Source of the DNA: Patescibacteria group bacterium | Lineage (GTDB): Bacteria; Patescibacteriota; Patescibacteriia; Magasanikbacterales; GWA2-37-8 | Direction: 5' to 3' | Assembly (NCBI GenBank): GCA_041661385.1 | Contig: JBAZUP010000001.1 | Coordinates: 145,692-209,691 of the forward strand | DNA: 64,000 nucleotides | Part shown: positions 1 to 64,000 of the stretch, piece by piece | Position numbering within the stretch: the stretch's first letter is position 1 | How the letters are laid out: each line of letters begins with the position of its first letter | Translations under genes and position numbers: made by a program | Notes under the pieces: generated by a model | Databases searched by the model: none | The model's input: the letters and a program-made list of their open reading frames with translations, nothing else | Told to the model about the DNA's origin: nothing

Positions 1-2
1 TG

Positions 3-251
3 TACTTCGACGATGTCGAAGAAGGCCGGCGCAAGGTTCAGGAAATGTACGACAAAGGCAAGGAATTGAACAAGAAAGCGAAAGCATTGAACAAGGAGAA
101 GTTTCTCAGCGACATTCAGCTGAGTCAAGTGGAAAATCTCCTCGACAAGCTCGAGGAGAGGATCAACGCCGATCGTCAGGCGATCAAGCGGAGGCCTGCC
201 CACATCGGGGCGGCGAAGAACGGTGCCGGTCTCCGGCTGATTACCGCCTAG
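3..251 (+). CDS. C-terminal 82 codons of a GC-rich foreign-looking ORF, 5' truncated by window start; function unknown
   Basis: Open frame from window edge to TAG at 249-251. Codons are strongly C/G-ending (ttc gac aag ctc gag atc aac), unlike the A/T-ending usage of neighbouring genes. Local GC is far above the window mean. Confidence 0.4.
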   Translation, partial: YFDDVEEGRRKVQEMYDKGKELNKKAKALNKEKFLSDIQLSQVENLLDKLEERINADRQAIKRRPAHIGAAKNGAGLRLITA

Positions 252-278
252 CGCGGTTGAGGACTGAACAAAAAACGT

Positions 279-316
279 CCCCCGGTAGCAATCGCTACCG
301 GGGGACATCTATTTTT
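279..316. terminator. Bidirectional rho-independent terminator: 11 bp GC stem cccccggtagc/gctaccggggg with U-runs on both sides
   Basis: Perfect inverted repeat 279-289/294-304 followed by ctattttt. A-run upstream gives a U-run on the opposite strand. Sits between convergent genes. Confidence 0.6.
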
Positions 317-1280
317 ATTTGTTTCCTCCGTGAAATTTTTTATGAGTTTCACGGAGTTTTTTATTTGTGACGTGAGTATAAATCTGAGTTGTGACTATAT
401 TTTTATGGCCAAGCATTTCTTGTACCGATCTCATATCAGCGCCTTCATTTAGAAGATCAGTCGCGAAGCTGTGCCGGAGAGTATGGGGAGTAGCGTCGAC
501 TGGTAAACCGGCCATCACGGTATATTTACGAACAATGCGTTCAACCGACCGGGGAGTCAACCGGTGTTCGTCGTCGCTTCGATCGGTTTTGTAATTTATA
601 AAAAGTGGCGCGTACATATCTTTGGTGCGGATTTTAAGATATTTTCCAAGCCACCCCAGAGCGCGTTTTGAAAAATATACAGTTCGGGTCGATCCGCCCT
701 TGCCGCTAATACTAATTTCTAGTTCATCAATTTTATCGGATAAAATATTTTTTAAATCAAAAATTCGTGCATTTAATGAAGTAAGTTCTGAAACCCGCAT
801 GCCAGTCGAAAATAATATCTCAAGCATAGTGCGGTCACGCAGGCCGTCTTCTTCTGATGTATCCGGCATGTCCAATAATTTTTCAACCTGATTTAAAGTT
901 AAAAATTTAATCGATTTCTCTTTTTCGGTAAGTTTTGGAAGTTTTATTTTATCGGCCGAAATACATTCAATGTCACGCTCGGTAAAATATTTTACAAGAT
1001 TACGCAAAGCGATTAAATAGTAATTCTGAGTAGATTTTTTATTTAATTTTCCGTGATCGTCTTTTTTTCTTGATAAGTATAATCGATAGTTCCAAATATG
1101 ATCCGGGCTAAGTTCGTGCGGCTTGAGATTTTCAATTTTGTTGTCCTTTAGCCAAACGACAAACATTTTAAGAAAATTATGATAATTACGAGTAGAAACC
1201 TGAGATAAACCTTTCTCAACTTCACAATAATCTAAAAAAGACGATATATGATCAATAATTGGTACAGAAGATTTTGGCAT
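315..1280 (-). CDS. Tyrosine site-specific recombinase / phage-type integrase (XerC/D-like)
   Basis: C-terminal catalytic motif HTLRHSFATDLLNEGADMRSVQEMLGHKNIVTTQIYTHV (R..HxxR..Y). 321 aa. Confidence 0.85.
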   Translation of the reverse strand: MPKSSVPIIDHISSFLDYCEVEKGLSQVSTRNYHNFLKMFVVWLKDNKIENLKPHELSPDHIWNYRLYLSRKKDDHGKLNKKSTQNYYLIALRNLVKYFTERDIECISADKIKLPKLTEKEKSIKFLTLNQVEKLLDMPDTSEEDGLRDRTMLEILFSTGMRVSELTSLNARIFDLKNILSDKIDELEISISGKGGSTRTVYFSKRALGWLGKYLKIRTKDMYAPLFINYKTDRSDDEHRLTPRSVERIVRKYTVMAGLPVDATPHTLRHSFATDLLNEGADMRSVQEMLGHKNIVTTQIYTHVTNKKLRETHKKFHGGNK

Positions 1281-1454
1281 AGTGAAATATTAAGCGACGT
1301 TAGATAAATATAATATATCATATTTGAAAAAAAGGGGATAGGGAGACGTTACTAAACATCAAATTTGGTGTATAGTTATATACAAAGGTCGGATAAAATA
1401 ATAAATATCTCCGTATGTATATTAATTAAACATGGTTAGATTAAACTTAAATTT

Positions 1455-2039
1455 ATGATAAAAAAATATTTAACTGGATTCTTAATACTTTCATCAATTC
1501 TAATAACTGTTCCGGTTTTGGCTAATAATGACGTCTCAGTATCGGATTCCACAACCACATCTTCTTCGACTACAGTTCGAACACAGGAAGAAAAAATTAT
1601 TGAAGCTCAACGTAAATTGGAGGAGCGTTTTCAGGAAGCTAAAAGAAAATTACAAGAAAAATTAACATCTTTGCAAACAAAACAGGTAAATCAGGCTGCT
1701 GCAACCGCTTGTGTTGGGTTAGCTGTAAATAAACGAGAGGCTACTGTAGCCGCAGCGTTTGGAACATATTCTACCACTCAGACATCCGTTCTTACAGCGC
1801 GTGCTAATGCATTAAGCGCTGCTTGGACTGCGCCATCGTCAACACAAAAACAAATTCGGACCGCAGTTAACAGCGCCTGGGCAAATTATCGTACCGCGCA
1901 CAGGACTGCTATTGTAGCTCACAACGCGTCAACTACTGCCGCATGGACATTATTTAAAAAAGAAGCAAAAGACTGTAAGGCTTCACAATCAGGTGTGGTT
2001 GTTGATTATCGATCTTACGGACAGGACATGGCTCAATAA
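1455..2039 (+). CDS. Secreted hypothetical protein, N-terminal signal peptide and Ala/Thr-rich helical region
   Basis: MIKKYLTGFLILSSILITVPVLA signal-like start, predicted coiled coil, no recognisable catalytic motif. Confidence 0.55.
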   Translation: MIKKYLTGFLILSSILITVPVLANNDVSVSDSTTTSSSTTVRTQEEKIIEAQRKLEERFQEAKRKLQEKLTSLQTKQVNQAAATACVGLAVNKREATVAAAFGTYSTTQTSVLTARANALSAAWTAPSSTQKQIRTAVNSAWANYRTAHRTAIVAHNASTTAAWTLFKKEAKDCKASQSGVVVDYRSYGQDMAQ

Positions 2040-2060
2040 TTCATAATTGGATACATTTTA

Positions 2061-2090
2061 AACAAGACCGGTCAGTTTGGCCGGTCTTGT
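2061..2090 (+). terminator. Rho-independent terminator hairpin aagaccgg...ccggtctt
   Basis: 8 bp inverted repeat directly after the stop of the 1455-2039 gene. Confidence 0.4.
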
Positions 2091-2142
2091 AAGTTTATCT
2101 CATTAGGACTAGTATAAATATAGAAGTATTAACCTTAATTTT

Positions 2143-2286
2143 ATGGCATTATTTATATGCCCCAACTGCGAACAACGTTCGGAGATTAAGGAAGAAGATG
2201 ATAAGAAAATAACTTCGCACGTTTGTCCGCATTGTGGCCAAACCTACAATGTGGATCAGGAACTTAATGTGATTCTAGAGGAGTAG
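2143..2286 (+). CDS. 47-aa zinc-ribbon protein (CPNC...CPHC)
   Basis: ORF MALFICPNCEQRSEIKEEDDKKITSHVCPHCGQTYNVDQELNVILEE, below the 60-aa ORF-track cutoff. Two CxxC pairs; followed by a hairpin/T-run. Confidence 0.4.
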   Translation: MALFICPNCEQRSEIKEEDDKKITSHVCPHCGQTYNVDQELNVILEE

Positions 2287-2812
2287 TTTTTTCTTGATTC
2301 AATAGCAACCCAATCATAGGGAATATTATTTCCCTTCGGGTTGTTTTTTTAATTGTGTGTATAAAAATATTAAGCGACATTGAATAAACAGTTACGAAAT
2401 ATTTTAGGGGATAAGACCTGAGAAGGAAATATTTAACATTCAGCCGCTCAAATCTATAGATCAACCTGTATGATCCGTCATCTTAAAATCAAAATTATCA
2501 TTGCAAAGCTGGTATTGTATATGAATATAGATTGAGATATACCTGTAGAAATTATCTTAAACATTTCATCCGTGGCAAATAGTTCGATTCATTATTATAT
2601 ATAGGATGTTTGTTAAATAACTTAATTCGGCAGCTTGATGCAGCCCAGGCTTGCTTAGAGTGCTTTAAAGAAGAAAATAGGGGTATAGTTGGCTACTTAA
2701 CAAAAAAGCCCCCATAAGGGCCCTATATCGAATCTATGTTAGTCGCTTAATCTATGTTATACGACGTTGATAATCCCGTTTATTATACCTTGGCTTTTAC
2801 TTTGCTTACCCC

Positions 2813-3793
2813 CTACTTCCAAAATATTCGATCTTCAAGGCGTACATCAATATATTCTTTAGGCTTGCTTGATTTATATACATTCCAAAAAGCAATCAAT
2901 TGATCGTTGGCTGGTCGTTCTGTTGAAAAAATTATTCTCCAGCCTAAATTTGTAACCGCAGTAATATCTCGAGAACCATCATCAATTTCGTAATAGTTAA
3001 TTACTATCCCACCCCCCTTTTGGATCCCGGTATTAAAATCGGCGATTGATGTTATAAGTTCAGGATTAAGTTTGTTGTTTTTTTGGCTAATTTGATCGGA
3101 TTTAAAATAAATTAACGGTAAATCTGGGTAGTTTTTTTGATGCAGTACTATATTTGGTAAATGAACAGTCGCAACTGTTGAGGAGGAGGCTGTATCCGCA
3201 GTGCTTGTTGATATAGGAACGGTAACAAAATCGCCTGGACCTACTGCCCAAAGGTATTTAATTACCTTTCCATCTTTATCTAGCAGGTAGTAATCTCTTC
3301 CGTCATCGTAAATAACAGAACTGTTTTTTTCAGTAATATAAATGTTAAGAGTATTTGGAAATATTTTTTCTACTCTTACATTACTTACCGGATATTCATT
3401 TTTAATACTGTTTGAAATTTTAGATGAATTTACAAACAAGTAGTGATTTAACGGAAAAAATTTGAAATCCTGATGAAGATTTCGACTCACTGTGTCCTCT
3501 ACTTTTTGTTTATCGATAAGATTTAGGCCGACGATGGATACTCGCGTAACTCTAAAAAATGGTAAAAACAACAATAATATTAACCAAGTTGATAAAACAA
3601 TCGATAGCAAGGTTGTTTTTAGTTTGAGAGGTTTAACCTTAATCTTTCGCTTATAAGGATTTGAAAAACCCAAAAAAGCCGTTTCTTCGTATTGACGGAA
3701 TCTTTTCCGGCCGAGCGTTGTACCCACGATTTTTTCCTGACGCCGACGGGAATAATTCTTTTTTAATTTCCTTCCGGTTTGATAATATTTCAT
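2813..3793 (-). CDS. FtsQ/DivIB-like cell division protein (basic N-terminus, one TM, POTRA-like domain)
   Basis: Topology and RVTRVSIVGLNLIDKQKVEDTV POTRA-like segment after the TM helix. Weak similarity call. Confidence 0.45.
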   Translation of the reverse strand: MKYYQTGRKLKKNYSRRRQEKIVGTTLGRKRFRQYEETAFLGFSNPYKRKIKVKPLKLKTTLLSIVLSTWLILLLFLPFFRVTRVSIVGLNLIDKQKVEDTVSRNLHQDFKFFPLNHYLFVNSSKISNSIKNEYPVSNVRVEKIFPNTLNIYITEKNSSVIYDDGRDYYLLDKDGKVIKYLWAVGPGDFVTVPISTSTADTASSSTVATVHLPNIVLHQKNYPDLPLIYFKSDQISQKNNKLNPELITSIADFNTGIQKGGGIVINYYEIDDGSRDITAVTNLGWRIIFSTERPANDQLIAFWNVYKSSKPKEYIDVRLEDRIFWK

Positions 3794-3813
3794 TATTAGG
3801 AAGTTCGTGAATA

Positions 3814-4929
3814 TTATACCACAATTCTCCGAATAAGAGGATTAATTCTCGTAACAATTTCATAATTAATTGTTTCCGGGGTCAGCGCCGTCAAATCATC
3901 AGCAGTTATCTCCTCTTTTCCATCCGCACCGATTAGCGTCACAATTGATCCCTCTTTACAATTTTTTAGTTTTGAAACATCAATCATTGTAAGGTTCATA
4001 CATACGCGGCCTCTCACCGGACACCTTTTTCCATTAATTAGAACTTCGGCTTTATTACTCCAAGCTCTGTCATATCCATCATAGTAACCCACCGGAATAA
4101 TGGCAATTTTGCCGTTTTTAGGCATTTTATAGGTATTACCGTAACTTATGCCTGTTCCTTTCTTTACGTTCTTAACTTGAATAACGGTAGTTTTCCAGCT
4201 TAAAACAGGTTTTAGATTTATTTTTTTTCGCGATTTTTTGTCTGGATATAGGCCATAAGAACACAAACCAATCCGCACTGCGTCATACCGGGCGACTGGA
4301 TGTAAAATTGTAGCGGCACTGCATGATATATGCCTAATCGGCACACAAATTCCTATTTTTTTGAATACCCCGATTGCAGAATCAAATATTCTATTTTGTT
4401 CACGGGTGATTTCATAATCCGTTTCACTCGATGAAAAGTGGCTCCACACTCCTTCAATTTCAATGTGTTTTAATTTTTGAATATTTTTTAAAAAATCTTC
4501 AAGCTCGGACACAAAAAAACCAATTCGCGTTGTGCCGGAATCAATCTTGATATGAATTTTACATCTTTGGCCTATTCGTTCGGCTACGGTATTTAACCAA
4601 ATTGCCTGTTTTAAAGTATAAACTGGAAAGATAACATTCTTTTTCATCGCCTCCCCTGCTTTCTGAATATCAAAACTAAAAAAAGATAAAATTTGAATAG
4701 GCTTTTTTATATTTAACATTCGTAACAGAAGCGCCTCATCTAAATTTACTACAGCCAATCTATCTACATCTTCTAATTCATCGCAGATTTTTGCAACTTC
4801 AGCGATGCCGTGACCGTATGCATTCGATTTAATCACCGGAATTAAAAGTGTGGCCTTTCCAATAAGGTTACGAAAATTTTTCAGATTATGCTCTAGTGCA
4901 GAGCGATTAATTTCTACCCAACTTAGCAT
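3814..4929 (-). CDS. alr: Alanine racemase
   Basis: PLP-lysine motif VIKSNAYGHG near the N-terminus; 371 aa typical length. Confidence 0.85.
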   Translation of the reverse strand: MLSWVEINRSALEHNLKNFRNLIGKATLLIPVIKSNAYGHGIAEVAKICDELEDVDRLAVVNLDEALLLRMLNIKKPIQILSFFSFDIQKAGEAMKKNVIFPVYTLKQAIWLNTVAERIGQRCKIHIKIDSGTTRIGFFVSELEDFLKNIQKLKHIEIEGVWSHFSSSETDYEITREQNRIFDSAIGVFKKIGICVPIRHISCSAATILHPVARYDAVRIGLCSYGLYPDKKSRKKINLKPVLSWKTTVIQVKNVKKGTGISYGNTYKMPKNGKIAIIPVGYYDGYDRAWSNKAEVLINGKRCPVRGRVCMNLTMIDVSKLKNCKEGSIVTLIGADGKEEITADDLTALTPETINYEIVTRINPLIRRIVV

Positions 4930-4953
4930 AAAGATGCCGAGGAAGAATTGTTA

Positions 4954-6192
4954 TTAGATTTTGTTGAAGCTAAGGTATTTTTGCAATACTTTTGGAATCA
5001 AAACCGTGCCGTCTTTTTGTTGATTGTTTTCGATAATTGCGAGCATGGGTCTGTCACTTGCTACAGTTCCGTTTAAAGTGTGCGCGAATACCCTTTTTCC
5101 TTCCTTGTTTTTAATTTTAATATTGCATCTTCGGGCCTGGTAATCCGTGGTGTTGCTTGTCGAGGTAAGTTCACGGTATTTATTTTGTCCGGGAAACCAA
5201 CCTTCACAATCAAATTTTTTGGCAGCTGGAAAGCCGAGATCACCTGAGCAAACATTCACTACCTGGTAATGAATTCCGAGTGAACTAATAAACTCTTCCT
5301 CGTGGGCAAGAAGCTCGTCATGAATTTTTGCCGAATCATCTGGGGCGCAAAAAACAACCATTTCTACTTTATAAAACTGATGGACTCTAAATAACCCTTT
5401 TGTATCTTTGCCATAGCTTCCAGATTCTCGCCGAAAACATGGGGTGATAGCGATATATTTTTTTGGTAAATCGCTCTCATTAAATGTTTCGTCGGCATGC
5501 ATGTAAATTAATGAAACTTCAGATGTGCCAACTAAATATAAATTATCTTCAGTTGGGTTAACTGCATAAACTTCATTTTTATCAGCTGGAAAAAAACCCG
5601 TTCCGTACATCGCCTCTTCTCGCACCAAGACTGGCGGCAGAACTAATTCAAAGCCCTTGCCAACCATAAAATCAACGGCGTACTGCATAATCGCTCTTTC
5701 CAGTTGAGCAACTTTTCCTTTTAAATAATAAAAACGTGAACCAGAGACTTTAGCTCCCCTTTCCATATCAATACCACTTAATACCGATTCAACTGCAAAA
5801 TGTTCCTTGGGTGTAAAATCAAATTCTGGCTTTTTTCCACTGTGACTCGACACCTTGTTTTCGGAATCATCTTTTCCAACTGGTACTGAGGGGTCATTAA
5901 TATTTGGAATTTTAGTTAACAAAGACTGAAGTTCATCGCTTTTTTTCTTCAAAAGATCATCCAGCGCAGCAATTTCTTGGCCAACCTTTTTCATTTCAAT
6001 AATTTCAGCATCGGTTGGTTTAGTTTTTGACTTATCATTTCGTTTTGCCCGAAGTGCTTCGGCTTGTTTTAATAACAGATTTTTTTCTTCATCAAGCCGA
6101 ATGATTGCCGACAAATCAATCTTTACGTTTCTGGTTAAACTATTTTTTTCAACCAATTCTTTATTTTCGCGGATAAATTTTATATCTAACAT
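4954..6192 (-). CDS. serS: Seryl-tRNA synthetase
   Basis: N-terminal coiled-coil arm, class II motifs (FRRE, GLFRVHQFYKVEMV), 412 aa. Confidence 0.93.
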   Translation of the reverse strand: MLDIKFIRENKELVEKNSLTRNVKIDLSAIIRLDEEKNLLLKQAEALRAKRNDKSKTKPTDAEIIEMKKVGQEIAALDDLLKKKSDELQSLLTKIPNINDPSVPVGKDDSENKVSSHSGKKPEFDFTPKEHFAVESVLSGIDMERGAKVSGSRFYYLKGKVAQLERAIMQYAVDFMVGKGFELVLPPVLVREEAMYGTGFFPADKNEVYAVNPTEDNLYLVGTSEVSLIYMHADETFNESDLPKKYIAITPCFRRESGSYGKDTKGLFRVHQFYKVEMVVFCAPDDSAKIHDELLAHEEEFISSLGIHYQVVNVCSGDLGFPAAKKFDCEGWFPGQNKYRELTSTSNTTDYQARRCNIKIKNKEGKRVFAHTLNGTVASDRPMLAIIENNQQKDGTVLIPKVLQKYLSFNKI

Positions 6193-6213
6193 ATGATTTC
6201 GTTTGGACTATAT

Positions 6214-6612
6214 TTATTCTGGCTTTAATTTAGAACTTTTATAAATCTTCTCTTTAAATGGTTTGAGTCGGACAATTTTTGTATTTTTTCCAAATTTGTT
6301 TTCAAGTTCATCAATAAAGAATTTTTGATCATAACCTAGCGCAATAATATCCGGCTTTTCTTCATTAATAATTTGATGCTTGTCTTCATTTTCTGATCCT
6401 AACACCACTCGGTCGGCAATATTTAATTTCTCTAAATTAGCGACTCTTAATTTTTCAGAAAAATGCGGCGAATGATTTTTTACTTTTAATACTGTTTTGT
6501 CGCGAGCTATTACTACCACTAACGAATCAGCAAGTTTTTTTGCTTCTCTTAATAAATATTCGTGGCCGGGGTGTAAAATATCAAAAGTACCAAAAACCAT
6601 TATCTTCGTCAT
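6214..6612 (-). CDS. Small nucleotidyltransferase of the cytidylyltransferase/FAD-synthetase (HxGH) superfamily
   Basis: FGTFDILHPGHEYLL (H/T)xGH motif; 132 aa. Confidence 0.6.
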   Translation of the reverse strand: MTKIMVFGTFDILHPGHEYLLREAKKLADSLVVVIARDKTVLKVKNHSPHFSEKLRVANLEKLNIADRVVLGSENEDKHQIINEEKPDIIALGYDQKFFIDELENKFGKNTKIVRLKPFKEKIYKSSKLKPE

Positions 6613-6620
6613 ATTTTTAT

Positions 6621-8111
6621 CTATTCTTTTGGGTTGCTTTCGGGTCTCAGGGTAGGAAATAAAATCACTTCTTTCAAATTGGGGGCGTTTGTAAGTAGTT
6701 TAACCAAACGATCAATTCCCATTCCCATACCGGCCGTCGGGGGCATTCCATGCATCAAAGCCTCAACAAAATCCGTATCGTATGGCATAGATTCATCATC
6801 TCCGGCCGCTTCAAGTCGTAATTGTTCTTTAAATCTTTCTTCTTGATCAATCGGATCATTTAATTCCGAAAATGCGTTGCAGAGTTCATTTCCACCTACG
6901 CAAAGCAATTGAAATCTTTCAACGTAATTTAAATTTTTTACTTTTCTTTTTGCAAGCGGAGAAAGTTCAACTGGGTGATCGATTACAAAAATTGGGTTAA
7001 TTATATTAGGTCTCGCAAATTTTTTATAAATTTCGTCAATTAATTTGCCGCGGCCGGTACCAGAATCAATGTTGTCGATTTGAAGTTCTTTAGCTTTTTT
7101 AAATAGCGCCCCCTGTTCAGGATAATCCTCAATATCAATTTGAGCATGTTGGCGAATAAGTTCGCGCATCGTAATTCTTTTATAGGGCGGTGTAAAATCT
7201 ACCGTTTCACCTTCAGCTTCAAATTTTAATGATAAACCAATTGAAGTAATTAATTTAGGTAATAAATCCTCAACCAAATCCATTAGCATTTGATAATCGG
7301 CGTACGCCCAATAAAACTCAATTTGTGTAAATTCTGGATTGTGATTTTGATCAATACCCTCGTTTCTAAAACATTTTGCAATTTCGTAAACTTTCTCAAA
7401 ACCGCCGACAATCAAACGCTTTAAATATAGTTCCGGTGCGATACGTAAGTACAAAGGAATATCTAATGCGTTGTGATGTGTCTTAAAAGGTTTTGCAAGA
7501 GCTCCTCCATATAAGGTTTGTAAAACCGGAGTTTCAACTTCAAAAAAACCATGTGAATCAAAATACGAACGAATTTCTTTTACCAAAACGGATCTAATTT
7601 TTGCAATTTTAATTGATTCCGGGTTTGAAATAAGATCTAAGTAGCGTTTTCGATACCTTGCTTCTTGATCGGAAAGTCCGTGCCATTTTTCAGGCAGAGG
7701 CAAAAGCGCTTTGGAAAGAATAAAATATTTTTTAACTAAAATGCTAATTTCGCCTTTGTGAGTCGTAAAAATTGTTCCTTCAACTTCCAAAAAGTCACCA
7801 ATATCAAAATTTTTGTTAAAAAATTTATAAGGGATTTTTTCTAATTCCGTTTCGGTCAGAACGATTTGGATATTTCCCGATTCGTCATGAAGGTGGCAAA
7901 AGGTCAATTTGCCCATTTCACGGCGCGTCATAATTCTGCCCGCCACAGTTAGTGAGGTTCCTTCGGCGGAAATTTTTGCTTCGGCCAAAGTGTGGGTACG
8001 ACGACTGCGCGCTGGAAACGGATCAATGCCTTCATGGATAATATTTTTCAAGTGTCCAAGTCTGGCTTCCGATTCCGTTTGGTGTTCTACCATTTTTTTC
8101 GACTCACTCAT
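6621..8111 (-). CDS. lysS: Lysyl-tRNA synthetase, class II
   Basis: OB-fold N-domain plus class II core (FRNEG, GGNELCNAFSELNDP, GMGIDRL). Start placed at MSESKK; the ORF track extends 18 codons further upstream. Confidence 0.93.
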   Translation of the reverse strand: MSESKKMVEHQTESEARLGHLKNIIHEGIDPFPARSRRTHTLAEAKISAEGTSLTVAGRIMTRREMGKLTFCHLHDESGNIQIVLTETELEKIPYKFFNKNFDIGDFLEVEGTIFTTHKGEISILVKKYFILSKALLPLPEKWHGLSDQEARYRKRYLDLISNPESIKIAKIRSVLVKEIRSYFDSHGFFEVETPVLQTLYGGALAKPFKTHHNALDIPLYLRIAPELYLKRLIVGGFEKVYEIAKCFRNEGIDQNHNPEFTQIEFYWAYADYQMLMDLVEDLLPKLITSIGLSLKFEAEGETVDFTPPYKRITMRELIRQHAQIDIEDYPEQGALFKKAKELQIDNIDSGTGRGKLIDEIYKKFARPNIINPIFVIDHPVELSPLAKRKVKNLNYVERFQLLCVGGNELCNAFSELNDPIDQEERFKEQLRLEAAGDDESMPYDTDFVEALMHGMPPTAGMGMGIDRLVKLLTNAPNLKEVILFPTLRPESNPKE

Positions 8112-8202
8112 ATTTAAGAGGTTAATGTTGAATACTATACAGAAAAAAATGCTTAGCGTCAACAAAAAAACCGACCCATATTAAGCCGGTTTTTAATCTT
8201 AA

Positions 8203-8664
8203 TTATCTAATTTCTTTGATAATGTAGACCATTTTGCCAGACGGAACATTTACTTCTACTTTATCGCCTATTTTATGGCTTAAAAAGGCCTCTCCTAGGG
8301 GCGATTCATTGGAAATGAGACCTTTTGCCGGGTTAATCTCTTGAGGTCCCACAATCGTATATTCTTTGTTTTTTCCATTAATTTCGACTTTAATAGTGTC
8401 CCCAATCGATACAACACCGGTCGTCTGTTTAATAATAATTTTTGCGTTACTAATAATCTTTTCTACTTCAATTAAGCGACCTTGTGCCCAGGCCATATCT
8501 TCTCTGGCTTGGTGGTATTCCGCATTTTCGGACAAATCACCTTGTTGTTTTGCTTCGTCGATACGTTTTGCAATGTCGGGTACGGTAGTATTTTTCAATG
8601 TTAATAATTCGTTTTTTAATTCTTCTAGGCTGTCGGCTGATAAATAATGAATATTTTCTTCCAT
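8203..8664 (-). CDS. greA: Transcription elongation factor GreA
   Basis: Typical GreA N-terminal coiled coil with acidic tip (DLSENAEY) and FKBP-like C-domain; 153 aa. Confidence 0.9.
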   Translation of the reverse strand: MEENIHYLSADSLEELKNELLTLKNTTVPDIAKRIDEAKQQGDLSENAEYHQAREDMAWAQGRLIEVEKIISNAKIIIKQTTGVVSIGDTIKVEINGKNKEYTIVGPQEINPAKGLISNESPLGEAFLSHKIGDKVEVNVPSGKMVYIIKEIR

Positions 8665-8717
8665 AAATAAATTTAGTTATTTTCTAAGTATAACACACAA
8701 ACACGGTGTGTCAAATA

Positions 8718-10700
8718 TTATTCTAGGTATTTTTTGCCCCACCAGTCTAAGAATTTCTGAGCAATCGGCTGTGCGATAACCGACCCCTCTCCCCCATCTT
8801 CGACCAGCACAGTGACCACAATTTGAGGTTTGTTATATGGTGCAAAAGAGGTAAACCAGGCATGGGTCGGCTTGGTTTTACTCCATTGGGCGGTTCCAGT
8901 TTTCCCGGCCGCAGGAAATGCCAGTCCCCTTAATAATCCACAGCTCCCGGCAACAACACACTCTCTCATTCCTTCTCTAACAATTTTTAAATTAGCATCC
9001 GAAACACCAGCTATATGCTTAGTATCAAAAATAATTTTTTCAGATTTTTTATTTAACGGATCAACCATTTCTTTTCCAAGATGCGGAGTGACTAGATCTC
9101 CTCCGTTAGCTACCGCAGCTGTCCAAGCCGCGACTTGAAGCGGACTGACCAACATATCACCTTGGCCGATTGAGACGTTATAGGTGTCACCAACAAACCA
9201 TTGTTCATTTTTTTTCGATCTTTTCCAATCTTTTGAAGGAACAAATCCTGTACTTTCACCCGGTAAATCAATATTAGTTTTTTGACCAAGGCCAAACATC
9301 GCAAAATATTTATCAATTCTATCAATGCCAAGACCGATAAATTTTTCAAAACCTCCGCCGATATAATAGTAAAAAGTGTTTACCGACCAAGCAATGGCTT
9401 TAGTGACATTTGTGATTCCGTGTCCGCCTGCTTTCCAGTCTTTAAAAAATGATTTCCCAACCTCAATTCCTCCGACGCTGTTTACAGTGGTATTTTTGGT
9501 AATAATTCCTTCTTGTAGGGCTGCAGCTGACATGATAAGTTTTATCGTGGATCCGGGTGGGTACTGTCCGCTGATAGTGCGATTAAATAATGGTCGATCT
9601 TCATCGTTTATATATTGAGAATATACGTCTTCTCTAATACCGCCCGCAAAAAGATTGTTATCAAATGAAGGCCAGCTTACCATTGCAAGAATCTCTCCGT
9701 TACTTGGATTCATGGCAATAGCAGATATTTTTCTCTTTTTAGAAATATTTGCCGTTTCACTTACCAATGACTCAAGTTTCTTTTGAGCATCAAGGTCTAT
9801 CGATAAAATTAAATTACTGCCCGGAATCGGTGCTTCGGTTGCTAAAACTGATTGTTCTTTTCCGATCGCATTTACTTCAATTTTCTTTTTTCCATAAGTA
9901 CCGCGTAATATTTTTTCATAACTTTTTTCCAAACCGGTCTTACCTATTAAATCCGAAGATAAATAACCGTCTAAACGGTATTTGCTCAACTCTTCATCGT
10001 TAAGTTTGCCGACGTAACCAATTAAATGAGAAAGACTATAAACAATTTCCGGTTTGGTGTTTGTGGCGGTCAGAAAATAATATCCACGCCTGCTACCACT
10101 TTCAACTTGAACACCCGGTAAATCCGAATTTTCAACATACAACTTTAGCGCTTTAAAATAATCAAGATTGTCTTGAACAGCTAAAGATTCAAAACTATAA
10201 TCACCATATTTTTTTATCAAAGCCACAAGATCAGTGGTGGTTACACCGCTCATTTCAGAAATTCTATTTATTATATGTCCGCGTTCCCCGGGGTTTTTTG
10301 GAAGGTCTTGAGGAACTACGACCAAGGAAAAATTTGGGATATTTTTAAGCAAATCGCGATTATACCGATCATAAATTATTCCACGTTCGGATGCAATCGG
10401 TATCAAGCGAATGCGATTTCCTTCCGCCTGATTACGATATTTATGACCATTAATTATTTGTAGCTGGAAAACTCTTCCAAAAATTATTGCCGTTAAAAAC
10501 AGTACAAAAAATAATAAAATGTTAATTCTTTTTTGGCTTATACCGGTCCCGACATATTTTCGAGTGTGAGAAATAGATAATTTTCCTTTAGAATCATCTT
10601 CGATATCAAAAGAACCTTCAACCCAATCTTTATTATATTTACCGGTTAAATCCCCTATTCCACCAAGATCACTTTCAATTTTGAATGGATTTTTAGCCAT
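8718..10700 (-). CDS. mrdA: Penicillin-binding protein 2 (elongasome transpeptidase)
   Basis: STIK (SxxK), SVN (SxN) and KTGTA (KTG) motifs. N-terminal TM anchor; lies directly downstream of mreBCD. Confidence 0.85.
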   Translation of the reverse strand: MAKNPFKIESDLGGIGDLTGKYNKDWVEGSFDIEDDSKGKLSISHTRKYVGTGISQKRINILLFFVLFLTAIIFGRVFQLQIINGHKYRNQAEGNRIRLIPIASERGIIYDRYNRDLLKNIPNFSLVVVPQDLPKNPGERGHIINRISEMSGVTTTDLVALIKKYGDYSFESLAVQDNLDYFKALKLYVENSDLPGVQVESGSRRGYYFLTATNTKPEIVYSLSHLIGYVGKLNDEELSKYRLDGYLSSDLIGKTGLEKSYEKILRGTYGKKKIEVNAIGKEQSVLATEAPIPGSNLILSIDLDAQKKLESLVSETANISKKRKISAIAMNPSNGEILAMVSWPSFDNNLFAGGIREDVYSQYINDEDRPLFNRTISGQYPPGSTIKLIMSAAALQEGIITKNTTVNSVGGIEVGKSFFKDWKAGGHGITNVTKAIAWSVNTFYYYIGGGFEKFIGLGIDRIDKYFAMFGLGQKTNIDLPGESTGFVPSKDWKRSKKNEQWFVGDTYNVSIGQGDMLVSPLQVAAWTAAVANGGDLVTPHLGKEMVDPLNKKSEKIIFDTKHIAGVSDANLKIVREGMRECVVAGSCGLLRGLAFPAAGKTGTAQWSKTKPTHAWFTSFAPYNKPQIVVTVLVEDGGEGSVIAQPIAQKFLDWWGKKYLE

Positions 10701-10701
10701 A

Positions 10702-11229
10702 TCAAAATGTATAATTATACTTTCGGCGCGGTTTTAAAATATTATATGTTCCGTAAAATAAGAAAAAACATGCCGCATTAAGAAAAATTTCAATTAGTAA
10801 ATAATATATTTCAGAAACCTGATAACTTACACGATCGCCAAAAAGCAACGGAACAAGTGCGGTAAAAAAAGTTAAAAAAGCATAATTCAGTGAAAAACCC
10901 ACTAAACCTAATAAAAAAAAGCTGTACCAAGAATAGGTTGAAAACCAAATTAAAAATATTTGTTTTGCTAAGATTATTGAACAAAAAATTGTCAGTCCCA
11001 AAACACCAAACGAAACAGAAGTAAATAAGCTAAAAATAAAATAAGTTGGAATTATTAACCATAAATATAATAATTTATCTTGATAAACAACTTTCCATAA
11101 AAAAAAGATGAATATAAAATTTACCTGATTAAATGGATACGGTAAAATATACGATATTAAAATTTGAACAATAAATAAAAATACCGTCAAAAAAACATAT
11201 TCCACTAGATTTTTTAGCAAGTGGTACAT
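10702..11229 (-). CDS. mreD: Rod shape-determining protein MreD-like polytopic membrane protein
   Basis: Highly hydrophobic 175 aa; position between mreC and mrdA. Confidence 0.5.
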   Translation of the reverse strand: MYHLLKNLVEYVFLTVFLFIVQILISYILPYPFNQVNFIFIFFLWKVVYQDKLLYLWLIIPTYFIFSLFTSVSFGVLGLTIFCSIILAKQIFLIWFSTYSWYSFFLLGLVGFSLNYAFLTFFTALVPLLFGDRVSYQVSEIYYLLIEIFLNAACFFLFYGTYNILKPRRKYNYTF

Positions 11230-11230
11230 A

Positions 11231-12034
11231 TTATTTTATTATGAGAACACTTACTGAGGAAATTTTAGAATAATCCGTAGCGGGTGTTACGACGGCTTGT
11301 TGAAATGGTTTATACGGTTCGTTTTCAACTTCGGCAATATTGCCAATTAATAGGCCGCGCGGAGTTTTTTCCTCAAGTCCGGATGTTACAACTTGATCAT
11401 TAACAAGAATTATTTCATCGCGCGGAATCAAATTCATTTTTAAACTAATTCCAAAACCACCCTCAATAACACCTAAGCTTTTATCATGGTTTAAAATTGT
11501 TGATCCAACGCGACTGGTATTGTCATTAAGCAGTCTAATAAATGAAATTGATTTTTCGACTTTAAAAATTTTTCCAATTAAAATTCCATTGCCGATGATG
11601 GCCGGGTCCCCTTCGCTTAAACCATCATTTGAACCACGATCGATAATAATAGATTGGTCTGAGCTAATTAATTCTTTTCCGACAACATTTGCAAGCAAAT
11701 GTGTTTGGGTGTGAGTTTGAAAATAATTTAGTTGGCGTCTAAGCTCAGCATTTTCTTCAGAAAATCTTTTTACATCTGCTGTAAGCACTTCAGATTCTTC
11801 ACGATTAGAAATATTTTTTTCGTAAGCAGCAATAAAATCATCTCGATTTTTAAAAAACTGATAATTATCTCCAATTTTAATACTGATTCCATTTATTGAA
11901 CCTAAAATCGGTAACCCTGTTATTCTAATCTTTTCTTCGACTGCGCTTAACCAACCTAAATAATGAAGAGCTATAATTAATAAAAAAACCGCCCCCACGG
12001 ACAGATAGATTTTTTTTTCTCTATTTGGGGCCAT
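11231..12034 (-). CDS. mreC: Rod shape-determining protein MreC
   Basis: N-terminal TM, coiled coil, beta-rich C-domain; operon context after mreB. Confidence 0.7.
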   Translation of the reverse strand: MAPNREKKIYLSVGAVFLLIIALHYLGWLSAVEEKIRITGLPILGSINGISIKIGDNYQFFKNRDDFIAAYEKNISNREESEVLTADVKRFSEENAELRRQLNYFQTHTQTHLLANVVGKELISSDQSIIIDRGSNDGLSEGDPAIIGNGILIGKIFKVEKSISFIRLLNDNTSRVGSTILNHDKSLGVIEGGFGISLKMNLIPRDEIILVNDQVVTSGLEEKTPRGLLIGNIAEVENEPYKPFQQAVVTPATDYSKISSVSVLIIK

Positions 12035-12041
12035 ATTTATT

Positions 12042-13106
12042 TCATTTAATTACGTTCATATTTTTTGAAAGTAATGGGAAAACAGCTACTTCACGAAGTA
12101 AATTATCGTCATCAAGTAAAATGCCAAGACCGCGAACCACTGAAGTAAGCGGATCGTCGGCAATTCTAACCGGAATTTCAATAGCTCGATTTATCAATTG
12201 ATCAAGACCCCTCATTCTTGCACCGCCTCCGGATATAAGAATACCTCGCTCGTGAATATCAGCGACTAATTCTGGCGGCGTTATTTCCAAAATATCTTTT
12301 ATACTATCGACAATAACCCTCAATGATTTTATCATTGCCTCCCGAACCTGGGAATCATTAATCATTACCTCGCGAGGAAGACCAGTTAGAAGATCGCGTC
12401 CTCGCATTGGATATTCAATCGGTTCAGACATTTCAATCGCCGAACCAACTTTTATTTTTATTTCTTCTGCCTGTCTTTCGCCTAAAAGCAAATTAAAAAC
12501 ATCTCTCGCATATTGAACAATGTTTCGATTTAGCTCGTCGCCCGCAATTTTTATTGATTTGCGGGTAGTAATGCCGTTTAATGAGATTACTGCGATTTCA
12601 CAAGTTCCTCCGCCAATTTCAACAATAAGATTTCCGACTGGCTCACTAATTGGCATTCTTGAACCGATTGCCGAAGCCATAGGCTCTTCGACTATCCAAA
12701 CCTCTCTTGCCCCACTATTCATTACCGCATCACCAATCGCGCGCCTTTCGACTTCAGTAATATCTACCGGAGCACCAATTACAACTTTAGGACGAGAGAA
12801 AAAATTCAAAGAACTATCTTCATAAACTTTATCGACAAAATATCGGAGCATTTTTTCAGTTACTTCAAAATCTGAAATAATACCATTGGTAAGCGGCTTG
12901 GTGGTGATAATGTGCGGAGGAGTTTTACCAAGCATGTTTTTTGCTTCATGACCGACCGCCAAAATCTGTTCGGTTTTTGTGTTTACTGCCACTACGCTTG
13001 GTTCATTAATTACCACTCCTCTACCCTTTACATAAATAAGAGTATTGGCCGTTCCGAGGTCAACACCTAATTCTTTTCTAAATCGATTCGAAAAATTCTC
13101 AAACAT
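12042..13106 (-). CDS. mreB: Rod shape-determining actin homolog MreB
   Basis: GVDLGTANTLIYVKGRGVVINEPSVVA and DIGGGT motifs; 354 aa. Confidence 0.95.
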   Translation of the reverse strand: MFENFSNRFRKELGVDLGTANTLIYVKGRGVVINEPSVVAVNTKTEQILAVGHEAKNMLGKTPPHIITTKPLTNGIISDFEVTEKMLRYFVDKVYEDSSLNFFSRPKVVIGAPVDITEVERRAIGDAVMNSGAREVWIVEEPMASAIGSRMPISEPVGNLIVEIGGGTCEIAVISLNGITTRKSIKIAGDELNRNIVQYARDVFNLLLGERQAEEIKIKVGSAIEMSEPIEYPMRGRDLLTGLPREVMINDSQVREAMIKSLRVIVDSIKDILEITPPELVADIHERGILISGGGARMRGLDQLINRAIEIPVRIADDPLTSVVRGLGILLDDDNLLREVAVFPLLSKNMNVIK

Positions 13107-13112
13107 AAAATA

Positions 13113-13559
13113 TTATCTGTGCAGTAAATTGTTAGTCGGTCGCTCTCGTGAAGAAGTAAAAAATACCGTTTCAATAAATATAAAAAAGACGACTAGAATA
13201 ATAGCGTTCCACCAAAATAGCAATTTATTTGATAATAAGATCAATACAATGGTAATAACAGTGGCGATAAAAATACTTTGGCGAAAGGTGTGCCTAACAT
13301 GTCGAAAGACTACCTCATCATCTTTTAATATTACCCTTCTGATCATAAACCCTAGAACAGAAAACGTACCAACAATTGATAAGAATAAACTTAAATAGAA
13401 TGAAAAAATTCCAATAAAACCACTATCAACTGGCGAAACCTTAAATATTACAAATATCCAGGAAACCCAACATAAAAGGGTTCCAATCGACATCAAAATT
13501 AAGTATTGTTTCAGGTTCATAAGCCTGGATATATTAGCGGATTTAATGTATTTTCGCAA
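13113..13559 (-). CDS. Hypothetical polytopic membrane protein
   Basis: Four predicted TM helices, no motif. Confidence 0.4.
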   Translation of the reverse strand: MRKYIKSANISRLMNLKQYLILMSIGTLLCWVSWIFVIFKVSPVDSGFIGIFSFYLSLFLSIVGTFSVLGFMIRRVILKDDEVVFRHVRHTFRQSIFIATVITIVLILLSNKLLFWWNAIILVVFFIFIETVFFTSSRERPTNNLLHR

Positions 13560-13561
13560 GG

Positions 13562-13855
13562 TTACGACAAATACCGTATTTTTTCCACTTTGATTCCGCT
13601 TAAGACAGTGTTGATAGCAGTCAAAAAATCTTTTTCGCGAAGTTTAATTTCCTGGGCAGCAGAAGAACTAAGACAGGCAATTGTTAAAATTCCGTTTTTA
13701 TAATATGCCGGCGCTGCATAGTTTTTAATCTCTTCTCCAAATTCTTTTACTAAAAGTTTTTCAGCTTCCTCCACAACTCTTGCCGCCCTAACCCCGATTA
13801 AAAGCGGAGAAGAAATTCCATTATTTTTTAATAAGTCACCAAGAGATTTCATCAT
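13562..13855 (-). CDS. DUF721/DciA-like small protein (possible helicase-loader family)
   Basis: 97 aa. Pattern LGDLL...GV...LTI.C.SS..AQEIKL resembles the DUF721 family. Overlaps the upstream helicase-nuclease gene by 4 bp. Confidence 0.35.
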   Translation of the reverse strand: MMKSLGDLLKNNGISSPLLIGVRAARVVEEAEKLLVKEFGEEIKNYAAPAYYKNGILTIACLSSSAAQEIKLREKDFLTAINTVLSGIKVEKIRYLS

Positions 13856-16797
13856 ACTCGATATTCACAGATATCCTTAAAATCACAAAATTTACAAGCA
13901 AATTGGTTTGGGGTAGCAGTAAAATCTTTCTTATATATTTGATCCATAGTTGAAAGAAGTTTTGACTGTAATTTTTCCAAATCTTTTCTTTCACCAATAA
14001 ATGAAGTATGCAGATCGTCATTTATATAATAATAAGTTAGTTTACTTGGCGCGCCAAGAATTTTATATTCTGCCAGTTGTTCAACAGCAATTTGGTAAAT
14101 AAATAACTGCTCTTTATCTTCAGTTGATAACTTTTCTTTACTGTTGCCGGTTTTATAATCAATAATTTCTAAGGTTCCATCTACTAATTTATCTACCCGG
14201 TCGATTCGTCCATGCAAGAAATAATCACCGATTTTAATTTTGAACCAGCTTTCAAGCTTTTCCGGTATCGTCCAATTATTTTCTTGAGATTTATAAAATA
14301 TGTTTAAAATTTCCTTACCTTTTTTATGGTAGTCAGCTTTTTGATATTCATCTTTGTACCAGTCGTCTTGCCATGCCGCTTCGTACATCTGCATTAATTC
14401 ATCCAAACTTGGAACTTTAATACCGGTTATCTTTTCCGACACAACCGGCTTTTCAAATAAAGATGATTGTTGGATGCTGTTTAGTTCCAAAACCTTTTCA
14501 TAAAAATTCTGTAGAGTTCCGTGGATAGATTGCCCAAAGCTAAAGCTAGCACTTCCTCGGGTAGGAATTCTTAGAATATGAGCAAGTTTATATTGGAAGG
14601 GGCAGGTCTCATAGGCCCGGATTTGAGAAAATGAAAAAGCTTTTGGTAATTCAAAAACAAATTCGCCTTTTTCTTCATTTTTCTTTTCAATCTTTTTTAG
14701 TGCTCCAGTATCTTTATCCGAATCTGATACGGCATAACCCAGTTCATTTAAAAAACGACTAATCTTTTTTCGTCTTTCACCACCATAGTCCGAGGCGCTT
14801 GTGAGGTAAAGTCGGTCTTTAGCTCTTGTCATTGCGACATAAAATAAACGCCGCTCTTCTTCAATATGATGATCGCCTTCTGGTAGTTTCTCTTTTATTA
14901 GCTTGGTAGGTATTTCAATAGCTTCACTGCGGCGACGGCTGGGGAAACGGTCCTCAACCAGGTTTACCACGAACACATACTTAAATTCTAAACCTTTGGC
15001 AGCGTGAACAGTCAAAATATTAATTGAATCCGGAGTATCAGACGGTTCAAATAGTCCGCCTTGGTCACCGGCTTCGGAGATAAGTTCAAAATTTTCCAAA
15101 AAACCACTAAGACCGTGGTCGCGGGTAATAGTTTCGTATTCGTTTAAATAATCGAAAAATTGTTTAATGTGATAAATTTGACGGATACTATCAAGGTTGC
15201 CGGATTCCTCTTCTCTCGTTAAATATGAAAGATAGCCGGATTTTTCTAGAAAATTATACAAAATAACTGAAGGTTTGCTGTTTCTCGCAATTTGCATTCC
15301 CTCATGAATTAAAGAAATTAAATTATCGCAAATTTTCTGCCCCTTCTCCGACAGGTCAAGTGTTACACCTTGTTTCATTGCATTATAATAACTGATCGCC
15401 TTTTTCTTGGCATTGTAAGTTATTTTTTGAAGATCATTCACACTAAAACCAAGGAACGGCATTGATAAAACACGATACATAGCGGCACTATCCCTTACGT
15501 CGTCTAAAACCCGGAAATAGTTTAAACTATCAAGCACAATTGGTTGGCGATAAAGACCAGACGATGCAAGAAACTCAAAAGGCAAGCCAATTTTTTCAAG
15601 CTGATTAATAAATGGATCCGCATGATTGTTGGCTCTAACCAGTATTGCGAAGTCGTCCCAAGTCGCGGTTTTGTCAATCTTTTTAAGACGAACAATTTCT
15701 TTAATAACATCATCCACCTCATTCTCAAGAGTAGTTGAGTGAATGTGGCAAACTCGAATTTTATCCTTTTTCTTTTGTGTAGATTCAACTCGCGTTGATT
15801 TAAGTTTTTTTTCAATATTTAATTTAATTTCTAAGCGATCAGGATTATTATTTACAATTGATTTATAAGAGATATCCAGAATTTCTTGAAATGAACGATA
15901 GTTTTCGTTTAAAACAATTTCTTTGGCTTTTGGAAAATCATCTTTAAAATGCAAAATGTTTGAGACGCTTGCGCCACGAAAAGCATAAATACTTTGATCA
16001 TCGTCCCCTACTACTGTCAGCTGAGAAGTTCCCGCGCTAAGTAATTTTAATAGATTATATTGCGACCAGTTTACATCTTGAAATTCATCAACCAAAATAT
16101 ATTTATACTTATTCTGATATTTTTTTAGAATAGTGGGTCGCTTAATAAATATTTGGTTGCAATTATAAATCAGATCACCGAAATCAAAAGCAGAAGTATC
16201 ATGTAAGATTTGATTATAAACACCATATGCTGTTGCAATTTCAGTCAGGCGCTTTATTTCTTCGATATCATGTTCCCCGCTTTCCGTATTTAACCCTTTC
16301 GCATAATCCAGATACTGCTCCGGTGAAATAAGTTCATCCTTGCACTTAGAGAAATGTTTCAAAAGTTCGTGAATATGGCGGTAGGGATTGCCGAGCGGTC
16401 GATAATAATCTAAATTAAATTTTTGAAAATTCTTTTGAATAAGCAGCCAAGCCGCAGTCGGAGTTAAAAGTTTGAACTGATTGCTAAGTCCGATATCAAG
16501 AGCGTGACTCTCTAAAATTTTTTGGCAAAATGCATGAAAAGTGGATATTTGAAGATCTGAGTAGCCGATATCAATCGCGTCATCTACCCTCTCTTGCATT
16601 TCCGCCGCAGATTTATCCGTAAAAGTTAAAGCTAATATTTCCTCTGGTTTTGCTAGCTTATTTTGAAGTAAATATGCAATTTTTTTTGTTATTACAGTTG
16701 TTTTACCAGTTCCGGCGCCGGCAACAATTAACAACGGACCTTCGATATATTCAATCGCTGTTTTTTGTGCGGCATTTAGCTTTTTTTCGTTTTTCAT
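13852..16797 (-). CDS. UvrD/PcrA-type SF1 helicase fused to a C-terminal PD-(D/E)xK Cas4/AddB-type nuclease with a 4-Cys cluster
   Basis: Walker A AGAGTGKT at N-terminus. C-terminal domain has CP...HGRIDRVD...EIIDYKTG...QLFIYQ...CKFCDFKDIC. Confidence 0.85.
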   Translation of the reverse strand: MKNEKKLNAAQKTAIEYIEGPLLIVAGAGTGKTTVITKKIAYLLQNKLAKPEEILALTFTDKSAAEMQERVDDAIDIGYSDLQISTFHAFCQKILESHALDIGLSNQFKLLTPTAAWLLIQKNFQKFNLDYYRPLGNPYRHIHELLKHFSKCKDELISPEQYLDYAKGLNTESGEHDIEEIKRLTEIATAYGVYNQILHDTSAFDFGDLIYNCNQIFIKRPTILKKYQNKYKYILVDEFQDVNWSQYNLLKLLSAGTSQLTVVGDDDQSIYAFRGASVSNILHFKDDFPKAKEIVLNENYRSFQEILDISYKSIVNNNPDRLEIKLNIEKKLKSTRVESTQKKKDKIRVCHIHSTTLENEVDDVIKEIVRLKKIDKTATWDDFAILVRANNHADPFINQLEKIGLPFEFLASSGLYRQPIVLDSLNYFRVLDDVRDSAAMYRVLSMPFLGFSVNDLQKITYNAKKKAISYYNAMKQGVTLDLSEKGQKICDNLISLIHEGMQIARNSKPSVILYNFLEKSGYLSYLTREEESGNLDSIRQIYHIKQFFDYLNEYETITRDHGLSGFLENFELISEAGDQGGLFEPSDTPDSINILTVHAAKGLEFKYVFVVNLVEDRFPSRRRSEAIEIPTKLIKEKLPEGDHHIEEERRLFYVAMTRAKDRLYLTSASDYGGERRKKISRFLNELGYAVSDSDKDTGALKKIEKKNEEKGEFVFELPKAFSFSQIRAYETCPFQYKLAHILRIPTRGSASFSFGQSIHGTLQNFYEKVLELNSIQQSSLFEKPVVSEKITGIKVPSLDELMQMYEAAWQDDWYKDEYQKADYHKKGKEILNIFYKSQENNWTIPEKLESWFKIKIGDYFLHGRIDRVDKLVDGTLEIIDYKTGNSKEKLSTEDKEQLFIYQIAVEQLAEYKILGAPSKLTYYYINDDLHTSFIGERKDLEKLQSKLLSTMDQIYKKDFTATPNQFACKFCDFKDICEYRV

Positions 16798-16803
16798 AGG
16801 CAG

Positions 16804-17898
16804 CTATTTTTTTGTATTGCGAAGCTGCCCGCACGCGGCGGCGATATCTTGTCCTTGAGAGTATCGAATGGTGGATGTAAAGTCATTTTTCATTAGCTCC
16901 TTGTGCCAGCGTTCTATTTCGTGTGATGGTGTTCGGTCAAAATTATAAATATTATCTATCGGGTCTTTCCCGGTTGAGTTATAAGGTATTAAGTTAATTC
17001 TTAAATGCGGAATTCGTTTACAAAGTTTAATCAATGCATCGAGATGTTTTTGATCGTCGTTTATTCCGCCAAGCATTATATATTCAAGGCCGATAAATTG
17101 AGTTCGGCTCGGCATTTTCTTCCGGTATTGCTTTGTCCATTCAACCAAATAATCTAGAAAACCATTTTTATGTGATGGCATGATTTTTTTTCTCGATTCT
17201 TCTATAGCGCTGTGCAGTGAAATCGCCCAGCGCACCGGCGGAAAATCTTTATCATTAATTAGTTGCTCCATAACCGGAATTACACCGGCGGTGGAAACAG
17301 TAATCTTAGTCGGACCAATATCGGTATTTGCTAATATTATCTGCAAAGCTTTTTTGACATTATCATAGTTTAATAACGGCTCTCCCTGACCCATAATGAC
17401 AATATTATTTATTCTATCACCGGTTTGTGCTAGTAAATAATAACAATACCGTATTTGTTCTACAATTTCCTCGGCAGTTAAATTTCTTTTAAAACCAGCT
17501 CTTCCTGTTGCACAAAATGCGCATTTCATCGGGCAACCTGCTTGGCACGAAATGCAAATCGTATATCGTTCTCTATTTTCTCCTTTATCATCCTTTAGAT
17601 TTTTCCTGCCCATTATCACGGTTTCAATAAAGTTTTCATCCCAGAGCTTAAATAAAATTTTTCTGGTGTTGTCGATACTGCTTACTAGTTCTGTATGAGG
17701 GGCAAGATATTGCCAAGAAATATCAGTCAGTTGATTTTTAAGATCTTGTGGCAGAGTTGAAATATCTTGATAAGAATTAATTTTCACATCAAACCAAGCC
17801 TTTTCAACCTGTTTGCGGCGAAATGGCTTCTCTTTATCAAGAATTTCGTTTAATTTTTTATATGGAGAATTCATAATAAGTATATATTTTAGCCTCAA
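16804..17898 (-). CDS. rlmN: Radical-SAM 23S rRNA A2503 / tRNA A37 methyltransferase
   Basis: CISCQAGCPMKCAFCATG radical-SAM cluster plus C-terminal Cys; 364 aa. Confidence 0.85.
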   Translation of the reverse strand: MRLKYILIMNSPYKKLNEILDKEKPFRRKQVEKAWFDVKINSYQDISTLPQDLKNQLTDISWQYLAPHTELVSSIDNTRKILFKLWDENFIETVIMGRKNLKDDKGENRERYTICISCQAGCPMKCAFCATGRAGFKRNLTAEEIVEQIRYCYYLLAQTGDRINNIVIMGQGEPLLNYDNVKKALQIILANTDIGPTKITVSTAGVIPVMEQLINDKDFPPVRWAISLHSAIEESRKKIMPSHKNGFLDYLVEWTKQYRKKMPSRTQFIGLEYIMLGGINDDQKHLDALIKLCKRIPHLRINLIPYNSTGKDPIDNIYNFDRTPSHEIERWHKELMKNDFTSTIRYSQGQDIAAACGQLRNTKK

Positions 17899-17916
17899 AT
17901 GAGGTCTAAGTCAATA

Positions 17917-17945
17917 AAAAATCCTCCGTTGTACGGAGGATTTTT
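17917..17945 (-). terminator. Rho-independent terminator after atpC (aaaaatcctccgt..acggaggattttt)
   Basis: 9 bp GC-containing inverted repeat flanked by A/T runs; symmetric, so it could act in both directions. Confidence 0.55.
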
Positions 17946-17954
17946 GAAAGTGTT

Positions 17955-18368
17955 TTATTTAATTTTTCGATACTTATTGCCGACCCTAAGTCTGGCCAGT
18001 TGTTTTTCAAGCTGTGACTCAAGAGCTTCAAAGCTGACATGTTCTCGGTGTCTAGCTTCGGACATTGTTTTTGAAGCCCGTTCTTTTGCTTCTCCTGCTC
18101 GAACGAGATCAATCTCAGCAGCGTGTTCGGCAGTGTCTGCTAAAACAATCACCGAACCATCATCCCTAACTTCTACGAAACCACCGGATACTGCTAAAAT
18201 AAATTCTTCACCATTTTTTTTATATCTTAATTCGCCTGGTTTCAAAATTGTAACCAATGGAATGTGTTTTGGTAACACAGTAATTTCTCCATCTAGCGTA
18301 GGCAAACTAACCTGCTCTATTTCGTCAGAAGAAACTGTTTTTTCAGGTGTTACGATTTGAAACTTCAT
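17955..18368 (-). CDS. atpC: F1 ATP synthase epsilon subunit
   Basis: Typical 137 aa beta-sandwich plus helical hairpin sequence; last gene of the atp operon. Confidence 0.9.
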   Translation of the reverse strand: MKFQIVTPEKTVSSDEIEQVSLPTLDGEITVLPKHIPLVTILKPGELRYKKNGEEFILAVSGGFVEVRDDGSVIVLADTAEHAAEIDLVRAGEAKERASKTMSEARHREHVSFEALESQLEKQLARLRVGNKYRKIK

Positions 18369-18445
18369 AAAATGTTATAATTGCTAGGAACGAACAAATA
18401 AAATATATTTTAATTTGTGAGAGACGACGCAATTTCAAGCTCAGC

Positions 18446-19822
<1,377 letters not shown>

Positions 19823-19841
19823 TTAACAAATATCTTTATAA

Positions 19842-20744
19842 TTATTCAAGGGCGGCGGCACCACCGACAATTTCCGAAATTTCTTGCGTAATAGCAGACT
19901 GGCGGGCCTTATTAAAACTATAATTTAATTCTTTAATAATATCCTTGGCGCTGTCTGAGGCATTTCTCATTGCGAGCATGCGGGCGCTGTGTTCAGAGGC
20001 ATCGGATTCTAACACGGCCTGATAAATTTGCATTTCAACTAACCTCGGTAAAAGAGTATTTAATACCGCAGTTGGGTCAGGTTCAAATTTATATCCCAAT
20101 TTAGATGCAGAAATTTCAAGATTGCTTTCTGTAGTCTGACCAAGCATCTCATCAGCTTTGTTTTCGAGAGGTAAAATTTGTTTGACTCTGGGGATTTGTC
20201 GCAGGGCCGAAGCAAAGTCAGTATAGGCTACTACAATTAAATCATATTTACCTTCGGTGTATTCTTTTATTGCGAGTTGTGCCATAGGCAAAACTTCATT
20301 AATCTGACTAGTAAGATCCATTTTTTCAAATTCGGCGGAAATTTTATGTCCAAATTTGTGGTAGATTTTTTTACCTTGCCGGCCGGTAAGCAGAATATCA
20401 ACTTCACATTTATCTACTTTTTCCTGCTTGGAAACAAATTCGTGAACGATCTGCAAAAGACGGCTGCTAAAACCTCCGGCGAGACCTCGATTGCTGGTAA
20501 TAAGTATTACGCCTACTTTTTTTACATTTCTTTTTGCCAGCAATGGGTGCAATGTAACATCCGATTTTTGAGCGATCTCAGTTAACATTTGCCAAGCAAA
20601 AGAAGCATAGCCCCGGGTTGAGAGCACACTTTGTACCGCCCGACGCATTTTAACCGCACTAATCATCTCCATCGCTTTTGTAATTTTTCTGGTGTTGCTG
20701 ATGGATTTGATGCGGCGTTTAATTGTCTTAGTATTTACGCCCAT
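19842..20744 (-). CDS. atpG: F1 ATP synthase gamma subunit
   Basis: Conserved N- and C-terminal helices (ITKAMEMISAVKMRRA ... ITQEISEIVGGAAAL). Confidence 0.9.
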   Translation of the reverse strand: MGVNTKTIKRRIKSISNTRKITKAMEMISAVKMRRAVQSVLSTRGYASFAWQMLTEIAQKSDVTLHPLLAKRNVKKVGVILITSNRGLAGGFSSRLLQIVHEFVSKQEKVDKCEVDILLTGRQGKKIYHKFGHKISAEFEKMDLTSQINEVLPMAQLAIKEYTEGKYDLIVVAYTDFASALRQIPRVKQILPLENKADEMLGQTTESNLEISASKLGYKFEPDPTAVLNTLLPRLVEMQIYQAVLESDASEHSARMLAMRNASDSAKDIIKELNYSFNKARQSAITQEISEIVGGAAALE

Positions 20745-20746
20745 AA

Positions 20747-22237
20747 TTATGATTTTTTGAAATCGGTAATTGCTTCTTTTAGTTCTTTCTCAATCGCCTC
20801 GTCCCAACCATTGGCATTAATTTTTTCTAACATTGATTTATGGCGAGAGTCTAAAAATTTGTGCAGTTTATTTTCCCATTCTGACATTTCTTTTACATCA
20901 ACGTCAGTCGCGTAGCCATTGTTAACCGCATAAATAATAGCGACTTGTTGGCCGACCGGCATTGGCTGATATTGAGGCTGTTTCAAAACCTCTACCAAGC
21001 GCTGACCAAGATCAATTTGTTTCTTTGTTTCCGGATCAAGGTCGCTTGCAAATTGGGCAAAAGCTTCCATTTCGCGGAATTGCGCAAGACTAAGCTTGAG
21101 TTTTCCGGCAACTTTTTTCATTGGTTTGGTTTGAGCGGCAGAACCGACGCGCGAAACCGAAATGCCGACGTTTAAAGCTGGGCGAATACCACGGTAGAAC
21201 AAATCACTTTCAAGGAAGATTTGACCATCGGTAATGGAAATGACGTTGGTTGGAATATAGGCAGTAACGTCACCGGCTTGAGTTTCAATAATTGGCAACG
21301 CGGTAATAGAACCTCCGCCTGATTCCTTATTGCGGCGAGCGGCACGCTCTAGTAAACGACTGTGTAAATAGAAAACATCACCAGGATAAGCTTCGCGACC
21401 CGGTGGACGGCGGAGCAGAAGCGAAACTTCACGGTATGCTACCGCTTGTTTTGATAGATCATCATAAACGATAAGCACGTCTTTGCCTTGATCCATAAAG
21501 AATTCAGCCATTGCAACTCCAGCGTAAGGAGCAAAATATTGTAAAGCGGCGGATTCAGAAGCAGAAGCCGAAACAACGATGGTGTAATCCATTGCACCGG
21601 TTTCTTTCAGTTTGGCGACAATACGGGCAACTTTGGCTTCTTTTTGACCGATAGCGACATAGACGCAGGTCATGTTCTGGCCTTTTTGGTTGATAATAGT
21701 GTCGATAGCTACGGCAGTTTTACCGGTTTGGCGGTCGCCGATAATAAGTTCACGTTGACCACGGCCAATTGGAATCATGGCGTCAATCGCCTTTATACCG
21801 GTTTGAACAGGTTGAGTTACACCTTCACGGGTCATAACACCTGGAGCAATTTTTTCTACCGGATTATATTTTTTGGATTTAATCGCTGCACCGCCGTCAA
21901 TAGCTTGACCAAGGGTGTTTACCACGCGGCCAATCAATTCTTCTCCAACTGGCACAGACAAAATTCTGCCGGTACGTTTTACCGAATCCCCTTCTTTAAT
22001 GTGTTTAAAGTCACCTAAAATAACCGCACCGACCGTTTCATTTTCGAGGTTAAGCGCGACGCCAAAAGTTCCACCAGGAAATTCAAGCATTTCACTAGCC
22101 TGACATTTTGATAAACCAGACAATCTCGCGATACCATCTCCAACTTCGAGAACCGTTCCGACTTCTTCGACTTCTACCTGTTTTTCAAAAGAAGCAATGC
22201 TTTTTTTGAGTTCTTCGACAATGTGATTCACTGACAT
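20747..22237 (-). CDS. atpA: F1 ATP synthase alpha subunit
   Basis: P-loop GDRQTGKT; 496 aa. Confidence 0.97.
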
Positions 22238-22245
22238 AAAGGTTT

Positions 22246-22632
22246 TTAATTAAAAGATTGTTTAAGGAGCTGCAATTGTTTGCGCAGGCTTCCGTCAAAA
22301 ATCATATTTTCTGTTTTAATTTTAATTCCTCCTAAAATCTCCGCATCAATCATTTGGGTCGCTTCAACCTTATCGCCAAAACGTTTTTTAATTTCTTCTA
22401 CTAGTTTGTGTGATAAGTCATGCGCGGAAGTTATTTCGATATCTACAATTCCGGCTTCCTTTTTAGAATATTTTATATATTCAGAAATTATCGAATTGAT
22501 TTGTTTCGAAACACCCGAACGAAATAAAAGTTTAGCAAAAGCCTCAATCATTAGTGAAAGTTTGGCACCCTTTAAATCTTTTGTCGCTTCAAAAAGGGCT
22601 ATGGCGTATTCTTTGTTAGTATTTTTTTTCAT
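22246..22632 (-). CDS. atpH: F1 ATP synthase delta (OSCP) subunit, short form
   Basis: 128 aa with OSCP-like C-terminal region; position between atpF and atpA. Confidence 0.65.
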
Positions 22633-22637
22633 TTGAT

Positions 22638-23213
22638 TTACTTAATTTTCTTTACCATTTCCTCAATCAATTGGTGGTCTTTCTTATCGGTAATTTTTTC
22701 CGACAAAACTTTTTCCAAAGCCGCAACAACCAATTCACCGGCAGCTTTTTTCACATCCATTACCATTTCATCGCGTTCGGCTCGAATGTTTCGTTTTGCC
22801 TGCTCTACTAAACCGTCTATTTCTGTTTTAGATTTAGTTTTTATCTCCATTGCGAGTTTATCGGCTTCAACTGAACTTTTTTCCAAAATTTTTCCAGCTT
22901 CAGTTTTGGCCTCATTAATCTTTTCCTGAAATTTTTCTTCACTGTGTTTGAGGTTTTCCTGAATTTTTTTGGAGTTATCAATACTTTCATCAATCATTTT
23001 TTGGCGTTCTTCCAATTTTTTGGTAAGTGGTTTTAAAATAAGATACCAGATAATCGCGGCAACGATGGCAAAGTTAATTAGCTGAAATACAAACAATGAC
23101 GGATTGATTCCGAGTGATGCAAGAGGTCCACCGGCTGTGGAACCGCCTTCGGAAACTGTTCCAGCCGCTTCGTTTGTAACTGGTTCTACGATTGTATTGG
23201 ACATAATATTCAA
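22638..23213 (-). CDS. atpF: Fo ATP synthase subunit b
   Basis: Single N-terminal TM followed by a long charged helix. Confidence 0.8.
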   Translation of the reverse strand: MNIMSNTIVEPVTNEAAGTVSEGGSTAGGPLASLGINPSLFVFQLINFAIVAAIIWYLILKPLTKKLEERQKMIDESIDNSKKIQENLKHSEEKFQEKINEAKTEAGKILEKSSVEADKLAMEIKTKSKTEIDGLVEQAKRNIRAERDEMVMDVKKAAGELVVAALEKVLSEKITDKKDHQLIEEMVKKIK

Positions 23214-23256
23214 ATAAGATAATCCTGGCCGGCCAAAATTGACCAGCCCGGTTATA

Positions 23257-23505
<249 letters not shown>

Positions 23506-23583
23506 CTAAGAGAAATTTTCTCCTGGCCTAAATACCATTAATAAATATTGCTGGCGGCTCAAAGAACCGACAACATCCAGTTA

Positions 23584-24387
23584 TTAATGATGTGTCGCTT
23601 CGGCGTGTGCGCTTTCGTCTCCATGCGGAGCTTGTCCCGCGACAGTTAGGTATACAATGGTAAGAATCGCAAATACACCAGCTTGAATAAGTCCAACCAG
23701 TAATTCTAAGAGCATAAACGGCGTTGGCATAAGAATTCCAATGATGCTAGCAATAACAGTCATGAGCACTTCACCGGCAAAAATATTTCCAAAAAGACGC
23801 AGGGAAAGTGAAAGAACTTTAGCAAGTTCGCTAACTATTTCAATAAGTCCGACTGCAAATTCTACCACGGCGGTAAGTATTCCGGTTGGTCCTTTTTTAA
23901 AACTTTTTACTAATGAACCGATCTGAATAAATTTATTCATGTGCACAAAAAAACCAATGCCCGCGATTGCAAAAACGTGCGACATCACAACCGATACCAA
24001 AGCCATAGCAAGAGTAAGATTTAGGTCAGTGTTCGCAGGGCGGAGTAACAGTTCATGATTATAAGTAATGGAACCAGTGCCAGGGATGAGACCAAGCCAA
24101 TTGGAAAGTAAAATAAAAAAGAAAACCGATCCAGCGAGCGGTAAGTATTTTATCGTTAATTTTCGGCTGCCGGTAACCTGGTCAAAATAACCCATTACCT
24201 GCTCAAGAATGTATTCCCAAAAATTTTGAAGCTTATTTGGGCGTAAAGAAATGTTTTTTGAAATAAATATTCCGACCACCAAAAAAATTATTCCGGCGAG
24301 CCAAGTATTAATTATAGTATTAGTAACTGGTATGGAACCAATGTGAAAAAGTGTTTCTGGTGCTAGTGGTGGAATATGAAGTGACAT
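23584..24387 (-). CDS. atpB: Fo ATP synthase subunit a
   Basis: Polytopic; conserved Arg in LSLSLRLFGNIFAGE. Confidence 0.85.
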   Translation of the reverse strand: MSLHIPPLAPETLFHIGSIPVTNTIINTWLAGIIFLVVGIFISKNISLRPNKLQNFWEYILEQVMGYFDQVTGSRKLTIKYLPLAGSVFFFILLSNWLGLIPGTGSITYNHELLLRPANTDLNLTLAMALVSVVMSHVFAIAGIGFFVHMNKFIQIGSLVKSFKKGPTGILTAVVEFAVGLIEIVSELAKVLSLSLRLFGNIFAGEVLMTVIASIIGILMPTPFMLLELLVGLIQAGVFAILTIVYLTVAGQAPHGDESAHAEATHH

Positions 24388-24389
24388 AA

Positions 24390-24656
24390 CTATTTTGATT
24401 TCTTATCTACCAATGATTGATACTCTTTTCCGTATTTTTTGGCGTTTCGGTAAATTAGGATACCCGATAAAACCGCCGCCGTTACGAAACCGATAATTGT
24501 AAGGGTGCTTCCGGTATGATATTTTGTGTCTAAATTTCGGCCAACCAGAGCTAAAACTACTACCGGAATCGCTATTGCCGCACCAAAATTTCCTGCTATC
24601 CGCAAGGCGAAATAATAGTATTCTCGGTCATTATTTTTAGGAGTTTTTTCGTCCAT
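24390..24656 (-). CDS. AtpI/AtpZ-like small membrane protein leading the atp operon
   Basis: 88 aa, two TM helices, first gene of the operon. Confidence 0.45.
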   Translation of the reverse strand: MDEKTPKNNDREYYYFALRIAGNFGAAIAIPVVVLALVGRNLDTKYHTGSTLTIIGFVTAAVLSGILIYRNAKKYGKEYQSLVDKKSK

Positions 24657-24668
24657 AAAAGCGCGACT

Positions 24669-24696
24669 ATTATACTAGAAATGCAGATAAAGTCAA
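24669..24696 (-). promoter_or_regulatory. Sigma70-type promoter for the atp operon (TTGACT-16-TATAAT on minus strand)
   Basis: Reverse complement reads TTGACTttatctgcatttctagTATAAT. Only about 12 nt lie between the -10 and the atpI-like ATG, so the leader is very short. Confidence 0.45.
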
Positions 24697-24770
24697 GAGT
24701 TTTTTTAAAATTGTGTGTATAACTCAACAAAAAACCGAGCTAAAAAACTCGATTTGGCTTAAACAAAGGT

Positions 24771-25610
24771 TTATTTCATTTTAGAAAACAGTCGTAAGGC
24801 ATTTTCGGTAGTTTTTTGTCTTATTAATTCAACCGATTCACCCCTGAGTTCAGCAATTTTTTTAATTACTTCTTCGACCATCCATGGTTCGCCTTGTTTC
24901 CCTCGATAAGGAACTGGTGCAAGATAAGGACAATCAGTTTCTACAAGTATCCTCTCGAGTGGCATATTTTTTATAACCTGCCACAATTCTTCTTGAGCCA
25001 AAGGGTTCTTTTTTTGCGGAGGAAAAGTAATTACGCCGGTAAAACCAAGATAAAGACCGAGATCCAAATATTTTTTTGCATTTTCCCAATTTGAAGTATA
25101 GCAGTGCATTGTACCTGAAAAATCATTCATTGAAGAAAGTGTTGAAATCATTTCCGGGTGTGCTTCTCGACAATGGATAACAAGCGGCAGATTATATTTT
25201 TTTGCGATAGTTGCCTGTAAAAGAAAAACCTCAGTTTGTTTTTTAATGACAATTTCGCGAGAAACATTTTCCGGAAGACGATAAAAATCAAGTCCGCACT
25301 CTCCAATGCCGACGACTTTCGGATGTTTGGCAAGCGATTCATAAAATTCTACATCAAAATCTTTTTCATTTATTTTATTTTCCGATTCACCGGTGTCATG
25401 AAATTCGGAAAATAAATGCCCGGGATGCAAACCAATAGAGGCGTAGGCGTCAGGATATTTGTCTGCCATTTCAACTGCGGCGCTACTAGTCCCCTTTTCC
25501 GTTCCGACAATATTAACAACAACCTTTTTTTCAAGGTTGCGTTTCATCATGTTTTCAGTTTCATTTCCGTAAGAGCGAAACTGGCAATGCGCGTGCGAAT
25601 CAATAATCAT
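24771..25610 (-). CDS. tatD: TatD-family metal-dependent DNase/hydrolase
   Basis: MIIDSHAHCQF N-terminal motif; start moved to the Met preceding it. Confidence 0.85.
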   Translation of the reverse strand: MIIDSHAHCQFRSYGNETENMMKRNLEKKVVVNIVGTEKGTSSAAVEMADKYPDAYASIGLHPGHLFSEFHDTGESENKINEKDFDVEFYESLAKHPKVVGIGECGLDFYRLPENVSREIVIKKQTEVFLLQATIAKKYNLPLVIHCREAHPEMISTLSSMNDFSGTMHCYTSNWENAKKYLDLGLYLGFTGVITFPPQKKNPLAQEELWQVIKNMPLERILVETDCPYLAPVPYRGKQGEPWMVEEVIKKIAELRGESVELIRQKTTENALRLFSKMK

Positions 25611-25612
25611 AA

Positions 25613-26113
25613 TTAAATAAATTTCATCGCATCTGGTAGAAGCGGCCAAAGAAAAGATGCGATACCCTCACAAATTGTCACTAAGTTTGATCTCGAAAGT
25701 TGACCTAAAAAACCCGACCATGGTCCGTAGCGGTCCACGATATAAAAAACGATACCAATAAATATAATCCCTTCAAACAGGCCAAAAATAAGTCCTAATA
25801 TTTTGTTTAGCCCACTGATAAACGGCAAAGATGTAAAGACAAATAAAGACTTGTCAAGAATATGAAATAATAATCCGACTAATCGGTTAATAATTAAAAA
25901 ACAAATAATAAACATTGCCACCTTTGGAAAATTCCCGCTCCAATGGGTAAATTTTATTAAATATTCAGCTGGAATTTCATAAAAACGACCGGCTAAATAG
26001 ACACCGGCCGCTGTGCCAAGTAGTGATCCTAAGGTGCTTATTATCCCAAACCAAATACCAAATAAACCGAATCCGCCGATTATGCCAACAATTACAATAT
26101 CGTATACAGACAT
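25613..26113 (-). CDS. CvpA-family membrane protein
   Basis: 166 aa, four TM helices, G-rich first helix typical of CvpA-like proteins. Confidence 0.45.
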   Translation of the reverse strand: MSVYDIVIVGIIGGFGLFGIWFGIISTLGSLLGTAAGVYLAGRFYEIPAEYLIKFTHWSGNFPKVAMFIICFLIINRLVGLLFHILDKSLFVFTSLPFISGLNKILGLIFGLFEGIIFIGIVFYIVDRYGPWSGFLGQLSRSNLVTICEGIASFLWPLLPDAMKFI

Positions 26114-26116
26114 ATA

Positions 26117-27661
26117 TTATTTATCTAATAACCTTGGAAAAAGCGGCTCACCTTTTGAAATTTTTGATCCGACCGTCAAATCAACCCATTGTTTTAGTTC
26201 GCTAAGGGGCTTCGCAAATTCTTTTGAAACATCTAATCCTAGTTGATTAATAATTTTTTCAGCGGTATCAGGCATTGCTGGCCAAATCATAACCGCGATA
26301 TGCCGCAGCGATTCGGCTAAATGATACAAAAGATTATTTACTTCTTCCGTTTTTCCAGCTTTTGCCATCGCCCAAGGTTGTTTATCAGAAATTTGTCGGT
26401 CGCAAAAAGTTATAAATTTCATCGCTGAGTCTAATGCAAGATCAAATCGCCATCCACTCATCGCCGATTCGTATACCGGCCAAATATCTTTGGATAAAAA
26501 ATTTATAAACTGGTCATCAGTGTTTTTTACTTCCGGAATTACATTCTCGCAATATTTTTCAATCATCGTGAGAATGCGGTTGGTAAGATTGCCGAGTCCG
26601 TTTGCTAAATCAGAATTATATCGTTCTTTTAATTTTTCGTCAGAATAGTTTCCATCATTATCAAAAGGAATTTCTCGTGCTAAGTGATAGCGCACGGCTT
26701 CGAGAGGAAACCTAGTAATTAATTCAATCGGATCAACAACATTACCAAGCGTCTTGCTCATTTTTTGCCCGTCGCCGGCATAAACAAAACCATGCACTGC
26801 CACTTGTTTCGGCACATCTACTCCAGCGGACATTAACATCGCTGGCCAAAGTAGTGAATGAAAACGATTGATATCTTTGCCGATAACATGGGTACCGGGC
26901 CAGAATTTTTTGAATAATTTACCGTTTTTCTCAAATTCTAGGGCGGTAATATAGTTACTGAGAGCATCAAACCAGACATACATCACTTGGGTTTCATCGC
27001 CGGGTACCGGTATTCCCCACGGCAGCTTTTCTTTTGAACGCGAAACACTAATATCTTCAAGTCCGGCTTTCAGTACGCCAATCATTTCGTTATACTTGCT
27101 TTCAGGAATAACGAATTGTTTATTTTTTTCAAAAAGAAATTGCAGCGGTTCCTGATATTTAGATAATCGGAAAAAATAATTCTCTTCTGAAACTTGTTCG
27201 GGGGCCCGGTTGTGCAAGGGGCACTTGCCGTCAATTATATCTTTATCGGTTTTAAAAGATTCACAGCCGTAGCAATATAAACCAGAGTAAGATTTTTTGT
27301 AAATATCATCGCTTGCGACTACCCTTTTCCAAAGTTCCTGCGCACCCTTAATGTGCCGCTCTTCGGTAGTGCGGATAAAATCATCATTTGAAATATTCCA
27401 TTGATCAAGCAGGTTTTGAAATATTGCAGACTTTTCAGCAGCAAAATCTTCTACTTTAACCCCAGCATCACGAGCGGTTTTAAGCATTTTTTGGCCGTGT
27501 TCATCGGTACCGCTTAAAAAATACACATCATTACCAAGCAAACGCTGATACCGTGCCATTATATCTGTATACAAAAATTCAATCGCATGACCCATGTGTG
27601 GCTTGTCGTTGGCGTAGGGAATAGCGGTAGTTATATAAAATGTTTCGCTCTTTTTCGGCAT
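26117..27661 (-). CDS. metG: Methionyl-tRNA synthetase
   Basis: HMGH (PHMGHAIE) and KMSKT class I motifs; 514 aa. Confidence 0.95.
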   Translation of the reverse strand: MPKKSETFYITTAIPYANDKPHMGHAIEFLYTDIMARYQRLLGNDVYFLSGTDEHGQKMLKTARDAGVKVEDFAAEKSAIFQNLLDQWNISNDDFIRTTEERHIKGAQELWKRVVASDDIYKKSYSGLYCYGCESFKTDKDIIDGKCPLHNRAPEQVSEENYFFRLSKYQEPLQFLFEKNKQFVIPESKYNEMIGVLKAGLEDISVSRSKEKLPWGIPVPGDETQVMYVWFDALSNYITALEFEKNGKLFKKFWPGTHVIGKDINRFHSLLWPAMLMSAGVDVPKQVAVHGFVYAGDGQKMSKTLGNVVDPIELITRFPLEAVRYHLAREIPFDNDGNYSDEKLKERYNSDLANGLGNLTNRILTMIEKYCENVIPEVKNTDDQFINFLSKDIWPVYESAMSGWRFDLALDSAMKFITFCDRQISDKQPWAMAKAGKTEEVNNLLYHLAESLRHIAVMIWPAMPDTAEKIINQLGLDVSKEFAKPLSELKQWVDLTVGSKISKGEPLFPRLLDK

Positions 27662-27663
27662 AT

Positions 27664-28332
27664 TTAATTTATCACTATTACAAATTCTCCTCTTTCGTCT
27701 ATTTTACTTGCGATTATTTCATCAATCGTACCCCGATAAACTGATTCAAATTTTTTGGTAAGTTCGCGGCAAACTACGATTTGTTTTTTTGAATCCAAAA
27801 CGTTTTTTAAATCTTGCAAACATTTAATTATTCGGTGGCCAGATTCAAAAAAAATCACCGTTCGCTCTTCCTTTGCCAAATCCGAAAAATATTTTAGTCT
27901 TTTATTTTTATGAGGAGGAAACCCCAAGAATATAAATTTGTCAGTTGGAAAACCGGAAATGGAAAGTGCGGTTGTTACGGCCGAAACTCCAGGGATTGGA
28001 ATGATTACAATTCCAGGAATTCGTTTTACCAATATTGATATCAGCATGTTCCCCGGGTCGCTAATGCCCGGCGTGCCCGCATCGGTAACTAGAGCGACAT
28101 TTTTTCCTTCATTTAAAAGATTCTGAATTTCCTTCACTTTTCTTTCGTCACTGTGGTGATGATAACTAATTGTCTGCCCTTTCACTTGGTAATGATCAAG
28201 TAATTTTTGGGAAACCCTAGTATCCTCACATAAAATAATATCAACAACCTTAAGAGCTTCGATCGCCCGAAGTGTCATATCCCCTAAATTACCAATCGGG
28301 GTTGAAACAATGTATAATTTTCCTGTATCCAT
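27664..28332 (-). CDS. rsmI: 16S rRNA C1402 2'-O-methyltransferase
   Basis: LYIVSTPIGNLGDMTLRAIEAL tetrapyrrole-methylase-like N-terminus; start moved to the internal Met. Confidence 0.88.
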   Translation of the reverse strand: MDTGKLYIVSTPIGNLGDMTLRAIEALKVVDIILCEDTRVSQKLLDHYQVKGQTISYHHHSDERKVKEIQNLLNEGKNVALVTDAGTPGISDPGNMLISILVKRIPGIVIIPIPGVSAVTTALSISGFPTDKFIFLGFPPHKNKRLKYFSDLAKEERTVIFFESGHRIIKCLQDLKNVLDSKKQIVVCRELTKKFESVYRGTIDEIIASKIDERGEFVIVIN

Positions 28333-28371
28333 GATCAATATTTTAGCGAAAAATGGCCTAAAAAGCAAATC

Positions 28372-28986
28372 TTACAATATTCCCTGTTGTTTTAGGTTTT
28401 CCCTTAAATCTGCAATTTTTCCAGTAATATAGACACAACCTTTCATATTGTATCTATTTAAAACATAATCAACGTTGTGCTGCTGGTCATCAATAAAATA
28501 TGCTTCTTCCGCCGTACAACCCAATGAATTAACAAGCGTTTCATAAAATTCAGAATCGGGTTTAGTATATCCAACTTCGCAAGAATAAATTGATGTATCA
28601 AATAATTTATAAAAATCGTATTTATCTTGCAGAAATTTCAATCTTTCTTTCATGTTTCCAGAAAAAGCAATAATTTTATAATTTTTTGTTCGCAATTCAA
28701 TAATTAACTTCTTAATATCTTCATCCTGTTTATAACTATCATAATATGCCCTTGAGATAAATTCGATGTCATAATAGGATGGCAGAATTTCTTTTGCCCA
28801 TTTCCAAAAATTTTGGTCAGTTATTTTACCTCGCAACGCATCCTTCCTCATTTCTGATTTTAAAACCTTTTTTAAAAGCTGTTCATCGTAATTTTTTGTT
28901 TCCTTTAAAAAATTATAGACATGTTTTCCACCATCTACAAAATATACGCCTCCTAAATCAAAAATTACGGCGCTAATTTTTCCCAT
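28372..28986 (-). CDS. HAD-superfamily hydrolase
   Basis: Motif I FDLGGV, C-terminal DD motif. Confidence 0.6.
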   Translation of the reverse strand: MGKISAVIFDLGGVYFVDGGKHVYNFLKETKNYDEQLLKKVLKSEMRKDALRGKITDQNFWKWAKEILPSYYDIEFISRAYYDSYKQDEDIKKLIIELRTKNYKIIAFSGNMKERLKFLQDKYDFYKLFDTSIYSCEVGYTKPDSEFYETLVNSLGCTAEEAYFIDDQQHNVDYVLNRYNMKGCVYITGKIADLRENLKQQGIL

Positions 28987-30142
28987 ATTTTTGATCTCTA
29001 ATCGATTTTAAACAACTAATTGTATAGTCAAGATCCTTTTTAGATGTAGAGCGGCCCAAACTAAACCTCACCGAAGATTTATTATCTTTTTCACTCAAAC
29101 CGATTGCTTTTAGTACATGTGATGGTTCGTTAGTAACAGCTGAGCAGGCCGAAGCTGTCGAACATTGAACTCCGAACGAATCTAAATAAATAACAAGTTG
29201 CTCACCGTCGTAACCAGGAAATACAACATTTACATTGTTAGCTAGTCGGTTTTGACCAATTTCCGGACCGTTTAATTTTGCATCCGAAAATAATTTAACA
29301 ATTTTATCAAAAAAATATTTTGATAATTTATTTAATCTGACTGTTTCTTTATTTATATTTTTAGATGAAATTTCTAGCGCTTTAGAAAACCCAACAATTC
29401 CAGTGACATTTTCGGTACCGCTTCGGAGTCCCTTTTCCTGTCCCCCACCCAAAATTTGTGATGATAGCTCTACACCACGTCTAACATACAAAGCACCAAC
29501 CCCTTTTGGACCATAAATCTTTCCACTATTTATCGTCATTAGGTCAACATGCAATTTTTCTACATCAAGTGATAAATATTCCGAGGCTTGGCAGGCATCC
29601 GAATGAAGGTACGGAAAATTTGCATTATTTTCCTTGCGGTAACGCAAGATTGCCCTGCCAATATCCGCAATCGGTTGAACTATGCCAATTTCGTTATTAG
29701 CATACATAACCGAAATCAAAACAGTTTCTTTGTTAATGAGTTTTATGAGGTCATCAACTTTTATCAATCCATCCTTCCCGACTGGAACATATGATACTTT
29801 ATAACCATTTTTTTCAAGCTTTTTTAAGGGTTCTAGAACTGAGGCGTGTTCGGTTGCGACACTTATTATATGTTTACCTTTAAACCCTTCGGAAAGCCCA
29901 AATACGGCCAAATTATTAGCTTCTGTGCCCCCGGATGTGAAATAAACTGTATCTGGCTGGGTTTTTAAGATTTCAGCGATAATCTTACGACTCTTTTCGA
30001 CAGTTTTTGAAGCAAAAAAACCTTCGGCGTGCAAGCTAGAAGGATTACCAAAGTGCTCACTTAAATACGGCTGCATGGCTTTAGCGACTTCTTTTGCAAC
30101 TGGTGTAGTTGAAGCATTGTCTAAATAAACAGTTTTTTTCAT
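28973..30142 (-). CDS. Cysteine desulfurase / class V aminotransferase (NifS/IscS-like)
   Basis: YLDNASTTP start and PLP-lysine region SGHKIYGPKG-like (SGKIYGPKGVGALYV). Confidence 0.85.
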   Translation of the reverse strand: MKKTVYLDNASTTPVAKEVAKAMQPYLSEHFGNPSSLHAEGFFASKTVEKSRKIIAEILKTQPDTVYFTSGGTEANNLAVFGLSEGFKGKHIISVATEHASVLEPLKKLEKNGYKVSYVPVGKDGLIKVDDLIKLINKETVLISVMYANNEIGIVQPIADIGRAILRYRKENNANFPYLHSDACQASEYLSLDVEKLHVDLMTINSGKIYGPKGVGALYVRRGVELSSQILGGGQEKGLRSGTENVTGIVGFSKALEISSKNINKETVRLNKLSKYFFDKIVKLFSDAKLNGPEIGQNRLANNVNVVFPGYDGEQLVIYLDSFGVQCSTASACSAVTNEPSHVLKAIGLSEKDNKSSVRFSLGRSTSKKDLDYTISCLKSIRDQKYGKN

Positions 30143-30145
30143 TTA

Positions 30146-30730
30146 TTAAAACGGTAAGGTTAAATTAATATTTTTTTGTGTGGAGTTTTTAGGCGTAAAC
30201 TCCATATTCACCCTAAACGGCAAAACTTCACCAGTTAGCGATTTGTAAAAAAGTTGTTTATTCTTTTTTCCAAATTCATAAACGTCTTTAGTAATTTTTA
30301 CATCCTGTTCACAATATTTCCTTATTTCAGCAATTTTTCCCTCTTTCCACCAGCGAATTGCCTGGAGACCATCAGCGCTTTTCTCAACACCATCTAGTGT
30401 TGCCTGCGCCAAATCATTCAATTTCAAACGGAAACCCAAGCTCTCTCTCACTCGTTCCATAATATCGAGGTGGGGAATTTTTGTAAGATCACCCATGTAA
30501 TAATTATTTAATACCGGAACATCAAAATGGGCGCTATTAAAACCAATCAAGAGATCTGACTTTTCTAAAATTGGCCAAAGCTTGCCAAGCTCGTGCTCTT
30601 CAAAACTCTCATAACTATCAGTTGCGTATTTATAAATAGAAACACAAGAAATTTTTAATTTTTTAAAATCATTGTTCACATCGGCAAATGAATTCTGAGT
30701 TTCAATATCAAAGACAATTTCGTTTGGCAT
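30146..30730 (-). CDS. DEDD-family 3'-5' exonuclease (DnaQ-like fold)
   Basis: Exo motifs FDIETQ, GFNSAHFDVPVL, YCEQDV. Confidence 0.6.
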   Translation of the reverse strand: MPNEIVFDIETQNSFADVNNDFKKLKISCVSIYKYATDSYESFEEHELGKLWPILEKSDLLIGFNSAHFDVPVLNNYYMGDLTKIPHLDIMERVRESLGFRLKLNDLAQATLDGVEKSADGLQAIRWWKEGKIAEIRKYCEQDVKITKDVYEFGKKNKQLFYKSLTGEVLPFRVNMEFTPKNSTQKNINLTLPF

Positions 30731-30733
30731 AAT

Positions 30734-31168
30734 TTATTCTAAATTATAAAACATTTTTATACAGGAATCCTCATCTTGAATTAAGTTAAGTTTTAACGCT
30801 TCAGCAGGTGTAACCCAACGATGTTCTACATGTGATTTTTCGTCAATTTTTACCGCTTGTTTTACTGAAAGCCGCACCGAGTACATGTGATATTTAAAAT
30901 CGTACGTCGGATAGCGTACGAAAAGTGTTTTAAAGTATCTCAAGTCATTTTTACCCAGTAAAATACCTGTTTCCTCTTTTAATTCCCGCAGAACCGTTTC
31001 ATCTGGCAGCTCGTTTTCTTCAATTTTTCCGGCCGGCACGCCCCAAGTTCCACCTTGCGGCTTGTGATTAGCTCGGCACAATACAAGTATTTCGCCATCA
31101 TGCTCAATAAAACAACTAGCCACTTCAAACTCCTGATTAAATTTCTCTGGCTCAGCCAAATAAATCAT
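30734..31168 (-). CDS. NUDIX hydrolase
   Basis: Nudix box GGTWGVPAGKIEENELPDETVLRELKEETGI. Confidence 0.8.
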   Translation of the reverse strand: MIYLAEPEKFNQEFEVASCFIEHDGEILVLCRANHKPQGGTWGVPAGKIEENELPDETVLRELKEETGILLGKNDLRYFKTLFVRYPTYDFKYHMYSVRLSVKQAVKIDEKSHVEHRWVTPAEALKLNLIQDEDSCIKMFYNLE

Positions 31169-31187
31169 AATCTGAAAAAAAATTAAA

Positions 31188-32426
31188 TTATGAAAGGTGT
31201 TTTACAAGCTCGTCTAATTTAATAATATCCGATTTGGCCTCGTTTCTTTTTTTAACTTCAACCGAACCTAGCGCGAGAGTTTTTTTAGAAATAATAATTC
31301 TGGTAGGAACTCCAATTAAATCCGCATCGCCAAATTTTTCACCGGCACTTACCCCTTCGCGATCGTCAAATAAAACATCAAATCCTTTTTGCAACATAGT
31401 TGCAAATAATTTTTCAGCTTCAGAGGTAACTTCGGGGCTACCAGCCAGGTTTACCAGATGTATTTTAAAAGGCGCGACAGCTTCTGGCCAGATAATTCCT
31501 TTTTCATCGTGAAAAATTTCAACCAATGCACCCATGATTCGAGATGGCCCCATTCCATAACAGCCCATTTCGACTGGCTTATTATTTCCTTCAGCATCTT
31601 TGAAGGTAAACTTGAATGAATCACTAAATTTAGTGTGAAGTTTGAAAATATTTCCAACCTCAATGGCTTTTTTTATTTTAAGATCAACATTATTACAGTT
31701 CGGGCAAAAATTATGTTCCTCAATGATTTCCTTATTAACTGCAACACGACATTTCTCACATAAATATATTGTGTCTTCACCGATATCGCTTATAGATTGA
31801 AATTCGTGAGAATAGCGGCTAAACGCTCCACCAGAGGCATAAGTCAAAACAGTCACTTCACCCAAGCCTAATCGATTATAAATATTAAAGTAGGCGCGGA
31901 GTGCTTTATCATAAAACGTGTCCAAATCTTCCACTGTGGTGTGAAAAGAATACATGTCCTTCATGTTGAATTCCCTCCCCCTCAATATTCCAGATTTCGC
32001 CCGGGCTTCATTACGAAATTTATTTTGAATTTGATAAACGTAAATCGGCAGATCACGATAAGAAAACGCGTAAGACTGAACTAGCGGTGTTACCACTTCT
32101 TCATGAGTCGGGTTAAGCATAGCCTTACCGCCACCAATAATTTCCGTTCTAAACAAAATATCCATCGTTGTTCGTCCGGTCGTAACATAGCTCTCCTCTT
32201 GAGTTAAAGCCGGCATTAAAATTTCTTGTCCGCCGAGTGCGTTCATTTCTTCTCTAATAATATTTTGAATTTTCGTCAAAACCCGCAAACCAAGCGGTAG
32301 ATAATTATAAACCCCGGCCATCTGCTTATTAACAAAACCGCCTTGGGTTAGAAACCGGGCATTAACACTTTCCGCATCAGCCGGTGTCGATTTAGTCGTT
32401 TTTCCGAATAATTGTGAGTATCTCAT
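31188..32426 (-). CDS. proS: Prolyl-tRNA synthetase, bacterial-type N-terminus, no INS editing domain, Cys4 zinc ribbon in its place
   Basis: MRYSQLFGKT...PADAE start. Class II motifs, anticodon-binding C-domain. CEKC...CPNC at residues ~223-244 between motifs 2 and 3. Confidence 0.85.
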   Translation of the reverse strand: MRYSQLFGKTTKSTPADAESVNARFLTQGGFVNKQMAGVYNYLPLGLRVLTKIQNIIREEMNALGGQEILMPALTQEESYVTTGRTTMDILFRTEIIGGGKAMLNPTHEEVVTPLVQSYAFSYRDLPIYVYQIQNKFRNEARAKSGILRGREFNMKDMYSFHTTVEDLDTFYDKALRAYFNIYNRLGLGEVTVLTYASGGAFSRYSHEFQSISDIGEDTIYLCEKCRVAVNKEIIEEHNFCPNCNNVDLKIKKAIEVGNIFKLHTKFSDSFKFTFKDAEGNNKPVEMGCYGMGPSRIMGALVEIFHDEKGIIWPEAVAPFKIHLVNLAGSPEVTSEAEKLFATMLQKGFDVLFDDREGVSAGEKFGDADLIGVPTRIIISKKTLALGSVEVKKRNEAKSDIIKLDELVKHLS

Positions 32427-32478
32427 AAAATATCAATAATATGCTGATTATAGCGGTTAAAATTAGGTTTGTAAATGA

Positions 32479-33249
32479 TTAAATAATAAAGTACGCAGCT
32501 GCTGCAACCAAAACCCGATATATTCCAAACCCGGTGAAAGTATGTCCCTTAATAAATTTAACCAGCCACTTAACCGCAATGATAGCTGTAATGAATGAAA
32601 CCACAAACCCTATCCCAAGCGACACAACCTGTGACGAATCAAACGAATTGCCATTTTTTATTAAATCGAGTCCAGTCGCGGCAAGCATGGTTGGTATTGC
32701 AAGTAAAAATGAAAACTCGACAATTGATTTACGATCATAACCAAGAGCAAGTCCGCCAACAATCGTAGCGGCGGCTCGCGACACCCCGGGAACTATTGCC
32801 AGACTTTGAACAACGCCTAAAATTACAGCATGTTTATAAGTAAGTTTTGAAATATCCATTTTTTCCGTTTTATCTTTTGCATACCACTTTTCAAAAAATA
32901 TCAAAACTAAACCGCCGATAAATAATGAATAAATAACTAGATGTGAATTACCCAAAAAATATTGCTTGGCTACTTTGTAAATAAGAAGTCCGATTATTCC
33001 AGTTGGAATAAATGCCGCAGTAATTTTAAGAAAAAGCTGTTTATTATACAAAATCTTTTTTCCATATAAAAAAACCACGGCGAGAATTGCGCCGAGCTGA
33101 ATAATTATTTCAAAACTTTTTACAAATTCCGATTCAATAATTTTTAGTAAATTTGCAGCAAGAATAAGATGGCCGGTAGAAGAAATCGGTAAAAATTCTG
33201 TTATACCCTCCACAATTCCAAGAACTATTGCCTGAAAAATTGATATCAT
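32479..33249 (-). CDS. uppP: Undecaprenyl-diphosphate phosphatase
   Basis: GITEFLPISSTGHL motif; polytopic, 256 aa. Confidence 0.9.
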   Translation of the reverse strand: MISIFQAIVLGIVEGITEFLPISSTGHLILAANLLKIIESEFVKSFEIIIQLGAILAVVFLYGKKILYNKQLFLKITAAFIPTGIIGLLIYKVAKQYFLGNSHLVIYSLFIGGLVLIFFEKWYAKDKTEKMDISKLTYKHAVILGVVQSLAIVPGVSRAAATIVGGLALGYDRKSIVEFSFLLAIPTMLAATGLDLIKNGNSFDSSQVVSLGIGFVVSFITAIIAVKWLVKFIKGHTFTGFGIYRVLVAAAAYFII

Positions 33250-33313
33250 AAAATCGATAAATATGGGTTATTTTATCACAAAACTTACAATAAAAAAAGA
33301 GCCGAGCGGCTCT

Positions 33314-33874
33314 TTAAGGAACGACAGTAACTGTAGCACTGCCACCACCATCGCAGGTGATATAATTTGTACCAATATTATTGAGGGTCGCGATTGCGTA
33401 ATTGTACGAAGCAATCAAATATTTATCATTTTTTATACCGATTGAGTGAGCTTTGCTATCGCGGTTATCAAGCATGATTTTACTTCCCTGCTTTACGATA
33501 AGCGAACCAGGTGTCGCCTGACAAGGATAGAATTGAATGTAATAACCGGAATCCTTATATTTTGTCGAAGCATCAACATACGACTGAGTGGCTGATTTTG
33601 AAATTACTGGTTTAGTTTCTGTTGTTTTCGGTGCCGTAGTTGCTGATTGCTTTGTGGACTGAATAACCGGCACGGTTTTTTGAGTTGTGGTAATTTCTGC
33701 CTGAGTAGATGTATTTTGACCTATTGTATTTTTAGATCCATTATTCTCATTATTGGATATTTTGTTTTTGCTATATATAGCTAGAACAATAAAAAAAACC
33801 ACGATTCCTCCTGCGGCGATGAACTTGGAATATTTTTGCATAGTTTTATTAAAAATATTGTCTATACTATACAC
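33314..33874 (-). CDS. Membrane-anchored hypothetical protein with Thr/Gln-rich linker and Cys-containing C-domain
   Basis: N-terminal TM, low-complexity linker, no motif. Confidence 0.4.
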   Translation of the reverse strand: MYSIDNIFNKTMQKYSKFIAAGGIVVFFIVLAIYSKNKISNNENNGSKNTIGQNTSTQAEITTTQKTVPVIQSTKQSATTAPKTTETKPVISKSATQSYVDASTKYKDSGYYIQFYPCQATPGSLIVKQGSKIMLDNRDSKAHSIGIKNDKYLIASYNYAIATLNNIGTNYITCDGGGSATVTVVP

Positions 33875-34365
33875 TATTTTACATTATCCGTCAAAGAATC
33901 AACCGATTCGATAAGTAATTTTGGAGAATCAACAACTAGGTCAACGCCCGCGCCTTCCAGAGCTTTTTGATTATGAGCACCCCACAAAACACCAATAACC
34001 TTAATGCCGGCATTGTTGGCGCTTTCCACATCTTGCGTGGTATCAGTAATCATTACAGTTTTACTGCTATCAATTTGAAAAGATTTCAAAATTTCCAAAA
34101 TTTTTTCGGTTTTATTCGAATTATCATCGAATCCAAATACTTCTTCAAAACAATTTCTAATCCCGTGTTTAGTTAGAAAATGAACAATAGTGCTGGAATA
34201 TGATGATGAAACAACAAACAGAAGGTGCGTTTTTGATAAATTGACTATCACCTCTTTAATTCCAGGCATTATTGCTCCAAATAATCCGTTTGATATAACA
34301 CCGCCAAAATCAAAAATTACGCACTTTTGACCTTGTTTAACAAGATTTTCATTCATTATTATCAC
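33874..34365 (-). CDS. HAD-like hydrolase
   Basis: VIFDFGGV motif I; 163 aa. Confidence 0.5.
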   Translation of the reverse strand: MIIMNENLVKQGQKCVIFDFGGVISNGLFGAIMPGIKEVIVNLSKTHLLFVVSSSYSSTIVHFLTKHGIRNCFEEVFGFDDNSNKTEKILEILKSFQIDSSKTVMITDTTQDVESANNAGIKVIGVLWGAHNQKALEGAGVDLVVDSPKLLIESVDSLTDNVK

Positions 34366-34434
34366 ATTATTATGGTCAGGCCTTGATTTATTTATTATTT
34401 CAGTGTATAATGTAGGAGAATTAATTTAATCTTT

Positions 34435-34563
34435 ATGAATACCGCATTAAAAGCGCGTCTAAAACACAGTTTAAAGAATACCAAGAAAGGTAAGGAATTG
34501 GCAAGAAAAACCAGAAAATTCCGACGTAATAACTACTGGACCAAGCCAAAAAGCATCAAATAA
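34435..34563 (+). CDS. 42-aa very basic small protein, or alternatively a ~180-nt sRNA, with its own promoter and terminator
   Basis: ORF MNTALKARLKHSLKNTKKGKELARKTRKFRRNNYWTKPKSIK. Upstream TTGATT-17-TATAAT (34383-34411). Strong terminator right after the stop. No good SD. Confidence 0.3.
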   Translation: MNTALKARLKHSLKNTKKGKELARKTRKFRRNNYWTKPKSIK

Positions 34564-34570
34564 ATTAAAA

Positions 34571-34593
34571 ACCTCCATTCGTGGAGGTTTTTT
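34571..34593. terminator. Bidirectional terminator acctcca-ttcg-tggaggt + T-run
   Basis: 7 bp stem with UUCG loop flanked by A-run and T-run, between convergent transcription units. Confidence 0.6.
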
Positions 34594-34981
34594 AAATTTC
34601 CGTTAATAATTTTGCCGTCCAGCCGTCAACTAATTTTTGGTTTAAAGAAAGGTCCAAATAATACCCATCTAACTTTAATGTCGGAAATATTTTTTTTGAA
34701 CCGAGCGACCGAAGAGCCGCATCAATGTAATCTACCGCGCCGCAAAAATTAGTAAAACTTCGATTACCACAGCCAAATACTGTGTATTGCTTGGGAATTA
34801 TTCGCTCTGCGGCAACTCGTCTTAACAGGTCCATCATAAACTCGTGCGGCACTGCATCCTTTCCGTTGCTTTCCCAAGTTGGCGAACCAAATATAACCAA
34901 TTTGTATTGTTCGAGGTCGCTTGGATTTACTTTTTCTGCGCGTTGCATTATCACTTCATGCTTAACAGATAAATTCTTCAT
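34592..34981 (-). CDS. Flavodoxin-like protein lacking the N-terminal FMN phosphate-binding loop
   Basis: LVIFGSPTWESNG and YTVFGCGNRSF align to the central and C-terminal flavodoxin segments. No T/SxTGxT loop. Only 64 bp separate it from korB. Confidence 0.45.
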   Translation of the reverse strand: MKNLSVKHEVIMQRAEKVNPSDLEQYKLVIFGSPTWESNGKDAVPHEFMMDLLRRVAAERIIPKQYTVFGCGNRSFTNFCGAVDYIDAALRSLGSKKIFPTLKLDGYYLDLSLNQKLVDGWTAKLLTEI

Positions 34982-35045
34982 TATTCTCTCACTAACTAAA
35001 AAAGTATTTCATGAATTAGTGGAATAAACAATAATTATTTTCATG

Positions 35046-35903
35046 TCAGCAATACTTATCAAAAATTTTTGAAATGTCACGCTTCGGCACTGAGCGTTTT
35101 ACGAGCGTTTCATTTTTTAGTACTTCGAGCTGATCTTCGTAGCATGGGGCGTCACTTTCATAAAAGACACCGACCGGAATATTTTTTTCTCCCCACTCAG
35201 AACATTTTTCCATCGCTGAATAAAGATTATTAGTTTTGTACTTATTATCTAATTTATAAGTATTTTTCTGATAGAAGATGTGGGTATATTCATGATTAAA
35301 TGTTACGCAGGGCTGTAAAATATCAAGTAGCGCGAAACCTTTGTGTTTCGCGGCGCGAGCCATAAGTTCCGCAGTATGTTCAATGTCACCAGCATAACTA
35401 CGCGCCACAAAAGTTGCTCCGGCTGACAATGCGAGCATCATCGGATTTAAGGGTTCCTCAATTTTTCCATCCGGTGTTGATTTTGAAACATAACCTTTGG
35501 ACGAACGTGATGAAGTTTGTCCGGTGGTAAGCCCGTAAATAGCATTATCATGCAATATCACAGTAATATTTTGATTACGTCTCGCGGCGTGGATAAAATG
35601 GTTTCCTCCTTCTGACAAGCAATCGCCGTCACCAGTAAAAACCATTACATTTAAATTATGATTTGCAAACTTAATTCCTGAGGCCACCGGTATCGCTCTT
35701 CCGTGGAGACCCTCAAAAGCGGTAATTTTAGTAAAGTTTATAATATGACCATGACAACCAATACCGGCGACTATCACAGTATTACCGTCGCTCCAGTTTT
35801 CGGCTTCTGCAGCTTTTTTAAACGAATACCAAATTCCAAAATTGCCACAACCAGTGCACCAATTACAAACATTTGGGGTTAGAAATCTGTCAGTTTGGTT
35901 CAT
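35046..35903 (-). CDS. korB: 2-oxoacid:ferredoxin oxidoreductase beta subunit (TPP-binding)
   Basis: N-terminal Cys cluster NWCTGCGNFGI and TPP motif GDGD. Confidence 0.85.
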   Translation of the reverse strand: MNQTDRFLTPNVCNWCTGCGNFGIWYSFKKAAEAENWSDGNTVIVAGIGCHGHIINFTKITAFEGLHGRAIPVASGIKFANHNLNVMVFTGDGDCLSEGGNHFIHAARRNQNITVILHDNAIYGLTTGQTSSRSSKGYVSKSTPDGKIEEPLNPMMLALSAGATFVARSYAGDIEHTAELMARAAKHKGFALLDILQPCVTFNHEYTHIFYQKNTYKLDNKYKTNNLYSAMEKCSEWGEKNIPVGVFYESDAPCYEDQLEVLKNETLVKRSVPKRDISKIFDKYC

Positions 35904-37606
35904 ATGGCTAATCGTTTATTTATTTCTACAACTAATTCGTCTGGAAAAAATGGCCTACCATCAGATTTAAGTAAATTATCCATTATTCTAATGCCCGTCA
36001 TTTCGGTAATTAAACCGCCAAGTTGAGCAGAAAAATTACCTTCAACATTAAGCAGCCGTTTTGCCCGTTTTAATTCTTTTGCAACCGCATCAGACGGAAA
36101 TGGGCTTAACCAACCAATATGAACAAAATTTACATTTGGCAATTGCTTCATCGCTTCCAAAACTGCTCCTTTAGTACTGCCCCAAGATACGATTGTTAAT
36201 TCCGCATCTTGTGGCCCATAAAGCAATGGACCCTTCATATCCTCTGTTGAACAAGTATCCATTTTGCGCATTCGTTTACCCATCATCATATCGCGCATCG
36301 CCGCTTCATCATTTGTATAACCTTTTTCATCATGTTCATCGGAATTTGCAACAACATGATTTACACTGCCGGCTGGCGCGCGTAGCGAAATACCGTCTTC
36401 GGAATTCGCGTAACGTGAATAGTCCGCAATGCTTTTCATAGAAAATTTCCCTCGCTCAATCGGACCGGTAACTTTGAATGGCTGGAATGATTGGTGACTT
36501 TCGCAAATTTGCTTGTCGAGCATAACAATTACCGGTGTCTGATATTTGTCGGCCAAATTAAAAGCGTCAAATACCATTTCGAATGCTTCTTTGGCATCGC
36601 CGGGAGCTAAAACAATTTTTGGAATATCCCCTTGATGACTGTGTAAAACAAACCGTAAATCTCCTTGTTCGGTCCAAGTGGGTAATCCGGTAGAGGGTCC
36701 GCCCCGCATTCCTTCGATAATAACTACCGCTGTTTCAGTCATGCCGGCGAGCCCTATTGCCTCGGTCATAAGACAATAGCCTCCCCCGCCCGTTGCCGTC
36801 ATTGATCTTACACCCGCAAACGAAGCGCCAATCGCCATGTTTAATGCGCTTATCTCATCTTCTGGCTGGCGGAAAACAAATTGATAATCTTTTTGGAGCG
36901 GAGCAAGAGTATGTAAAATATTTGTTATTGGTGTCATGGGGTAAATCGCGGCAAATTGCATTCCGGCCGCAACTGAGCCAAGCGCCGCAGCTTCATTTCC
37001 GGTAATTACAATTTTTTTACCAGAACTTTTTTGTTTAATCAAAAGCGGCTGAATAAATGTTTTAAAATTTGCAACCGCATATTCATAACCGGCTTCAATC
37101 GCCTCCGTATTTTGAATTTTAACTTTTTCGCTTTTCGTTTTAAACTCTTCAGCGACAATCCCTCTCATCAAAACTTGATCAGCCCCAAGCAAGGCCGAAA
37201 CCGCACCAAGCGCAATCGTATCTCTTAGTAGCACTGCGCCCTTTTCCATTGCTATTTTTCCAAGCGGCATGTCAATCAAGCGATATTTATTTACATTGGT
37301 TGGAAGAATCTTAACTTGCGAGCTGTCATAAAGTATTGTCGCATTTTCATTTAAAAATTCGGTATCTCTATTCATTGATTCCTGGTTTAACACTACCAAA
37401 AAATCGATCCCCGAATAGGCGCTGAAAATAGGTTCAACAGAAAAAGTTGACCTAAATAAAGTATGACCACCCCGCACAATTGAAGGATATTCAAAATAAT
37501 TAAAAACACTATAACCAAGTCGAACTGCGATTTTTGAAAAGCTAAGTCCGGTCGAATTGATACCGTAACCAGCCTCTCCACCCATTGCTAAAGTAAAATG
37601 TTTCAT
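35900..37606 (-). CDS. korA: 2-oxoacid:ferredoxin oxidoreductase alpha subunit with fused N-terminal gamma domain
   Basis: 568 aa. Gamma-like GGEAGYGI N-terminus followed by alpha domains; overlaps korB by 4 bp. Confidence 0.85.
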   Translation of the reverse strand: MKHFTLAMGGEAGYGINSTGLSFSKIAVRLGYSVFNYFEYPSIVRGGHTLFRSTFSVEPIFSAYSGIDFLVVLNQESMNRDTEFLNENATILYDSSQVKILPTNVNKYRLIDMPLGKIAMEKGAVLLRDTIALGAVSALLGADQVLMRGIVAEEFKTKSEKVKIQNTEAIEAGYEYAVANFKTFIQPLLIKQKSSGKKIVITGNEAAALGSVAAGMQFAAIYPMTPITNILHTLAPLQKDYQFVFRQPEDEISALNMAIGASFAGVRSMTATGGGGYCLMTEAIGLAGMTETAVVIIEGMRGGPSTGLPTWTEQGDLRFVLHSHQGDIPKIVLAPGDAKEAFEMVFDAFNLADKYQTPVIVMLDKQICESHQSFQPFKVTGPIERGKFSMKSIADYSRYANSEDGISLRAPAGSVNHVVANSDEHDEKGYTNDEAAMRDMMMGKRMRKMDTCSTEDMKGPLLYGPQDAELTIVSWGSTKGAVLEAMKQLPNVNFVHIGWLSPFPSDAVAKELKRAKRLLNVEGNFSAQLGGLITEMTGIRIMDNLLKSDGRPFFPDELVVEINKRLAI

Positions 37607-39798
37607 AAAAATGCCTTGCCATCGACGGCAAAAATTTCGTTTTCAGTAATAATAATTGGGTTAATTTCTATTTCCTTTAACATCTCACATCTTTCTAAAA
37701 GCCCATCGACAATCATAATTAATCGGACCAACTTGTCTATCGCGTAAGATTTACCAGTACGATAACCGGTCAAAATTTTACCGATTCGGGAATTTTTCAA
37801 CAAATCAATAATTAATTCTTTTGAAGCCGGTAAAATAATAATTTTATTATCATTAAATAATTCTGCATAAATACCCCCTGCTCCGAGCAATAATATTCGT
37901 CCGTAAACAGGATCTTTTTTTATACCAATAATTACTTCAATACCAGGCGGTGCAAATTTTTGAACCATAATTCCGGCGTCTAATTTTTTTGATTTGAGCT
38001 GATCGACAACTTTCTGCAGCTTACGCATATCTATCGCCAAATCGTCACCGTTATTTATACCGGAATAAACTCCACCAATATCAGTTTTATGCAAAACAGC
38101 GGGTGAAGTAATTTTAATTGAAATTGGATATTCAAAACGATGAGCAAATTCCTGAGCATCAGCAAAACTAGTCGCGAGCGCATAAGGAGGCAACCGCACG
38201 CCAACTTCATTTAGTATTTCGTTAACCTCATAACCGCTCAATACTTTTCTTTGGTCAAAAATCTTACCCAAATAATTATTAACTCTCCCAAGCGACGAAT
38301 CCGAAATCAATGATTTATTTGATTCACTACCTAATACCGCAGCCATTCTTTTTTTATTCCAAATCCACATTTTTCCCAGCGCTTTTACCGCGCGTTCTGG
38401 ATAGTGAAATGAAGGAATTTTCGCCTCATTTAACACCTTAACTCCGATATCAGTTTGCGAACCGCCCATAAATGAGCAGATAATTGTTTTTTTGTATCTT
38501 GCAGAAAGTTCACAGATTACTTTGGCAGTTTGTTCGATTTCAGTCATTATTTGCGGTGTAAGCAAAGCAAGAACACAATCAACATTTGAGTCTGCTAAAA
38601 CCGCCTCAAGCGCATCATGATAACGGCTGGCATTCGCATCTCCTAGAACATCAATCGGATTATGCAATGCCGCCTCTCTCGGTAACAACTTTACCAACTT
38701 ATTTTCAGTTCGTTTTAATAACGGCGCAAGTTTAAGATTGTTTTCAAACAAAAAATCTGTGGTAATAACCGCTGGTCCACCAGCATTCGAAACAATCGCA
38801 GTGTTAGGTCCCTTCGGGGCATTTTCCCAGGAAAAAACTTTTAACAAATCAAACATATCCTCAATACCTTCCGCTCTTATAGCACCGCTCATTTCCAAAG
38901 CTGCAGAAAATATCTTGTCATCTCCGGCAAGAGCACCCGTATGCGAAATCATAGCTTTACTAGCCGCAACACTTTTTCCGGGTTTTAAAACAATGACCGG
39001 ATTTTTAATCCCATTTAATGAAACGAGTTCAACAAATTTTTGTCCTTCGCTTACCGATTCAAGATACAGACCAATCGGTTTGTAAGAAGAAAGACCATTT
39101 AATTGCTGTTTTTTTGTAATTAGAACATTATCTTTGTTCAATTGCCAATAATCCAAAAAACTATTTTCAGTTAGCCCGGCTTTATTTCCGATTGTTACAA
39201 ATTCATCAAACCCAATCGAGTTTGCCGCCGCCCAATCAAACATACTGGTGGCGATTGCGCCGGATTGAGAAATAAACCGAACGTTACCGGTTTCTTTTGC
39301 TACCATTCCAAAAGTCGCATTGACCTGAGACGCAGTACTTAAATAACCAAGACAATTAGGACCGAGTATATTAATCTTAAATTCTTTTGCAATTGTCACG
39401 AGCTCATTTTCAAGTTCCGCACCACTCACGCCAATTTCTTTAAATCCAGCTGCCAAAACAACAATATTTTTAGTTCCCTTTTCACCAATCTCTCGAATTA
39501 AGCCAGCAATTGTTTCAGCGGGAGTAGTTAATACTGCAACATCGGGTATTACAGGAATTTCTGTATAAGATGCAAAAACCTGATGTCCATTAACATCAGG
39601 AAGGTGTGGATTAACCAAATAAACCTCTCCTTTAAATCCAAATTTATCAAGATTCTTTACAACAATATTTCCGATCTTTTTTTCATCTGCGGACGCGCCG
39701 ACTACGGCGATAGTTGAGGGGCTAAAAAAGGTTTTTAATTTTTTAATGTCTCCTTTCTCCATGTTATACATTATACCATTTTTTAATTTGGTGGACAA
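37603..39798 (-). CDS. ADP-forming acetyl-CoA synthetase (NDP-forming acyl-CoA synthetase, fused alpha/beta)
   Basis: CoA-binding IAVVGAS...KIG N-terminus, succinyl-CoA-synthetase-like and ATP-grasp domains; 731 aa. Confidence 0.85.
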   Translation of the reverse strand: MSTKLKNGIMYNMEKGDIKKLKTFFSPSTIAVVGASADEKKIGNIVVKNLDKFGFKGEVYLVNPHLPDVNGHQVFASYTEIPVIPDVAVLTTPAETIAGLIREIGEKGTKNIVVLAAGFKEIGVSGAELENELVTIAKEFKINILGPNCLGYLSTASQVNATFGMVAKETGNVRFISQSGAIATSMFDWAAANSIGFDEFVTIGNKAGLTENSFLDYWQLNKDNVLITKKQQLNGLSSYKPIGLYLESVSEGQKFVELVSLNGIKNPVIVLKPGKSVAASKAMISHTGALAGDDKIFSAALEMSGAIRAEGIEDMFDLLKVFSWENAPKGPNTAIVSNAGGPAVITTDFLFENNLKLAPLLKRTENKLVKLLPREAALHNPIDVLGDANASRYHDALEAVLADSNVDCVLALLTPQIMTEIEQTAKVICELSARYKKTIICSFMGGSQTDIGVKVLNEAKIPSFHYPERAVKALGKMWIWNKKRMAAVLGSESNKSLISDSSLGRVNNYLGKIFDQRKVLSGYEVNEILNEVGVRLPPYALATSFADAQEFAHRFEYPISIKITSPAVLHKTDIGGVYSGINNGDDLAIDMRKLQKVVDQLKSKKLDAGIMVQKFAPPGIEVIIGIKKDPVYGRILLLGAGGIYAELFNDNKIIILPASKELIIDLLKNSRIGKILTGYRTGKSYAIDKLVRLIMIVDGLLERCEMLKEIEINPIIITENEIFAVDGKAFL

Positions 39799-39846
39799 AC
39801 CCTTGTATAAAAAAAGCCGACAATGTAATTTGTCGGCTTAAAAAGG

Positions 39847-40245
39847 CTATTTTTTTAGCAAATCTCTAATCTCGGTAAGTAATAATTCTTCTTTGGTTGG
39901 CGGTGGCGGTACGGTCGGTGCCGCTTCTTTTTGTTTTTGCAATTTATTTATCAGCTTAATCATAATAAAAATTACCGCGGCAATAATTATGAATTCAATA
40001 ACATTTTGGATAAATACTCCATAATTTATAGATGCGAGCGGTGTACCATCGGCGGCTTTAGTCATCACCCACTTTAAATCCTTAAAATTTACATTGCTAA
40101 TTAATAACCCAAGCGGCGGCATAACTATGTCACCCACTATTGAAGTAACTATTTTACCGAAAGCACCTCCAATTACCACACCAACCGCAAGATCAATAAC
40201 ATTCCCTCTCATTACAAATGTTTTAAATTCATTTAAAAATTTCAT
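39847..40245 (-). CDS. mscL: Large-conductance mechanosensitive channel
   Basis: [33 protein letters not shown] signature. Confidence 0.9.
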
Positions 40246-40582
40246 ATCGATTATATTAAAACAATATAATTATATAATCTAATTTTCAAAATTGCAATAA
40301 AAAAACGGCCAAAGCCGTTAATTGAGGGGGGGAAATAAATGTATAATGAGGATAATCAGTTCGTAATATTCTAGCTGCTTCCTATTATACCAATATCCGA
40401 TTTTAGGTAGAGCCTAAATACCGAACGTTTTTTCCTCTTTTATACACTGATTTTCACCCTCAACTATATTGTTTCTACTCGTCTATATACTAACTATAGC
40501 ACCACTAGAAGCTTCGACAAGTGCACAAATGGTGCATAACTAAAACCCCTCTTCTGAGGGGTTTTAGTAAGATTTATAATAA

Positions 40583-40897
40583 TTATTTTTTTTCTTTTTT
40601 GCCGGTTATTTTTCGGAGTCTCGCCATACCTCTTTCCAATGTCCGGTGCAAATCCTCTTTTAATGCTTCCTTGTGCGCAATTTCTTTTTCCACAAATTCC
40701 GCATTGGTCTCAATTTTTTTAGGTTTAGAAACCTCAGTGCTTACACTCTCTACATCGCGACCATACCGGTGTAATTTTTTTTCTTCTTCGTTATTTTCCT
40801 CACGTTCTAGTTCGCGTTTTTTTTCAAGCTCTTTTTCTTGTTCATTTTTTGCCCAGTCAAAAAGCGGTTGACCTTCCGCACCTTTTTTTTCCACCAT
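40583..40897 (-). CDS. Highly charged (KE-rich) hypothetical protein
   Basis: 104 aa, low complexity, followed by a clean hairpin terminator at 40540-40565. Confidence 0.35.
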   Translation of the reverse strand: MVEKKGAEGQPLFDWAKNEQEKELEKKRELEREENNEEEKKLHRYGRDVESVSTEVSKPKKIETNAEFVEKEIAHKEALKEDLHRTLERGMARLRKITGKKEKK

Positions 40898-40906
40898 AAA
40901 ATATTA

Positions 40907-41230
40907 TTAATTAATACCTAATAACTCCACTTCAAAAAATAAAGTAGATTTTGCAGGAATTGGACCATACTGTTCTTCGCCATAGGCTAAATTATATGGC
41001 ACGGTTAATTTGCGCTTTTCGCCAACTTTCATGCCTACTACCCCCAAATCCCAGCCTTTTATGACCATTCCCGAACCTAGCACAAATTCAAATGGTTCAT
41101 CTCGGTCAACGCTAGAATCAAATTTTTTTCCATCTTCAAAAGTGCCGGTATAGTGAACACGAACACTTTTTCCGTTTTGCGCCTTCTCCCCTGCTCCTTC
41201 TTTTATTACTTCTATTTTTAACTCATTCAT
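40907..41230 (-). CDS. FKBP-type peptidyl-prolyl cis-trans isomerase
   Basis: GKKFDSS...FEFVLG...IKGWDLGVVGMKVGEKRKLTVP motif. Start moved to MNELK to remove overlap with the cupin gene. Confidence 0.8.
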   Translation of the reverse strand: MNELKIEVIKEGAGEKAQNGKSVRVHYTGTFEDGKKFDSSVDRDEPFEFVLGSGMVIKGWDLGVVGMKVGEKRKLTVPYNLAYGEEQYGPIPAKSTLFFEVELLGIN

Positions 41231-41234
41231 AAAA

Positions 41235-41633
41235 TTATTCAGTTGTTTTCCCATCAAATTCTTCATGATCGCTTTCTGCAATTGATTTTGTCGCGTGTAC
41301 TACTCCATCACGGTGATGAGCCGGAGAATAAATCGTATATAATTTAAGCGGCTCACTTGATGATGTGTTAATAACATTGTGTTTTGATCCGGAGGGAATA
41401 ATTACCGCCGAACCATCAGTCACCAAAGATTCTACCCCATCAATTATAACTTTTCCTTGTCCGCTTTCAAATCGGAAAAATTGATCATTGTCGGTATGAG
41501 TTTCCATTCCAATCTCAGAATTAGCGGCAATATTCATCACAACTAATTGCGCATGTTTTGAAGTATACAAAACCTTTCGAAAATTTGCATTATCGAGGGT
41601 AAGTTTCTCGATATTTGCATTAAAACCTTTCAT
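41235..41633 (-). CDS. Cupin-domain protein
   Basis: Two-His cupin motifs (GMETHTD...; PSGSKHNVIN). Confidence 0.65.
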   Translation of the reverse strand: MKGFNANIEKLTLDNANFRKVLYTSKHAQLVVMNIAANSEIGMETHTDNDQFFRFESGQGKVIIDGVESLVTDGSAVIIPSGSKHNVINTSSSEPLKLYTIYSPAHHRDGVVHATKSIAESDHEEFDGKTTE

Positions 41634-41645
41634 ATATTTATTCGG

Positions 41646-42233
41646 TTATAATTTCCCAACTAATTCTGTGGAAGGTGTGAGTGTTTTGTCGCCTGGTTTC
41701 CAGTTTACCGGACAGGCTTCTCCGCCATGCTCCCGAACAAATTTTGCTGCTTGAAGCTTGCGAAGCAGTTCCCGCGGATTTCTACCGATATTATTTGCAT
41801 GCACTTCATAAGCTTGAATAATCCCATCCGGATCAATGATAAAACTTCCTCGAAGCGATAGACCTTCTTGAGGAATATATATTCCAAGCGCCTGGCATAA
41901 AGCACCAGTTGGATCGGCGAGCATCGGAAAATTAATCTTACTAATTGAGGGTGAATGATCGTGCCAAGCCTTATGCACGAAAGCAGTATCGGTGCTGACA
42001 CTCATTACTTCTGCGCCTTCTTTTTGAAAATCCGGATATAGATCCGCGAGATCAGAAAGCTCGGTGGGACAAACAAAAGTAAAATCTGCTGGATAGAAAA
42101 ATAATACAACCCACTTTTTATGATAGTCATTAAGACTAATCTTTTTGATTTCCCCGCCAACAAAAGCCTCAAAAGTACTTCCTGGCACGCTTCCGCCAAT
42201 TAGCGGCTGCCGGTAATTTAATAAATTTTCCAT
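41646..42233 (-). CDS. Peroxiredoxin (AhpC/TSA family, typical 2-Cys)
   Basis: FTFVCPTE peroxidatic Cys motif and C-terminal resolving Cys (GEACPVNW). Start moved to MENLLNY. Confidence 0.9.
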   Translation of the reverse strand: MENLLNYRQPLIGGSVPGSTFEAFVGGEIKKISLNDYHKKWVVLFFYPADFTFVCPTELSDLADLYPDFQKEGAEVMSVSTDTAFVHKAWHDHSPSISKINFPMLADPTGALCQALGIYIPQEGLSLRGSFIIDPDGIIQAYEVHANNIGRNPRELLRKLQAAKFVREHGGEACPVNWKPGDKTLTPSTELVGKL

Positions 42234-42290
42234 ATTAGTGGAATTAATAATTATATTTTTATCGTAACAGACTGAATGCATTTGCGCAAC

Positions 42291-42326
42291 CCCGAAAATA
42301 TATAGGGCGCCTCCGAAGAGGCGCCC
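42291..42326 (-). terminator. Strong minus-strand terminator: 9 bp GC stem gggcgcctc/gaggcgccc with UUCG loop, then UAUAUAUUUU
   Basis: Perfect inverted repeat 42305-42313/42318-42326; the reverse-complement loop is UUCG; AT run follows on the minus strand. Confidence 0.6.
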
Positions 42327-42347
42327 TGGTGGTGCATGGGTTTGCCG

Positions 42348-42524
42348 CTAAGCGGCGTTGTTGTCCTCCTTGGAGAGGGGTGGTACGGGCTGGGACTTTT
42401 GGTCCTTCCCGCTGAAACGATCGACAGCTCCGCCGACGTCGTGTTCGAGAGTCGCCCCGTCGGGTGTCACCAGCTTGGGGTGATATCCGAAGCGCTGATT
42501 GCCCATCCTGCCTGCGTGAGACAT
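42348..42524 (-). CDS. 58-aa GC-rich foreign-looking ORF (MSHAGRMGNQRFGYHPKLVTPDGATLEHDVGGAVDRFSGKDQKSQPVPPLSKEDNNAA), function unknown
   Basis: RBS GAGGAAAGGG 10-14 nt upstream. G/C-ending codons. Terminated by the strong hairpin at 42291-42326. Could instead be a non-coding RNA. Confidence 0.3.
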   Translation of the reverse strand: MSHAGRMGNQRFGYHPKLVTPDGATLEHDVGGAVDRFSGKDQKSQPVPPLSKEDNNAA

Positions 42525-42684
42525 GTGTATCCGCCCTTTCCTCTACTATTAGGTCCATGCTGCTTTAGTAGAGCTTAAAAATGTTATCACAATAAGCTAA
42601 ATATTTCAAGATAAGCTATAAATATCACAACATTTATTATTGACAAAATGTCATAAAAAACATAGACTCTATATACAAATATAT

Positions 42685-42756
42685 TCCCAGGTAGCGCAGC
42701 GGTAGCGCAGTTGGCTGTTAACCAATTGGTCGTCGGTTCGAATCCGACCCTGGGAG
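42685..42756 (+). tRNA. tRNA-Asn (GTT)
   Basis: Manual cloverleaf: acceptor tcccagg/cctggga, anticodon stem gttgg/ccaat, loop ctGTTaa, T-arm gtcgg-ttcgaat-ccgac. Confidence 0.85.
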
Positions 42757-42766
42757 CAAATTAAAA

Positions 42767-42788
42767 AGACGGATCTAGTCCGTCTTTT
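42767..42788 (+). terminator. Hairpin agacgga-tctag-tccgtct + T-run after tRNA-Asn
   Basis: 7 bp inverted repeat followed by ttttat. Confidence 0.45.
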
Positions 42789-42837
42789 ATATATTTTATG
42801 ATGAAGTTTTAAAGACTTCAAAATTAAAACATTTTAA

Positions 42838-42999
42838 CTATATTATTTTTTTACCCTGAAGCAATCTTACAATCACTACGATAATAGCTATTATGAGTAG
42901 AACATGGATATAGCCCCCGAGCGTATAGGAAGTTACAAGTCCTAACAGCCAAAGAACTAATAATATAACCGCTATGGTCCACAACATATGTTTGAACAT
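42838..42999 (-). CDS. lmo0937-family small membrane protein (53 aa)
   Basis: MFKHMLWTIAVILLVLWLLGLVTSYTLGGYIHVLLIIAIIVVIVRLLQGKKII matches the conserved small two-TM family. Below the ORF-track cutoff. Confidence 0.55.
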   Translation of the reverse strand: MFKHMLWTIAVILLVLWLLGLVTSYTLGGYIHVLLIIAIIVVIVRLLQGKKII

Positions 43000-43200
43000 T
43001 AGTTTAATAAATAAAATAATATTCGCTGCTTGCTTTCAAGCAAGCTTCATAGTAATCTTAAAAAGTACACCCATTTCTGTCAGGTCGCGCTGGCTATTCT
43101 AATTACATACCCAATAAAGTACTAGGTCAATAGTAAATATAATTAAAGGTGCATAAATGGTGAATGAATTTTTAAAATAACCGCATTTTAGCGAAAAAAT

Positions 43201-43695
43201 ATGCCAATCAAAGTAAAACAGGGATTTACATTAATAGAACTTCTCGTGGTTATCGGTATTATCGGAATCCTAACGACGATTGTCACCGTAGCAACGAATG
43301 GTGCGAGAATAAAGACGCGCGACACCAAAAGAAAAGCCGAGTTATCACAAATTGGCAGATTTTTTTCCGCTTCGAGTTGTTTTATTCCAAATGCCGGCCC
43401 TGGTGATTATGATTTAGCAGATTTAGTTTCGGAAATCAAAAGTAAAAATCCACAACTAGCCACAATGTTTAAACTTCCGGTTGACCCAAAAAGCGGAACC
43501 GAAAGCAAAACAAATTATCATTATAAAATTTTAAATTCTGACCGCTGTATTCTATATGCAAATCTCGAAAATAAAGATGAAAAAATAACAATCCCCGATC
43601 TGAACTTTCCAGATGTCGGCAAAGGAACTGGAATTCTAAGGTCAACTACCGAAGGTGTAAACGGAACAAATATATATTTTCAATACAGCAAATAA
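43201..43695 (+). CDS. Type IV pilin / pseudopilin-like protein with prepilin N-terminal methylation motif
   Basis: MPIKVKQGFTLIELLVVIGIIGIL class III signal peptide (G/FTLIE). Confidence 0.8.
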   Translation: MPIKVKQGFTLIELLVVIGIIGILTTIVTVATNGARIKTRDTKRKAELSQIGRFFSASSCFIPNAGPGDYDLADLVSEIKSKNPQLATMFKLPVDPKSGTESKTNYHYKILNSDRCILYANLENKDEKITIPDLNFPDVGKGTGILRSTTEGVNGTNIYFQYSK

Positions 43696-43705
43696 TTACG
43701 AAATT

Positions 43706-43733
43706 AAAAAACCCGTTTTATAACGGGTTTTTT
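43706..43733. terminator. Bidirectional terminator aacccgtt-ttat-aacgggtt with flanking A/T runs
   Basis: 8 bp inverted repeat between convergent pilin (+) and glycosyltransferase (-) genes. Confidence 0.55.
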
Positions 43734-43763
43734 AATATAAATAACTGTAATGGACTTTAATTA

Positions 43764-45086
43764 TTACAACAATTCATCATCTGCCGAAGGATCAATTACC
43801 CCTTTAAATAAAACGTCTTCGATGTTTTTAACGCCAAATTGCCGACCGTCCAAAAAACCCGCCACAGCTGCTTCGGCGAGCCAGCCAGACTTAACCCAAT
43901 CAAACAACCATTCACTGGTATATTTTGGATTATTTTGAGATATGCCAGCACCAATTGTTTTTAACCAAGTACGATTGTAATCTTCCTGCGAACCAACCGA
44001 AGGTGCCATAATTATCGGCAAACCTAAACCGGAATAGAAAACCAACTCACTTGGTTTGGTCCACAAGACATCAGTAGTTCTAAGGGCATTATTAAAAAGC
44101 TTAAAATAATCTTCTTTGTGAGGCGCAAAAATTATATTTAAATTTCTTCCGAAATTTTTAATTAGCCGTGAATCAATAATAGCTTTTTTAAAATAGCTAT
44201 AAACATCATTTCGGCTGCCCGCAACCAAATTAAAACAAACTTCTTCTTTGGTAATTTTTTCTCGAAGACTCATTAAAATATCATGAGCAATATTTCTTTG
44301 GGCACCGGCTCCCCCGACACCAAATGTAACCGTAAGCGGACGGCGACTTGGCGAATTAGGCTGAATTCCCGGCAAGAATCTTTTAATTGTATCACCATAT
44401 TTGGACCGATAACGATGTTCCGGATCTAAATTGATTACCCGATCAGAAAGATCAGATTTTAAATCAGCGAAATTCAAACCAATATTTTCGCTCGGCAATG
44501 GAAAACCCGTCAAGAAAATATTTTGATCTTTTACTCCGTACAATTTGAGACGTTCTACTACCCGGCGACATGGGGCCAAATACTTAATGCGGCTTTTAGC
44601 AGGATTAAGCGCAACCCAAGCCCGGCTAATATCACTGTCGCAAATAACAACGTAAATATCATTTTTAAATTTGTGCTCTTCCGCCATAAAAGCCACCGTA
44701 AAAAAGGTGGTAATGAGCGGAATGTCTTCGGTATTTAATTGTTTTATTAAATCTTTTCCAAAACCGGTGCGAATCAGCGAGTATTCTTGTCTAACCTGAA
44801 TGGAAGGCCATGACAAATCACGGCGAGGATAAAATTGATCAATTGATTGAAGCTTGTCGAAAGCATTCCAAATATATTTCCCAATAATTGGAATGCCGGT
44901 GGTGCGAGAAAAAAATTCATAAGTTCGACGTCCACTATTCCAGATACGATGATCGCGACGCGGAATTCCGGCATAATTATTCGCAATCAACACTTTGCCA
45001 TTTGGAGATAATTCGCGTAAAGGATAGGCAGCCCGTTGATGGCCATACCCCATATCTACAGCAACGACCCAAGCTTTGTGATCCAT
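43764..45086 (-). CDS. GT-B fold glycosyltransferase (MGDG-synthase/MurG-like N-terminal G-x-G-H loop)
   Basis: VAVDMGYGHQRAAYPL resembles GGGHxxAAxAL of GT28/MGDG synthases; 440 aa; weak. Confidence 0.4.
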   Translation of the reverse strand: MDHKAWVVAVDMGYGHQRAAYPLRELSPNGKVLIANNYAGIPRRDHRIWNSGRRTYEFFSRTTGIPIIGKYIWNAFDKLQSIDQFYPRRDLSWPSIQVRQEYSLIRTGFGKDLIKQLNTEDIPLITTFFTVAFMAEEHKFKNDIYVVICDSDISRAWVALNPAKSRIKYLAPCRRVVERLKLYGVKDQNIFLTGFPLPSENIGLNFADLKSDLSDRVINLDPEHRYRSKYGDTIKRFLPGIQPNSPSRRPLTVTFGVGGAGAQRNIAHDILMSLREKITKEEVCFNLVAGSRNDVYSYFKKAIIDSRLIKNFGRNLNIIFAPHKEDYFKLFNNALRTTDVLWTKPSELVFYSGLGLPIIMAPSVGSQEDYNRTWLKTIGAGISQNNPKYTSEWLFDWVKSGWLAEAAVAGFLDGRQFGVKNIEDVLFKGVIDPSADDELL

Positions 45087-45177
45087 ATTCGAAATGAATG
45101 AGTGAAATGATTAAATTTATTTATACATTTCCGAGTGAATGAGAATATATGCGGCGCAGCCCATATATTAATATCGA

Positions 45178-45873
45178 CTATTTTCGTTTATTTACAGCAA
45201 AAATAAATCCCATTTTTTTATCAAATTTCGATGGCATAATTTGAACACCAAAACCATTTACTCTAAGATTATTTTCTATTACTTGATACTTTTTTCCACC
45301 ATCCAAATGGTACTCAATTATAAATGCTTTTATTTTAGCAAGATCTTCTATCTTTAATCCTTCAAACACTTCGTATTCCCCTCCCTCAATATCCATTTTA
45401 ACCAGACTAACATTGTCAATTATACTCTTTTTAAGAAGTTCAGGCAACGACCAGGTGTTAACTATAGTGCTATTCTGCGTTTTAACATCCTCTCGGTTGA
45501 GCAGATAATGATTATGACTATCCTTGGAAACCACCAGATGCCGCCGGCCCGCGTCCGCAGCAACGGCCCCAGCAACAACTTTAATGGATTTAATATTATT
45601 TTCTTTTAAATGCCTGCTCAGCTGATCAATATTATTTGGTTCCGGCTCGATAGCAAGAATTGGCACATTTTCGTTTAAAGTACGAACGTACAAAGAAAAA
45701 AAACCGGCATGACTACCGATATCAATGATTGGGTCAGTGGCGCTTTTGATAATATCGTCAGCAATCCGGTATTCGTGTTTATCAAAAATCTCCGCCGCGA
45801 CACTTTCGTCCGCATCATCTCGAATATAAACAGAAAATGATTTACCGTTTGATTTAACTTGTATCTTGTTCAT
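45178..45873 (-). CDS. FkbM-family SAM-dependent methyltransferase
   Basis: IIDIGSHAGFFSLY motif (DxGAxxG-type) and overall length. Confidence 0.65.
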   Translation of the reverse strand: MNKIQVKSNGKSFSVYIRDDADESVAAEIFDKHEYRIADDIIKSATDPIIDIGSHAGFFSLYVRTLNENVPILAIEPEPNNIDQLSRHLKENNIKSIKVVAGAVAADAGRRHLVVSKDSHNHYLLNREDVKTQNSTIVNTWSLPELLKKSIIDNVSLVKMDIEGGEYEVFEGLKIEDLAKIKAFIIEYHLDGGKKYQVIENNLRVNGFGVQIMPSKFDKKMGFIFAVNKRK

Positions 45874-45937
45874 AACACTCTAATTATATCATAATTAATA
45901 CAAAAAAACACCGCAAACGGGTGTTTCTGTGCCTTTG

Positions 45938-46008
45938 TTCCGGGACTTGGATTCGAACCAAGATACTCGGCTTCAAAGGCCGATGTCCTACCATTAGACG
46001 ATCCCGGA
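45938..46008 (-). tRNA. tRNA-Gln (TTG)
   Basis: Minus strand reads tccggga-tc-gtct-aatggta-ggac-a-tcggc-ctTTGaa-gccga-gtat-cttgg-ttcgaat-ccaag-tcccgga-a. Confidence 0.8.
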
Positions 46009-46071
46009 TTGTACAGCCATTAGACCTGCCCGCAATGCTACGCATAGCGTTGCAGGCGGGCGATCCCGGAA

Positions 46072-47010
46072 TTAAACCTTCAGTTGTCGTCGCATGGCAA
46101 GACCACTTGAAAGATTGGTCAGGACCAAAACGGCCAAAGCTTGAATTCCGAACAGGTACAGCATATTCGACTGGTAGTAATTTGTCAAGGAGAAGCCGTT
46201 AGCAAAAACAATGCTGATATACTGATCCAACCAATGTAATGAAGTAAAAACAATCACAATTGTAATAGCAGTGCTAACCAAAGCATAAATAGCCGCTTCT
46301 AATAAGTATGGGCCCCTAATAAACAAATTATTTGCGCCTACCAAGCGCTTGATGCTAATTTCCACCTTCTGGCTTTGGATGGCGGCCCGAATCGTGTTAA
46401 AAATGATGAAAAAGGCTATCACAGCAAAGAGCAGAGACAAACCTAGGCCAACACGTTCGATTCTGCTGGTGATAAGCTGGATTCGATCCAATGCGGATTC
46501 ATTTCCATCAAAACTTTTATTTTCAATAATCGGTTCATACTCTGGAACACTTAAAGCATCAATAATTTTACGATAATCGCCGGGTTCTTTAGTACGAATT
46601 GTTATAGTTGGTCCAAACGGGTTGCCACCAAGTTCATCGAGCGCCTCCAAAACTTCCGGACTCAAACGATGGCGGTCTTGAAATGTTTTTAAAACTTCTT
46701 CTTTCGAAACTAATTTAAGTGAAGTTACTTCCGGAAAAGTCGCGACATAAGATTTTAATTCTTTAACTTGCTGTTCTGTAACAGTGGGCGCGAGATAAAA
46801 ACTGATTGTAACTTGATCACGAACGAGTTGTAGTGCCTGTTTGGTAATAATATCAAGCGACCATAAAGTATTTACCGACAACAACATCAAAACCAAAATA
46901 AATACCGTCATGAAAGAAAGCCCAAAATTTCGTCCAATATCTTGTAAGGCAAATTTTGCAATTCGATAAAGTGAACGCATATTATAAAATATATTTTCCT
47001 TCTGAATCAT
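46072..47010 (-). CDS. ftsX: Cell division ABC-transporter permease FtsX
   Basis: Four TM with large periplasmic loop; overlaps ftsE stop; FtsX N-terminal pattern. Confidence 0.8.
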   Translation of the reverse strand: MIQKENIFYNMRSLYRIAKFALQDIGRNFGLSFMTVFILVLMLLSVNTLWSLDIITKQALQLVRDQVTISFYLAPTVTEQQVKELKSYVATFPEVTSLKLVSKEEVLKTFQDRHRLSPEVLEALDELGGNPFGPTITIRTKEPGDYRKIIDALSVPEYEPIIENKSFDGNESALDRIQLITSRIERVGLGLSLLFAVIAFFIIFNTIRAAIQSQKVEISIKRLVGANNLFIRGPYLLEAAIYALVSTAITIVIVFTSLHWLDQYISIVFANGFSLTNYYQSNMLYLFGIQALAVLVLTNLSSGLAMRRQLKV

Positions 47011-47662
47011 CGTTAATGATCATGCCATCTGCGAGAGTAATAACACGGCGGCGCAGTTTGTTTACAACTTCGCGATTGTGAGTTACCAATACAATCGTCG
47101 TTCCAAACTCATTAATTTTTTTCAAAATCTCAATAATTTCATCCGTATTAATTGAATCTAAATTTCCAGTCGGTTCATCAGCAATAATAACTTTAGGTCT
47201 GTGCACAAGCGATCTCGCAATCACCACTCGTTGCTGCTCTCCGCCGGAAAGCTGATCGGGATATCTTTCAAACTTATTTCCAAGACCAACCAAATGCAAA
47301 ACTTGCGGTACTATTTGCCTTATTCTACTTCCAGTCGCGCCTGATACCTCAAGAGCAAACGCAACATTTTCAAAAACAGTCTTCTTAGGTAATAATTTAA
47401 AATCCTGAAAAATGACTCCGATTTGTCGGCGAAGATATGGAACGACGCTGGAAGATATTTTTGTAATATCCCAGTTTCCAAGCTCAATTTTACCTTTAGA
47501 AGGCTTTTCTTCAGCTATAAGAAGACGAACGAGGGTTGTTTTACCCGCGCCGCTTTGACCAACAATCGAAACAAATTCACCAGGTTTAATTCTAAGATTG
47601 ACATCTTTCAAAACTGGCGAATTTTGATTGTAATATTTTGAAACTCCGTAAAGACTAATCAT
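46982..47662 (-). CDS. ftsE: Cell division ABC-transporter ATPase FtsE
   Basis: Walker A GQSGAGKTT, signature LSGGEQQRV, Walker [12 protein letters not shown]. Confidence 0.9.
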   Translation of the reverse strand: MISLYGVSKYYNQNSPVLKDVNLRIKPGEFVSIVGQSGAGKTTLVRLLIAEEKPSKGKIELGNWDITKISSSVVPYLRRQIGVIFQDFKLLPKKTVFENVAFALEVSGATGSRIRQIVPQVLHLVGLGNKFERYPDQLSGGEQQRVVIARSLVHRPKVIIADEPTGNLDSINTDEIIEILKKINEFGTTIVLVTHNREVVNKLRRRVITLADGMIINDDSEGKYIL

Positions 47663-47728
47663 AATTTTGTTTTCTTATTATAGCACATCCTGACCAGACA
47701 ATGAATATTTTTGGGGATAAAATAAAAA

Positions 47729-47750
47729 ACCACTCAGAATAGGAGTGATT
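47729..47750 (-). terminator. Weak hairpin + U-run downstream of tRNA-Thr
   Basis: cactc-ctattct-gagtg followed by gttttttatttt on the minus strand. Confidence 0.35.
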
Positions 47751-47807
47751 TTTATGTTTGTGAGTCGAGCAGTGAAAGTCCCATAGTGAGTGATTCTTAT
47801 ATGTGTG

Positions 47808-47880
47808 AGCCGAGAATGGGACTTGAACCCACGACCTGCGGTTTACGATACCGCTGCTCTACCAACTGAGCTATCTCGGC
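47808..47880 (-). tRNA. tRNA-Thr (CGT)
   Basis: Minus strand reads gccgaga-ta-gctc-agttggta-gagc-a-gcggt-atCGTaa-accgc-aggtc-gtggg-ttcaagt-cccat-tctcggc-t. Confidence 0.85.
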
Positions 47881-47961
47881 GTTTTTGGTGGAAATATCAT
47901 AGTCTTTAAACACTGCTTTGTCAATATAAAAACCCGCGAATTTGCGGGTTTTTTAATTTCT

Positions 47962-48555
47962 TTACATCATCTCCATTATCTCAACCACTTCTTTTGGATA
48001 ACTCGGCAATACCGAACCGTTATAATACCACAACTTTTGAGCTTGAGTTTTATCTTTATAATATTTTGCGGTAGATTCTCTTAACCCACACAAGTGATCG
48101 CTGACATTTTCAATCGCATCATTAAAGTCATTGAATTTAATATTGGCTGATCCCCAACCAAATGGATTATTATTTCTTAAGTGTTTTCCACCAGATGATT
48201 CACGAACACCAATAGCTGGAAGAAGGCGCCAATCTATATCACACTTTTCCGCAATTTCGACAAACTTAGCACCATAACCGGCAAGCGGCATATCGCGCTT
48301 GGCGAAAAAGGAATCTAAACGGTTAATTTTATCCTGTTTCTCAACATCAACTTCCTCTGTAGTGGTTGTTTCAAAACCAACATAAGCGATTGATGTTTCC
48401 TTGGTTGAAAAATTAACCACTTGAAATACATCCAAATATGCCAAAGATAGCATTTTTGCAGACGCGTAAGCTGGGTTTAGAACGACGCCAATCACAGCAA
48501 AAACTGCGAATAGGACAAGATTGATAATTTGTTTGTTGGTCTGATAAATATTCAT
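47962..48555 (-). CDS. Secreted protein, possible peptidoglycan hydrolase (glucosaminidase/muramidase-like)
   Basis: Signal/TM at N-terminus; AIGVRESSGG resembles the xESxxG catalytic region of FlgJ-type glucosaminidases. Weak. Confidence 0.35.
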   Translation of the reverse strand: MNIYQTNKQIINLVLFAVFAVIGVVLNPAYASAKMLSLAYLDVFQVVNFSTKETSIAYVGFETTTTEEVDVEKQDKINRLDSFFAKRDMPLAGYGAKFVEIAEKCDIDWRLLPAIGVRESSGGKHLRNNNPFGWGSANIKFNDFNDAIENVSDHLCGLRESTAKYYKDKTQAQKLWYYNGSVLPSYPKEVVEIMEMM

Positions 48556-48710
48556 AATTTTCAGTCATAAAAAAAATATCCAAAAGGATATCAATAATTT
48601 TCACAACTGAAGAGTATATCATAAATAGACCCTTTTGTCAATAGTTAATCATAAATATTGGCTTATATTTGGCTAAGATAAGCAAAAACAGCCTTGCGGC
48701 TGTTGCTTTG

Positions 48711-48781
48711 AGCGGGTAACGGGAATCGAACCCGTGGCTTATCCTTGGGAAGGACACATATTACCATTATACTATACCCGC
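48711..48781 (-). tRNA. tRNA-Gly (CCC)
   Basis: Minus strand reads gcgggta-ta-gtat-aatggta-atat-g-tgtcc-ttCCCaa-ggata-agcc-acggg-ttcgatt-cccgt-tacccgc-t. Confidence 0.85.
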
Positions 48782-48785
48782 ATTT

Positions 48786-48815
48786 TTAAAAAAGGCGGCT
48801 GTTAGCCGCCTTTAG
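48786..48815. terminator. Hairpin aaggcggct-gtt-agccgcctt with A/T runs on both sides
   Basis: 9 bp perfect inverted repeat just downstream of the PPIase gene stop (minus strand). Confidence 0.55.
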
Positions 48816-48817
48816 TC

Positions 48818-49867
48818 TTAATTTGTTTCACTCGCCGGCGTTTCTGTCAATACTTTGAACGGGTTGTTTATCTTTCCATAAACATGGATGGTCGCTTTCT
48901 TTATAGCATCACTAAGAATCTTATCAAGCGATGGAAAAGCGAACAATATGTGTCTCGCTATAACTTGCTCCTTGTTTACATTTTTGCCGGATTCATCTTT
49001 TACCTTTTCAGTTTTCTTATCCATAGTTTGAACTACATGATATCCATATTGAGTTTCAACTAGAACTGGTGATAACTCGCCCTTTTTTAAAGCAAAGGCG
49101 GCAGTTTCAAATTCCGGAACCATATCCCCTTTTGCAAACCAACCAAGGTCCCCGCCTTTTTGAGCGGTACCATCGGAACCGTATTTTGCCGCCATAGCGA
49201 CAAAATCTGCTCCGCCTTTTATCTGATCAAGAACACCTTGAGCTTCGACGCGAATCTTTTCTCGAGCAACCGTATCAGAAGCGATAATTTTTGCTAATTT
49301 ATTCTGCAATATATATTGACCAATTACTTTCTTTTCAAACTGCGCTAGTGTCCAACCGTATCTTTCTTTTATTGCCGCCTCAGCTTTCGTAAGGTCACCA
49401 AATTGCTGTATTAGAATATCTTTTTTTACACTATCAATGTCGGCCTGTTCTACTTTTACGCCAAACTTAGCAGCCATTTCTTTAATAAGAACATTATTAA
49501 CTTGTCTGAACAATACTTGATCAGATAAATTTTCATCCGTTAGGCTTGCAGCTGGTCCGTTGGATTTCGCGTCAAAACTTCTCATTGCTTTAATCGCGCT
49601 TAAATCATCAAAATAATCACTAAACAAAATTGTTTGGCCGTTTACCTTGGCAACCGGCAGGCGCAAAACTGTTGCTACTGCAACAGAAAATTTATCACTC
49701 GCGGATTTAGCGTAAACACGATAAATTCCTGTTCCGACCGAAGCTATTAAAATCAAACCAAGAAAACCAAAAAAACCGAATAAAAATACCTTTTTAGTCA
49801 CATTTATTTTTTTGGCAGCTTCCTTTTCGACGACTGGTTGTTTTTCCACCTCTGGCATGTTTGTCAT
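48818..49867 (-). CDS. Parvulin-type peptidyl-prolyl isomerase (PrsA/SurA-like), membrane anchored
   Basis: PpiC domain GGDLGWFAKGDMVPEFETAAFALKKGELSPVLVETQYGYHVV. Confidence 0.8.
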   Translation of the reverse strand: MTNMPEVEKQPVVEKEAAKKINVTKKVFLFGFFGFLGLILIASVGTGIYRVYAKSASDKFSVAVATVLRLPVAKVNGQTILFSDYFDDLSAIKAMRSFDAKSNGPAASLTDENLSDQVLFRQVNNVLIKEMAAKFGVKVEQADIDSVKKDILIQQFGDLTKAEAAIKERYGWTLAQFEKKVIGQYILQNKLAKIIASDTVAREKIRVEAQGVLDQIKGGADFVAMAAKYGSDGTAQKGGDLGWFAKGDMVPEFETAAFALKKGELSPVLVETQYGYHVVQTMDKKTEKVKDESGKNVNKEQVIARHILFAFPSLDKILSDAIKKATIHVYGKINNPFKVLTETPASETN

Positions 49868-49879
49868 AAATATTTGAAA

Positions 49880-50287
49880 TTAATTACTGTTAAAAAAGTA
49901 ATTCCACCACTGACGTGGGTTGGAAATTCTAATTGATTCTAACATAGAGGAATTTGTTTGTCCATCCTTTTTAGACGCCCCACCGATAACAATAACCTGA
50001 TTTTCACCGGGCTTTATTAAACCAAAATTTGTCCGGCCGATTTGTTCAGCATAAGCAGGCGATTTTACTTTTTCAAGAATTGCTTTCAGTTCGGCATTGG
50101 TGTTTTCAACTTTTTGCGCCTCTTCTAGCATGTGATTTATTTCAACCCGTAAAATATAATTTTGGTAATATTTTTGAGCAAAAAAATATGCAAGAAGCGC
50201 AAAAAACAACGACCCACCGATTAAAAACCAGCGAGATTTTAAAAATTTCTTTGTTGCTCCTTTTTGCTGTTCCATAGGAATAGCCAC
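49880..50287 (-). CDS. FtsB/DivIC-like septum-formation initiator family membrane protein
   Basis: Single TM followed by a coiled coil (LEEAQKVENTNAELKAILEKV); weak. Confidence 0.4.
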   Translation of the reverse strand: MAIPMEQQKGATKKFLKSRWFLIGGSLFFALLAYFFAQKYYQNYILRVEINHMLEEAQKVENTNAELKAILEKVKSPAYAEQIGRTNFGLIKPGENQVIVIGGASKKDGQTNSSMLESIRISNPRQWWNYFFNSN

Positions 50288-50292
50288 TATTA

Positions 50293-50943
50293 TTATATCA
50301 TTTCCAAATCTTCTTTTACACCTTCATCGGCAATTTTTTTAAGCTGACTGTTTACACGCTGGTAAAGCATAGTAAGCTCAGCTTCACTCAGGTCCGGAAC
50401 TATTTTTAAGACTTGTTTGAGCAAAGCTGAATTATTTATATACTGATTATTTCGGTTAGCTGCCTCTCGACGCTCAAACAGTAAATTTTGAACGCGGCCG
50501 GGCTTGGGAACTTTTTCGATTTCAAAGGTAAATTTACCGTCTCTCGGGTGTAAAGTGATTAAGCCATAATTTAAAATTGTCGGCAAAAAACCTTTTTTTA
50601 TTACCACCACATCAACTAAATCGGTAAAATTAAGCGTTGCTAAAGTTTCGGAAAATAGTGATTCTCTTTGAATATCAAAAATTCTTTCGTTAGTTACTAC
50701 CAAATAATTCGAACGATTAAATAATGCTCCATATAAAACTAAATATAAACCTAGAGCCCAAACAGCACCATAAAAAATTTGACCCTCAAGTCCTTTTTGC
50801 CAAAACCAAAAAGTAAAAAATGAATTAACAAGCAAAATAACTAAACCAATACCAATTCGAAAAAAACTATGGACCATGGCGGGTTTTATTATTTCGACAA
50901 CTAACTCCCCATTTCGAAGCGGCAAATTTTTTATTCTAGTCAT
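50293..50943 (-). CDS. Membrane protein with bacterial PH (YdbS/YdbT-like) domain
   Basis: Two TM hairpin preceding a ~100 aa domain, pattern typical of bPH_2 proteins. Weak. Confidence 0.3.
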   Translation of the reverse strand: MTRIKNLPLRNGELVVEIIKPAMVHSFFRIGIGLVILLVNSFFTFWFWQKGLEGQIFYGAVWALGLYLVLYGALFNRSNYLVVTNERIFDIQRESLFSETLATLNFTDLVDVVVIKKGFLPTILNYGLITLHPRDGKFTFEIEKVPKPGRVQNLLFERREAANRNNQYINNSALLKQVLKIVPDLSEAELTMLYQRVNSQLKKIADEGVKEDLEMI

Positions 50944-52235
50944 AATAATTCTGCTAATAATTTTTTTGCAACTTCACGATCGTCCCAAGGGATCTTTTTT
51001 CCGTTCGCAATACCAATATATGGTTCCGTGCCTTTGGCAGTGATAGCAACCGTATCACCAACAGTAGCAATTCGAAATGCGGTTTGTATTGCAGTTTTTC
51101 GATCTAGTTCAATAAACAAATCAATTTTATCGTGTTTTCCGGCTGCCCTTGCTCCTTCTGCAAGCATCTCAGCGATTTCGGCCGGGTTTTCATCATAACA
51201 ATTTACATCCGTAATAATTACAATGTCAGTCATTTTTCCGGCAATATTTCCCATTGTGCTACGTTTTTGAACATCACGTCCGCCTCCATCTGAACCAACA
51301 ACACTAATTATCCTACCCGAAGTCATTTTTCTAAGGCTGTTAAACAAAGCTGTTAAACTCATTGATTCGTGAGCATAATCTACTACCACCTTAAAGGATT
51401 GGCCTGCTTCAATAAATTCCATTCGACCGGGAACAAGTTTTACGCCTAATAAGGCATCACGAATTAATTCATATTTAATTCCAAAACTTTTTCCGACTAC
51501 CGCTGCTGCCAATCCATTATAAACATTAAAATCGCCGACTAACCCCAGAGTATATTTTTCTTCACCGATTGTAAACGACTGATCTTCGTCTGCTACTTTT
51601 TTTGCGAGCACCGACTCTGAATCTTTAAATGTTTTTTCCGTAAAACCATAAATATATTTACGATCGGCACCAAACGAAAGGAAATAATCAACCTCTTTAT
51701 CATCGCCGTTTGCAACAATGGTTTTTGGAACAACTACACCATTAAGTTTTTTTTGACAAACCTTTTTTAAACATGCAAATATCTTACCTTTATCATTTCG
51801 TAAATTTTCAAAACCGCCATGGCGCTCCGCGTGCTCTGAACCAAGATTTGTAAACACGCACAAATCATAATTCAAACCATAATGCCGATATTGTAAAATC
51901 CCCTCCGAAGAAGTTTCGACAACGACATGGGTACAGCCGGCCATAACCATATCATGAAGCATTTTCTGAATCTGTCCGCGGCCCAGCATGGTCATTTTTT
52001 TATCATTAAACCAATGCTTGTCGCCAATCTGAAACTCAACAGTCGACAAAAGTCCAACCTTAAAACCGCCTTTTTCTAACACCGAAGCAACAAGACGACT
52101 GGTGGTCGATTTGCCTTTTGTACCGGTAACGCCGATAACAATAATTTTTCGAGAGGGACGGCTGTAAAACCAATATGCAAAAAAAGCAATTAGCCAATGT
52201 AATAATTTTTTACTCATTTTAATAAGCGGCTCCAT
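50940..52235 (-). CDS. Mur ligase family protein, MurE-like, with N-terminal membrane segment instead of the usual N-domain
   Basis: P-loop GVTGTKGKSTT, GRMEFIE and VVDYAHESMSL (DxAH) Mur-ligase motifs. Confidence 0.65.
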   Translation of the reverse strand: MEPLIKMSKKLLHWLIAFFAYWFYSRPSRKIIVIGVTGTKGKSTTSRLVASVLEKGGFKVGLLSTVEFQIGDKHWFNDKKMTMLGRGQIQKMLHDMVMAGCTHVVVETSSEGILQYRHYGLNYDLCVFTNLGSEHAERHGGFENLRNDKGKIFACLKKVCQKKLNGVVVPKTIVANGDDKEVDYFLSFGADRKYIYGFTEKTFKDSESVLAKKVADEDQSFTIGEEKYTLGLVGDFNVYNGLAAAVVGKSFGIKYELIRDALLGVKLVPGRMEFIEAGQSFKVVVDYAHESMSLTALFNSLRKMTSGRIISVVGSDGGGRDVQKRSTMGNIAGKMTDIVIITDVNCYDENPAEIAEMLAEGARAAGKHDKIDLFIELDRKTAIQTAFRIATVGDTVAITAKGTEPYIGIANGKKIPWDDREVAKKLLAELL

Positions 52236-52243
52236 AAAGCACT

Positions 52244-52837
52244 CTAGGCCTTAAGACTCACCTCGTAAACAATTTGTTGAAGTTTATTTAATGCGTGTTT
52301 GGCCTGATCAAATTTCTGGCGATGATATCCGGTCAAATCCATATCAATAAGTTCATTGATAATCGCTTCGGAAACTTCGTAACAATGTTTTACAATTTCA
52401 AATTTTCTTTCCGTCGCAGATTTTATCGCGTAGCGCACTATTTCTCCTGGCACATCGCAAAGTCCGCTAATAAACATATCTGAATCCACAGGAAGCTCAT
52501 CGATTTGCCCTAACTCTTTGCCTTGAATAAAAGATGTAAACAATCTAGCTTCAACATATTCCTCGAGAGCAGCCCGGAAAGCACCTTCATCAAAAATCCC
52601 CTCTTCGCCGTGGTATTTTTTTACCAAACTATCGAGAATTGATAGAGACTTATCGAGACATTCTTTGGCTTCTTTAGTTTCGTCTCGCTGAAGGGCAAAT
52701 ATGCACTTTTTAGCGAGGTGTTGGGCGTCGCCCGAGGCCTTAATTAGGGTGCGGCGCTTTTCCGCATAAGATAGCAATTCTTCGCGAACCTTTTTAAAAT
52801 ACTTGAGATTTAACATAAATATATTAAAATTATCCAC
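52244..52837 (-). CDS. All-helical hypothetical protein
   Basis: No motif recognised, possibly translin/PhoU-like helical bundle. Confidence 0.3.
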   Translation of the reverse strand: MDNFNIFMLNLKYFKKVREELLSYAEKRRTLIKASGDAQHLAKKCIFALQRDETKEAKECLDKSLSILDSLVKKYHGEEGIFDEGAFRAALEEYVEARLFTSFIQGKELGQIDELPVDSDMFISGLCDVPGEIVRYAIKSATERKFEIVKHCYEVSEAIINELIDMDLTGYHRQKFDQAKHALNKLQQIVYEVSLKA

Positions 52838-52900
52838 CCTGGGACTTGATTTTTATGCTAAAGTAGTATATCATGTACGAAGTCTGAAGTCTATTTAGAC

Positions 52901-52973
52901 GGGTTGGTAGCTCAGCTGGTAGAGCAGCTCCCTTTTAAGGAGAAGGTCATGGGTTCGAATCCCATCCGACCCA
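52901..52973 (+). tRNA. tRNA-Lys (TTT)
   Basis: gggttgg-ta-gctc-agctggta-gagc-a-gctcc-ctTTTaa-ggaga-aggtc-atggg-ttcgaat-cccat-ccgaccc-a. Confidence 0.85.
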
Positions 52974-52981
52974 CAAATATA

Positions 52982-53005
52982 AAAGCCGCATTTATGCGGT
53001 TTTTA
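52982..53005. terminator. Hairpin agccgca-ttta-tgcggtt + T-run after tRNA-Lys, symmetric
   Basis: 7 bp stem (one G-U) flanked by AAAA and TTTTT. Confidence 0.5.
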
Positions 53006-53009
53006 TATT

Positions 53010-53190
53010 TGTGTGGGAGGAGCGACCAAACTGCTTTGGTCGCGTATGGGGTGAGAACGCCGGAGCCATGTCCGAGGAGCTTTGCTGGCGACGAGGACGG
53101 CGAGGCGGTGGCTAGCCCGAATGAGCGGAAGCGAATGAGAGGCGAAGCAGAATCCCGGATAAAGCGCGCGAGAATCCCCCGACCTACTTC
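53010..53190. other. GC-rich (~60%) purine-rich non-coding islet with 9-bp perfect hairpin gcgaccaaa-ctgc-tttggtcgc and tandem gcGAATGAGngg units
   Basis: No ORF over 25 codons on either strand once the read-through of tRNA-Lys is discounted. Composition contrasts sharply with the flanks. Confidence 0.3.
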
Positions 53191-54203
53191 AAATACTTAT
53201 CAAAAAACGCGACTGATCTTTTCATTGCGAGGTCAAAGTTCGGAGCTGATAAATTATGATTGCCGTTTTTATAGGTATATAATTCTATCTTCTTTTTTGC
53301 CAATTTCATCTTATTATAAAATCCGCGCGAGAAATCAATCGGCACATCCAGATCTTTTGTACCGGCGTGAAGCTGAATCGGTGTAGTTATGTCTTTTATA
53401 TAATAGGTTGGATCGACAAGTTTCCAATAACTAAGATTTGTTTTTGGTGTGCCATATTTCGCGATAATCTTTTTGCGATAATCTTGCTTCACTGAGATGT
53501 CCTTTGGCGAAGGTCTGTATACAGCTTTCGGATTATTATCCGGCCAATTGAACATAATATCGCGGTATGATGCTACTACCCCACCCCAGATGACTGCTGC
53601 TTTAATGCTTTTACCATCTACTAATAAATTTTTTAAAGTTATATTTCCACCCATTGAATGAGCCCAGTAACCGATTTTTTTTGCATTAACATCGGGATAT
53701 TTTTTTAGACTTGAAAGCGCGTTCAAAACATCGATAGCGTACGCAGGTGAATAATACACACCCTCTGGAGCACCCTCAGACTCCGCGTGCCCGCGATAAT
53801 CTGGTTTAAAAACTACATAACCTTTTTTTGCAAAATAATCTACATAGGCCGCGTAGCGCTTTTCCGTGGTATATACTTCGGGTTGAACATAGCCGTGAAG
53901 AAAAAGAATCGCCGGCCAGCCACCAATAGGCTTTTCACCCTTTGGCACAGTTAGCAAACCATTTTCCTTTAATCCATCAGACTCATAGGAAACAATATAG
54001 CGATAATAAGTACTAGAGGCATCTAACTCACTTACAACGACAAAATCACTGCCCGGGTAAGCGCGCGCTTTAAGCGAAGATATTTTAAGCTGGTTTGCTA
54101 TTTGCGAAACAGAAAGTTCTTTTACAGTTGAAGTTGTTTCTGCCAAAACCGAACCCGCTACAAATATAAAAGCAAATACAATGATTGCCGTTATTTTTTT
54201 CAT
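53184..54203 (-). CDS. Secreted alpha/beta hydrolase (S9 / dienelactone-hydrolase-like)
   Basis: Signal peptide, nucleophile elbow GYWAHSMGG, C-terminal Asp/His. Confidence 0.7.
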   Translation of the reverse strand: MKKITAIIVFAFIFVAGSVLAETTSTVKELSVSQIANQLKISSLKARAYPGSDFVVVSELDASSTYYRYIVSYESDGLKENGLLTVPKGEKPIGGWPAILFLHGYVQPEVYTTEKRYAAYVDYFAKKGYVVFKPDYRGHAESEGAPEGVYYSPAYAIDVLNALSSLKKYPDVNAKKIGYWAHSMGGNITLKNLLVDGKSIKAAVIWGGVVASYRDIMFNWPDNNPKAVYRPSPKDISVKQDYRKKIIAKYGTPKTNLSYWKLVDPTYYIKDITTPIQLHAGTKDLDVPIDFSRGFYNKMKLAKKKIELYTYKNGNHNLSAPNFDLAMKRSVAFFDKYLK

Positions 54204-54769
54204 AATTTTTTCAATTCACTTGCCAGCGCTTCTAATTCATCTTTAAGCGGACTTTCAGGCCAGCGCCCTACAAGGACAGAAATAATTTTTAGATACTTTT
54301 CAATAGTTTTTTCTTTTGACTCGCTAAATCTTTTAAAAGTTATATCGCCATATCGCCCATGGTCATCTAAAATCTCGGCAATATTATTTAAAACATCGGC
54401 GGATTTAAGCATGATAGAATCATGAGAAAAAGTTTTTAACCGTTCTAAAACTTCCGCCTTACGCTCTTCTTTTTTTAATTGTTTATTATCCGTTACACTT
54501 ACCACCAAATCTGAAACATTTTTGCCAAATCTTTCTGTTAGCATTTCCGCTGTTACTTTTTTATCTTCTGAACTATCCTCTATCGTGTCATGAAGGATAC
54601 CCGCGCAAATAACATCTTCATCAGCTTCGTGCAAAGCTAAAATAAGCGCAACCGTGAGCGGATGTGTGATATATGGAATATCTTTACCTTTTCGTTTTTG
54701 ATCCTGATAATGCTGATGAGTTTTTGCGGCAAACTTAATGGCACGATGAATTTTCTCGGTATATTTCAT
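54200..54769 (-). CDS. HD-domain protein of the RelA/SpoT hydrolase family (small alarmone hydrolase-like)
   Basis: HP...HD (ITHPLTVALIL...GILHDTIEDS) motif arrangement; start moved to MKYTEK. Confidence 0.7.
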   Translation of the reverse strand: MKYTEKIHRAIKFAAKTHQHYQDQKRKGKDIPYITHPLTVALILALHEADEDVICAGILHDTIEDSSEDKKVTAEMLTERFGKNVSDLVVSVTDNKQLKKEERKAEVLERLKTFSHDSIMLKSADVLNNIAEILDDHGRYGDITFKRFSESKEKTIEKYLKIISVLVGRWPESPLKDELEALASELKKL

Positions 54770-54870
54770 ATATAAACAAACAATATTTCTAACAAAACTA
54801 TAACATGGAATATTAAAAAGATACACCCCCTCACCATTTGCATGATGAAGGGGTTAAAGAGGTACCTTTT

Positions 54871-55356
54871 TTAGACTTTGGTTCCGCAACAGGGACACCC
54901 ATGATTAATGGAAACCACTGGAGTTCCCTCGATTTCGATGGCGGTTGCTGATGAAACAATGCAGACTGAGATTGGAACAAGCTGGGGCGTGCTTGGAGCA
55001 AATTTACGGGTAAAGATTCTTTCCCGTACTTCTTCCAAGCATTTTTTGCTAAAAGCAATTTCTTGCACATGCAAAATCTTTTGTCCCTGATCGAGACGCA
55101 AATTTGCTTTCAGACACTTGAACTTGGCTCCTGCTCCCAAACTTTTGGCGAGAGCAGTAAAAATTTTCGTTCGATAGTCTGCGACTACCAGATCTATTAC
55201 GCAAAGACTATGTCTCTGCACTTCTTTGGTAATAAAATCCAATGCCCGGTCGCGAAACAATTTATTCTGAAGTTTTATAATCGTTTGTCGATATTCTTCC
55301 CGGATGGCCTCCCGACTCGCAAGCAAATACTTATCATTAAATTTTTTTTTCATCAT
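54871..55356 (-). CDS. Hypothetical protein ending in HGCPCCGTKV
   Basis: 161 aa, no family recognised. Confidence 0.35.
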   Translation of the reverse strand: MMKKKFNDKYLLASREAIREEYRQTIIKLQNKLFRDRALDFITKEVQRHSLCVIDLVVADYRTKIFTALAKSLGAGAKFKCLKANLRLDQGQKILHVQEIAFSKKCLEEVRERIFTRKFAPSTPQLVPISVCIVSSATAIEIEGTPVVSINHGCPCCGTKV

Positions 55357-55490
55357 TCACCTCGGCGAAAAAAGGTTAGTATAAAAACTTGCTGCAATTT
55401 TCTCACCTCACGACTTGCGCGTCAACGAAAATCTGTGCATAACTCAGCTATTTTTCGACTTTTCAATAAACCCATGTCTGCTATAATACA

Positions 55491-55519
55491 TTGACAAAAG
55501 TGCTTTTTTGTGGTATAAT
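55491..55519 (+). promoter_or_regulatory. Perfect consensus sigma70 promoter TTGACA-17-TATAAT
   Basis: TTGACA at 55491-55496, 17-nt spacer, TATAAT at 55514-55519, 26 nt before the ATG of the 55546 gene. Confidence 0.6.
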
Positions 55520-55545
55520 TATTTGTACTTTTAACCATATATTAT

Positions 55546-55881
55546 ATGAGAGAAACCCAACGAGGTTATCGACCTGAAGATATAAAAGCTCGCGACAAAT
55601 CTGCGCTTGATGCTTCATTTCGAGCTTCAAAAGAGACACCAAATGATATTATTGAATTAACAGACGAAGATTTAGCAATCAAACCGGAAGACAGAATTAA
55701 ATCAACCGGACATGAATTTGATCTCGACCTTGGAACAGAAGATATTGATATCGATGTCGATTGGAGCAAGGCTGACAAAGAAGAAGCTGAACGACGCGGT
55801 GTACCGGTTGAAGTGATAAAAAAAATTAGAGAAGCAAAGGAAAAGAGTGAAGAAATAAATAAAAGAGCAAAAAGAAATTAA
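55546..55881 (+). CDS. Acidic (D/E-rich) 111-aa hypothetical protein
   Basis: Host-like codon usage, own promoter and own terminator; no motif. Confidence 0.5.
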   Translation: MRETQRGYRPEDIKARDKSALDASFRASKETPNDIIELTDEDLAIKPEDRIKSTGHEFDLDLGTEDIDIDVDWSKADKEEAERRGVPVEVIKKIREAKEKSEEINKRAKRN

Positions 55882-55885
55882 ATTT

Positions 55886-55914
55886 AAAACCCGCCTAATC
55901 GGCGGGTTTTTTAT
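55886..55914. terminator. Bidirectional terminator aacccgcc-taatc-ggcgggtt + T-run
   Basis: 8 bp stem; between convergent 55546 (+) and murG (-). Confidence 0.6.
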
Positions 55915-55917
55915 TTT

Positions 55918-56994
55918 TTAATATTCTTTTGTAAGCAGTTCAATAATCTCAATTATTTTTTTAGGATCTGTCTGGGGCAATAAATCGTGAAGTTTGTCGC
56001 CTAATTCTTTTAAGTATTGTTTTTTAGGAACAAGCTCTTTCAGCATTTGCGCGAGCCTCAAACCGTTTATGCCGTTATCAAGCATTATTATTCCCCCGTT
56101 CTTTGCAAACACTCTCGCATTCTCTTCTTGGTGTGTACCAAACATCGGCAAAATTATTGCCGGTTTACTAAGAACGGCTAATTCGGTAAGGGTAGAAAAC
56201 CCAGCGCGCGCAACAACAATATCGGCTACTGCGTAGGCGTCTTTCATTTCACTTACAAAAAAATCATAAACATGATAATTTGGAAAAATTCCCGCCGCCC
56301 GCTCGGATAATTCCTTCGGTCGTTCTTTCCCTACCAAATGAATGACGTGCCAATCTTCGGGAAGTTGCGGAATCGCGGAAAGCACCAGTTGATTAATAGT
56401 CGCGGAACCGGTTCCCCCGCCAAGCGCAAATATTATCGGTTTTCCTTCCGGAATACCAAATTTATTTCTTGCTTCATTTTTATCGGACACTTGCAGATCT
56501 CGAGATGGGTTGCCGATCCATTCAGTTTTTTTTGGCGGTAATTTTGCGGCTGTTTCCGCGAGCGCCGCCGTAGTTTTGAAAGCCAATTTAAACATGAGTT
56601 TGTTCGCGAGGCCGATTTGAGCATCTTGCTGATGAACCCAGGCCGGCATACCAAGGAAAGCTCCGGCAAAATGCACCGGTACACTTACATATCCCCCGGC
56701 CGAAATTAACAAATCCGGTTTTTCACGAATTAAAATAACTAACGCGTGAAAGAAAGCGATAATAAGCTTGAATAAATCGATAATATTAAGAAGTGAAAAA
56801 TAGCGTCGCCATTTTGCCGATCCGATTGTCAAAAACGGTATTCCGTTATTTTCAACTAAAACCCGTTCTGGTCCGGTTTTAGTACCAATCCAAATAAATT
56901 TAACTTCTGGATTGAATTCACGGTAACTTTCGGCAATTGCAATAAGAGGCACGACCGGCCCCAGTGTCCCCCCGCCGGACAAAACAATCTTCAT
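55918..56994 (-). CDS. murG: Lipid II synthase MurG (UDP-GlcNAc:MurNAc-pentapeptide-PP-undecaprenol GlcNAc transferase)
   Basis: N-terminal G-loop GGGTLGPVVP, C-terminal GT28 domain; 358 aa. Confidence 0.88.
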   Translation of the reverse strand: MKIVLSGGGTLGPVVPLIAIAESYREFNPEVKFIWIGTKTGPERVLVENNGIPFLTIGSAKWRRYFSLLNIIDLFKLIIAFFHALVILIREKPDLLISAGGYVSVPVHFAGAFLGMPAWVHQQDAQIGLANKLMFKLAFKTTAALAETAAKLPPKKTEWIGNPSRDLQVSDKNEARNKFGIPEGKPIIFALGGGTGSATINQLVLSAIPQLPEDWHVIHLVGKERPKELSERAAGIFPNYHVYDFFVSEMKDAYAVADIVVARAGFSTLTELAVLSKPAIILPMFGTHQEENARVFAKNGGIIMLDNGINGLRLAQMLKELVPKKQYLKELGDKLHDLLPQTDPKKIIEIIELLTKEY

Positions 56995-57003
56995 ACGCTA
57001 ATT

Positions 57004-58293
57004 CTAATAATCGCGAAGTTTGCTGACGATTTCGGTATGTTGAATTTTTTCGAGAGCTTTGGCTTCAATTTGACGAATACGTTCGCGTGTAACACCAAAT
57101 TCCTGGCCCACTTCTTCAAGGGTGTGTGTAACGCCGTCACCGAGACCAAACCGCATTTCTAGAATTTTTTGTTCACGTGGCGCCAAATCCTTGATTGCGT
57201 CGTGCACATAATCACGGAGAATTTGAAGACCGGCCGAACGATCGGGAGAAATATTTTTAACATCTTCAATAAAATCACTTAATTGAGTATCCTCATCATC
57301 ATCACCAATTGGCACTTCAAGTGACATTGTGTCCTGAGAAATTTTTATAATATGTTGAATTTTCGAAACCTCTTCACCCATTTCCGCTGCTAATTCCTCT
57401 GGAGTGGGGTCGCGGCCAAGATCCTGAAGCAGCCGACGCTGAACTTGTTGAAAGCGATTAATAGTTTCAACCATGTGGACTGGAATACGAATCGTACGAG
57501 ATTGATCGGCAAGAGCGCGGGTAATGGCCTGACGAATCCACCAGGTGGCATAAGTTGAAAATTTGTAGCCTTTGCGGTAATCAAACTTTTTTACTGCCCG
57601 GAATAAGCCAATATTTCCTTCCTGAATAAGATCTAGCAAGGTAAGACTTTTGCCAACAAATTTTTTAGCAATTGAAACAACCAGGCGCAAGTTCGCCTCG
57701 ATAAGCTTGGCCTCGGCCGCTTTATCATTTCTTTCCTTGCGTTTGGCGAGCACAACTTCTTCCTCAGCCTTAAGCAGTGGAATCTTGCCGATTTCACGCA
57801 AATACATCTGAATTGAATCCGAAGAAATTTGACCCAAATCAAAAGGAACATCCATATCGGGCTGTTCACCTTGAAATTGCTTTAAAGTTTTTTTGTTTAC
57901 ATCGTGATTTCCGAGCAAGCTTCCTGCTCCCTCAACTACAGAAATTCCGTTTTTTTCGGTTATTTCAAGAAAGGCCTCATACAGTTCGAGGTAACATTCT
58001 GGCCGAGGCATGGTTTGCATTAATTCCGCTTCCGTAATAAAACCGCGATTGCGGCCTTTTTTAATGAGCGCCCAAATAACTTCGGCTGGCGGCTCGACTA
58101 CTTCTTCCGGAATAAATTTTTCTTTTTTCTTGGCTTGAAGTTTTTTAAATTTTTTGTCGTCGCGTTTTACGGCTTTGACATTTAATTTTTTGCTTACAGC
58201 CTTCTGGGCTGCGTGTTTTGGTTTGGCGGATTTAACCACCTTTTTTAATTTTTTGGCTTTGCCAACTTTTGGACTTTTTGACTTTACAGTCAT
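57004..58293 (-). CDS. rpoD: Primary sigma factor RpoD (sigma70)
   Basis: Regions 1.2-4 present: [13 protein letters not shown] (2.4), lysine-rich N-terminal extension, region 4 HTH. Confidence 0.95.
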
Positions 58294-58315
58294 GTTGCCT
58301 TATTAAAAATATTTT

Positions 58316-60106
58316 TTAAATAGCTTGAATTTTTTGTAACTCGTCAATTAGATTTGATATTCTCAAATTATCCTTTAGTTTTTCCGCGTCAGCCAGTTCA
58401 CTTTGTATTTCCTTTCCTCTCTGAACCTTCCACATACCTTTAATTCTGTACAGGAGCTGCTCCAACTCCTTACCCGATGTTTCGGGTGTTATATTGTCAA
58501 AATCCTTTGAGGCCCTTAATAACAAGAGCTCCACAGAGGAAGAAAGGCCAGTATTCGCTATTTCCGAACGAATATCATCTGCGGTAATTTTGTTGCGCTT
58601 ATTATATATTCTTTCGGCTGCTTCGTAAAGGCCTGCGAAACCAGAACTAAAAAATTGGCCAGTCGGTATTTTATCACGCAATGAATTGTAATTTTCCGGG
58701 TGTTTCAATAGTAACGACCAAAATTCCTCTTCCATATTATCCTGCGGGCTTTTCACGACAATTTCTACCTTTGACAACTCTACCTTTACCGGACTCACAA
58801 CTTTCGATTTTATTTTTTTAATTTCTTCACGTAATACGCTCGGCTCAATTGAAAGATCATCTGCTAATTTCTTTAACCACTCATCCCGTTCTACGCCATT
58901 TGGAATTTTTGAAATTTCCAGAAGCAAAGCCTGTGCAACTTTTTGTTTTGAACCAAAATCTTTCTTATTTAATCCACTAAGATGAATACCAAAATACCAA
59001 TCCATCACACCCTTGGCATTTTTTACGGAATCAAACCAAACTGTCGGATTTTTTTTCAAACATTCATCCGCGTCCTTTCCGGCTCCGGGAGGAATTTGAA
59101 TAACTTTTATACTCATTCCGTTTTCAAGCGCTACATCAATTCCTCTTTGACCGGCTTTTTGTCCGGCCGCATCCGCATCAAACGCCATGATAATATTATT
59201 ACTATAGCGCTTTAATAATTTAACCTGTTCCATAGTTAATGCCGTACCAGAAGCCGCAACCACATTAGCCATACCAGCTTGATGGCAAGCTATTACATCC
59301 ATTTGCCCTTCCACTACCACCGCTTGATCTTTGGCTTTGATTTCTGTTTTTGCGCGATGAATTCCGTACAAAACTCGTGATTTGTCATAAAGCGCGGTTT
59401 CTGGAGTGTTTACATATTTTCCGCCCGACTTCTCTGTTTCCACCAAAACTCGGCCGGTAAAGCCAATTACATTCGCGTGAGTATCGTAAATCGGAAACAT
59501 TATCCTACCTCTAAATCGATCATAAAATCCCTGACCGGTTTTTTCGTCTGCTCCTTCTCTTCTAATTGTAAGCCCCGCGAGAACTAAATCTGTTAGAGCA
59601 AAACCCTTTTTTAATAAATATTGAGTTAGCAGTTCCCACTGATCGGGAATATACCCAATTTGCCAATCGGTAATAGTCTGATTTTTTAATCCTCTATTTT
59701 CTAAATATTTTCTTGCCGGTTCAGCAGCCGGAAGTTCGGTAAGAAAACGGTGATAAAAAATTGCCGCGGAATTATTTATTTCAAGCAAACGATTTCTGAG
59801 GCTAGCGTTTTCTTCATTACGATCAAGATTAACTTCTACTCCGGCGCGTTTTGCGAGCAATTTTAAACATTCAACAAAATCCAATCCTTCCATTTCCTGA
59901 ACAAAGGTAAAAACATCTCCGCCCTTACCACAACCAAAACAATGCCAGATCTGTTTTTCCTGATGAACCATAAAAGACGGGCTCTTTTCATTATGAAAAG
60001 GACAGTTCGCTTTCCAGTTAGCGCCAGCCTTTTTTAGAGTGATATATTCACCAATAATCTGGACGATGTCCAACCGGTCTTTTATAGCCTGGGTATCTGT
60101 TGCCAT
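58316..60106 (-). CDS. dnaG: DNA primase
   Basis: Zinc ribbon CPFHNEKSPSF...CFGCGKGGD, TOPRIM EGQMDV, 596 aa. Confidence 0.95.
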   Translation of the reverse strand: MATDTQAIKDRLDIVQIIGEYITLKKAGANWKANCPFHNEKSPSFMVHQEKQIWHCFGCGKGGDVFTFVQEMEGLDFVECLKLLAKRAGVEVNLDRNEENASLRNRLLEINNSAAIFYHRFLTELPAAEPARKYLENRGLKNQTITDWQIGYIPDQWELLTQYLLKKGFALTDLVLAGLTIRREGADEKTGQGFYDRFRGRIMFPIYDTHANVIGFTGRVLVETEKSGGKYVNTPETALYDKSRVLYGIHRAKTEIKAKDQAVVVEGQMDVIACHQAGMANVVAASGTALTMEQVKLLKRYSNNIIMAFDADAAGQKAGQRGIDVALENGMSIKVIQIPPGAGKDADECLKKNPTVWFDSVKNAKGVMDWYFGIHLSGLNKKDFGSKQKVAQALLLEISKIPNGVERDEWLKKLADDLSIEPSVLREEIKKIKSKVVSPVKVELSKVEIVVKSPQDNMEEEFWSLLLKHPENYNSLRDKIPTGQFFSSGFAGLYEAAERIYNKRNKITADDIRSEIANTGLSSSVELLLLRASKDFDNITPETSGKELEQLLYRIKGMWKVQRGKEIQSELADAEKLKDNLRISNLIDELQKIQAI

Positions 60107-60198
60107 ATGCTCGCTAGATTAACACTAAAAATCCATCTTCGCAAGTCTAAAAGGTGTTAAAATTGTGCTTAATTTGGCTTAAAACTGCCCAAATGCTC

Positions 60199-60227
60199 TT
60201 GACAATATCGTCATATTATGCTAATAT
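60199..60227 (+). promoter_or_regulatory. Near-consensus sigma70 promoter TTGACA-17-TAATAT in the dnaG divergent intergenic region
   Basis: TTGACA 60199-60204, 17-nt spacer, TAATAT 60222-60227, ~85-nt leader to ATG 60315. Confidence 0.5.
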
Positions 60228-60314
60228 ATTCAGTTGATTTTAACTCGGCGAAAGAAATTTCACCCTGTTAATCAGCAAATCTGATGTTCACTTTTCACCT
60301 CGAAAGGGAAAACG

Positions 60315-60767
60315 ATGACCCGTAATACTCGCAGTTCATACCAGAAATTGCTCTTGGTACTCAACGAAGTCTTCGTTGGCTACTGGTTCATCACCTACCC
60401 AGTCATCATCGTCACCGCATCCAACTTCGCCGTTGAGCAAGATTTTTCCGAAAGACTCATCATCTTCGCCTTGCTCCTTCCGGTGTTGAAGATGGTGCTC
60501 TTGCTCGTCGAATTGAACGATGAGATGAAGGCTGCCCGTGAAAACAGGCAGTACGACGAGGAGAAGGCCAATTCCATCGGCCCCATCGAGAACGAACTCG
60601 ACATCCCGACGAATATTCGTCGAATGCACCCCGACCCAAACTGGGGGGAAAAGTTCGTTGCTGCCATGAAGAATCCGCAGCCTGATGACATTCCGCCCGA
60701 AGACGGCAAGCTCCTCGACTTCCCCGCCTACAAGAGGCACAGCAAGAAGCCCGACCTGCCCAACTAA
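60315..60767 (+). CDS. GC-rich foreign-looking 150-aa protein: two N-terminal TM helices plus acidic, Pro-rich C-terminal tail
   Basis: Strong C-ending codon bias (ttc atc ctc gac aac aag ccc), ~52% GC against a ~35% background. Upstream RBS aaggga. Confidence 0.5.
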   Translation: MTRNTRSSYQKLLLVLNEVFVGYWFITYPVIIVTASNFAVEQDFSERLIIFALLLPVLKMVLLLVELNDEMKAARENRQYDEEKANSIGPIENELDIPTNIRRMHPDPNWGEKFVAAMKNPQPDDIPPEDGKLLDFPAYKRHSKKPDLPN

Positions 60768-60788
60768 AGCAGGACATCAGAAACACCT

Positions 60789-60826
60789 CTAACCCCTCCC
60801 CCGATTCGTCGGTGCGGAGGGGTTTA
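60789..60826. terminator. GC-rich hairpin cccctcc...ggagggg then T/A run
   Basis: 7 bp G/C stem with 16-nt loop; weak U-tract. Confidence 0.35.
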
Positions 60827-60836
60827 AATTTTATAC

Positions 60837-62087
60837 TTATTCTTTACGAAGCGCGTCAATTGGACTTAAGTTAGACGCTTTACGGGCCGGATAAATACCG
60901 AACAGTAAACCAATGACGGCTGAAAAACCAACTGAAAGTAAAATTGAAAATAACGAAACATCAAAAACCCATTTGAAGCCAAAACGAACTGCTAGGTAAT
61001 AAATTACATACGCTAAGACCGAACCAATAATAATACCTACTACTCCACCACCAAGTGTAACTAGCACCGCTTCTGAAAGAAATTGTAAAAGGATATCGCT
61101 TTTTTTTGCGCCCAAAGATTTTCTAAGTCCGATTTCAAACGTCCGCTCGGCAACCGATACATACATAATATTCATAATTCCAACCCCTCCCACCAAAAGC
61201 GAGATACAAACGAGCGCCACCAAAAGAAGTGTAACACCATCGGTAACTGTTTTCAGAGATTTCAAAGCGTCAGCCGTGGTATTTATCATAAAATCATCAC
61301 GATCGGGGTTAGTGATAGAATGATTTTCGCGAATTATTGCAGCCAAATCATCCACTGTTTCGGCGGCTTTATTTGTGTCGCGCAGATTAGCTATGATCTG
61401 TCTCACATAATCAATGCCCAATAATTTTTTTTGCATTGTTTTACACGGCATGTAAATAACCGTATCGAGATCAAAAATAAAAGCGGCACCGCGCGGAGCC
61501 AAAACACCAATCACTCGAAATGATTTTCCACTAAGATAGATATTTTTTCCAACCGCCGATTCATCACCAAACAAAGTTTCTTTTACTTTCGCACCTAGCA
61601 CAACAACAGAGGCCAGTGAATCTTCCTCGTCTTTGGCATAAAACCTTCCTTCAGAAAATTTTAACACCTCAACTTCTGCCGCTCCGGCTCCTTCACCCCA
61701 AATAGTTGTTTTTTGATTATAGCCATTGTAGGAAGCGATTTCCTGGCCGATTACCATTCCATACGCAACGGAAATATTTGGGTGTTTACTAACATCTTCA
61801 ATATCTTTATCCCGTAAAGTGGTAATTACAACACCGCTTGCCTGAGCAATTGCGCTATCGCTTGAATTTGCCTTAGATGTTGGAATTTTAGTTTCAATGC
61901 TTAAAGATTTTGCATCAAAAATATCAAATTGACCAAGCACAAACTTTTGCATACCGCGACCCGCCGCCATAATAGTAATAACCGCGCTAATGCCAATACT
62001 AATAGCTAGCATTGTTAAAATCGTGCGGCGCTTTTGGCGCAAAAGGGACTGATATGCGAGTCTAATGTTATTTATACGAATTAACAT
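60837..62087 (-). CDS. ABC transporter permease, MacB/FtsX-like fold
   Basis: N-terminal TM, large periplasmic domain, C-terminal three TM with FtsX-type conserved loop. Confidence 0.8.
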   Translation of the reverse strand: MLIRINNIRLAYQSLLRQKRRTILTMLAISIGISAVITIMAAGRGMQKFVLGQFDIFDAKSLSIETKIPTSKANSSDSAIAQASGVVITTLRDKDIEDVSKHPNISVAYGMVIGQEIASYNGYNQKTTIWGEGAGAAEVEVLKFSEGRFYAKDEEDSLASVVVLGAKVKETLFGDESAVGKNIYLSGKSFRVIGVLAPRGAAFIFDLDTVIYMPCKTMQKKLLGIDYVRQIIANLRDTNKAAETVDDLAAIIRENHSITNPDRDDFMINTTADALKSLKTVTDGVTLLLVALVCISLLVGGVGIMNIMYVSVAERTFEIGLRKSLGAKKSDILLQFLSEAVLVTLGGGVVGIIIGSVLAYVIYYLAVRFGFKWVFDVSLFSILLSVGFSAVIGLLFGIYPARKASNLSPIDALRKE

Positions 62088-62088
62088 A

Positions 62089-63327
62089 TTATTCGTGTCT
62101 CAGAGCTTCAATCGGATTTAACCTAGCGGCGTGGCGAGCAGGCGTCACACCAAAAACAATTCCTATTACAATTGATACGATACAGCCGAGAATAATTGAA
62201 GAAGGAGTAATAACCAAATCCCAACTATAACCCATATTTTTTGCTATCGACGCAACCAAAATAGAAATTCCGCTGCCGATAATTATACCAATAACACCGC
62301 CCGTGAATGTTATCAAAATCGTTTCAACCAAAAATTGGGCAATAATTTGTCGGCTCTTTGCTCCAACTGCTTTACGCAGGCCAATTTCTTTGGTGCGCTC
62401 TTCTACCGCCGCAAGCATAATATTCATGATTCCAATACCGCCTACAACGAGTGAGATTGCCGCAATCGCAGCAAGAAAAAATTTAAGACCATTGGTCACC
62501 GAGGAAATCGCTTCAATCCCTTGATTAGTAGACCGAACGGAAAAATCATCATTATCTGGATTTGTTATATTATGCTGTTCGCGTAATTTTATTTTAATAA
62601 ATTCTTCCACCTCTGAAATATTATCAGCCGAATCTACCTTTACTCGCATAAAATTTACATAATTTATGCCGAGCAATAATTTCTGCGCAGTAGAAAGTGG
62701 CACAAATATTTGATTGTCTTGATCTTGAAAACCGCTTCGGCCTCGCTCCTTTGCTACGCCAATAATTTGAAAAATCGTTTTTTTAATTTTTACATTTTTT
62801 CCAAGCGGATCAGCGTCCGGAAATAATGCCTTGGCAACTGTACTGCCAATAACCGCAACTTTCGCATTTCCTTTTTCTTCTTCTTCAGTAAAATAGCGAC
62901 CAAATTCCAAATTTATTTCTTCCACATTCGGATACCCGGCGGAAGTGCCAAGAAAATTTGTATCAGTTTTATTATCACCGCTAGTAACAGTATCAATACC
63001 CCGCACATAGGACGTGGAGGCTAATATATGTGGAATCTCGCCATTGTCAAAAGCTTTGCGATCATCATCTTTAAGAGTTGTAACGACGATACCCATAACC
63101 GAGGCAGGCGGACCTTTTTCGTCGGATTTTCCGGGTAAAACTCCAACCAAATTTGTACCCATGCTTTTAAATTGATTAACTATGAGGCTCTGCGCGCCCG
63201 CACCAACGGACATAATAACCACCACCGCCATAACGCCAATAATAATACCAAGCATGGTTAGAAATGACCGCACCTTATTTTGGCGTAAAAGACGCCAGGC
63301 ATTACGCAGGTTATCGAATATCACCAT
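62089..63327 (-). CDS. ABC transporter permease, MacB/FtsX-like fold, paralog of previous
   Basis: Same architecture; a tandem permease pair. Confidence 0.8.
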   Translation of the reverse strand: MVIFDNLRNAWRLLRQNKVRSFLTMLGIIIGVMAVVVIMSVGAGAQSLIVNQFKSMGTNLVGVLPGKSDEKGPPASVMGIVVTTLKDDDRKAFDNGEIPHILASTSYVRGIDTVTSGDNKTDTNFLGTSAGYPNVEEINLEFGRYFTEEEEKGNAKVAVIGSTVAKALFPDADPLGKNVKIKKTIFQIIGVAKERGRSGFQDQDNQIFVPLSTAQKLLLGINYVNFMRVKVDSADNISEVEEFIKIKLREQHNITNPDNDDFSVRSTNQGIEAISSVTNGLKFFLAAIAAISLVVGGIGIMNIMLAAVEERTKEIGLRKAVGAKSRQIIAQFLVETILITFTGGVIGIIIGSGISILVASIAKNMGYSWDLVITPSSIILGCIVSIVIGIVFGVTPARHAARLNPIEALRHE

Positions 63328-63339
63328 ACTGATAAGAAG

Positions 63340-64000
63340 TTACTTGCTGAGTTCACTTTTATCTTTTGCAATTTGGCGATTTTTTACAAGCTCGTCAGAA
63401 ACAATCAATCCATCATGGATTAAAAGAATCCGCTTCGCGTGCTCCGCCGTATATTTTTCGTGCGTTACTAAAATAATCGTATGACCCTGTTCATTGAGCT
63501 CCTGAAGAATTTTCATCACCTGCAAACCGGATTTTGAATCAAGATTGCCGGTTGGTTCGTCGGCAAAAATAATTTCGGGATTATTTATTAACGCACGCGC
63601 AATTGCTACCCGTTGTTTTTCTCCACCCGATAACTGGCCCGGCGTATTATTCATACGATGTGAAAGACCGACTTGTGCGAGAAGCTCAGTACCTCGCCGA
63701 TCTCGTTCGGCGCCGGACGCTTTTGTATATAAAAGCGGCAGAACTACATTATCTTTAGCGCCCACCCGATTAAGCAAATTAAAAGCCTGAAAAACAAAAC
63801 CAACCTTACTGCCGCGCATTTCCGCAAGCTCATCATCATCAAGGGTGCTCACATCTTTATCTTCAAAGATATATTTTCCGGTTGTAAGTGTATCGAGAAA
63901 ACCCAAAATATGCATGAGAGTTGATTTGCCGGAACCGGAGGGACCCATAATAGCAACAAATTCACCTTTTTCAATACTAAAATTCAAACCACCCAGAACC
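63340..64000 (-). CDS. ABC transporter ATP-binding protein (MacB/LolD family), N-terminus cut by window end
   Basis: Walker [19 protein letters not shown], Walker [13 protein letters not shown]; the reading frame continues past position 64000. Confidence 0.85.

What the first reader, a model, noticed from the sequence alone, without database searches (positions are those of the whole stretch)
1..316. GC-rich, C-ending-codon gene fragment with GC-clamp terminator abutting a tyrosine recombinase at the window edge
The first ~300 bp are compositionally unlike the rest of the window. The open frame running in from the left edge uses ttc/gac/aag/ctc/atc/gag codons, where neighbouring genes use ttt/gat/aaa/tta/att/gaa. 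It ends in an 11-bp all-G/C hairpin, also atypical for this AT-rich genome. The next gene is a phage-type tyrosine integrase (315-1280). An integrase next to a foreign-composition gene is the classic signature of the edge of an integrated element, which would extend leftwards out of view. The same foreign composition recurs at 42.3 kb and 60.3 kb, so several small pieces may have come from one GC-rich donor. A GC-rich host of an epibiont is one possibility.
Basis: partly seen in the sequence, partly recalled or inferred. Interest (0 to 1): 0.65.

Follow-up and report, generated by a model that had tools for sequence, protein, structure and literature searches.

The report
Small GC-rich orphan gene cassette
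The GC-rich stretch at the window edge is a real ~400-bp single-gene insert of foreign composition (a 108-residue orphan protein plus its own hairpin terminator) sitting between ordinary housekeeping genes of an AT-rich candidate-phyla-radiation bacterium. It is not the edge of a large integrated element, and the neighbouring "integrase" is the conserved chromosomal Xer recombinase.

Summary
Bases 1-300 are 54.7% GC against 38% for the window. The incoming frame has GC3 0.73-0.77 against 0.31 +/- 0.04 for 64 native genes. A very stable hairpin follows at 277-306. Similar islets lie at 42.3 and 60.3 kb.

The main interpretation does not hold. I extended the contig leftwards through an independent assembly. 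The GC-rich segment is only about 406 bp (window -99 to 306), and it spans a ribosome-binding site, a 108-aa ORF and the hairpin. Beyond it lie native AT-rich genes (a 387-aa hypothetical, M23 peptidase, GluRS, WecG, ClpB).

The recombinase at 315-1280 scores best as XerD/XerC. It keeps the FtsQ-xer-M23-GluRS order in the seven closest relatives. In two of them xer and M23 are only 57-60 bp apart.

The islet proteins searched (108, 150 and 170 aa) have no homologue in billions of proteins. A close-relative scan of viral contigs with the 58-aa islet ORF also found nothing. The junctions are 100% identical in assemblies from several runs, so this is not a chimera.

Best reading: a laterally acquired, independently transcribed orphan gene, moron-like in layout. 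It is one of at least five such cassettes in about 82 kb. Donor and function are unknown. Interest is modest.

The parts
1..251 (+). 3' part of a 108-aa orphan gene of foreign, GC-rich composition: frame from base 3, 82 codons plus TAG at 249-251. The ATG lies 75 bp left of the window (L001 11356).
   Evidence: Translation. Full ORF from the extended contig, GC1/2/3 = 0.59/0.33/0.77. No homologue. The AF2 model of the 82-aa part is one long helix (residues 2-62) plus a disordered tail.
277..306 (.). 13-bp-stem, 10-G-C hairpin. It is an intrinsic-terminator-like element that can act in both directions. It closes the GC-rich islet and also sits 8 nt past the xer stop codon, where it is followed by GTTTTTTG on the xer strand.
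   Evidence: Terminator scan on both strands. dG -29.9 on the plus strand and -34.5 on the minus strand, z about -8. It is the most GC-rich terminator-like hairpin in 74 kb. Relatives have a hairpin at the same position but with a different, AT-richer sequence.
315..1280 (-). Xer-type tyrosine recombinase, 321 aa. It is a resident neighbour and not part of the islet.
   Evidence: Pfam Phage_integrase plus SAM-like N-terminal domain. Best NCBIfam matches are XerD (228 bits) and XerC (218 bits), both below the equivalog cut-offs. 530 relatives in Patescibacteria MAGs. Synteny is conserved in the 7 closest relatives.
326..356 (+). Second hairpin plus T-run on the islet's strand, inside the 3' end of xer. 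It may be a back-up terminator or may be chance.
   Evidence: Terminator scan (L001 10955-10925). The arms are not conserved in relatives.
42304..42327 (-). Islet 2 terminator-like hairpin: 10-bp stem, 8 G-C pairs, UUCG loop.
   Evidence: dG -22.3, z -5.2.
42348..42524 (-). Islet 2 candidate ORF, 58 aa, GC1/2/3 0.66/0.44/0.73. The frame is less certain than for islets 1 and 3.
   Evidence: No family match. No close relative in viral contigs.
42581..42609 (-). Islet 2 promoter-like site, TTGAAA-17-(TG)TAACAT, in AT-rich DNA. It is divergent from the tRNA-Asn promoter.
60199..60227 (+). Islet 3 promoter-like site, TTGACA-17-(TG)TAATAT, 10 of 12 matches, in AT-rich DNA.
60315..60767 (+). Islet 3 ORF, 150 aa, GC1/2/3 0.53/0.31/0.74. 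It is an orphan predicted to form a helical hairpin (a probable small membrane protein) with a disordered tail.
60791..60824 (+). Islet 3 G-C-rich hairpin followed by TTTAAATTTT.
   Evidence: dG -22.4, z -2.9. The ML composition boundary is at 60822.

Best explanation
Bases 1-306 are the right-hand three quarters of a single-gene islet of about 406 bp with foreign (GC-rich) composition. The host is an AT-rich Patescibacteria genome; one NCBI MAG protein identical to an islet product is labelled Candidatus Magasanikbacteria.

The islet consists of a ribosome-binding site, a 108-codon ORF and a strong G-C hairpin. A sigma-70-like promoter (TTGACC-17-TAGACT) lies in AT-rich DNA about 100 bp upstream of the ATG, outside the window.

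The islet fills the convergent intergenic space between the terminator of a native operon (GluRS, M23 peptidase, 387-aa hypothetical) and the stop codon of the resident xer gene. Its hairpin doubles as the xer terminator.

The most likely history is lateral acquisition of a short DNA piece from a GC-richer source by illegitimate recombination, with no dedicated recombinase. The site is a spot that varies between relatives. The gene is now read as its own transcription unit. This is the layout described for phage 'morons', here in a bacterial chromosome.

The product is a small cytoplasmic protein: a short N-terminal beta-like segment, one helix of about 60 residues (probably a coiled-coil dimer) and a basic disordered tail. 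Its function is unknown. At least four more cassettes of the same build lie within about 82 kb of this genome.

Shown: composition, coding periodicity, extent, flanks, synteny, orphan status and reproducibility across assemblies. Inferred: foreign origin, promoter and terminator activity, and the mode of insertion.
For: Extent and flanks. L001 extends the window by 9.7 kb. The GC-rich block runs from window -99 to 306 at 57% GC and is followed by native genes.

Coding. GC3 0.77 against GC2 0.33 over 108 codons. The codon table is the reverse of the native one.

Insertion at a variable site. The gap between xer and M23 is 57-60 bp in L005 and L006 and 497-2357 bp with unrelated content in L003, L004, L007, L008 and L085.

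xer is resident. Best matches are XerD/XerC, and synteny is conserved.

Transcription-unit layout. Promoter-like and terminator-like sites were found for each islet. The composition boundaries coincide with RBS and hairpin. The islet hairpins are the three most G-C-rich of all terminator-like hairpins in 74 kb.

Not a chimera. The sequence is 100% identical in four assemblies.

Orphan status. Nothing was found in 5.8 billion clusters, in an exhaustive phmmer search of 1.84 billion representatives, in GTDB genomes by tblastn, or in phage, plasmid and viral collections.

Lineage restriction. About 2 Mb of relatives contain only one further credible case, L003 8528-8704.

The moron definition is taken from PMC4378225.
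Against: No donor or homologue was found, so foreign origin rests on composition alone.

GC2 (0.31-0.33) is like that of native genes. From general knowledge of the GC2/GC3 correlation across genomes, it is lower than expected for a genome with GC3 of about 0.75. The proteins are short and either helical or membrane proteins, which may explain this.

The promoters are AT-rich and native-like, so the unit was either captured behind resident promoters or the promoters evolved in place.

The promoter and terminator calls are consensus matches only.

All copies seen are identical, so selection on the ORF cannot be measured.

The hairpin is a better terminator for xer (a T6 tail directly after the stem) than for the islet ORF, so it may be partly a native feature.

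The context is housekeeping chromosome, not a phage.
Confidence: 0.7

Rival explanations
1. One reading: the islet is the right-hand edge of a large integrated element (prophage or genomic island) that brought its own tyrosine integrase and extends leftwards.
For: A tyrosine recombinase of the Pfam 'Phage_integrase' family abuts a gene of foreign composition.
Against: The leftward extension shows only about 100 bp more of GC-rich DNA and then native core genes. The recombinase is XerD/XerC-like and syntenic in relatives that lack any insert. There are no flanking repeats and no tRNA at the site.
Confidence: 0.03
2. Decayed remnant: the cassettes are what is left of one or more larger foreign elements (for example prophages carrying morons) after deletion. 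Only the expressed or harmless small genes survived.
For: There are several cassettes of the same layout and similar codon bias in one genome. Two of them are in tandem after clpB. The site near xer is variable in relatives.
Against: No phage-like or element-like gene lies next to any cassette. The composition boundaries are sharp at RBS and hairpin. The five cassettes sit at four separate intergenic sites.
Confidence: 0.1
3. Native gene with selected codon usage: a resident, very highly expressed small gene whose C/G-ending codons reflect translational selection rather than transfer.
For: GC2 and amino-acid make-up are native-like. The promoters are near-consensus. For NNY codons only GNN-anticodon tRNAs are seen, for example tRNA-Asn GTT.
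Against: No other gene in 64 kb exceeds GC3 0.40. G-ending codons (AAG, CAG, GAG) rise too, although tRNA-Lys UUU and tRNA-Gln UUG are present. The non-coding hairpins are also G-C-rich outliers. There is no orthologue in any relative.
Confidence: 0.07
4. Structured non-coding RNA: in AT-rich genomes, GC-rich islets are often RNA genes, and the ORF would be incidental.
For: GC-rich islets with strong hairpins occur in an AT-rich genome. Islet 2 has weaker codon periodicity.
Against: Three-base periodicity is strong in islets 1 and 3, with GC3 0.74-0.77 against GC2 0.31-0.33. An RBS sits before the ATG. There is no Rfam match, even at E <= 10, apart from terminator look-alikes below threshold.
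Confidence: 0.05
5. Assembly chimera or contamination: reads from a GC-rich organism were joined into the contig.
For: The composition changes sharply near a window edge.
Against: The islet is flanked on both sides by native sequence. The same junctions are 100% identical in assemblies made by different pipelines from different runs: JGI, ENA ERZ27249449, Logan SRR6484324 and SRR18595301.
Confidence: 0.02

Closest known systems
Phage 'morons' (extra single-gene transcription units in lambdoid and Mu-like phage genomes)
   Same: One coding region with its own promoter-like and terminator-like signals. It is inserted between genes that are adjacent in relatives. Its nucleotide composition differs from the flanks, and no recombinase target is recognisable (definition in PMC4378225).
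   Different: It sits among housekeeping genes of a bacterial chromosome, not in a phage or prophage. The promoter lies in native-type AT-rich DNA outside the foreign-composition block. A second, native-composition gene (the 387-aa hypothetical) also occupies the variable gap.
Laterally acquired orphan (ORFan) genes / single-gene genomic islets in bacteria
   Same: Short, lineage-restricted, without homologues, of atypical composition, and located at a variable intergenic site.
   Different: From general knowledge, bacterial ORFans are usually AT-richer than their genome. Here they are much GC-richer (GC3 0.75 against 0.31) and come as several look-alike cassettes.
Integrase-bounded genomic islands and prophages
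   Same: A tyrosine recombinase gene lies next to DNA of foreign composition.
   Different: The recombinase is the conserved, syntenic Xer. The foreign DNA is about 0.4 kb. There are no att repeats and no tRNA target.
Integron gene cassettes (promoterless ORF plus attC hairpin)
   Same: The foreign-composition unit is an ORF plus a hairpin without a promoter of its own composition, and a tyrosine recombinase is nearby.
   Different: The hairpins are short perfect palindromes (24-30 nt) without the attC R''/R' core motifs. The cassettes are scattered rather than arrayed. The recombinase matches integron integrase models at only 105 bits against a cut-off of 265.

Membership tests
Integrated element bounded by its own tyrosine integrase (prophage / genomic island) | A contiguous multi-gene block of foreign DNA next to the integrase | tested here: not met
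   The GC-rich block is about 406 bp (window -99 to 306). Native genes follow on the left.
Integrated element bounded by its own tyrosine integrase (prophage / genomic island) | The integrase belongs to the element: it is absent from the empty site in relatives | tested here: not met
   The same gene sits between FtsQ and M23 in the 7 closest relatives, including two with no insert. Best family matches are XerD/XerC.
Integrated element bounded by its own tyrosine integrase (prophage / genomic island) | Flanking direct repeats (attL/attR), often at a tRNA gene | tested here: not met
   No repeats above chance within or between the islet flanks. There is no tRNA within 40 kb of islet 1.
Moron-like independent transcription unit | A single coding region flanked by a promoter and a factor-independent terminator | tested here: inconclusive
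   Consensus promoter-like and terminator-like sites are in the right places for islets 1-3 and for both islet-4 genes. No expression data are available.
Moron-like independent transcription unit | Inserted between genes that are adjacent in related genomes | tested here: met
   xer and M23 are 57-60 bp apart in L005 and L006. In this genome the gap also holds a native-composition 387-aa gene.
Moron-like independent transcription unit | Nucleotide composition different from adjacent genes | tested here: met
   GC 57% against 38%. GC3 0.77 against 0.31 +/- 0.04.
Moron-like independent transcription unit | Located in a phage or prophage genome | tested here: not met
   The flanks are FtsQ, xer, M23 peptidase, GluRS and ClpB. 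No phage family hits nearby.
Xer chromosome-dimer recombinase (for the neighbouring gene at 315-1280) | Tyrosine-recombinase catalytic domain plus SAM-like N-terminal domain, with best similarity to XerC/XerD | tested here: met
   PF00589 E = 1.6e-39 and PF02899 E = 1.9e-08. XerD 228 bits and XerC 218 bits are the top hits but fall below the equivalog cut-offs of 330 and 335.
Xer chromosome-dimer recombinase (for the neighbouring gene at 315-1280) | Acts at a chromosomal dif site | not tested
   No dif site was sought, and the replication terminus is not in view.
Structured non-coding RNA gene | Match to a known RNA family, or structure without coding periodicity | tested here: not met
   No Rfam match at gathering score. 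At E <= 10 only sub-threshold terminator look-alikes appear. Codon periodicity is strong.
Integron gene cassette | attC site with R''/R' cores, plus an IntI-type integrase and an array of cassettes | tested here: not met
   The hairpins are short perfect palindromes. The integron-integrase model scores 105 bits against a cut-off of 265. The cassettes are dispersed.

The most novel reading that the evidence does not exclude
This Patescibacteria lineage repeatedly captures short 'RBS-ORF-hairpin' pieces from one GC-richer partner, namely its physical host or that host's phages, and places them behind resident promoters. If so, the five or more GC-rich orphan cassettes would be both a host-tracing signal for an uncultivated epibiont and a set of host-interaction small proteins.
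Probability: 0.1. Interest if true: 0.65.

Novelty: new member of a known kind. Interest (0 to 1): 0.3.

Why it matters
If the reading is right, the finding itself is ordinary: one more laterally acquired orphan gene. It also corrects a tempting but wrong call that a tyrosine 'integrase' next to foreign DNA means a mobile element; here the gene is the resident Xer.

Two points carry modest wider value.

1. An ultra-small, AT-rich candidate-phyla-radiation genome holds several GC-rich orphan cassettes of identical layout. This is unusual, because orphans are normally AT-rich. It could point to the organism's partner or to the partner's viruses.

2. Gene callers trained on the AT-rich genome call these islets in the wrong frame or on the wrong strand: 189 aa in L001, 134 aa antisense in L163 and L168, and 99 aa in L165. 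Such genes are therefore partly invisible in protein databases.

Tried and rejected
Homology searches that found nothing but the query itself:
- Word-indexed search of the 108-aa, 150-aa and 170-aa islet proteins.
- Exhaustive phmmer search of the 82-aa fragment.
- tblastn-confirmed scans of GTDB genomes and viral contigs.
- tblastn against phage and plasmid collections.
- Pfam, PHROGs, PADLOC and NCBIfam scans, which gave only coiled-coil-type noise.
- PDB sequence search, noise only.

RNA-gene idea: Rfam at gathering score and at E <= 10 gave only tRNAs and sub-threshold terminator look-alikes, such as His_leader at 41.7 bits against 49.

Shared repeat or mobile-element idea: blastn-short and blastp among the four islets found nothing above chance.

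Closer strains for presence/absence and dN/dS: the metagenome scan with Xer returned nothing closer than 75% identity. All exact-match contigs are 100% identical, so no polymorphism could be analysed.

Structure:
- The 82-aa part is a single long helix, so no fold search was worthwhile.
- The 150-aa model is a low-confidence helical hairpin.

Exact look-ups of P0002, the 58-aa ORF and the last window gene were not on record.

Full report
**Observation**

The window is 38.2% GC. Bases 1-300 are 54.7% GC. Among non-overlapping 300-bp bins only 42301-42600 (56.0%) is higher and 60601-60900 (52.7%) comes next. A finer 50-bp-step scan gives the same three regions, plus a tRNA region near 52.9 kb and a stretch at 18.8-19.2 kb inside a long native ORF.

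The frame entering at base 3 runs for 82 codons to TAG at 249-251. Its GC1/GC2/GC3 are 0.60/0.31/0.73. Sixty-four native ORFs of at least 100 aa have GC3 0.312 +/- 0.041 with a maximum of 0.40.

In the islets TTC, GAC, AAG, ATC and CTC are used at 80, 69, 82, 71 and 52%. In native genes the figures are 13, 21, 21, 15 and 6%.

The hairpin at 277-306 is real and very stable, with dG -29.9 kcal/mol and z = -7.8. It has a 13-bp stem with 10 G-C pairs rather than 11 bp of pure G/C. The gene at 315-1280 (minus strand) is a tyrosine recombinase.

**Extending the contig**

An exact-protein look-up of the recombinase returned an ENA contig (L001, 69 kb) and a Logan contig (L002). Both overlap the window at 99.99-100% identity and continue 9.7 kb to the left.

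Read through, the ORF is 108 codons long. It has an ATG 75 bp left of the window, preceded by GGAG, and GC1/2/3 of 0.59/0.33/0.77. A maximum-likelihood segment search puts the GC-rich block at window -99 to 306, that is 406 bp at 57% GC. The block therefore runs from the ribosome-binding site to the last base of the hairpin.

Further left comes AT-rich DNA with a promoter-like TTGACC-17-TAGACT site. Beyond that is the terminator of a native operon made up of a 387-aa hypothetical, M23 peptidase, GluRS and WecG, followed by ClpB. There is no large element.

**The recombinase**

Its best family matches are XerD (228 bits) and XerC (218 bits), both over the full length. A scan of one genome per species found 530 relatives, all in Patescibacteria-type MAGs.

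In the seven closest relatives with enough flank (55-77% identity), the gene lies convergent with M23 peptidase, with GluRS beyond it and usually WecG and ClpB as well. FtsQ lies on the other side in four of the seven.

The xer-M23 gap is 57-60 bp in L005 and L006. In the other five it is 497-2357 bp and holds unrelated content. xer is therefore a resident gene at a variable intergenic spot, and the islet plus the 387-aa gene are lineage-specific fillers.

Relatives also carry a bidirectional terminator hairpin just after xer, but with other, AT-richer sequences.

**The same build recurs**

Islet 2 (42305-42536, 63% GC):
- Promoter-like TTGAAA-17-TG-TAACAT.
- A 58-aa candidate ORF on the minus strand.
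- A 10-bp hairpin with a UUCG loop.

Islet 3 (60374-60822, 55% GC):
- TTGACA-17-TG-TAATAT.
- A 150-aa ORF with GC3 0.74.
- A G-C hairpin.

Left of the window, after clpB, two more units stand in tandem:
- A 59-aa ORF with GC3 0.72.
- A 170-aa ORF, the shorter start chosen here within the called 207-aa ORF, whose GC3 is 0.49.
- Each has a TTGACA-type promoter and a G-C hairpin.

The hairpins of islet 1, islet 2 and the 170-aa unit are the three most G-C-rich of all terminator-like hairpins found in 74 kb. Native ones have 3-6 G-C pairs.

The islets share no sequence with one another at the DNA or protein level and have no terminal repeats. A further 8.7 kb to the right of the window holds no more islets.

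A scan of about 2 Mb from more than 100 relatives with the same criteria gave only one credible further case. It is a 58-aa Cys-rich ORF with GC3 0.81 in the closest relative, L003.

**Real or artefact?**

All junctions are 100% identical in the JGI window, ENA ERZ27249449, Logan SRR6484324 and Logan SRR18595301. A chimera would need two false joins per islet, repeated by different assemblers on different runs.

**Coding or RNA?**

The three-base periodicity follows the order GC3 > GC1 > GC2, as in genes of GC-rich genomes. An RBS and an ATG are in place. Rfam gives nothing beyond tRNAs and sub-threshold terminator look-alikes. Islets 1 and 3 are protein-coding. For islet 2 the frame is less sure.

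**Origin**

No homologue was found for any islet protein searched:
- The 108-aa, 150-aa and 170-aa proteins match only themselves among 5.8 billion clusters.
- The 82-aa fragment matches only itself in an exhaustive phmmer search of 1.84 billion representatives.
- tblastn-based scans of GTDB genomes, viral contigs, phages and plasmids are empty. The viral-contig scans included the 58-aa ORF of islet 2.

Family libraries give only coiled-coil noise.

Foreign origin therefore rests on composition, on absence from relatives and on the insertion-site comparison. The donor is unknown.

Two observations temper a simple picture of transfer from a GC-rich bacterium. First, GC2 (0.31-0.33) is native-like. 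Second, leucine is coded mainly by CTC and TTG, with little CTG. With only 258 codons neither point is decisive.

Translational selection is unlikely. No native gene exceeds GC3 0.40, G-ending codons rise as well, and the non-coding hairpins share the bias.

**Product**

The AF2 single-sequence model of the 82-aa part is one continuous helix (residues 2-62, pLDDT mostly 78-96) followed by a disordered basic tail. With the 26 N-terminal residues (VVTVIELRTGFCIRVGGKPEVYF, which look strand-like by eye), the protein is most simply a small coiled-coil-forming cytoplasmic protein.

The 150-aa islet-3 protein models as a long helical hairpin whose first parts are hydrophobic, followed by a disordered acidic tail. 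It is probably a small membrane protein. No function can be assigned to either.

**Comparison with known kinds**

The layout matches the published description of phage morons: a single coding region with a promoter and a terminator, inserted between genes that are adjacent in relatives, with different composition and no recognisable recombination target (PMC4378225).

It fails one defining feature, because the context is not a phage. I therefore file it as a laterally acquired orphan-gene islet that works like a moron, not as a moron.

It is not an integrase-bounded island, not an integron cassette and not a known RNA.

**Verdict**

The 'edge of an integrated element' reading is refuted. The 'small foreign pieces' reading is supported by composition, but no donor was found.

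The case is a new member of a known kind. Interest is modest at 0.3. It rises only if the cassettes can be traced to a partner organism.

Noticed in passing
window 326-356 (+), inside the 3' end of xer: A second hairpin, CTCCGTGAAA...TTTCACGGAG, followed by TTTTTTATTT on the islet's strand, 20 nt after the main hairpin. It overlaps the last xer codons and is not conserved in relatives. It may be a back-up stop against antisense read-through into xer, or it may be chance.
   Followed up: partly
window 1281-2812 (hyp194 at 1455-2039 on +, and a 47-aa ORF at about 2143-2286 on +): The other side of xer is also variable. FtsQ and xer are about 97 bp apart in L005 and L006, but here 1.5 kb lies between them. 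It holds a native-composition 194-aa protein with a signal-peptide-like N-terminus, rich in Thr, Ser and Ala. Its only family hit is a weak PADLOC PD-T4-7 match (E = 3.4e-5), probably due to low-complexity or coiled-coil sequence.
   Followed up: partly
L001 19060-20080 (window about -7780 to -8800): Two tandem GC-rich cassettes lie directly after clpB, with ORFs of 59 aa and 170 aa. Each has a TTGACA-17-TATAAT-like promoter and a G-C hairpin. The clpB terminator stem-loop overlaps the -35 box of the first promoter. NCBI labels the 170-aa product as a hypothetical protein of a Candidatus Magasanikbacteria MAG (WCT43_04100).
   Followed up: partly
L001 10911-11480; L163 4348-4752; L165 2076-2375: Public gene calls for the islets are often in the wrong frame or on the wrong strand: 189 aa through the hairpin and into xer, a 134-aa antisense ORF, and a 99-aa Arg-rich ORF. 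Only some pipelines call the high-GC3 frame. Protein databases therefore under-represent such genes.
   Followed up: yes
L003 8528-8704: The closest relative (Xer 77% identical) has one islet of its own. It is a 58-aa Cys-rich ORF (CxxC...C...C, possibly a zinc ribbon) with GC3 0.81, and it is unrelated to the window's islet proteins.
   Followed up: partly
window 1-64000: Gene-strand bias is extreme: about 58 of 65 long ORFs are on the minus strand, and cumulative GC skew falls steadily. The whole window therefore lies on one replichore. Islets 1 and 3 and both islet-4 units are on the minority (head-on) strand, and islet 2 is co-directional.
   Followed up: no
window 42581-42668: The islet-2 promoter-like site and the tRNA-Asn promoter-like site (TTGACA-17-TAGACT) are back to back and about 30 bp apart. 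The islet lies between the tRNA promoter and the peroxiredoxin gene. The true start of that gene is probably the ATG at 42233, not 42281.
   Followed up: no

What the first reader, a model, noticed from the sequence alone, without database searches (positions are those of the whole stretch)
1286..2774. Three copies of a ~25-bp motif (AATATTAAGCGACrTTrGATAAAyA) bracketing a two-gene segment next to the recombinase
Copy A is AATATTAAGCGACGTTAGATAAATA at 1286-1310, 6 bp upstream of the integrase start codon. Copy B is AATATTAAGCGACATTGAATAAACA at 2366-2390, with 21 of 25 positions identical. Site C (2731-2774) contains the core in inverted orientation (AGTCGCTT) flanked by a 10-bp direct repeat AATCTATGTT, followed by a direct partial copy ACGACGTTGATAAT. 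Three occurrences of a 10-mer core ATTAAGCGAC within 1.5 kb of an AT-rich genome are very unlikely by chance. Two readings fit. They could be recombination sites (dif-like or att-like) for the adjacent tyrosine recombinase; single-recombinase Xer systems often keep their site right beside the gene. Alternatively they could be operator sites of a regulator controlling the integrase, the secreted protein (1455-2039) and the zinc-ribbon gene (2143-2286).
Basis: seen in the sequence. Interest (0 to 1): 0.55.

Follow-up and report, generated by a model that had tools for sequence, protein, structure and literature searches.

The report
Terminus dif site plus two half-sites
One of the three motif copies is the complete chromosome-dimer resolution (dif) site of the neighbouring Xer recombinase, sitting at the replication terminus of a Patescibacteria genome; the other two are conserved single-arm copies of it, one of them in the recombinase gene's own leader, where it probably acts as an autoregulatory operator.

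Summary
Site C (2739-2768, minus strand: AACGTCGTATAA|CATAGA|TTAAGCGACTAA) is a complete dif-type site with two inverted arms around a 6-bp centre. It is unique in the 64 kb. It is conserved at 94-100% next to the orthologous xer gene in at least 15 related Magasanikbacteria genomes. It lies 50 bp from the cumulative GC-skew maximum, where gene orientation converges, so it marks the replication terminus.

Copies A and B each carry only one arm, (T/C)AAYGTCGCTTAATATT. This is the perfect inverted form of the dif right arm, and no second arm follows. A abuts the xer start codon downstream of an extended -10 in eight lineages, including one that lacks the two-gene segment. A therefore belongs to xer, not to a cassette.

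Sister genomes lack A. They keep dif itself in the xer leader, and they carry the same arm inside the xer coding sequence with no synonymous codon variation.

B is a roughly 55-bp paralogue of the A region and occurs in only three lineages.

Best reading: C is dif, and A (possibly also B) is a single-monomer Xer-binding site, probably autoregulatory. The bracketed two-gene segment is clade-restricted cargo lodged between dif and xer. It is not a demonstrable mobile cassette.

The parts
2739..2768 (-). Complete dif-type site (the finding's 'site C'). Left arm AACGTCGTATAA (2768-2757), centre CATAGA (2756-2751), right arm TTAAGCGACTAA (2750-2739).
   Evidence: Unique in the window at up to 3 mismatches. 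The same 26-30 bp is conserved next to xer in 15 genomes, with 16 invariant columns. It lies 50 bp from the cumulative G-C maximum at 2692.
1286..1302 (-). Half-site A, TAACGTCGCTTAATATT. It is a single dif arm (the exact inverse of the right-arm type) plus TATT, lying in the xer leader 5 nt before the ATG.
   Evidence: It is conserved abutting the xer ATG (0-11 nt) in L083, L085, L086, L087, L088, L089 and L090, while the flanks are unalignable.
1312..1320 (-). Extended -10 promoter element TGATATATT for xer, 9 nt upstream of half-site A.
   Evidence: TGnTAyAyT-like elements occupy the same position in 8 lineages. This rests on sequence inspection and was not tested.
1333..1340 (-). TATCCCCT box in the -35 region of the xer promoter. 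It is shared with the B unit.
   Evidence: Conserved (T)ATCCCCT in WIN, L083, L087 and L088, and TCCCCT in L085 and L086. Coordinates were verified.
315..1280 (-). xer, a Xer-family tyrosine recombinase of 321 aa with the catalytic residues R162, K194, H266, R269, H292 and Y301 conserved.
   Evidence: Pfam Phage_integrase 1.6e-39. Best NCBIfam matches are XerD, XerC and XerA, all below the equivalog cut-offs. Orthologues at 70-82% identity occur across Magasanikbacteria, and the catalytic residues fall in invariant columns.
1455..2039 (+). ORF194, a predicted secreted protein of unknown function. It is cargo lying between dif and xer, and a terminator follows at 2062-2090.
   Evidence: No Pfam or NCBIfam family. 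Only 5 homologues, all in the same subclade. A 42%-identical homologue in L014 lies downstream of xer instead. The terminator was found.
2143..2286 (+). 47-aa CxxC...CxxC zinc-ribbon gene. A hairpin terminator follows at 2307-2350.
   Evidence: Weak zinc-ribbon matches. Orthologues occupy the same position in L083, L085, L086 and L088. The terminator was read from the sequence.
2366..2382 (-). Half-site B, CAATGTCGCTTAATATT. It has the same single arm and the same orientation as A. Together with TATCCCCT at 2406-2413 it forms a roughly 55-bp paralogue of the xer promoter/leader, but without a good -10.
   Evidence: B-type sites are also present in L085 (4163) and L086 (26), and absent in L083 and L088, where dif abuts the zinc-ribbon gene.
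2391..2704 (.). Non-coding spacer between B and the dif-proximal terminator. No function is assigned.
   Evidence: No Rfam match and no phage similarity. It does not align with the equivalent 330-bp spacer of L085.
2705..2724 (-). Intrinsic terminator on the minus strand, just downstream of dif. It ends the ftsQ-like operon, so dif lies in that operon's 3' untranslated region.
2813..3793 (-). ftsQ-like gene (POTRA_1). It is the last gene of the long minus-strand replichore and the conserved neighbour of dif.
   Evidence: Pfam POTRA_1. The order ftsQ-like, then dif, then xer holds in L004, L008, L012, L014, L016, L083, L085, L088 and L089.

Best explanation
Site C is the chromosomal dif site of a Patescibacteria (Magasanikbacteria-type) Xer recombinase. 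Xer monomers bind two nearly symmetrical inverted arms (TTATACGACGTT and TTAAGCGAC) that flank a 6-bp crossover region. Recombination between sister copies resolves chromosome dimers at the replication terminus.

In related genomes dif lies in the leader of xer, forming a dif-xer module like difSL-xerS. In the window's subclade, extra DNA has lodged between dif and xer: about 200 bp in L089, and the zinc-ribbon plus ORF194 pair in the window and its closest relatives. In this subclade xer has its own extended -10 promoter, followed directly by one isolated copy of the stronger arm (half-site A).

A cannot support recombination because it has one arm and no matching centre. It can bind one Xer monomer over the transcription start and early leader. 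The most likely role is negative autoregulation of xer, replacing the dif-in-leader arrangement.

B is a partial duplicate of the same promoter/half-site unit. It is retained in three lineages and is either a second Xer-binding accessory site or a relic of the rearrangement that placed the cargo genes here.

Shown: the sequences, their conservation, their positions, and the terminus location. Inferred: Xer binding, autoregulation, and the evolutionary order of events.
For: Evidence that site C is dif:
- The site is conserved 20-60 bp upstream of the xer ATG in L003, L005-7, L009, L012, L014, L020 and L024. It lies further away, but still between ftsQ and xer, in L004, L008, L016, L083, L085, L088 and L089.
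- It is unique in the 64 kb.
- The cumulative G-C maximum of a 73.7-kb composite falls at window 2692. Skew is +0.07 to its left and -0.10 to its right, and genes converge there.
- Xer has all catalytic residues.

Evidence that A and B are selected single-arm sites:
- Between lineages whose cargo coding DNA is only about 64% identical and whose intergenic DNA does not align, dif is conserved at 94-96%. The 15-21-bp half-site stretches are 90-100% identical and stand out as conserved islands.
- The alignment shows an invariant AAnGTCGnTTAAnnT core and nothing conserved where a second arm should be.
- All extra arms are of the right-arm type, lie on the xer side of dif, and have the same orientation. 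The left-arm type never occurs outside dif.

Evidence that A belongs to xer:
- A is present in L089, which lacks the two-gene module.
- A always lies 7-15 nt after a TGnTAyAyT element and 0-11 nt before the ATG.

Independent support for function:
- In 13 sister-clade xer genes, only 5 of 168 conserved degenerate codon columns show zero codon variation. Three of these are consecutive: ACG TCG CTT, which spells the arm.
- The window subclade, which has A instead, varies freely at these codons.
- Where the dif arms read ACTTCG (L017-19), the internal site reads ACT TCG.

Precedent: autoregulation by dif in the xerS leader was proposed for difSL-xerS (PMC1914069).
Against: - No binding, transcription or recombination data exist. 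The promoter and transcription start are inferred from consensus only, and the generic sigma-70 scan did not flag this promoter.
- A single tyrosine-recombinase monomer on an isolated arm may bind weakly.
- B has no obvious gene to regulate, and its position relative to neighbouring genes varies.
- A half-site 500 bp inside a coding sequence, as in the sister clade, is an odd position for a repressor operator. The common function of these arms may therefore be architectural rather than regulatory.
- I could not scan the rest of the 779-kb genome. I cannot exclude further half-sites elsewhere or a second Xer paralogue.
- The terminus assignment rests on 74 kb of skew, not on the whole chromosome.
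Confidence: 0.7

Rival explanations
1. A and B are the attachment-site scars (attL/attR) of a small element that Xer integrated. This would resemble an IMEX, or an Acinetobacter-type dif module, carrying the zinc-ribbon and ORF194 genes. The B-to-C interval would be a second, now empty, module.
For: - A and B are direct repeats that bracket exactly two genes with their own terminators.
- IMEX attachment sites such as TLCphi attP and difGGI typically keep one good arm and a degenerate second arm (PMC5357621).
- The dif-xer interval holds different cargo in different genomes: a 218-aa membrane protein in L004, a 65%-GC Cys-rich ORF in L008, and 3 kb of genes in L016. Half-sites lie on the xer side in L008 and L016.
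Against: - A exists without the module in L089.
- L083 and L088 carry the module without B.
- The 'centre' next to the arm (TATTTY) does not match the dif centre (CATAGA). The products expected from integration at dif (left arm-centre-P2 and P1-centre-right arm) are not what is seen.
- ORF194 has only 5 homologues, all in this subclade and beside xer wherever the contig reaches that far. A more distant homologue sits on the other side of xer in L014.
- No viral contig carries the dif sequence.
- Neutral scars would not remain 90-100% identical while the flanks randomise.
Confidence: 0.12
2. A and B are non-functional relics. They would be decayed duplicates of the dif/promoter region left by a duplication or rearrangement that moved xer relative to ORF194, and they would have no present role.
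For: - A and B share a roughly 55-bp unit that includes the TATCCCCT promoter box, which suggests segmental duplication.
- The order of ORF194 and xer differs between L014 and the window clade.
- B lacks a -10 element and is missing in L083 and L088.
- An 11-bp reiteration beside site C hints at past rearrangement.
Against: - The arm is a sharply conserved island across eight lineages.
- The same arm is under synonymous-site constraint inside xer in the sister clade.
- Orientation and arm type are uniform.
- These patterns argue for selection, at least on A. The relic reading remains viable for B alone.
Confidence: 0.1
3. The motifs are operators of a separate transcription factor that co-regulates xer, ORF194 and the zinc-ribbon gene.
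For: - A lies in the divergent xer/ORF194 intergenic region and B lies after the zinc-ribbon gene.
- The zinc-ribbon protein could in principle bind nucleic acid.
Against: - The shared sequence is exactly one arm of the Xer site, and in the sister clade it tracks the sequence of the dif arms.
- A persists where ORF194 and the zinc-ribbon gene are absent (L089).
- No regulator gene is conserved in the locus.
Confidence: 0.05
4. This is an integron-like platform. xer would act as the integrase, A as attI, and B and C as attC sites of cassettes transcribed divergently from the integrase.
For: The layout resembles an integron: the recombinase gene is divergent from small genes on the + strand, with repeated sites in direct orientation.
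Against: - The integron-integrase models score far below cut-off (105 against 265 bits, and 63 against 435), and they match only the C-terminal catalytic stretch.
- A and B are not imperfect palindromes and show no single-strand folding signal (z-scores +0.04 to +1.47).
- Cassette content is fixed within the clade.
Confidence: 0.02

Closest known systems
XerS/difSL module of Streptococci and Lactococci (Le Bourgeois et al. 2007, PMC1914069)
   Same: The dimer-resolution site is genetically linked to its recombinase gene and lies at the terminus. In the sister clade, dif lies immediately upstream of the xer coding sequence, in or near its promoter/leader. That arrangement was proposed to autoregulate xerS and to discourage insertions.
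   Different: - The recombinase here is XerC/D/A-like (321 aa), not XerS-like (XerS model 116 against 267 bits).
- The site is about 28-30 bp with nearly symmetrical arms, not the 31-bp asymmetric difSL.
- In the window's clade the link is broken by 0.2-1.5 kb of inserted DNA, and an isolated single arm takes dif's place in the leader.
XerH/difH (Helicobacter, Campylobacter) and archaeal XerA/dif single-recombinase systems (PMC5357621, PMC2958812)
   Same: A near-palindromic site consistent with one recombinase binding both arms, and a terminus location. The XerA model is among the best NCBIfam matches (181 bits, cut-off 220).
   Different: Use of a single recombinase is not shown here, because I did not scan the whole genome. 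No extra conserved half-sites are described for those systems, to my knowledge.
Canonical XerCD/dif (E. coli GGTGCGCATAA-TGTATA-TTATGTTAAAT)
   Same: The 11+6+11 architecture. The left arm CGTCGTATAA resembles the XerC arm GCGCATAA. The function inferred is dimer resolution at the skew switch.
   Different: The right arm is the inverse of the left arm rather than a distinct XerD arm (TTATGTTAAAT). The xer gene is adjacent to the site. More distant Patescibacteria (L028-L040) carry a different conserved site, TTCGTTTTACATATATTGTGCGAA, at the same place.
IMEX attachment sites (TLCphi attP, difGGI) and Acinetobacter pdif modules
   Same: Extra dif-related sites with one good arm next to the bona fide dif. 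Genes are bracketed by Xer-type sites, and variable cargo sits next to dif.
   Different: A and B have no recognisable second arm and no centre homology to dif. A is independent of the cargo. The cargo is clade-restricted and positionally fixed. No element form was found.

Membership tests
Xer/dif chromosome dimer resolution system (site C plus xer) | Core site of two roughly 11-bp inverted recombinase-binding arms separated by a 6-8-bp central region. | tested here: met
   The site reads AACGTCGTATAA|CATAGA|TTAAGCGACTAA. The consensus arms (TTATACGACGTT and TTAAGCGACGT) match in 9 of 11 overlapping positions. The pattern is conserved in 15 genomes.
Xer/dif chromosome dimer resolution system (site C plus xer) | Single copy per chromosome, located at the replication terminus (GC-skew switch, convergence of replichores). 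| tested here: met
   The site is unique in the 64 kb. The cumulative G-C maximum is at 2692, 50 bp away, and gene strands converge there. The whole chromosome was not available, so single-copy status is shown only for 74 kb.
Xer/dif chromosome dimer resolution system (site C plus xer) | A cognate Xer-family tyrosine recombinase with the intact catalytic residues R-K-H-R-H-Y. | tested here: met
   Pfam Phage_integrase plus SAM-like N-terminal domain. Closest NCBIfam models are XerD, XerC and XerA, though below the equivalog cut-offs. R162, K194, H266, R269, H292 and Y301 are invariant.
Xer/dif chromosome dimer resolution system (site C plus xer) | Recombination at the site resolves dimers, usually under FtsK control. 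| not testable with these tools
   No biochemical or genetic data. No FtsK-like gene was seen in the window by a crude motif scan. The rest of the genome was not examined.
Single-recombinase dif-xer module (XerS/difSL type of organisation) | dif lies immediately upstream of the recombinase gene. | tested here: not met
   The feature is met in sister genomes (20-60 bp). In the window, dif is 1.46 kb from the xer ATG with two genes between them, and only half-site A is adjacent.
Single-recombinase dif-xer module (XerS/difSL type of organisation) | Only one Xer recombinase in the genome. | tested here: inconclusive
   There is no second paralogue in the 64-kb window. The nearly symmetrical arms fit a single recombinase. 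The other roughly 715 kb of the genome could not be searched.
IMEX / dif module (A-B bracketed segment) | The element is flanked by dif and a dif-like site that has at least one arm plus a central region homologous to dif. | tested here: not met
   A and B have one arm, but their centre TATTTY differs from CATAGA and there is no second arm. In L083 and L088 the module is flanked by dif and A only.
IMEX / dif module (A-B bracketed segment) | Mobility: variable presence, occurrence in other contexts, or an extrachromosomal form. | tested here: not met
   ORF194 has 5 homologues, all in this subclade and beside xer wherever the contig reaches that far. There is no viral-contig match to dif. Site A is present without the module in L089.
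Integron | An IntI-type integrase with the IntI-specific additional domain. | tested here: not met
   TIGR02249 scores 104.8 bits against a cut-off of 265. NF011946 scores 62.7 against 435. Both match only the C-terminal catalytic stretch.
Integron | attC sites that are imperfect palindromes able to fold as single strands. | tested here: not met
   There is no folding signal at A or B on either strand (z-scores +0.04 to +1.47).

The most novel reading that the evidence does not exclude
Patescibacterial Xer recombinases may use conserved isolated single arms of dif as a second class of binding site tied to their own gene. In one clade the arm is in the 5' leader. In the sister clade it is embedded in the xer coding sequence under synonymous-codon constraint, and it changes together with the dif arms. 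These arms would provide Xer autoregulation, or an architectural or directional accessory function for dif recombination in these minimal genomes. This layer has not been described for any Xer/dif system.
Probability: 0.35. Interest if true: 0.6.

Novelty: new variant of a known kind. Interest (0 to 1): 0.45.

Why it matters
It assigns the dif site and replication terminus of a Candidate Phyla Radiation genome. My literature searches found no description of this for the group. It shows that the linked dif-xer arrangement known from Streptococci extends to Patescibacteria.

It also bears on a specific proposal from 2007: that keeping dif in the recombinase leader both autoregulates the gene and blocks insertions. 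Here one clade keeps dif in the leader, while its sister has suffered insertions between dif and xer. The sister clade retains just one arm in the leader. This natural experiment makes the autoregulation idea directly testable.

The synonymous-site constraint on an arm inside xer is an unusual, clear case of a DNA site overlaid on coding sequence. The dif-xer interval also emerges as a recurrent landing place for foreign, often GC-rich, genes in these tiny genomes.

Tried and rejected
- **Known RNA genes.** I searched Rfam at gathering and permissive thresholds over the locus and scanned for tRNAs. Nothing relevant turned up in 1200-2900.
- **RNA structure at A, B or C.** There is no signal at A or B. 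C shows only the mild hairpin expected of an inverted repeat (z = -1.7).
- **Generic sigma-70 and terminator scan.** Promoter matches were no more frequent than in shuffles, and the scan did not flag the xer promoter. The terminators were useful.
- **The 340-bp spacer between B and C.** It has no phage similarity, does not align with the analogous L085 spacer, and holds no convincing ORF.
- **Viral-contig scans.** The full dif gave 0 hits. The 16-mer half-site gave 33 hits in a few unrelated phage families, with no extended similarity, which I judged compatible with chance in a collection of that size.
- **Remnant xer fragments.** I asked whether A or B are leftover pieces of xer. tblastn of Xer against the window finds only the gene itself.
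- **A weak second arm 6 bp from A or B.** Only 5/12 or fewer matches, not conserved between lineages.
- **Homology among the GC-rich cargo ORFs** (L008, L086, window 1-251). By eye there is no evident similarity, and I did not pursue it.
- **Literature on dif in CPR/Patescibacteria or on Xer half-site autoregulation.** None found.
Full report
**1. What is in the sequence**

The window is an AT-rich Patescibacteria genome of the Candidatus Magasanikbacteria type. The recombinase's exact protein occurs on a 779-kb contig, and its orthologues are annotated as Magasanikbacteria. An independent 69-kb assembly (L001) matches window 1-11280 at 99.99% and extends it 9.7 kb to the left.

Site C contains the core on the other strand.

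The extended motif is far beyond chance. The 25-mer pattern occurs twice against 0 in shuffles. The 12-mer ATATTAAGCGAC at up to 1 mismatch occurs 5 times against 0.5 expected. The bare 10-mer also occurs at 8471 and 16137, but inside genes and with no flanking similarity.

A and B also share AGGGGATA 40-47 nt further along, so the repeated unit is about 55 bp.

**2. Site C is a complete dif site at the replication terminus**

I fetched 80 loci encoding relatives of the recombinase and eight loci from the closest relatives. In the Magasanikbacteria-type genomes a single element stands out upstream of xer: AACGTCGTATAA-CATAGA-TTAAGCGACGT. It has two roughly 11-bp arms that are inverted copies of each other (TTATACGACGT and TTAAGCGACGT) around a 6-bp centre. 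This is the architecture of a Xer core site.

The window's site C, read on the minus strand (2768-2739), is an exact copy of the 26-bp consensus core. It is unique in the window at up to 3 mismatches.

The gene order ftsQ-like, then dif, then xer is conserved.

Almost every gene to the right of 2813 is on the minus strand, and the genes to the left of xer converge on it. In the 73.7-kb composite the cumulative G-C curve peaks at window 2692, 50 bp from the site. Mean skew is +0.07 to the left and -0.10 to the right. A skew maximum with converging genes marks the terminus, which is where dif is expected.

The recombinase is Xer-like. Its best NCBIfam models are XerD, XerC and XerA, all below the equivalog cut-offs. 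The catalytic residues R162, K194, H266, R269, H292 and Y301 are invariant.

More distant Patescibacteria carry a different conserved site, TTCGTTTTACATATATTGTGCGAA, at the same place upstream of xer. Linkage of dif to xer therefore seems general in the group.

**3. A and B are single arms, not recombination sites**

Aligned across lineages, the A/B-type sites share (T/C)AAYGTCGCTTAATAT(T). This is the perfect inverse of the dif right arm plus three or four bases. Nothing is conserved where a centre and a second arm should be. The adjacent 'centre' TATTTY does not match CATAGA.

In all loci examined, the left-arm type (GTCGTATAA) never occurs outside dif. The right-arm type recurs only on the xer side of dif and always in the xer-sense orientation.

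The lineages compared have cargo coding DNA only about 64% identical and intergenic DNA that does not align. Even so, dif is 94-96% identical and the 15-21-bp stretches around the half-sites are 90-100% identical. This is the signature of selection, not of neutral scars.

**4. A belongs to xer**

In eight lineages (window, L083, L085, L086, L087, L088, L089, L090) the arm lies 0-11 nt before the xer start codon and 7-15 nt after an extended -10 element (TGnTAyAyT). A (T)ATCCCCT box lies further upstream. The arm therefore covers the predicted transcription start and early leader.

L089 is decisive. It has ftsQ, dif, about 200 bp of non-coding DNA, the promoter, the half-site and xer, but no zinc-ribbon or ORF194 genes. 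A therefore predates the two-gene segment, or at least is independent of it.

In the sister clade the whole dif occupies the equivalent position, just after a -10-like element and 20-60 bp before the ATG. Le Bourgeois et al. speculated that this arrangement lets XerS autoregulate and protects the module from insertions (PMC1914069). The window's clade looks like the state after such an insertion: dif stayed by ftsQ, and xer keeps one arm in its leader.

**5. An unexpected corroboration inside the gene**

Sister-clade genomes lack a leader half-site of the A type. Instead they contain the same arm inside xer, at the codons for T-S-L-N of the conserved GMRVSELTSLN box: ACG TCG CTT AAY.

In a codon alignment of 13 such genes, 168 columns have a conserved amino acid with degenerate codons. 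Their mean normalised codon entropy is 0.75. Only five columns have zero entropy, and three of those are these consecutive 4-, 6- and 6-fold degenerate codons. The neighbouring E, L and S codons vary freely.

The window and its relatives that have A use varied codons here: ACT TCA TTA, ACG TCA TTA, ACA TCC TTG and others.

In L017-L019 the dif arms read ACTTCG and the internal site reads ACT TCG. This is a small but consistent covariation.

An isolated arm associated with xer therefore seems to be selected in both clades, at different positions. An internal site is an odd place for a classical operator. The common role may be architectural, for example a third Xer-binding point near dif, rather than simple repression. 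I cannot discriminate between these.

**6. B and the bracketed segment**

B has the same arm and orientation as A and shares the TATCCCCT box, but it lacks a good -10. B-type sites occur in the window, L085 and L086.

In L083 and L088 the zinc-ribbon gene abuts dif directly and there is no B.

The roughly 340-bp spacer between B and dif is not conserved with L085's spacer. It matches no RNA family and no phage.

ORF194 has only five database homologues, all from this subclade, and they lie beside xer wherever the contig reaches that far. A 42%-identical homologue in L014 lies downstream of xer. This suggests a local rearrangement or duplication of the xer promoter region rather than import of a mobile cassette.

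Across genomes the dif-xer interval nevertheless holds varied cargo: a membrane protein in L004, a 65%-GC Cys-rich ORF in L008, and 3 kb of genes in L016. It is therefore a recurrent insertion point.

The IMEX/dif-module reading remains a minority rival (about 0.12). It fails on the centre homology, on the products expected from integration at dif, and on A's independence from the cargo. An integron reading fails on the integrase models and on site structure.

**7. Verdict**

This is a new lineage and organisational variant of the known Xer/dif system, with an interesting and untested extra layer of conserved single-arm sites. Nothing here has been tested biochemically. Binding, autoregulation and the evolutionary order are inferences.

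Noticed in passing
L003-L014, L020, L022, L024 and L026, about 500 nt into xer (e.g. L005:4495-4512). The corresponding window codons are at about 771-785 (minus strand).: Sister-clade xer genes carry the dif arm AACGTCGCTTAA inside the coding sequence (codons T-S-L-N = ACG TCG CTT AAY). Codon variation is zero there, while the neighbouring codons vary. The window's clade has lost this site (ACT TCA TTA AAT).
   Followed up: yes
window 2731-2741 and 2749-2759: An 11-bp direct repeat AATCTATGTTA flanks the right arm of dif. The end of the left arm plus the centre (TAACATAGATT) is reiterated just outside the right arm. Similar partial reiterations follow the right arm in L083 (TATAACAT) and L016 (CGTACTAACATAG). 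This may be a footprint of past Xer-mediated events or a tandem partial site.
   Followed up: partly
window 1-310 (continues in L001:10970-11480): A GC-rich (about 50%) stretch in a 35%-GC genome holds a small ORF ending at 251. A strong bidirectional terminator follows at 273-310, immediately downstream of xer. The automatic 189-aa gene call on L001 appears to be in the wrong frame. This is probably foreign DNA at the terminus.
   Followed up: partly
L008:3354-3857; L086:80-493; L016:1043-3853; L004:3348-4004: The dif-xer interval carries different cargo in different genomes, and some of it is strongly GC-rich relative to the host (65% against 43% in L008, 53% against 44% in L086). It looks like a recurrent landing site for acquired genes.
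   Followed up: partly
L025, L028-L034, L036, L037 and L040, about 25-60 bp upstream of xer (further upstream in L035): More distant Patescibacteria (Kaiserbacteria, Nomurabacteria, contigs labelled Saccharibacteria and others) share a different conserved candidate dif, TTCGTTTTACATATATTGTGCGAA, directly upstream of xer.
   Followed up: no
L014:1853-2407: A 42%-identical homologue of ORF194 lies downstream of xer and convergent with it, rather than between dif and xer. This implies a rearrangement of xer relative to this gene during the clade's history.
   Followed up: partly
L012:240-345 and L016:3930-3975: Extra arms lie close to dif or xer in other geometries. L012 has dif followed by an inverted right arm (TTAAGCGAC-CTGTG-GTCGCTTAA) and a further GACCGCTTAATAT. 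L016 has a tail-to-tail pair, TTAAGCGAC-GGGCCA-ACGTCGCATAA.
   Followed up: no
window 2391-2704: About 310 bp of non-coding DNA between half-site B and the dif-proximal terminator. It has no RNA-family match, no conservation in L085 and no convincing ORF.
   Followed up: partly
window 1281-1454, 2040-2142 and upstream of most genes: Start codons here, including those of xer, ORF194 and the zinc-ribbon gene, lack recognisable Shine-Dalgarno sequences. The predicted xer leader is only about 15-27 nt.
   Followed up: no
window 2813-64000: Almost every substantial ORF over 61 kb is on the minus strand, with uniformly negative GC skew. This is an unusually strict co-orientation of genes with replication.
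   Followed up: partly

What the first reader, a model, noticed from the sequence alone, without database searches (positions are those of the whole stretch)
42291..42573. Second GC-rich islet: small foreign-codon ORF (58 aa) or structured RNA, framed by a palindrome and a UUCG-loop terminator, 125 bp from tRNA-Asn
About 280 bp at ~58% GC sit between the peroxiredoxin promoter and tRNA-Asn. On the minus strand there is a plausible RBS (GAGGAAAGGG), an ATG at 42524, and a 58-codon frame with G/C-ending codons. An extremely stable terminator follows 20 nt later (9-bp GC stem, UUCG tetraloop, UAUAUAUUUU). An 8-bp perfect palindrome CTCTACTA/TAGTAGAG at 42541-42573 overlaps the RBS and could be a regulator or RNase site. 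Overlapping ORFs appear in three frames, as expected for imported GC-rich DNA. Proximity to a tRNA gene fits tRNA-targeted integration of a tiny fragment. The 58-aa sequence has no motif I recognise.
Basis: partly seen in the sequence, partly recalled or inferred. Interest (0 to 1): 0.65.

Follow-up and report, generated by a model that had tools for sequence, protein, structure and literature searches.

The report
Conserved small gene, GC-rich folded mRNA
The GC-rich islet is a real, previously unclassified 58-codon gene of a tiny groundwater-type (Patescibacteria) bacterium; related genomes keep it at the same spot, and its silent codon positions stay G/C-rich, apparently so that its messenger RNA folds tightly, so it is not a fresh import of foreign DNA.

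Summary
Window 42291-42573 is 58.7% GC against 38% for the window. On the minus strand it holds a promoter-like site, an 8-bp 5' hairpin, an SD, a 58-codon ORF (42524-42348) and a 10-bp GC/UUCG terminator. It is not a known RNA or protein family (Rfam, Pfam, NCBIfam, PHROGs and PDB all negative).

An exhaustive HMMER search and walking upstream from close peroxiredoxin relatives gave five orthologous cassettes. All lie between a divergent tRNA-Asn and prx, and all have the same parts. The ORF is coding:
- it is the only frame open in all six loci;
- indels are multiples of 3;
- the invariant H-D-V-G motif is kept through synonymous changes;
- dN/dS is about 0.4.

GC3 is 0.65-0.84 in every ortholog, against 0.28-0.41 for adjacent prx, although silent sites in prx are saturated. 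GC-richness is therefore maintained by selection, not left over from import. The mRNA is unusually stable (z -3.2 to -4.9). The 5' hairpin and terminator covary, and a 5'-loop GCAUGG / 3'-UTR CCAUGC pairing is conserved (G-C, A-U, G.U).

The cassette is missing from some close relatives, which fits repeated loss. No integrase, att repeats or mobile-element homologs were found. The protein's function is unknown. Verdict: a new small-protein family with an armoured mRNA, of moderate interest.

The parts
42581..42609 (-). Promoter-like site of the small gene: -35 TTGAAA (42609-42604), 17-nt spacer, TG-extended -10 TAACAT (42586-42581).
   Evidence: A -35/-10 pair whose -10 ends 5-7 nt before the first base of the 5' hairpin is found in 4 of 5 loci scanned. 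The start of transcription is inferred, not shown.
42541..42573 (-). 5' hairpin, probably at the very 5' end of the transcript: 8-bp stem CUCUACUA/UAGUAGAG with a 17-nt loop. The 3' arm abuts the SD.
   Evidence: I13. A hairpin at the same place in all six loci has different stem sequences; 5 of 6 counted pairs change on both sides (hand-made register of five loci).
42555..42560 (-). Conserved loop motif GCAUGG, complementary to the 3'-UTR motif CCAUGC.
   Evidence: The motif is [G/A]CAUGG in all six loci. RNAalifold chose this long-range helix on an unguided alignment. Pair probability is 0.94, 0.95 and 0.47 in three loci.
42530..42543 (-). Shine-Dalgarno region GAGGAAAGGGCGGA. The orthologs have GGGCGGAGG 6-10 nt upstream of the first ATG.
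42348..42524 (-). Small protein gene, 58 codons plus TAG: MSHAGRMGNQRFGYHPKLVTPDGATLEHDVGGAVDRFSGKDQKSQPVPPLSKEDNNAA. H28-D29-V30-G31 are invariant in the family. GC3 is 0.73.
   Evidence: The first ATG is the start, because MSHAGR is kept in L101 through three synonymous changes. The JGI call of 52 aa (P0001) starts at the second ATG.
42344..42356 (-). Small hairpin GCCGC-UUA-GCGGC enclosing the stop codon.
   Evidence: L101 has GCCGU-UUA-ACGGC (a compensatory change) and L102 has GCCGC-GUA-GCGGC. It is a minor element that I read from the sequences and did not test statistically.
42334..42339 (-). 3'-UTR motif CCAUGC, 8 nt after the stop codon and 6 nt before the terminator stem; proposed partner of the 5' loop motif.
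   Evidence: The motif is CCAUG[C/U] in all six loci. The variable pair is G-C in four loci, A-U in L104 and G.U in L110.
42294..42327 (-). Intrinsic-terminator-like hairpin: 10-bp stem, 8 G-C pairs, UUCG loop, tail UAUAUAUUUU.
   Evidence: It is conserved in all six loci with covariation: 4 of 9 pairs and 6 of 10 pairs change on both sides. The U-tracts are interrupted in every locus.
42261..42289 (-). Context: prx's own promoter-like element, TTGCGC, 17 nt, TACGAT, immediately after the terminator.
   Evidence: Read. It is also present in the cassette-less loci L103 and L105, where GGGGGTTGC follows the tRNA-Asn promoter region directly.
41646..42233 (-). Context: peroxiredoxin (AhpC/TSA, 1-Cys C-terminal domain), 195 aa from the conserved MENLL start.
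42685..42757 (+). Context: tRNA-Asn (GTT), divergent from the small gene, with its own promoter-like site TTGACA-17-TAGACT at 42640-42668.
   Evidence: The same divergent tRNA-Asn is seen in L101, L102, L104 (partial), L109 (partial) and L110.

Best explanation
The islet is an autonomous, single-gene transcription unit on the minus strand. It encodes a small hydrophilic protein of 58 aa that belongs to a previously unclassified family with an invariant H-D-V-G(G) motif.

**Layout.** A sigma-70-type promoter would start an RNA of about 280 nt at the foot of an 8-bp 5' hairpin. An SD and the 58-codon ORF follow, then a short 3' UTR and a very stable GC-rich terminator hairpin.

**Origin.** The gene is native to a small Patescibacteria clade, where it sits between tRNA-Asn and prx. 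It is dispensable: it has been lost in several close relatives.

**Why it is GC-rich.** The composition is not a relic of import. Silent codon positions are held at G/C by selection, most plausibly so that the mRNA folds into a compact, nuclease-resistant structure. In this model the 5' hairpin and the 3' terminator cap the two ends, and a 6-bp contact between the 5' hairpin loop (GCAUGG) and the 3' UTR (CCAUGC) ties them together. A ribosome terminating at the stop codon would cover that 3' motif, so translation and end-to-end pairing could be coupled, as in the B. subtilis hbs mRNA.

**Shown by computation:** the coding status, the conservation and synteny, the maintained GC3, the excess fold stability, and the covariation of the two hairpins.

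**Inferred:** the transcript ends, the role of the 5'-3' contact, mRNA longevity, and any link of the protein to oxidative stress. The biochemical function of the protein remains unknown.
For: **Homologs and synteny**
- Exhaustive HMMER finds P0002 (E 2.9e-6, about 50% identity). It lies directly upstream of prx and divergent from tRNA-Asn on L101.
- Four more cassettes at the same position are in L102, L104, L109 and L110. A six-member profile recovers all of them and nothing else.

**Coding status**
- The sense frame is the only one open in all loci.
- Indels are 3 and 9 nt.
- In the conserved N-terminal part, 15 codons are identical, 11 synonymous and 9 non-synonymous, with differences by codon position of 8/4/15.
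- NG86 (Nei-Gojobori) dN/dS is 0.37-0.44 within subfamilies.
- LEHDVG codons vary only synonymously.
- The codon-aligned antisense frame has pN/pS of about 1.

**Maintained GC at silent sites**
- GC3 is 0.65-0.84 against 0.28-0.41 for prx.
- GC at fourfold-degenerate sites is 0.63-0.77 against 0.23-0.41.
- G-ending K/E/Q codons are 84% against 30%, and C-ending NNY codons 73% against 32%.
- prx pS is 0.75-0.90, which is saturated, while the small ORF's pS is 0.58-0.66.

**RNA structure**
- Fold z-scores are -3.2 to -4.9 against dinucleotide shuffles in all five loci tested.
- The native mRNA is more stable than synonymous-codon permutations in 4 of 5 loci.
- Hairpin and terminator covariation: 10 of 21 pairs change on both sides, 99% of cells are paired, and 0 of 500 shuffles reach this.
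- RNAalifold picks the 5'-3' helix and the terminator without guidance.
- The variable pair of the long-range helix is G-C, A-U or G.U.

**Native and dispensable**
- On the prx tree, cassette-bearing and cassette-less loci are interleaved.
- The empty sites retain the prx promoter element.
- There are no att repeats and no hits to mobile elements.
Against: - There is no expression or peptide evidence of any kind.
- Only six sequences from one narrow clade are available, so covariation statistics are weak. The register used was chosen by hand.
- Five of the six pairs of the 5'-3' helix never vary. CAUG is self-complementary, so its conservation could reflect something other than pairing. In L104 and L109 nested folding prefers the 5' hairpin, so the contact would have to be a pseudoknot, which I could not model.
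- For the window's own sequence, the synonymous-permutation test is not significant (fraction 0.27).
- AlphaFold gives no confident fold (pLDDT 63.5, pTM 0.19), and the C-terminal half evolves fast. The protein could be only marginally functional.
- The terminator U-tracts are interrupted in all loci, so read-through into prx cannot be excluded.
- The prx tree rests on one 195-aa protein, so the loss-versus-gain inference is tentative.
Confidence: 0.75

Rival explanations
1. Dual-function RNA. The roughly 280-nt transcript is primarily a structured regulatory RNA, acting in trans or on the neighbouring prx, that also happens to encode a small peptide, as do SR1/SR1P, RNAIII/hld and SgrS/SgrT. 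GC-rich silent sites would be kept for the RNA's own function rather than for mRNA longevity.
For: - Silent sites are constrained beyond what the protein needs: pS is lower than in prx, GC at fourfold sites is 0.63-0.77, and the structure is more stable than codon-permuted versions in 4 of 5 loci.
- The loop and 3'-UTR motifs are invariant.
- The RNA is strongly folded in all loci.
- The protein is largely disordered, and its tail evolves fast.
Against: - No target is known.
- The conserved single-stranded motif is only 6 nt long and has an intramolecular partner.
- The strongest conservation in the unit, the HDVGG codons, is at the protein level with synonymous variation.
- There is no Rfam family.
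- This rival overlaps the best explanation and does not exclude it.
Confidence: 0.13
2. One reading: a tiny fragment of foreign, GC-rich DNA recently acquired by integration next to tRNA-Asn. The ORF would be a foreign gene or gene fragment that has not yet adjusted to the host's composition.
For: - Codon usage is completely unlike the host's.
- The islet is present in some close relatives and absent from others.
- It lies next to a tRNA gene.
- It is an orphan in a word-indexed search of 5.8 billion proteins.
Against: - Six diverged genomes carry it at the same site with the same flanking promoter, hairpin and terminator parts.
- prx silent sites are saturated between these genomes, yet GC3 stays at 0.65-0.84 in each.
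- Both purine-ending and pyrimidine-ending codon classes are GC-enriched.
- The islet lies 5' of the tRNA, with no att-like direct repeats and no integrase.
- There are no relatives in phages, plasmids, viral contigs or PHROGs.
- No GC-rich donor homolog appears among 1.84 billion representative proteins.
- The distribution on the prx tree fits ancestral presence with losses.
Confidence: 0.05
3. A cis-regulatory leader of prx: a leader peptide plus terminator that acts as an attenuator or riboswitch-like element, controlling read-through into the peroxiredoxin operon.
For: - The cassette has the same orientation as prx and lies immediately upstream of it in all six loci.
- The ORF ends 20 nt before a terminator.
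- The U-tracts are imperfect, so partial read-through is possible.
Against: - A conserved promoter-like element (TTGCnn, 17 nt, TAnnnT) lies between the terminator and prx. It is the only upstream element in the cassette-less relatives L103 and L105, so prx is expressed without the cassette.
- I found no alternative antiterminator pairing with the very stable 10-bp GC stem in the predicted folds.
- The peptide is conserved as a protein (HDVGG, dN/dS about 0.4). It is not a run of regulatory codons.
- The Rfam leader and riboswitch models do not match.
Confidence: 0.05
4. A type I toxin-antitoxin-like module: a small toxic peptide whose mRNA is kept translationally inert by a 5'-3' long-distance interaction, as in hok/sok and aapA1/IsoA1.
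For: - It is a small ORF.
- The mRNA is highly structured, with a conserved 5'-3' contact.
- It is present in some close relatives and absent from others.
Against: - The peptide is hydrophilic and charged, with no hydrophobic helix.
- There is no promoter-like site on the antisense strand within the islet.
- The 5'-3' contact does not cover the SD.
Confidence: 0.02

Closest known systems
The 'sORF' category of GC-rich intergenic regions in the Breaker-lab GC-IGR pipeline (PMC11109978, PMC6429828)
   Same: It is a long, GC-rich intergenic region in an AT-rich genome. [quoted passage not shown]
   Different: That category is a bin for by-products of ncRNA searches, not a family. Here the GC-richness lies mostly at silent codon positions and is itself conserved across diverged orthologs, and the mRNA also carries covarying structural elements.
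B. subtilis hbs mRNA (5'/3'-UTR interaction that modulates RNase Y and RNase J1 attack; PMC5737220)
   Same: [quoted passage not shown]
   Different: The hbs interaction is 14 bp and was shown experimentally. Here it is a predicted 6-bp contact between a hairpin loop and the 3' UTR. The proteins are unrelated. The RNase content of this organism was not examined.
S. aureus icaR mRNA (3'-UTR pairing with the 5'-UTR SD region; PMC3868564)
   Same: A conserved 3'-UTR motif is complementary to a 5'-UTR element of the same mRNA.
   Different: In icaR the 3' UTR pairs with the SD, which blocks translation and creates an RNase III site. Here the partner is a hairpin loop upstream of the SD, and the SD itself is not covered.
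Dual-function RNAs that encode small peptides (SR1/SR1P, RNAIII/hld, SgrS/SgrT; from my own knowledge)
   Same: It is a structured RNA of about 200-500 nt with its own promoter and terminator that also encodes a small protein, with constraint at both the RNA and the protein level.
   Different: No RNA target or regulatory activity is known here, and there is no sequence or structural homology to any of them (Rfam negative).

Membership tests
Any Rfam RNA family (including RNase P, SRP, 6S, tmRNA, riboswitches and leaders) | A covariance-model match at or near the family's gathering score. | tested here: not met
   for the window, and for five orthologous loci: only tRNAs. The best matches in the islet score 13-14 bits against gathering scores of 45-100.
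Any curated protein family (Pfam, NCBIfam, PHROGs) or solved structure | A profile-HMM match. | tested here: not met
   no match for the window protein, nor for the five family members scanned. NCBIfam was run on the window ORFs only. The best PHROGs E-value is 0.24. PADLOC was not run.
Protein-coding small ORF (sORF criteria of PMC11109978) | [quoted passage not shown] | tested here: met
   the sense frame is open in all six loci, every other frame is interrupted in at least one, and the stop codon is at an equivalent position.
Protein-coding small ORF (sORF criteria of PMC11109978) | A substitution pattern typical of coding sequence: excess change at third positions, indels in multiples of 3, dN/dS below 1. 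| tested here: met
   differences by codon position are 8/4/15 in the conserved part, indels are 3 and 9 nt, and dN/dS is 0.37-0.44; pN/pS for the codon-aligned antisense frame is about 1.
Protein-coding small ORF | Evidence of translation (Ribo-seq or a detected peptide). | not testable with these tools
   No expression data are available for this uncultured organism.
Intrinsic (Rho-independent) terminator | A G+C-rich stem-loop followed directly by a U-tract. | tested here: met
   10-bp stem, 8 G-C pairs, and a tail with at least 5 T in 8 bases. The stem covaries. In the orthologs the U-tract is interrupted, so efficiency is uncertain.
mRNAs with 5'/3'-UTR pairing (hbs or icaR type) | [quoted passage not shown] | tested here: inconclusive
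   The 6-bp GCAUGG/CCAUGC complementarity is present in all six loci. One compensatory pair (A-U in L104) and one wobble pair (G.U in L110) occur, and RNAalifold selects the helix. Five of the six pairs are invariant, and there are only six sequences.
mRNAs with 5'/3'-UTR pairing (hbs or icaR type) | The pairing alters RNase cleavage or translation. | not testable with these tools
   This requires half-life or reporter measurements with compensatory mutants.
tRNA-targeted integrative element or genomic islet | An integrase or recombinase gene, insertion at the 3' end of the tRNA, and flanking direct repeats (att) derived from the tRNA. | tested here: not met
   The islet is 5' of tRNA-Asn. There are no tRNA-derived direct repeats. 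No recombinase lies among the genes flanking the islet. The same cassette is at the same site in diverged genomes.
Type I toxin-antitoxin | A small hydrophobic (membrane) toxin and an antisense or overlapping antitoxin RNA. | tested here: not met
   The peptide is hydrophilic and predicted to be mostly coil. There is no promoter-like site on the antisense strand within the islet.
Leader-peptide transcription attenuator | Mutually exclusive terminator and antiterminator structures, with no promoter between the terminator and the regulated gene. | tested here: not met
   A conserved promoter-like element lies between the terminator and prx and serves alone in the cassette-less relatives. No antiterminator alternative appears in the predicted folds. 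Sub-threshold Rfam leader hits elsewhere in the window do not touch this islet.

The most novel reading that the evidence does not exclude
This cassette may be one example of an unrecognised class in CPR/Patescibacteria genomes: small genes whose silent sites are held G/C-rich by selection, so that the transcript forms an armoured, end-to-end-paired RNA. Such an RNA could be a very long-lived stored mRNA for stress or dormancy, or a true dual-function riboregulator. Two other small intergenic ORFs in the same window have the same anomaly: 45-251 (+) and 60315-60767 (+), both with GC3 0.75 against a genome level of about 0.32. The first of these also ends in a 13-bp GC-rich terminator.
Probability: 0.2. 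Interest if true: 0.65.

Novelty: new member of a known kind. Interest (0 to 1): 0.4.

Why it matters
**For annotation.** A GC-rich islet in an AT-rich genome is usually read as either foreign DNA or a structured non-coding RNA. Here it is neither. It is a native small protein gene whose silent sites appear to be selected for RNA structure. Gene callers handled it badly: it was started at the wrong ATG in the window, called on the antisense strand in L104, and missed in L102 and L109.

**For biology.** It defines a new small-protein family, marked by the HDVGG motif, in organisms with minimal genomes, where every retained gene is informative. It also offers a clean natural case of selection on synonymous sites for mRNA folding, with a testable 5'-3' end contact.

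**Limits.** The family is narrow (six loci in one clade), it is dispensable, and the protein's function is unknown.

Tried and rejected
**Known RNA.** Rfam was negative at gathering and E-value thresholds on the islet, the whole window and the orthologous loci. The resemblance of GAGGAAAGGGCGG to the RNase P P4 strand is coincidental, as no RNase P model matched.

**Known protein family.** Pfam, NCBIfam, PHROGs and a PDB profile search all found nothing.

**Word-indexed protein searches** with the ORF and with P0002 returned only the queries themselves. Only the exhaustive HMMER search found the first homolog. Its other two hits, P0003 and P0004, are internally repetitive proteins whose scores are summed over 6-7 repeats. 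I treated them as spurious.

**Relatives that did not help**
- prx relatives among the species-representative genomes reach only 70% identity at best, and none has the islet.
- Metagenome relatives found through the DUF6938 neighbour show a rearranged locus without the islet.

**Similarity among the GC-rich islets of the window:** none.

**Structure prediction**
- The two-sequence model was of low confidence (pLDDT 63.5), so I ran no fold search.

**Other frames as the real gene**
- The 99-aa minus-strand ORF has the wrong periodicity (GC3 0.45).
- The 80-aa plus-strand ORF is the codon-aligned antisense frame, with pN/pS of about 1 and interruptions in two loci.
- The wobble-sharing antisense frame has a low pN/pS but contains stops in four of five loci.

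**Mobile origin:** no hits in viral contigs, phages or plasmids, and no att repeats.

**Translational selection as the cause of high GC3:** rejected, because G-ending purine codons are as enriched as C-ending pyrimidine codons.

**Literature:** searches for CPR small proteins or GC-rich ncRNAs near peroxiredoxin found nothing specific.
Full report
**1. The observation**

The islet is real. Positions 42291-42573 are 58.7% GC. Local windows reach 62-64%, against 38.2% for the whole window.

On the minus strand the features read off in this order:

| Feature | Coordinates |
|---|---|
| Promoter-like site: TTGAAA, 17 nt, TG-extended TAACAT | 42609-42581 |
| 8-bp inverted repeat CTCTACTA/TAGTAGAG, 17-nt loop | 42573-42541 |
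| GAGGAAAGGGCGGA (SD region) | 42543-42530 |
| ATG | 42524 |
| 58 codons, ending in TAG | stop at 42350-42348 |
| 10-bp G+C stem, UUCG loop, tail UAUAUAUUUU | 42327-42294 |

tRNA-Asn lies divergently at 42685-42757, which is 111 nt from the hairpin. An AhpC/TSA peroxiredoxin follows on the same strand.

**2. It is not a known RNA or protein**

Rfam gives only tRNAs. This holds at gathering score and at E <= 1-10, on the islet, on the whole window and on the orthologous loci. Pfam, NCBIfam, PHROGs and a PDB profile search give nothing for the 58-aa product or its relatives.

**3. The first clue: coding periodicity**

The islet core has GC by codon position of 0.66/0.44/0.71, in phase with the 58-aa frame (chi2 p about 0.007). 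This is the pattern of coding sequence from a GC-rich genome and is not expected of a structured RNA. Host genes have GC3 of about 0.30-0.33. None of the 40 ORFs of at least 200 aa in the window exceeds 0.39.

**4. Homologs**

Word-indexed searches found only the query itself. That hit was P0001, a 52-aa JGI call on a 778,751-bp contig. The window's prx is listed by NCBI as coming from a 'Patescibacteria group bacterium' MAG.

The exhaustive HMMER search of 1.84 billion representative proteins found one true relative, P0002 (E 2.9e-6, about 50% identity). It also returned two internally repetitive proteins that I regard as spurious.

P0002's contig, L101, has the same architecture as the window: a divergent tRNA-Asn, an AT-rich spacer, a 5' hairpin, an SD, a GC-rich small ORF, a GC hairpin, a promoter-like TTGC..-17-TACGAT, then prx.

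I then walked upstream from the closest prx relatives. This gave four more cassettes and several empty sites.

| Locus | Cassette |
|---|---|
| L102, L104, L109, L110 | present |
| L103, L105 (tRNA-Asn to prx spacer only 116 and 111 bp) | absent |
| L106-108, L111, L112 (tRNA-Pro upstream instead) | absent |
| L081 (DUF6938, prx and tRNA-Asn collinear) | absent |

There is no paralog in the window.

**5. It is a protein-coding gene**

- The sense frame is the only one open in all loci.
- The two indels between the window and L101 are 3 and 9 nt.
- MSHAGR at the N-terminus is kept in L101 through three synonymous changes. The first ATG (42524) is therefore the start, and the JGI call is six codons short.
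- In the conserved N-terminal 36 columns, 15 codons are identical, 11 differ synonymously and 9 differ non-synonymously. Differences by codon position are 8/4/15.
- Nei-Gojobori dN/dS is 0.37-0.44 within the two subfamilies.
- The invariant H-D-V-G motif and its neighbours are encoded by varying synonymous codons: CTC/CTG/ATC, GAA/GAG/AAG, CAC/CAT, GAC/GAT.
- The 80-aa plus-strand ORF is the codon-aligned antisense frame. It has pN/pS of about 1 and is interrupted in two loci. The 99-aa ORF has the wrong periodicity.

The family has two subtypes:
- ...RFGYHPKLxxPxGxxLEHDVGG..., in the window, L101 and L102;
- ...NKIESSxRxGxxVxxNxxRxGI(E/K)HDVGGA...L(K/R)LV..., in L104, L109 and L110.

Their tails evolve fast. 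AlphaFold gives a low-confidence, mostly coil model.

**6. The GC-richness is maintained, not inherited from a donor**

In all six loci the small ORF is far more GC-rich at silent sites than the adjacent prx.

| Measure | Small ORF | prx |
|---|---|---|
| GC3 | 0.65-0.84 | 0.28-0.41 |
| GC at fourfold-degenerate sites | 0.63-0.77 | 0.23-0.41 |
| G-ending Lys/Glu/Gln codons | 84% | 30% |
| C-ending NNY codons | 73% | 32% |
| pS between loci | 0.58-0.66 | 0.75-0.90 |

Both the purine-ending and the pyrimidine-ending codon classes are enriched, which argues against simple translational selection.

Silent sites in prx are saturated between these genomes. Neutral third positions in the small ORF should therefore long since have drifted to the host's AT-rich equilibrium. 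They have not, and the small ORF's pS is lower than that of prx. This points to selection on the nucleotide sequence itself.

**7. RNA-level features**

- All five transcripts tested fold much more stably than dinucleotide shuffles (z -3.2 to -4.9).
- Four of five are also more stable than versions with synonymous codons permuted (fraction at or below native 0.027-0.06). The window's own value, 0.27, is not significant.
- The 5' hairpin is present in every locus with different stem sequences, and the terminator stem covaries. In a hand-made register, 10 of 21 pairs change on both sides, 99% of cells are paired and 0 of 500 shuffles reach this. The caveats are the hand-chosen register and the small number of sequences (five).
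- The hairpin loop always carries [G/A]CAUGG, and the 3' UTR always carries CCAUG[C/U] 5-10 nt after the stop codon. The single variable pair is G-C in four loci, A-U in L104 and G.U in L110.
- RNAalifold, run on an unguided alignment, picks this long-range helix and the terminator as consensus.
- Single-sequence folding gives the long-range helix a probability of 0.94, 0.95 and 0.47 in three loci. In the other two the contact would have to be a loop-3'UTR pseudoknot, which the tool cannot model.
- The -10 element ends 5-7 nt before the hairpin in four of five loci. The hairpin is therefore probably at the very 5' end of the RNA.
- A ribosome at the stop codon would cover the 3' motif (inference).

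**8. Native or imported?**

On a prx neighbour-joining tree the cassette-bearing loci are interleaved with cassette-less ones. L109 branches deep, L104 is sister to the cassette-less L103, and the window, L101 and L102 group together. This fits an ancestral cassette lost several times. The tree rests on a single gene, so the inference is tentative.

The empty sites keep the prx promoter element directly next to the tRNA-Asn promoter region. There are no tRNA-derived direct repeats, no recombinase nearby and no relatives in viral contigs, phages or plasmids.

**9. Mechanism, with confidence**

Most likely (about 0.75), this is an autonomous small gene whose mRNA is 'armoured'. A 5'-terminal hairpin and a very stable terminator hairpin cap the ends, a short 5'-loop/3'-UTR contact joins them, and G/C-rich silent sites add internal structure. 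The result would be a compact, nuclease-resistant message for a small, largely disordered HDVGG protein.

The closest experimentally studied analogue of this architecture is the B. subtilis hbs mRNA (PMC5737220). The icaR mRNA (PMC3868564) is a looser one. In the scheme of the GC-rich-intergenic-region pipeline, the element falls in the 'sORF' class (PMC11109978).

The position next to prx, with cupin and FKBP genes downstream, hints at a stress role. All six loci are orthologous, however, so this association is not independent evidence.

Rivals:
- a dual-function RNA (0.13, not exclusive of the best explanation);
- a fresh foreign import (0.05);
- a cis-acting leader of prx (0.05);
- a type I toxin (0.02).

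**10. Verdict**

The 'small ORF' reading is right. The 'foreign import or tRNA-targeted integration' reading is not supported. 'Structured RNA' applies only in the sense of a structured mRNA.

This is a new small-protein family with an unusual compositional signature that is apparently maintained by selection. It is of moderate interest, and the interest would rise if the same holds for the window's other two high-GC3 small ORFs.

Noticed in passing
window 45-251 (+), terminator-like hairpin 277-306: A second small intergenic ORF (68 aa) has the same anomaly: GC1/2/3 0.56/0.32/0.75 and periodicity p about 0.001. It is followed by a 13-bp GC-rich terminator-like hairpin. There is no significant Pfam match. 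The overlapping sub-threshold Rfam His_leader hit at 270-392 (-), 41.9 bits against a gathering score of 49, probably reflects that hairpin.
   Followed up: partly
window 60315-60767 (+): A third high-GC3 gene, 150 aa with a hydrophobic N-terminal part, has GC1/2/3 0.53/0.31/0.75 and periodicity p about 2e-9. It has a strong promoter-like site TTGACA-17-TG-TAATAT at 60199-60227, no Pfam match and no canonical terminator. Together with the target, this suggests a class of GC3-rich small genes in this genome. Conservation in relatives was not tested.
   Followed up: partly
window 52970-53190 (+), just 3' of tRNA-Lys (52901-52974): A long, AT-rich, near-perfect hairpin (52970-53016) is followed by about 170 nt of GC-rich sequence with no codon periodicity (p about 0.9). 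The RNA fold z-score is -4.9, and there is no Rfam hit. It could be an undescribed structured RNA or the 3' UTR of the convergent 339-aa gene (53184-54203, -).
   Followed up: partly
window 42233-45086 compared with L081 3925-5993: The locus has been rearranged relative to the nearest DUF6938-bearing relative. In L081, DUF6938, prx and tRNA-Asn are contiguous on one strand with 55 bp before prx. In the window, a pilin-like gene, a DUF5670 gene and an inverted tRNA-Asn lie between DUF6938 and the cassette plus prx.
   Followed up: partly
window 42506 / 42524; L104 165-347 (-); L102 and L109 upstream of prx: Gene callers handled this family badly. In the window the gene was called from the second ATG (52 aa, P0001). 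In L104 the antisense ORF was called instead. In L102 and L109 nothing was called. This explains why protein databases hold almost no members.
   Followed up: yes
window 42233 vs 42281 (prx start): The mechanical ORF for prx starts at ATG 42281 (211 aa). All orthologs start at the equivalent of 42233 (MEN/MDN..., 195 aa), and the promoter-like TTGCGC-17-TACGAT lies at 42289-42261, inside the longer ORF.
   Followed up: yes
window 42690-42710 (inside tRNA-Asn): The exact direct repeat GGTAGCGCAG occurs twice, 11 nt apart, within the D-arm region of tRNA-Asn (D5). The tRNA still scores 72 bits with a normal cloverleaf. This is probably of no consequence.
   Followed up: no
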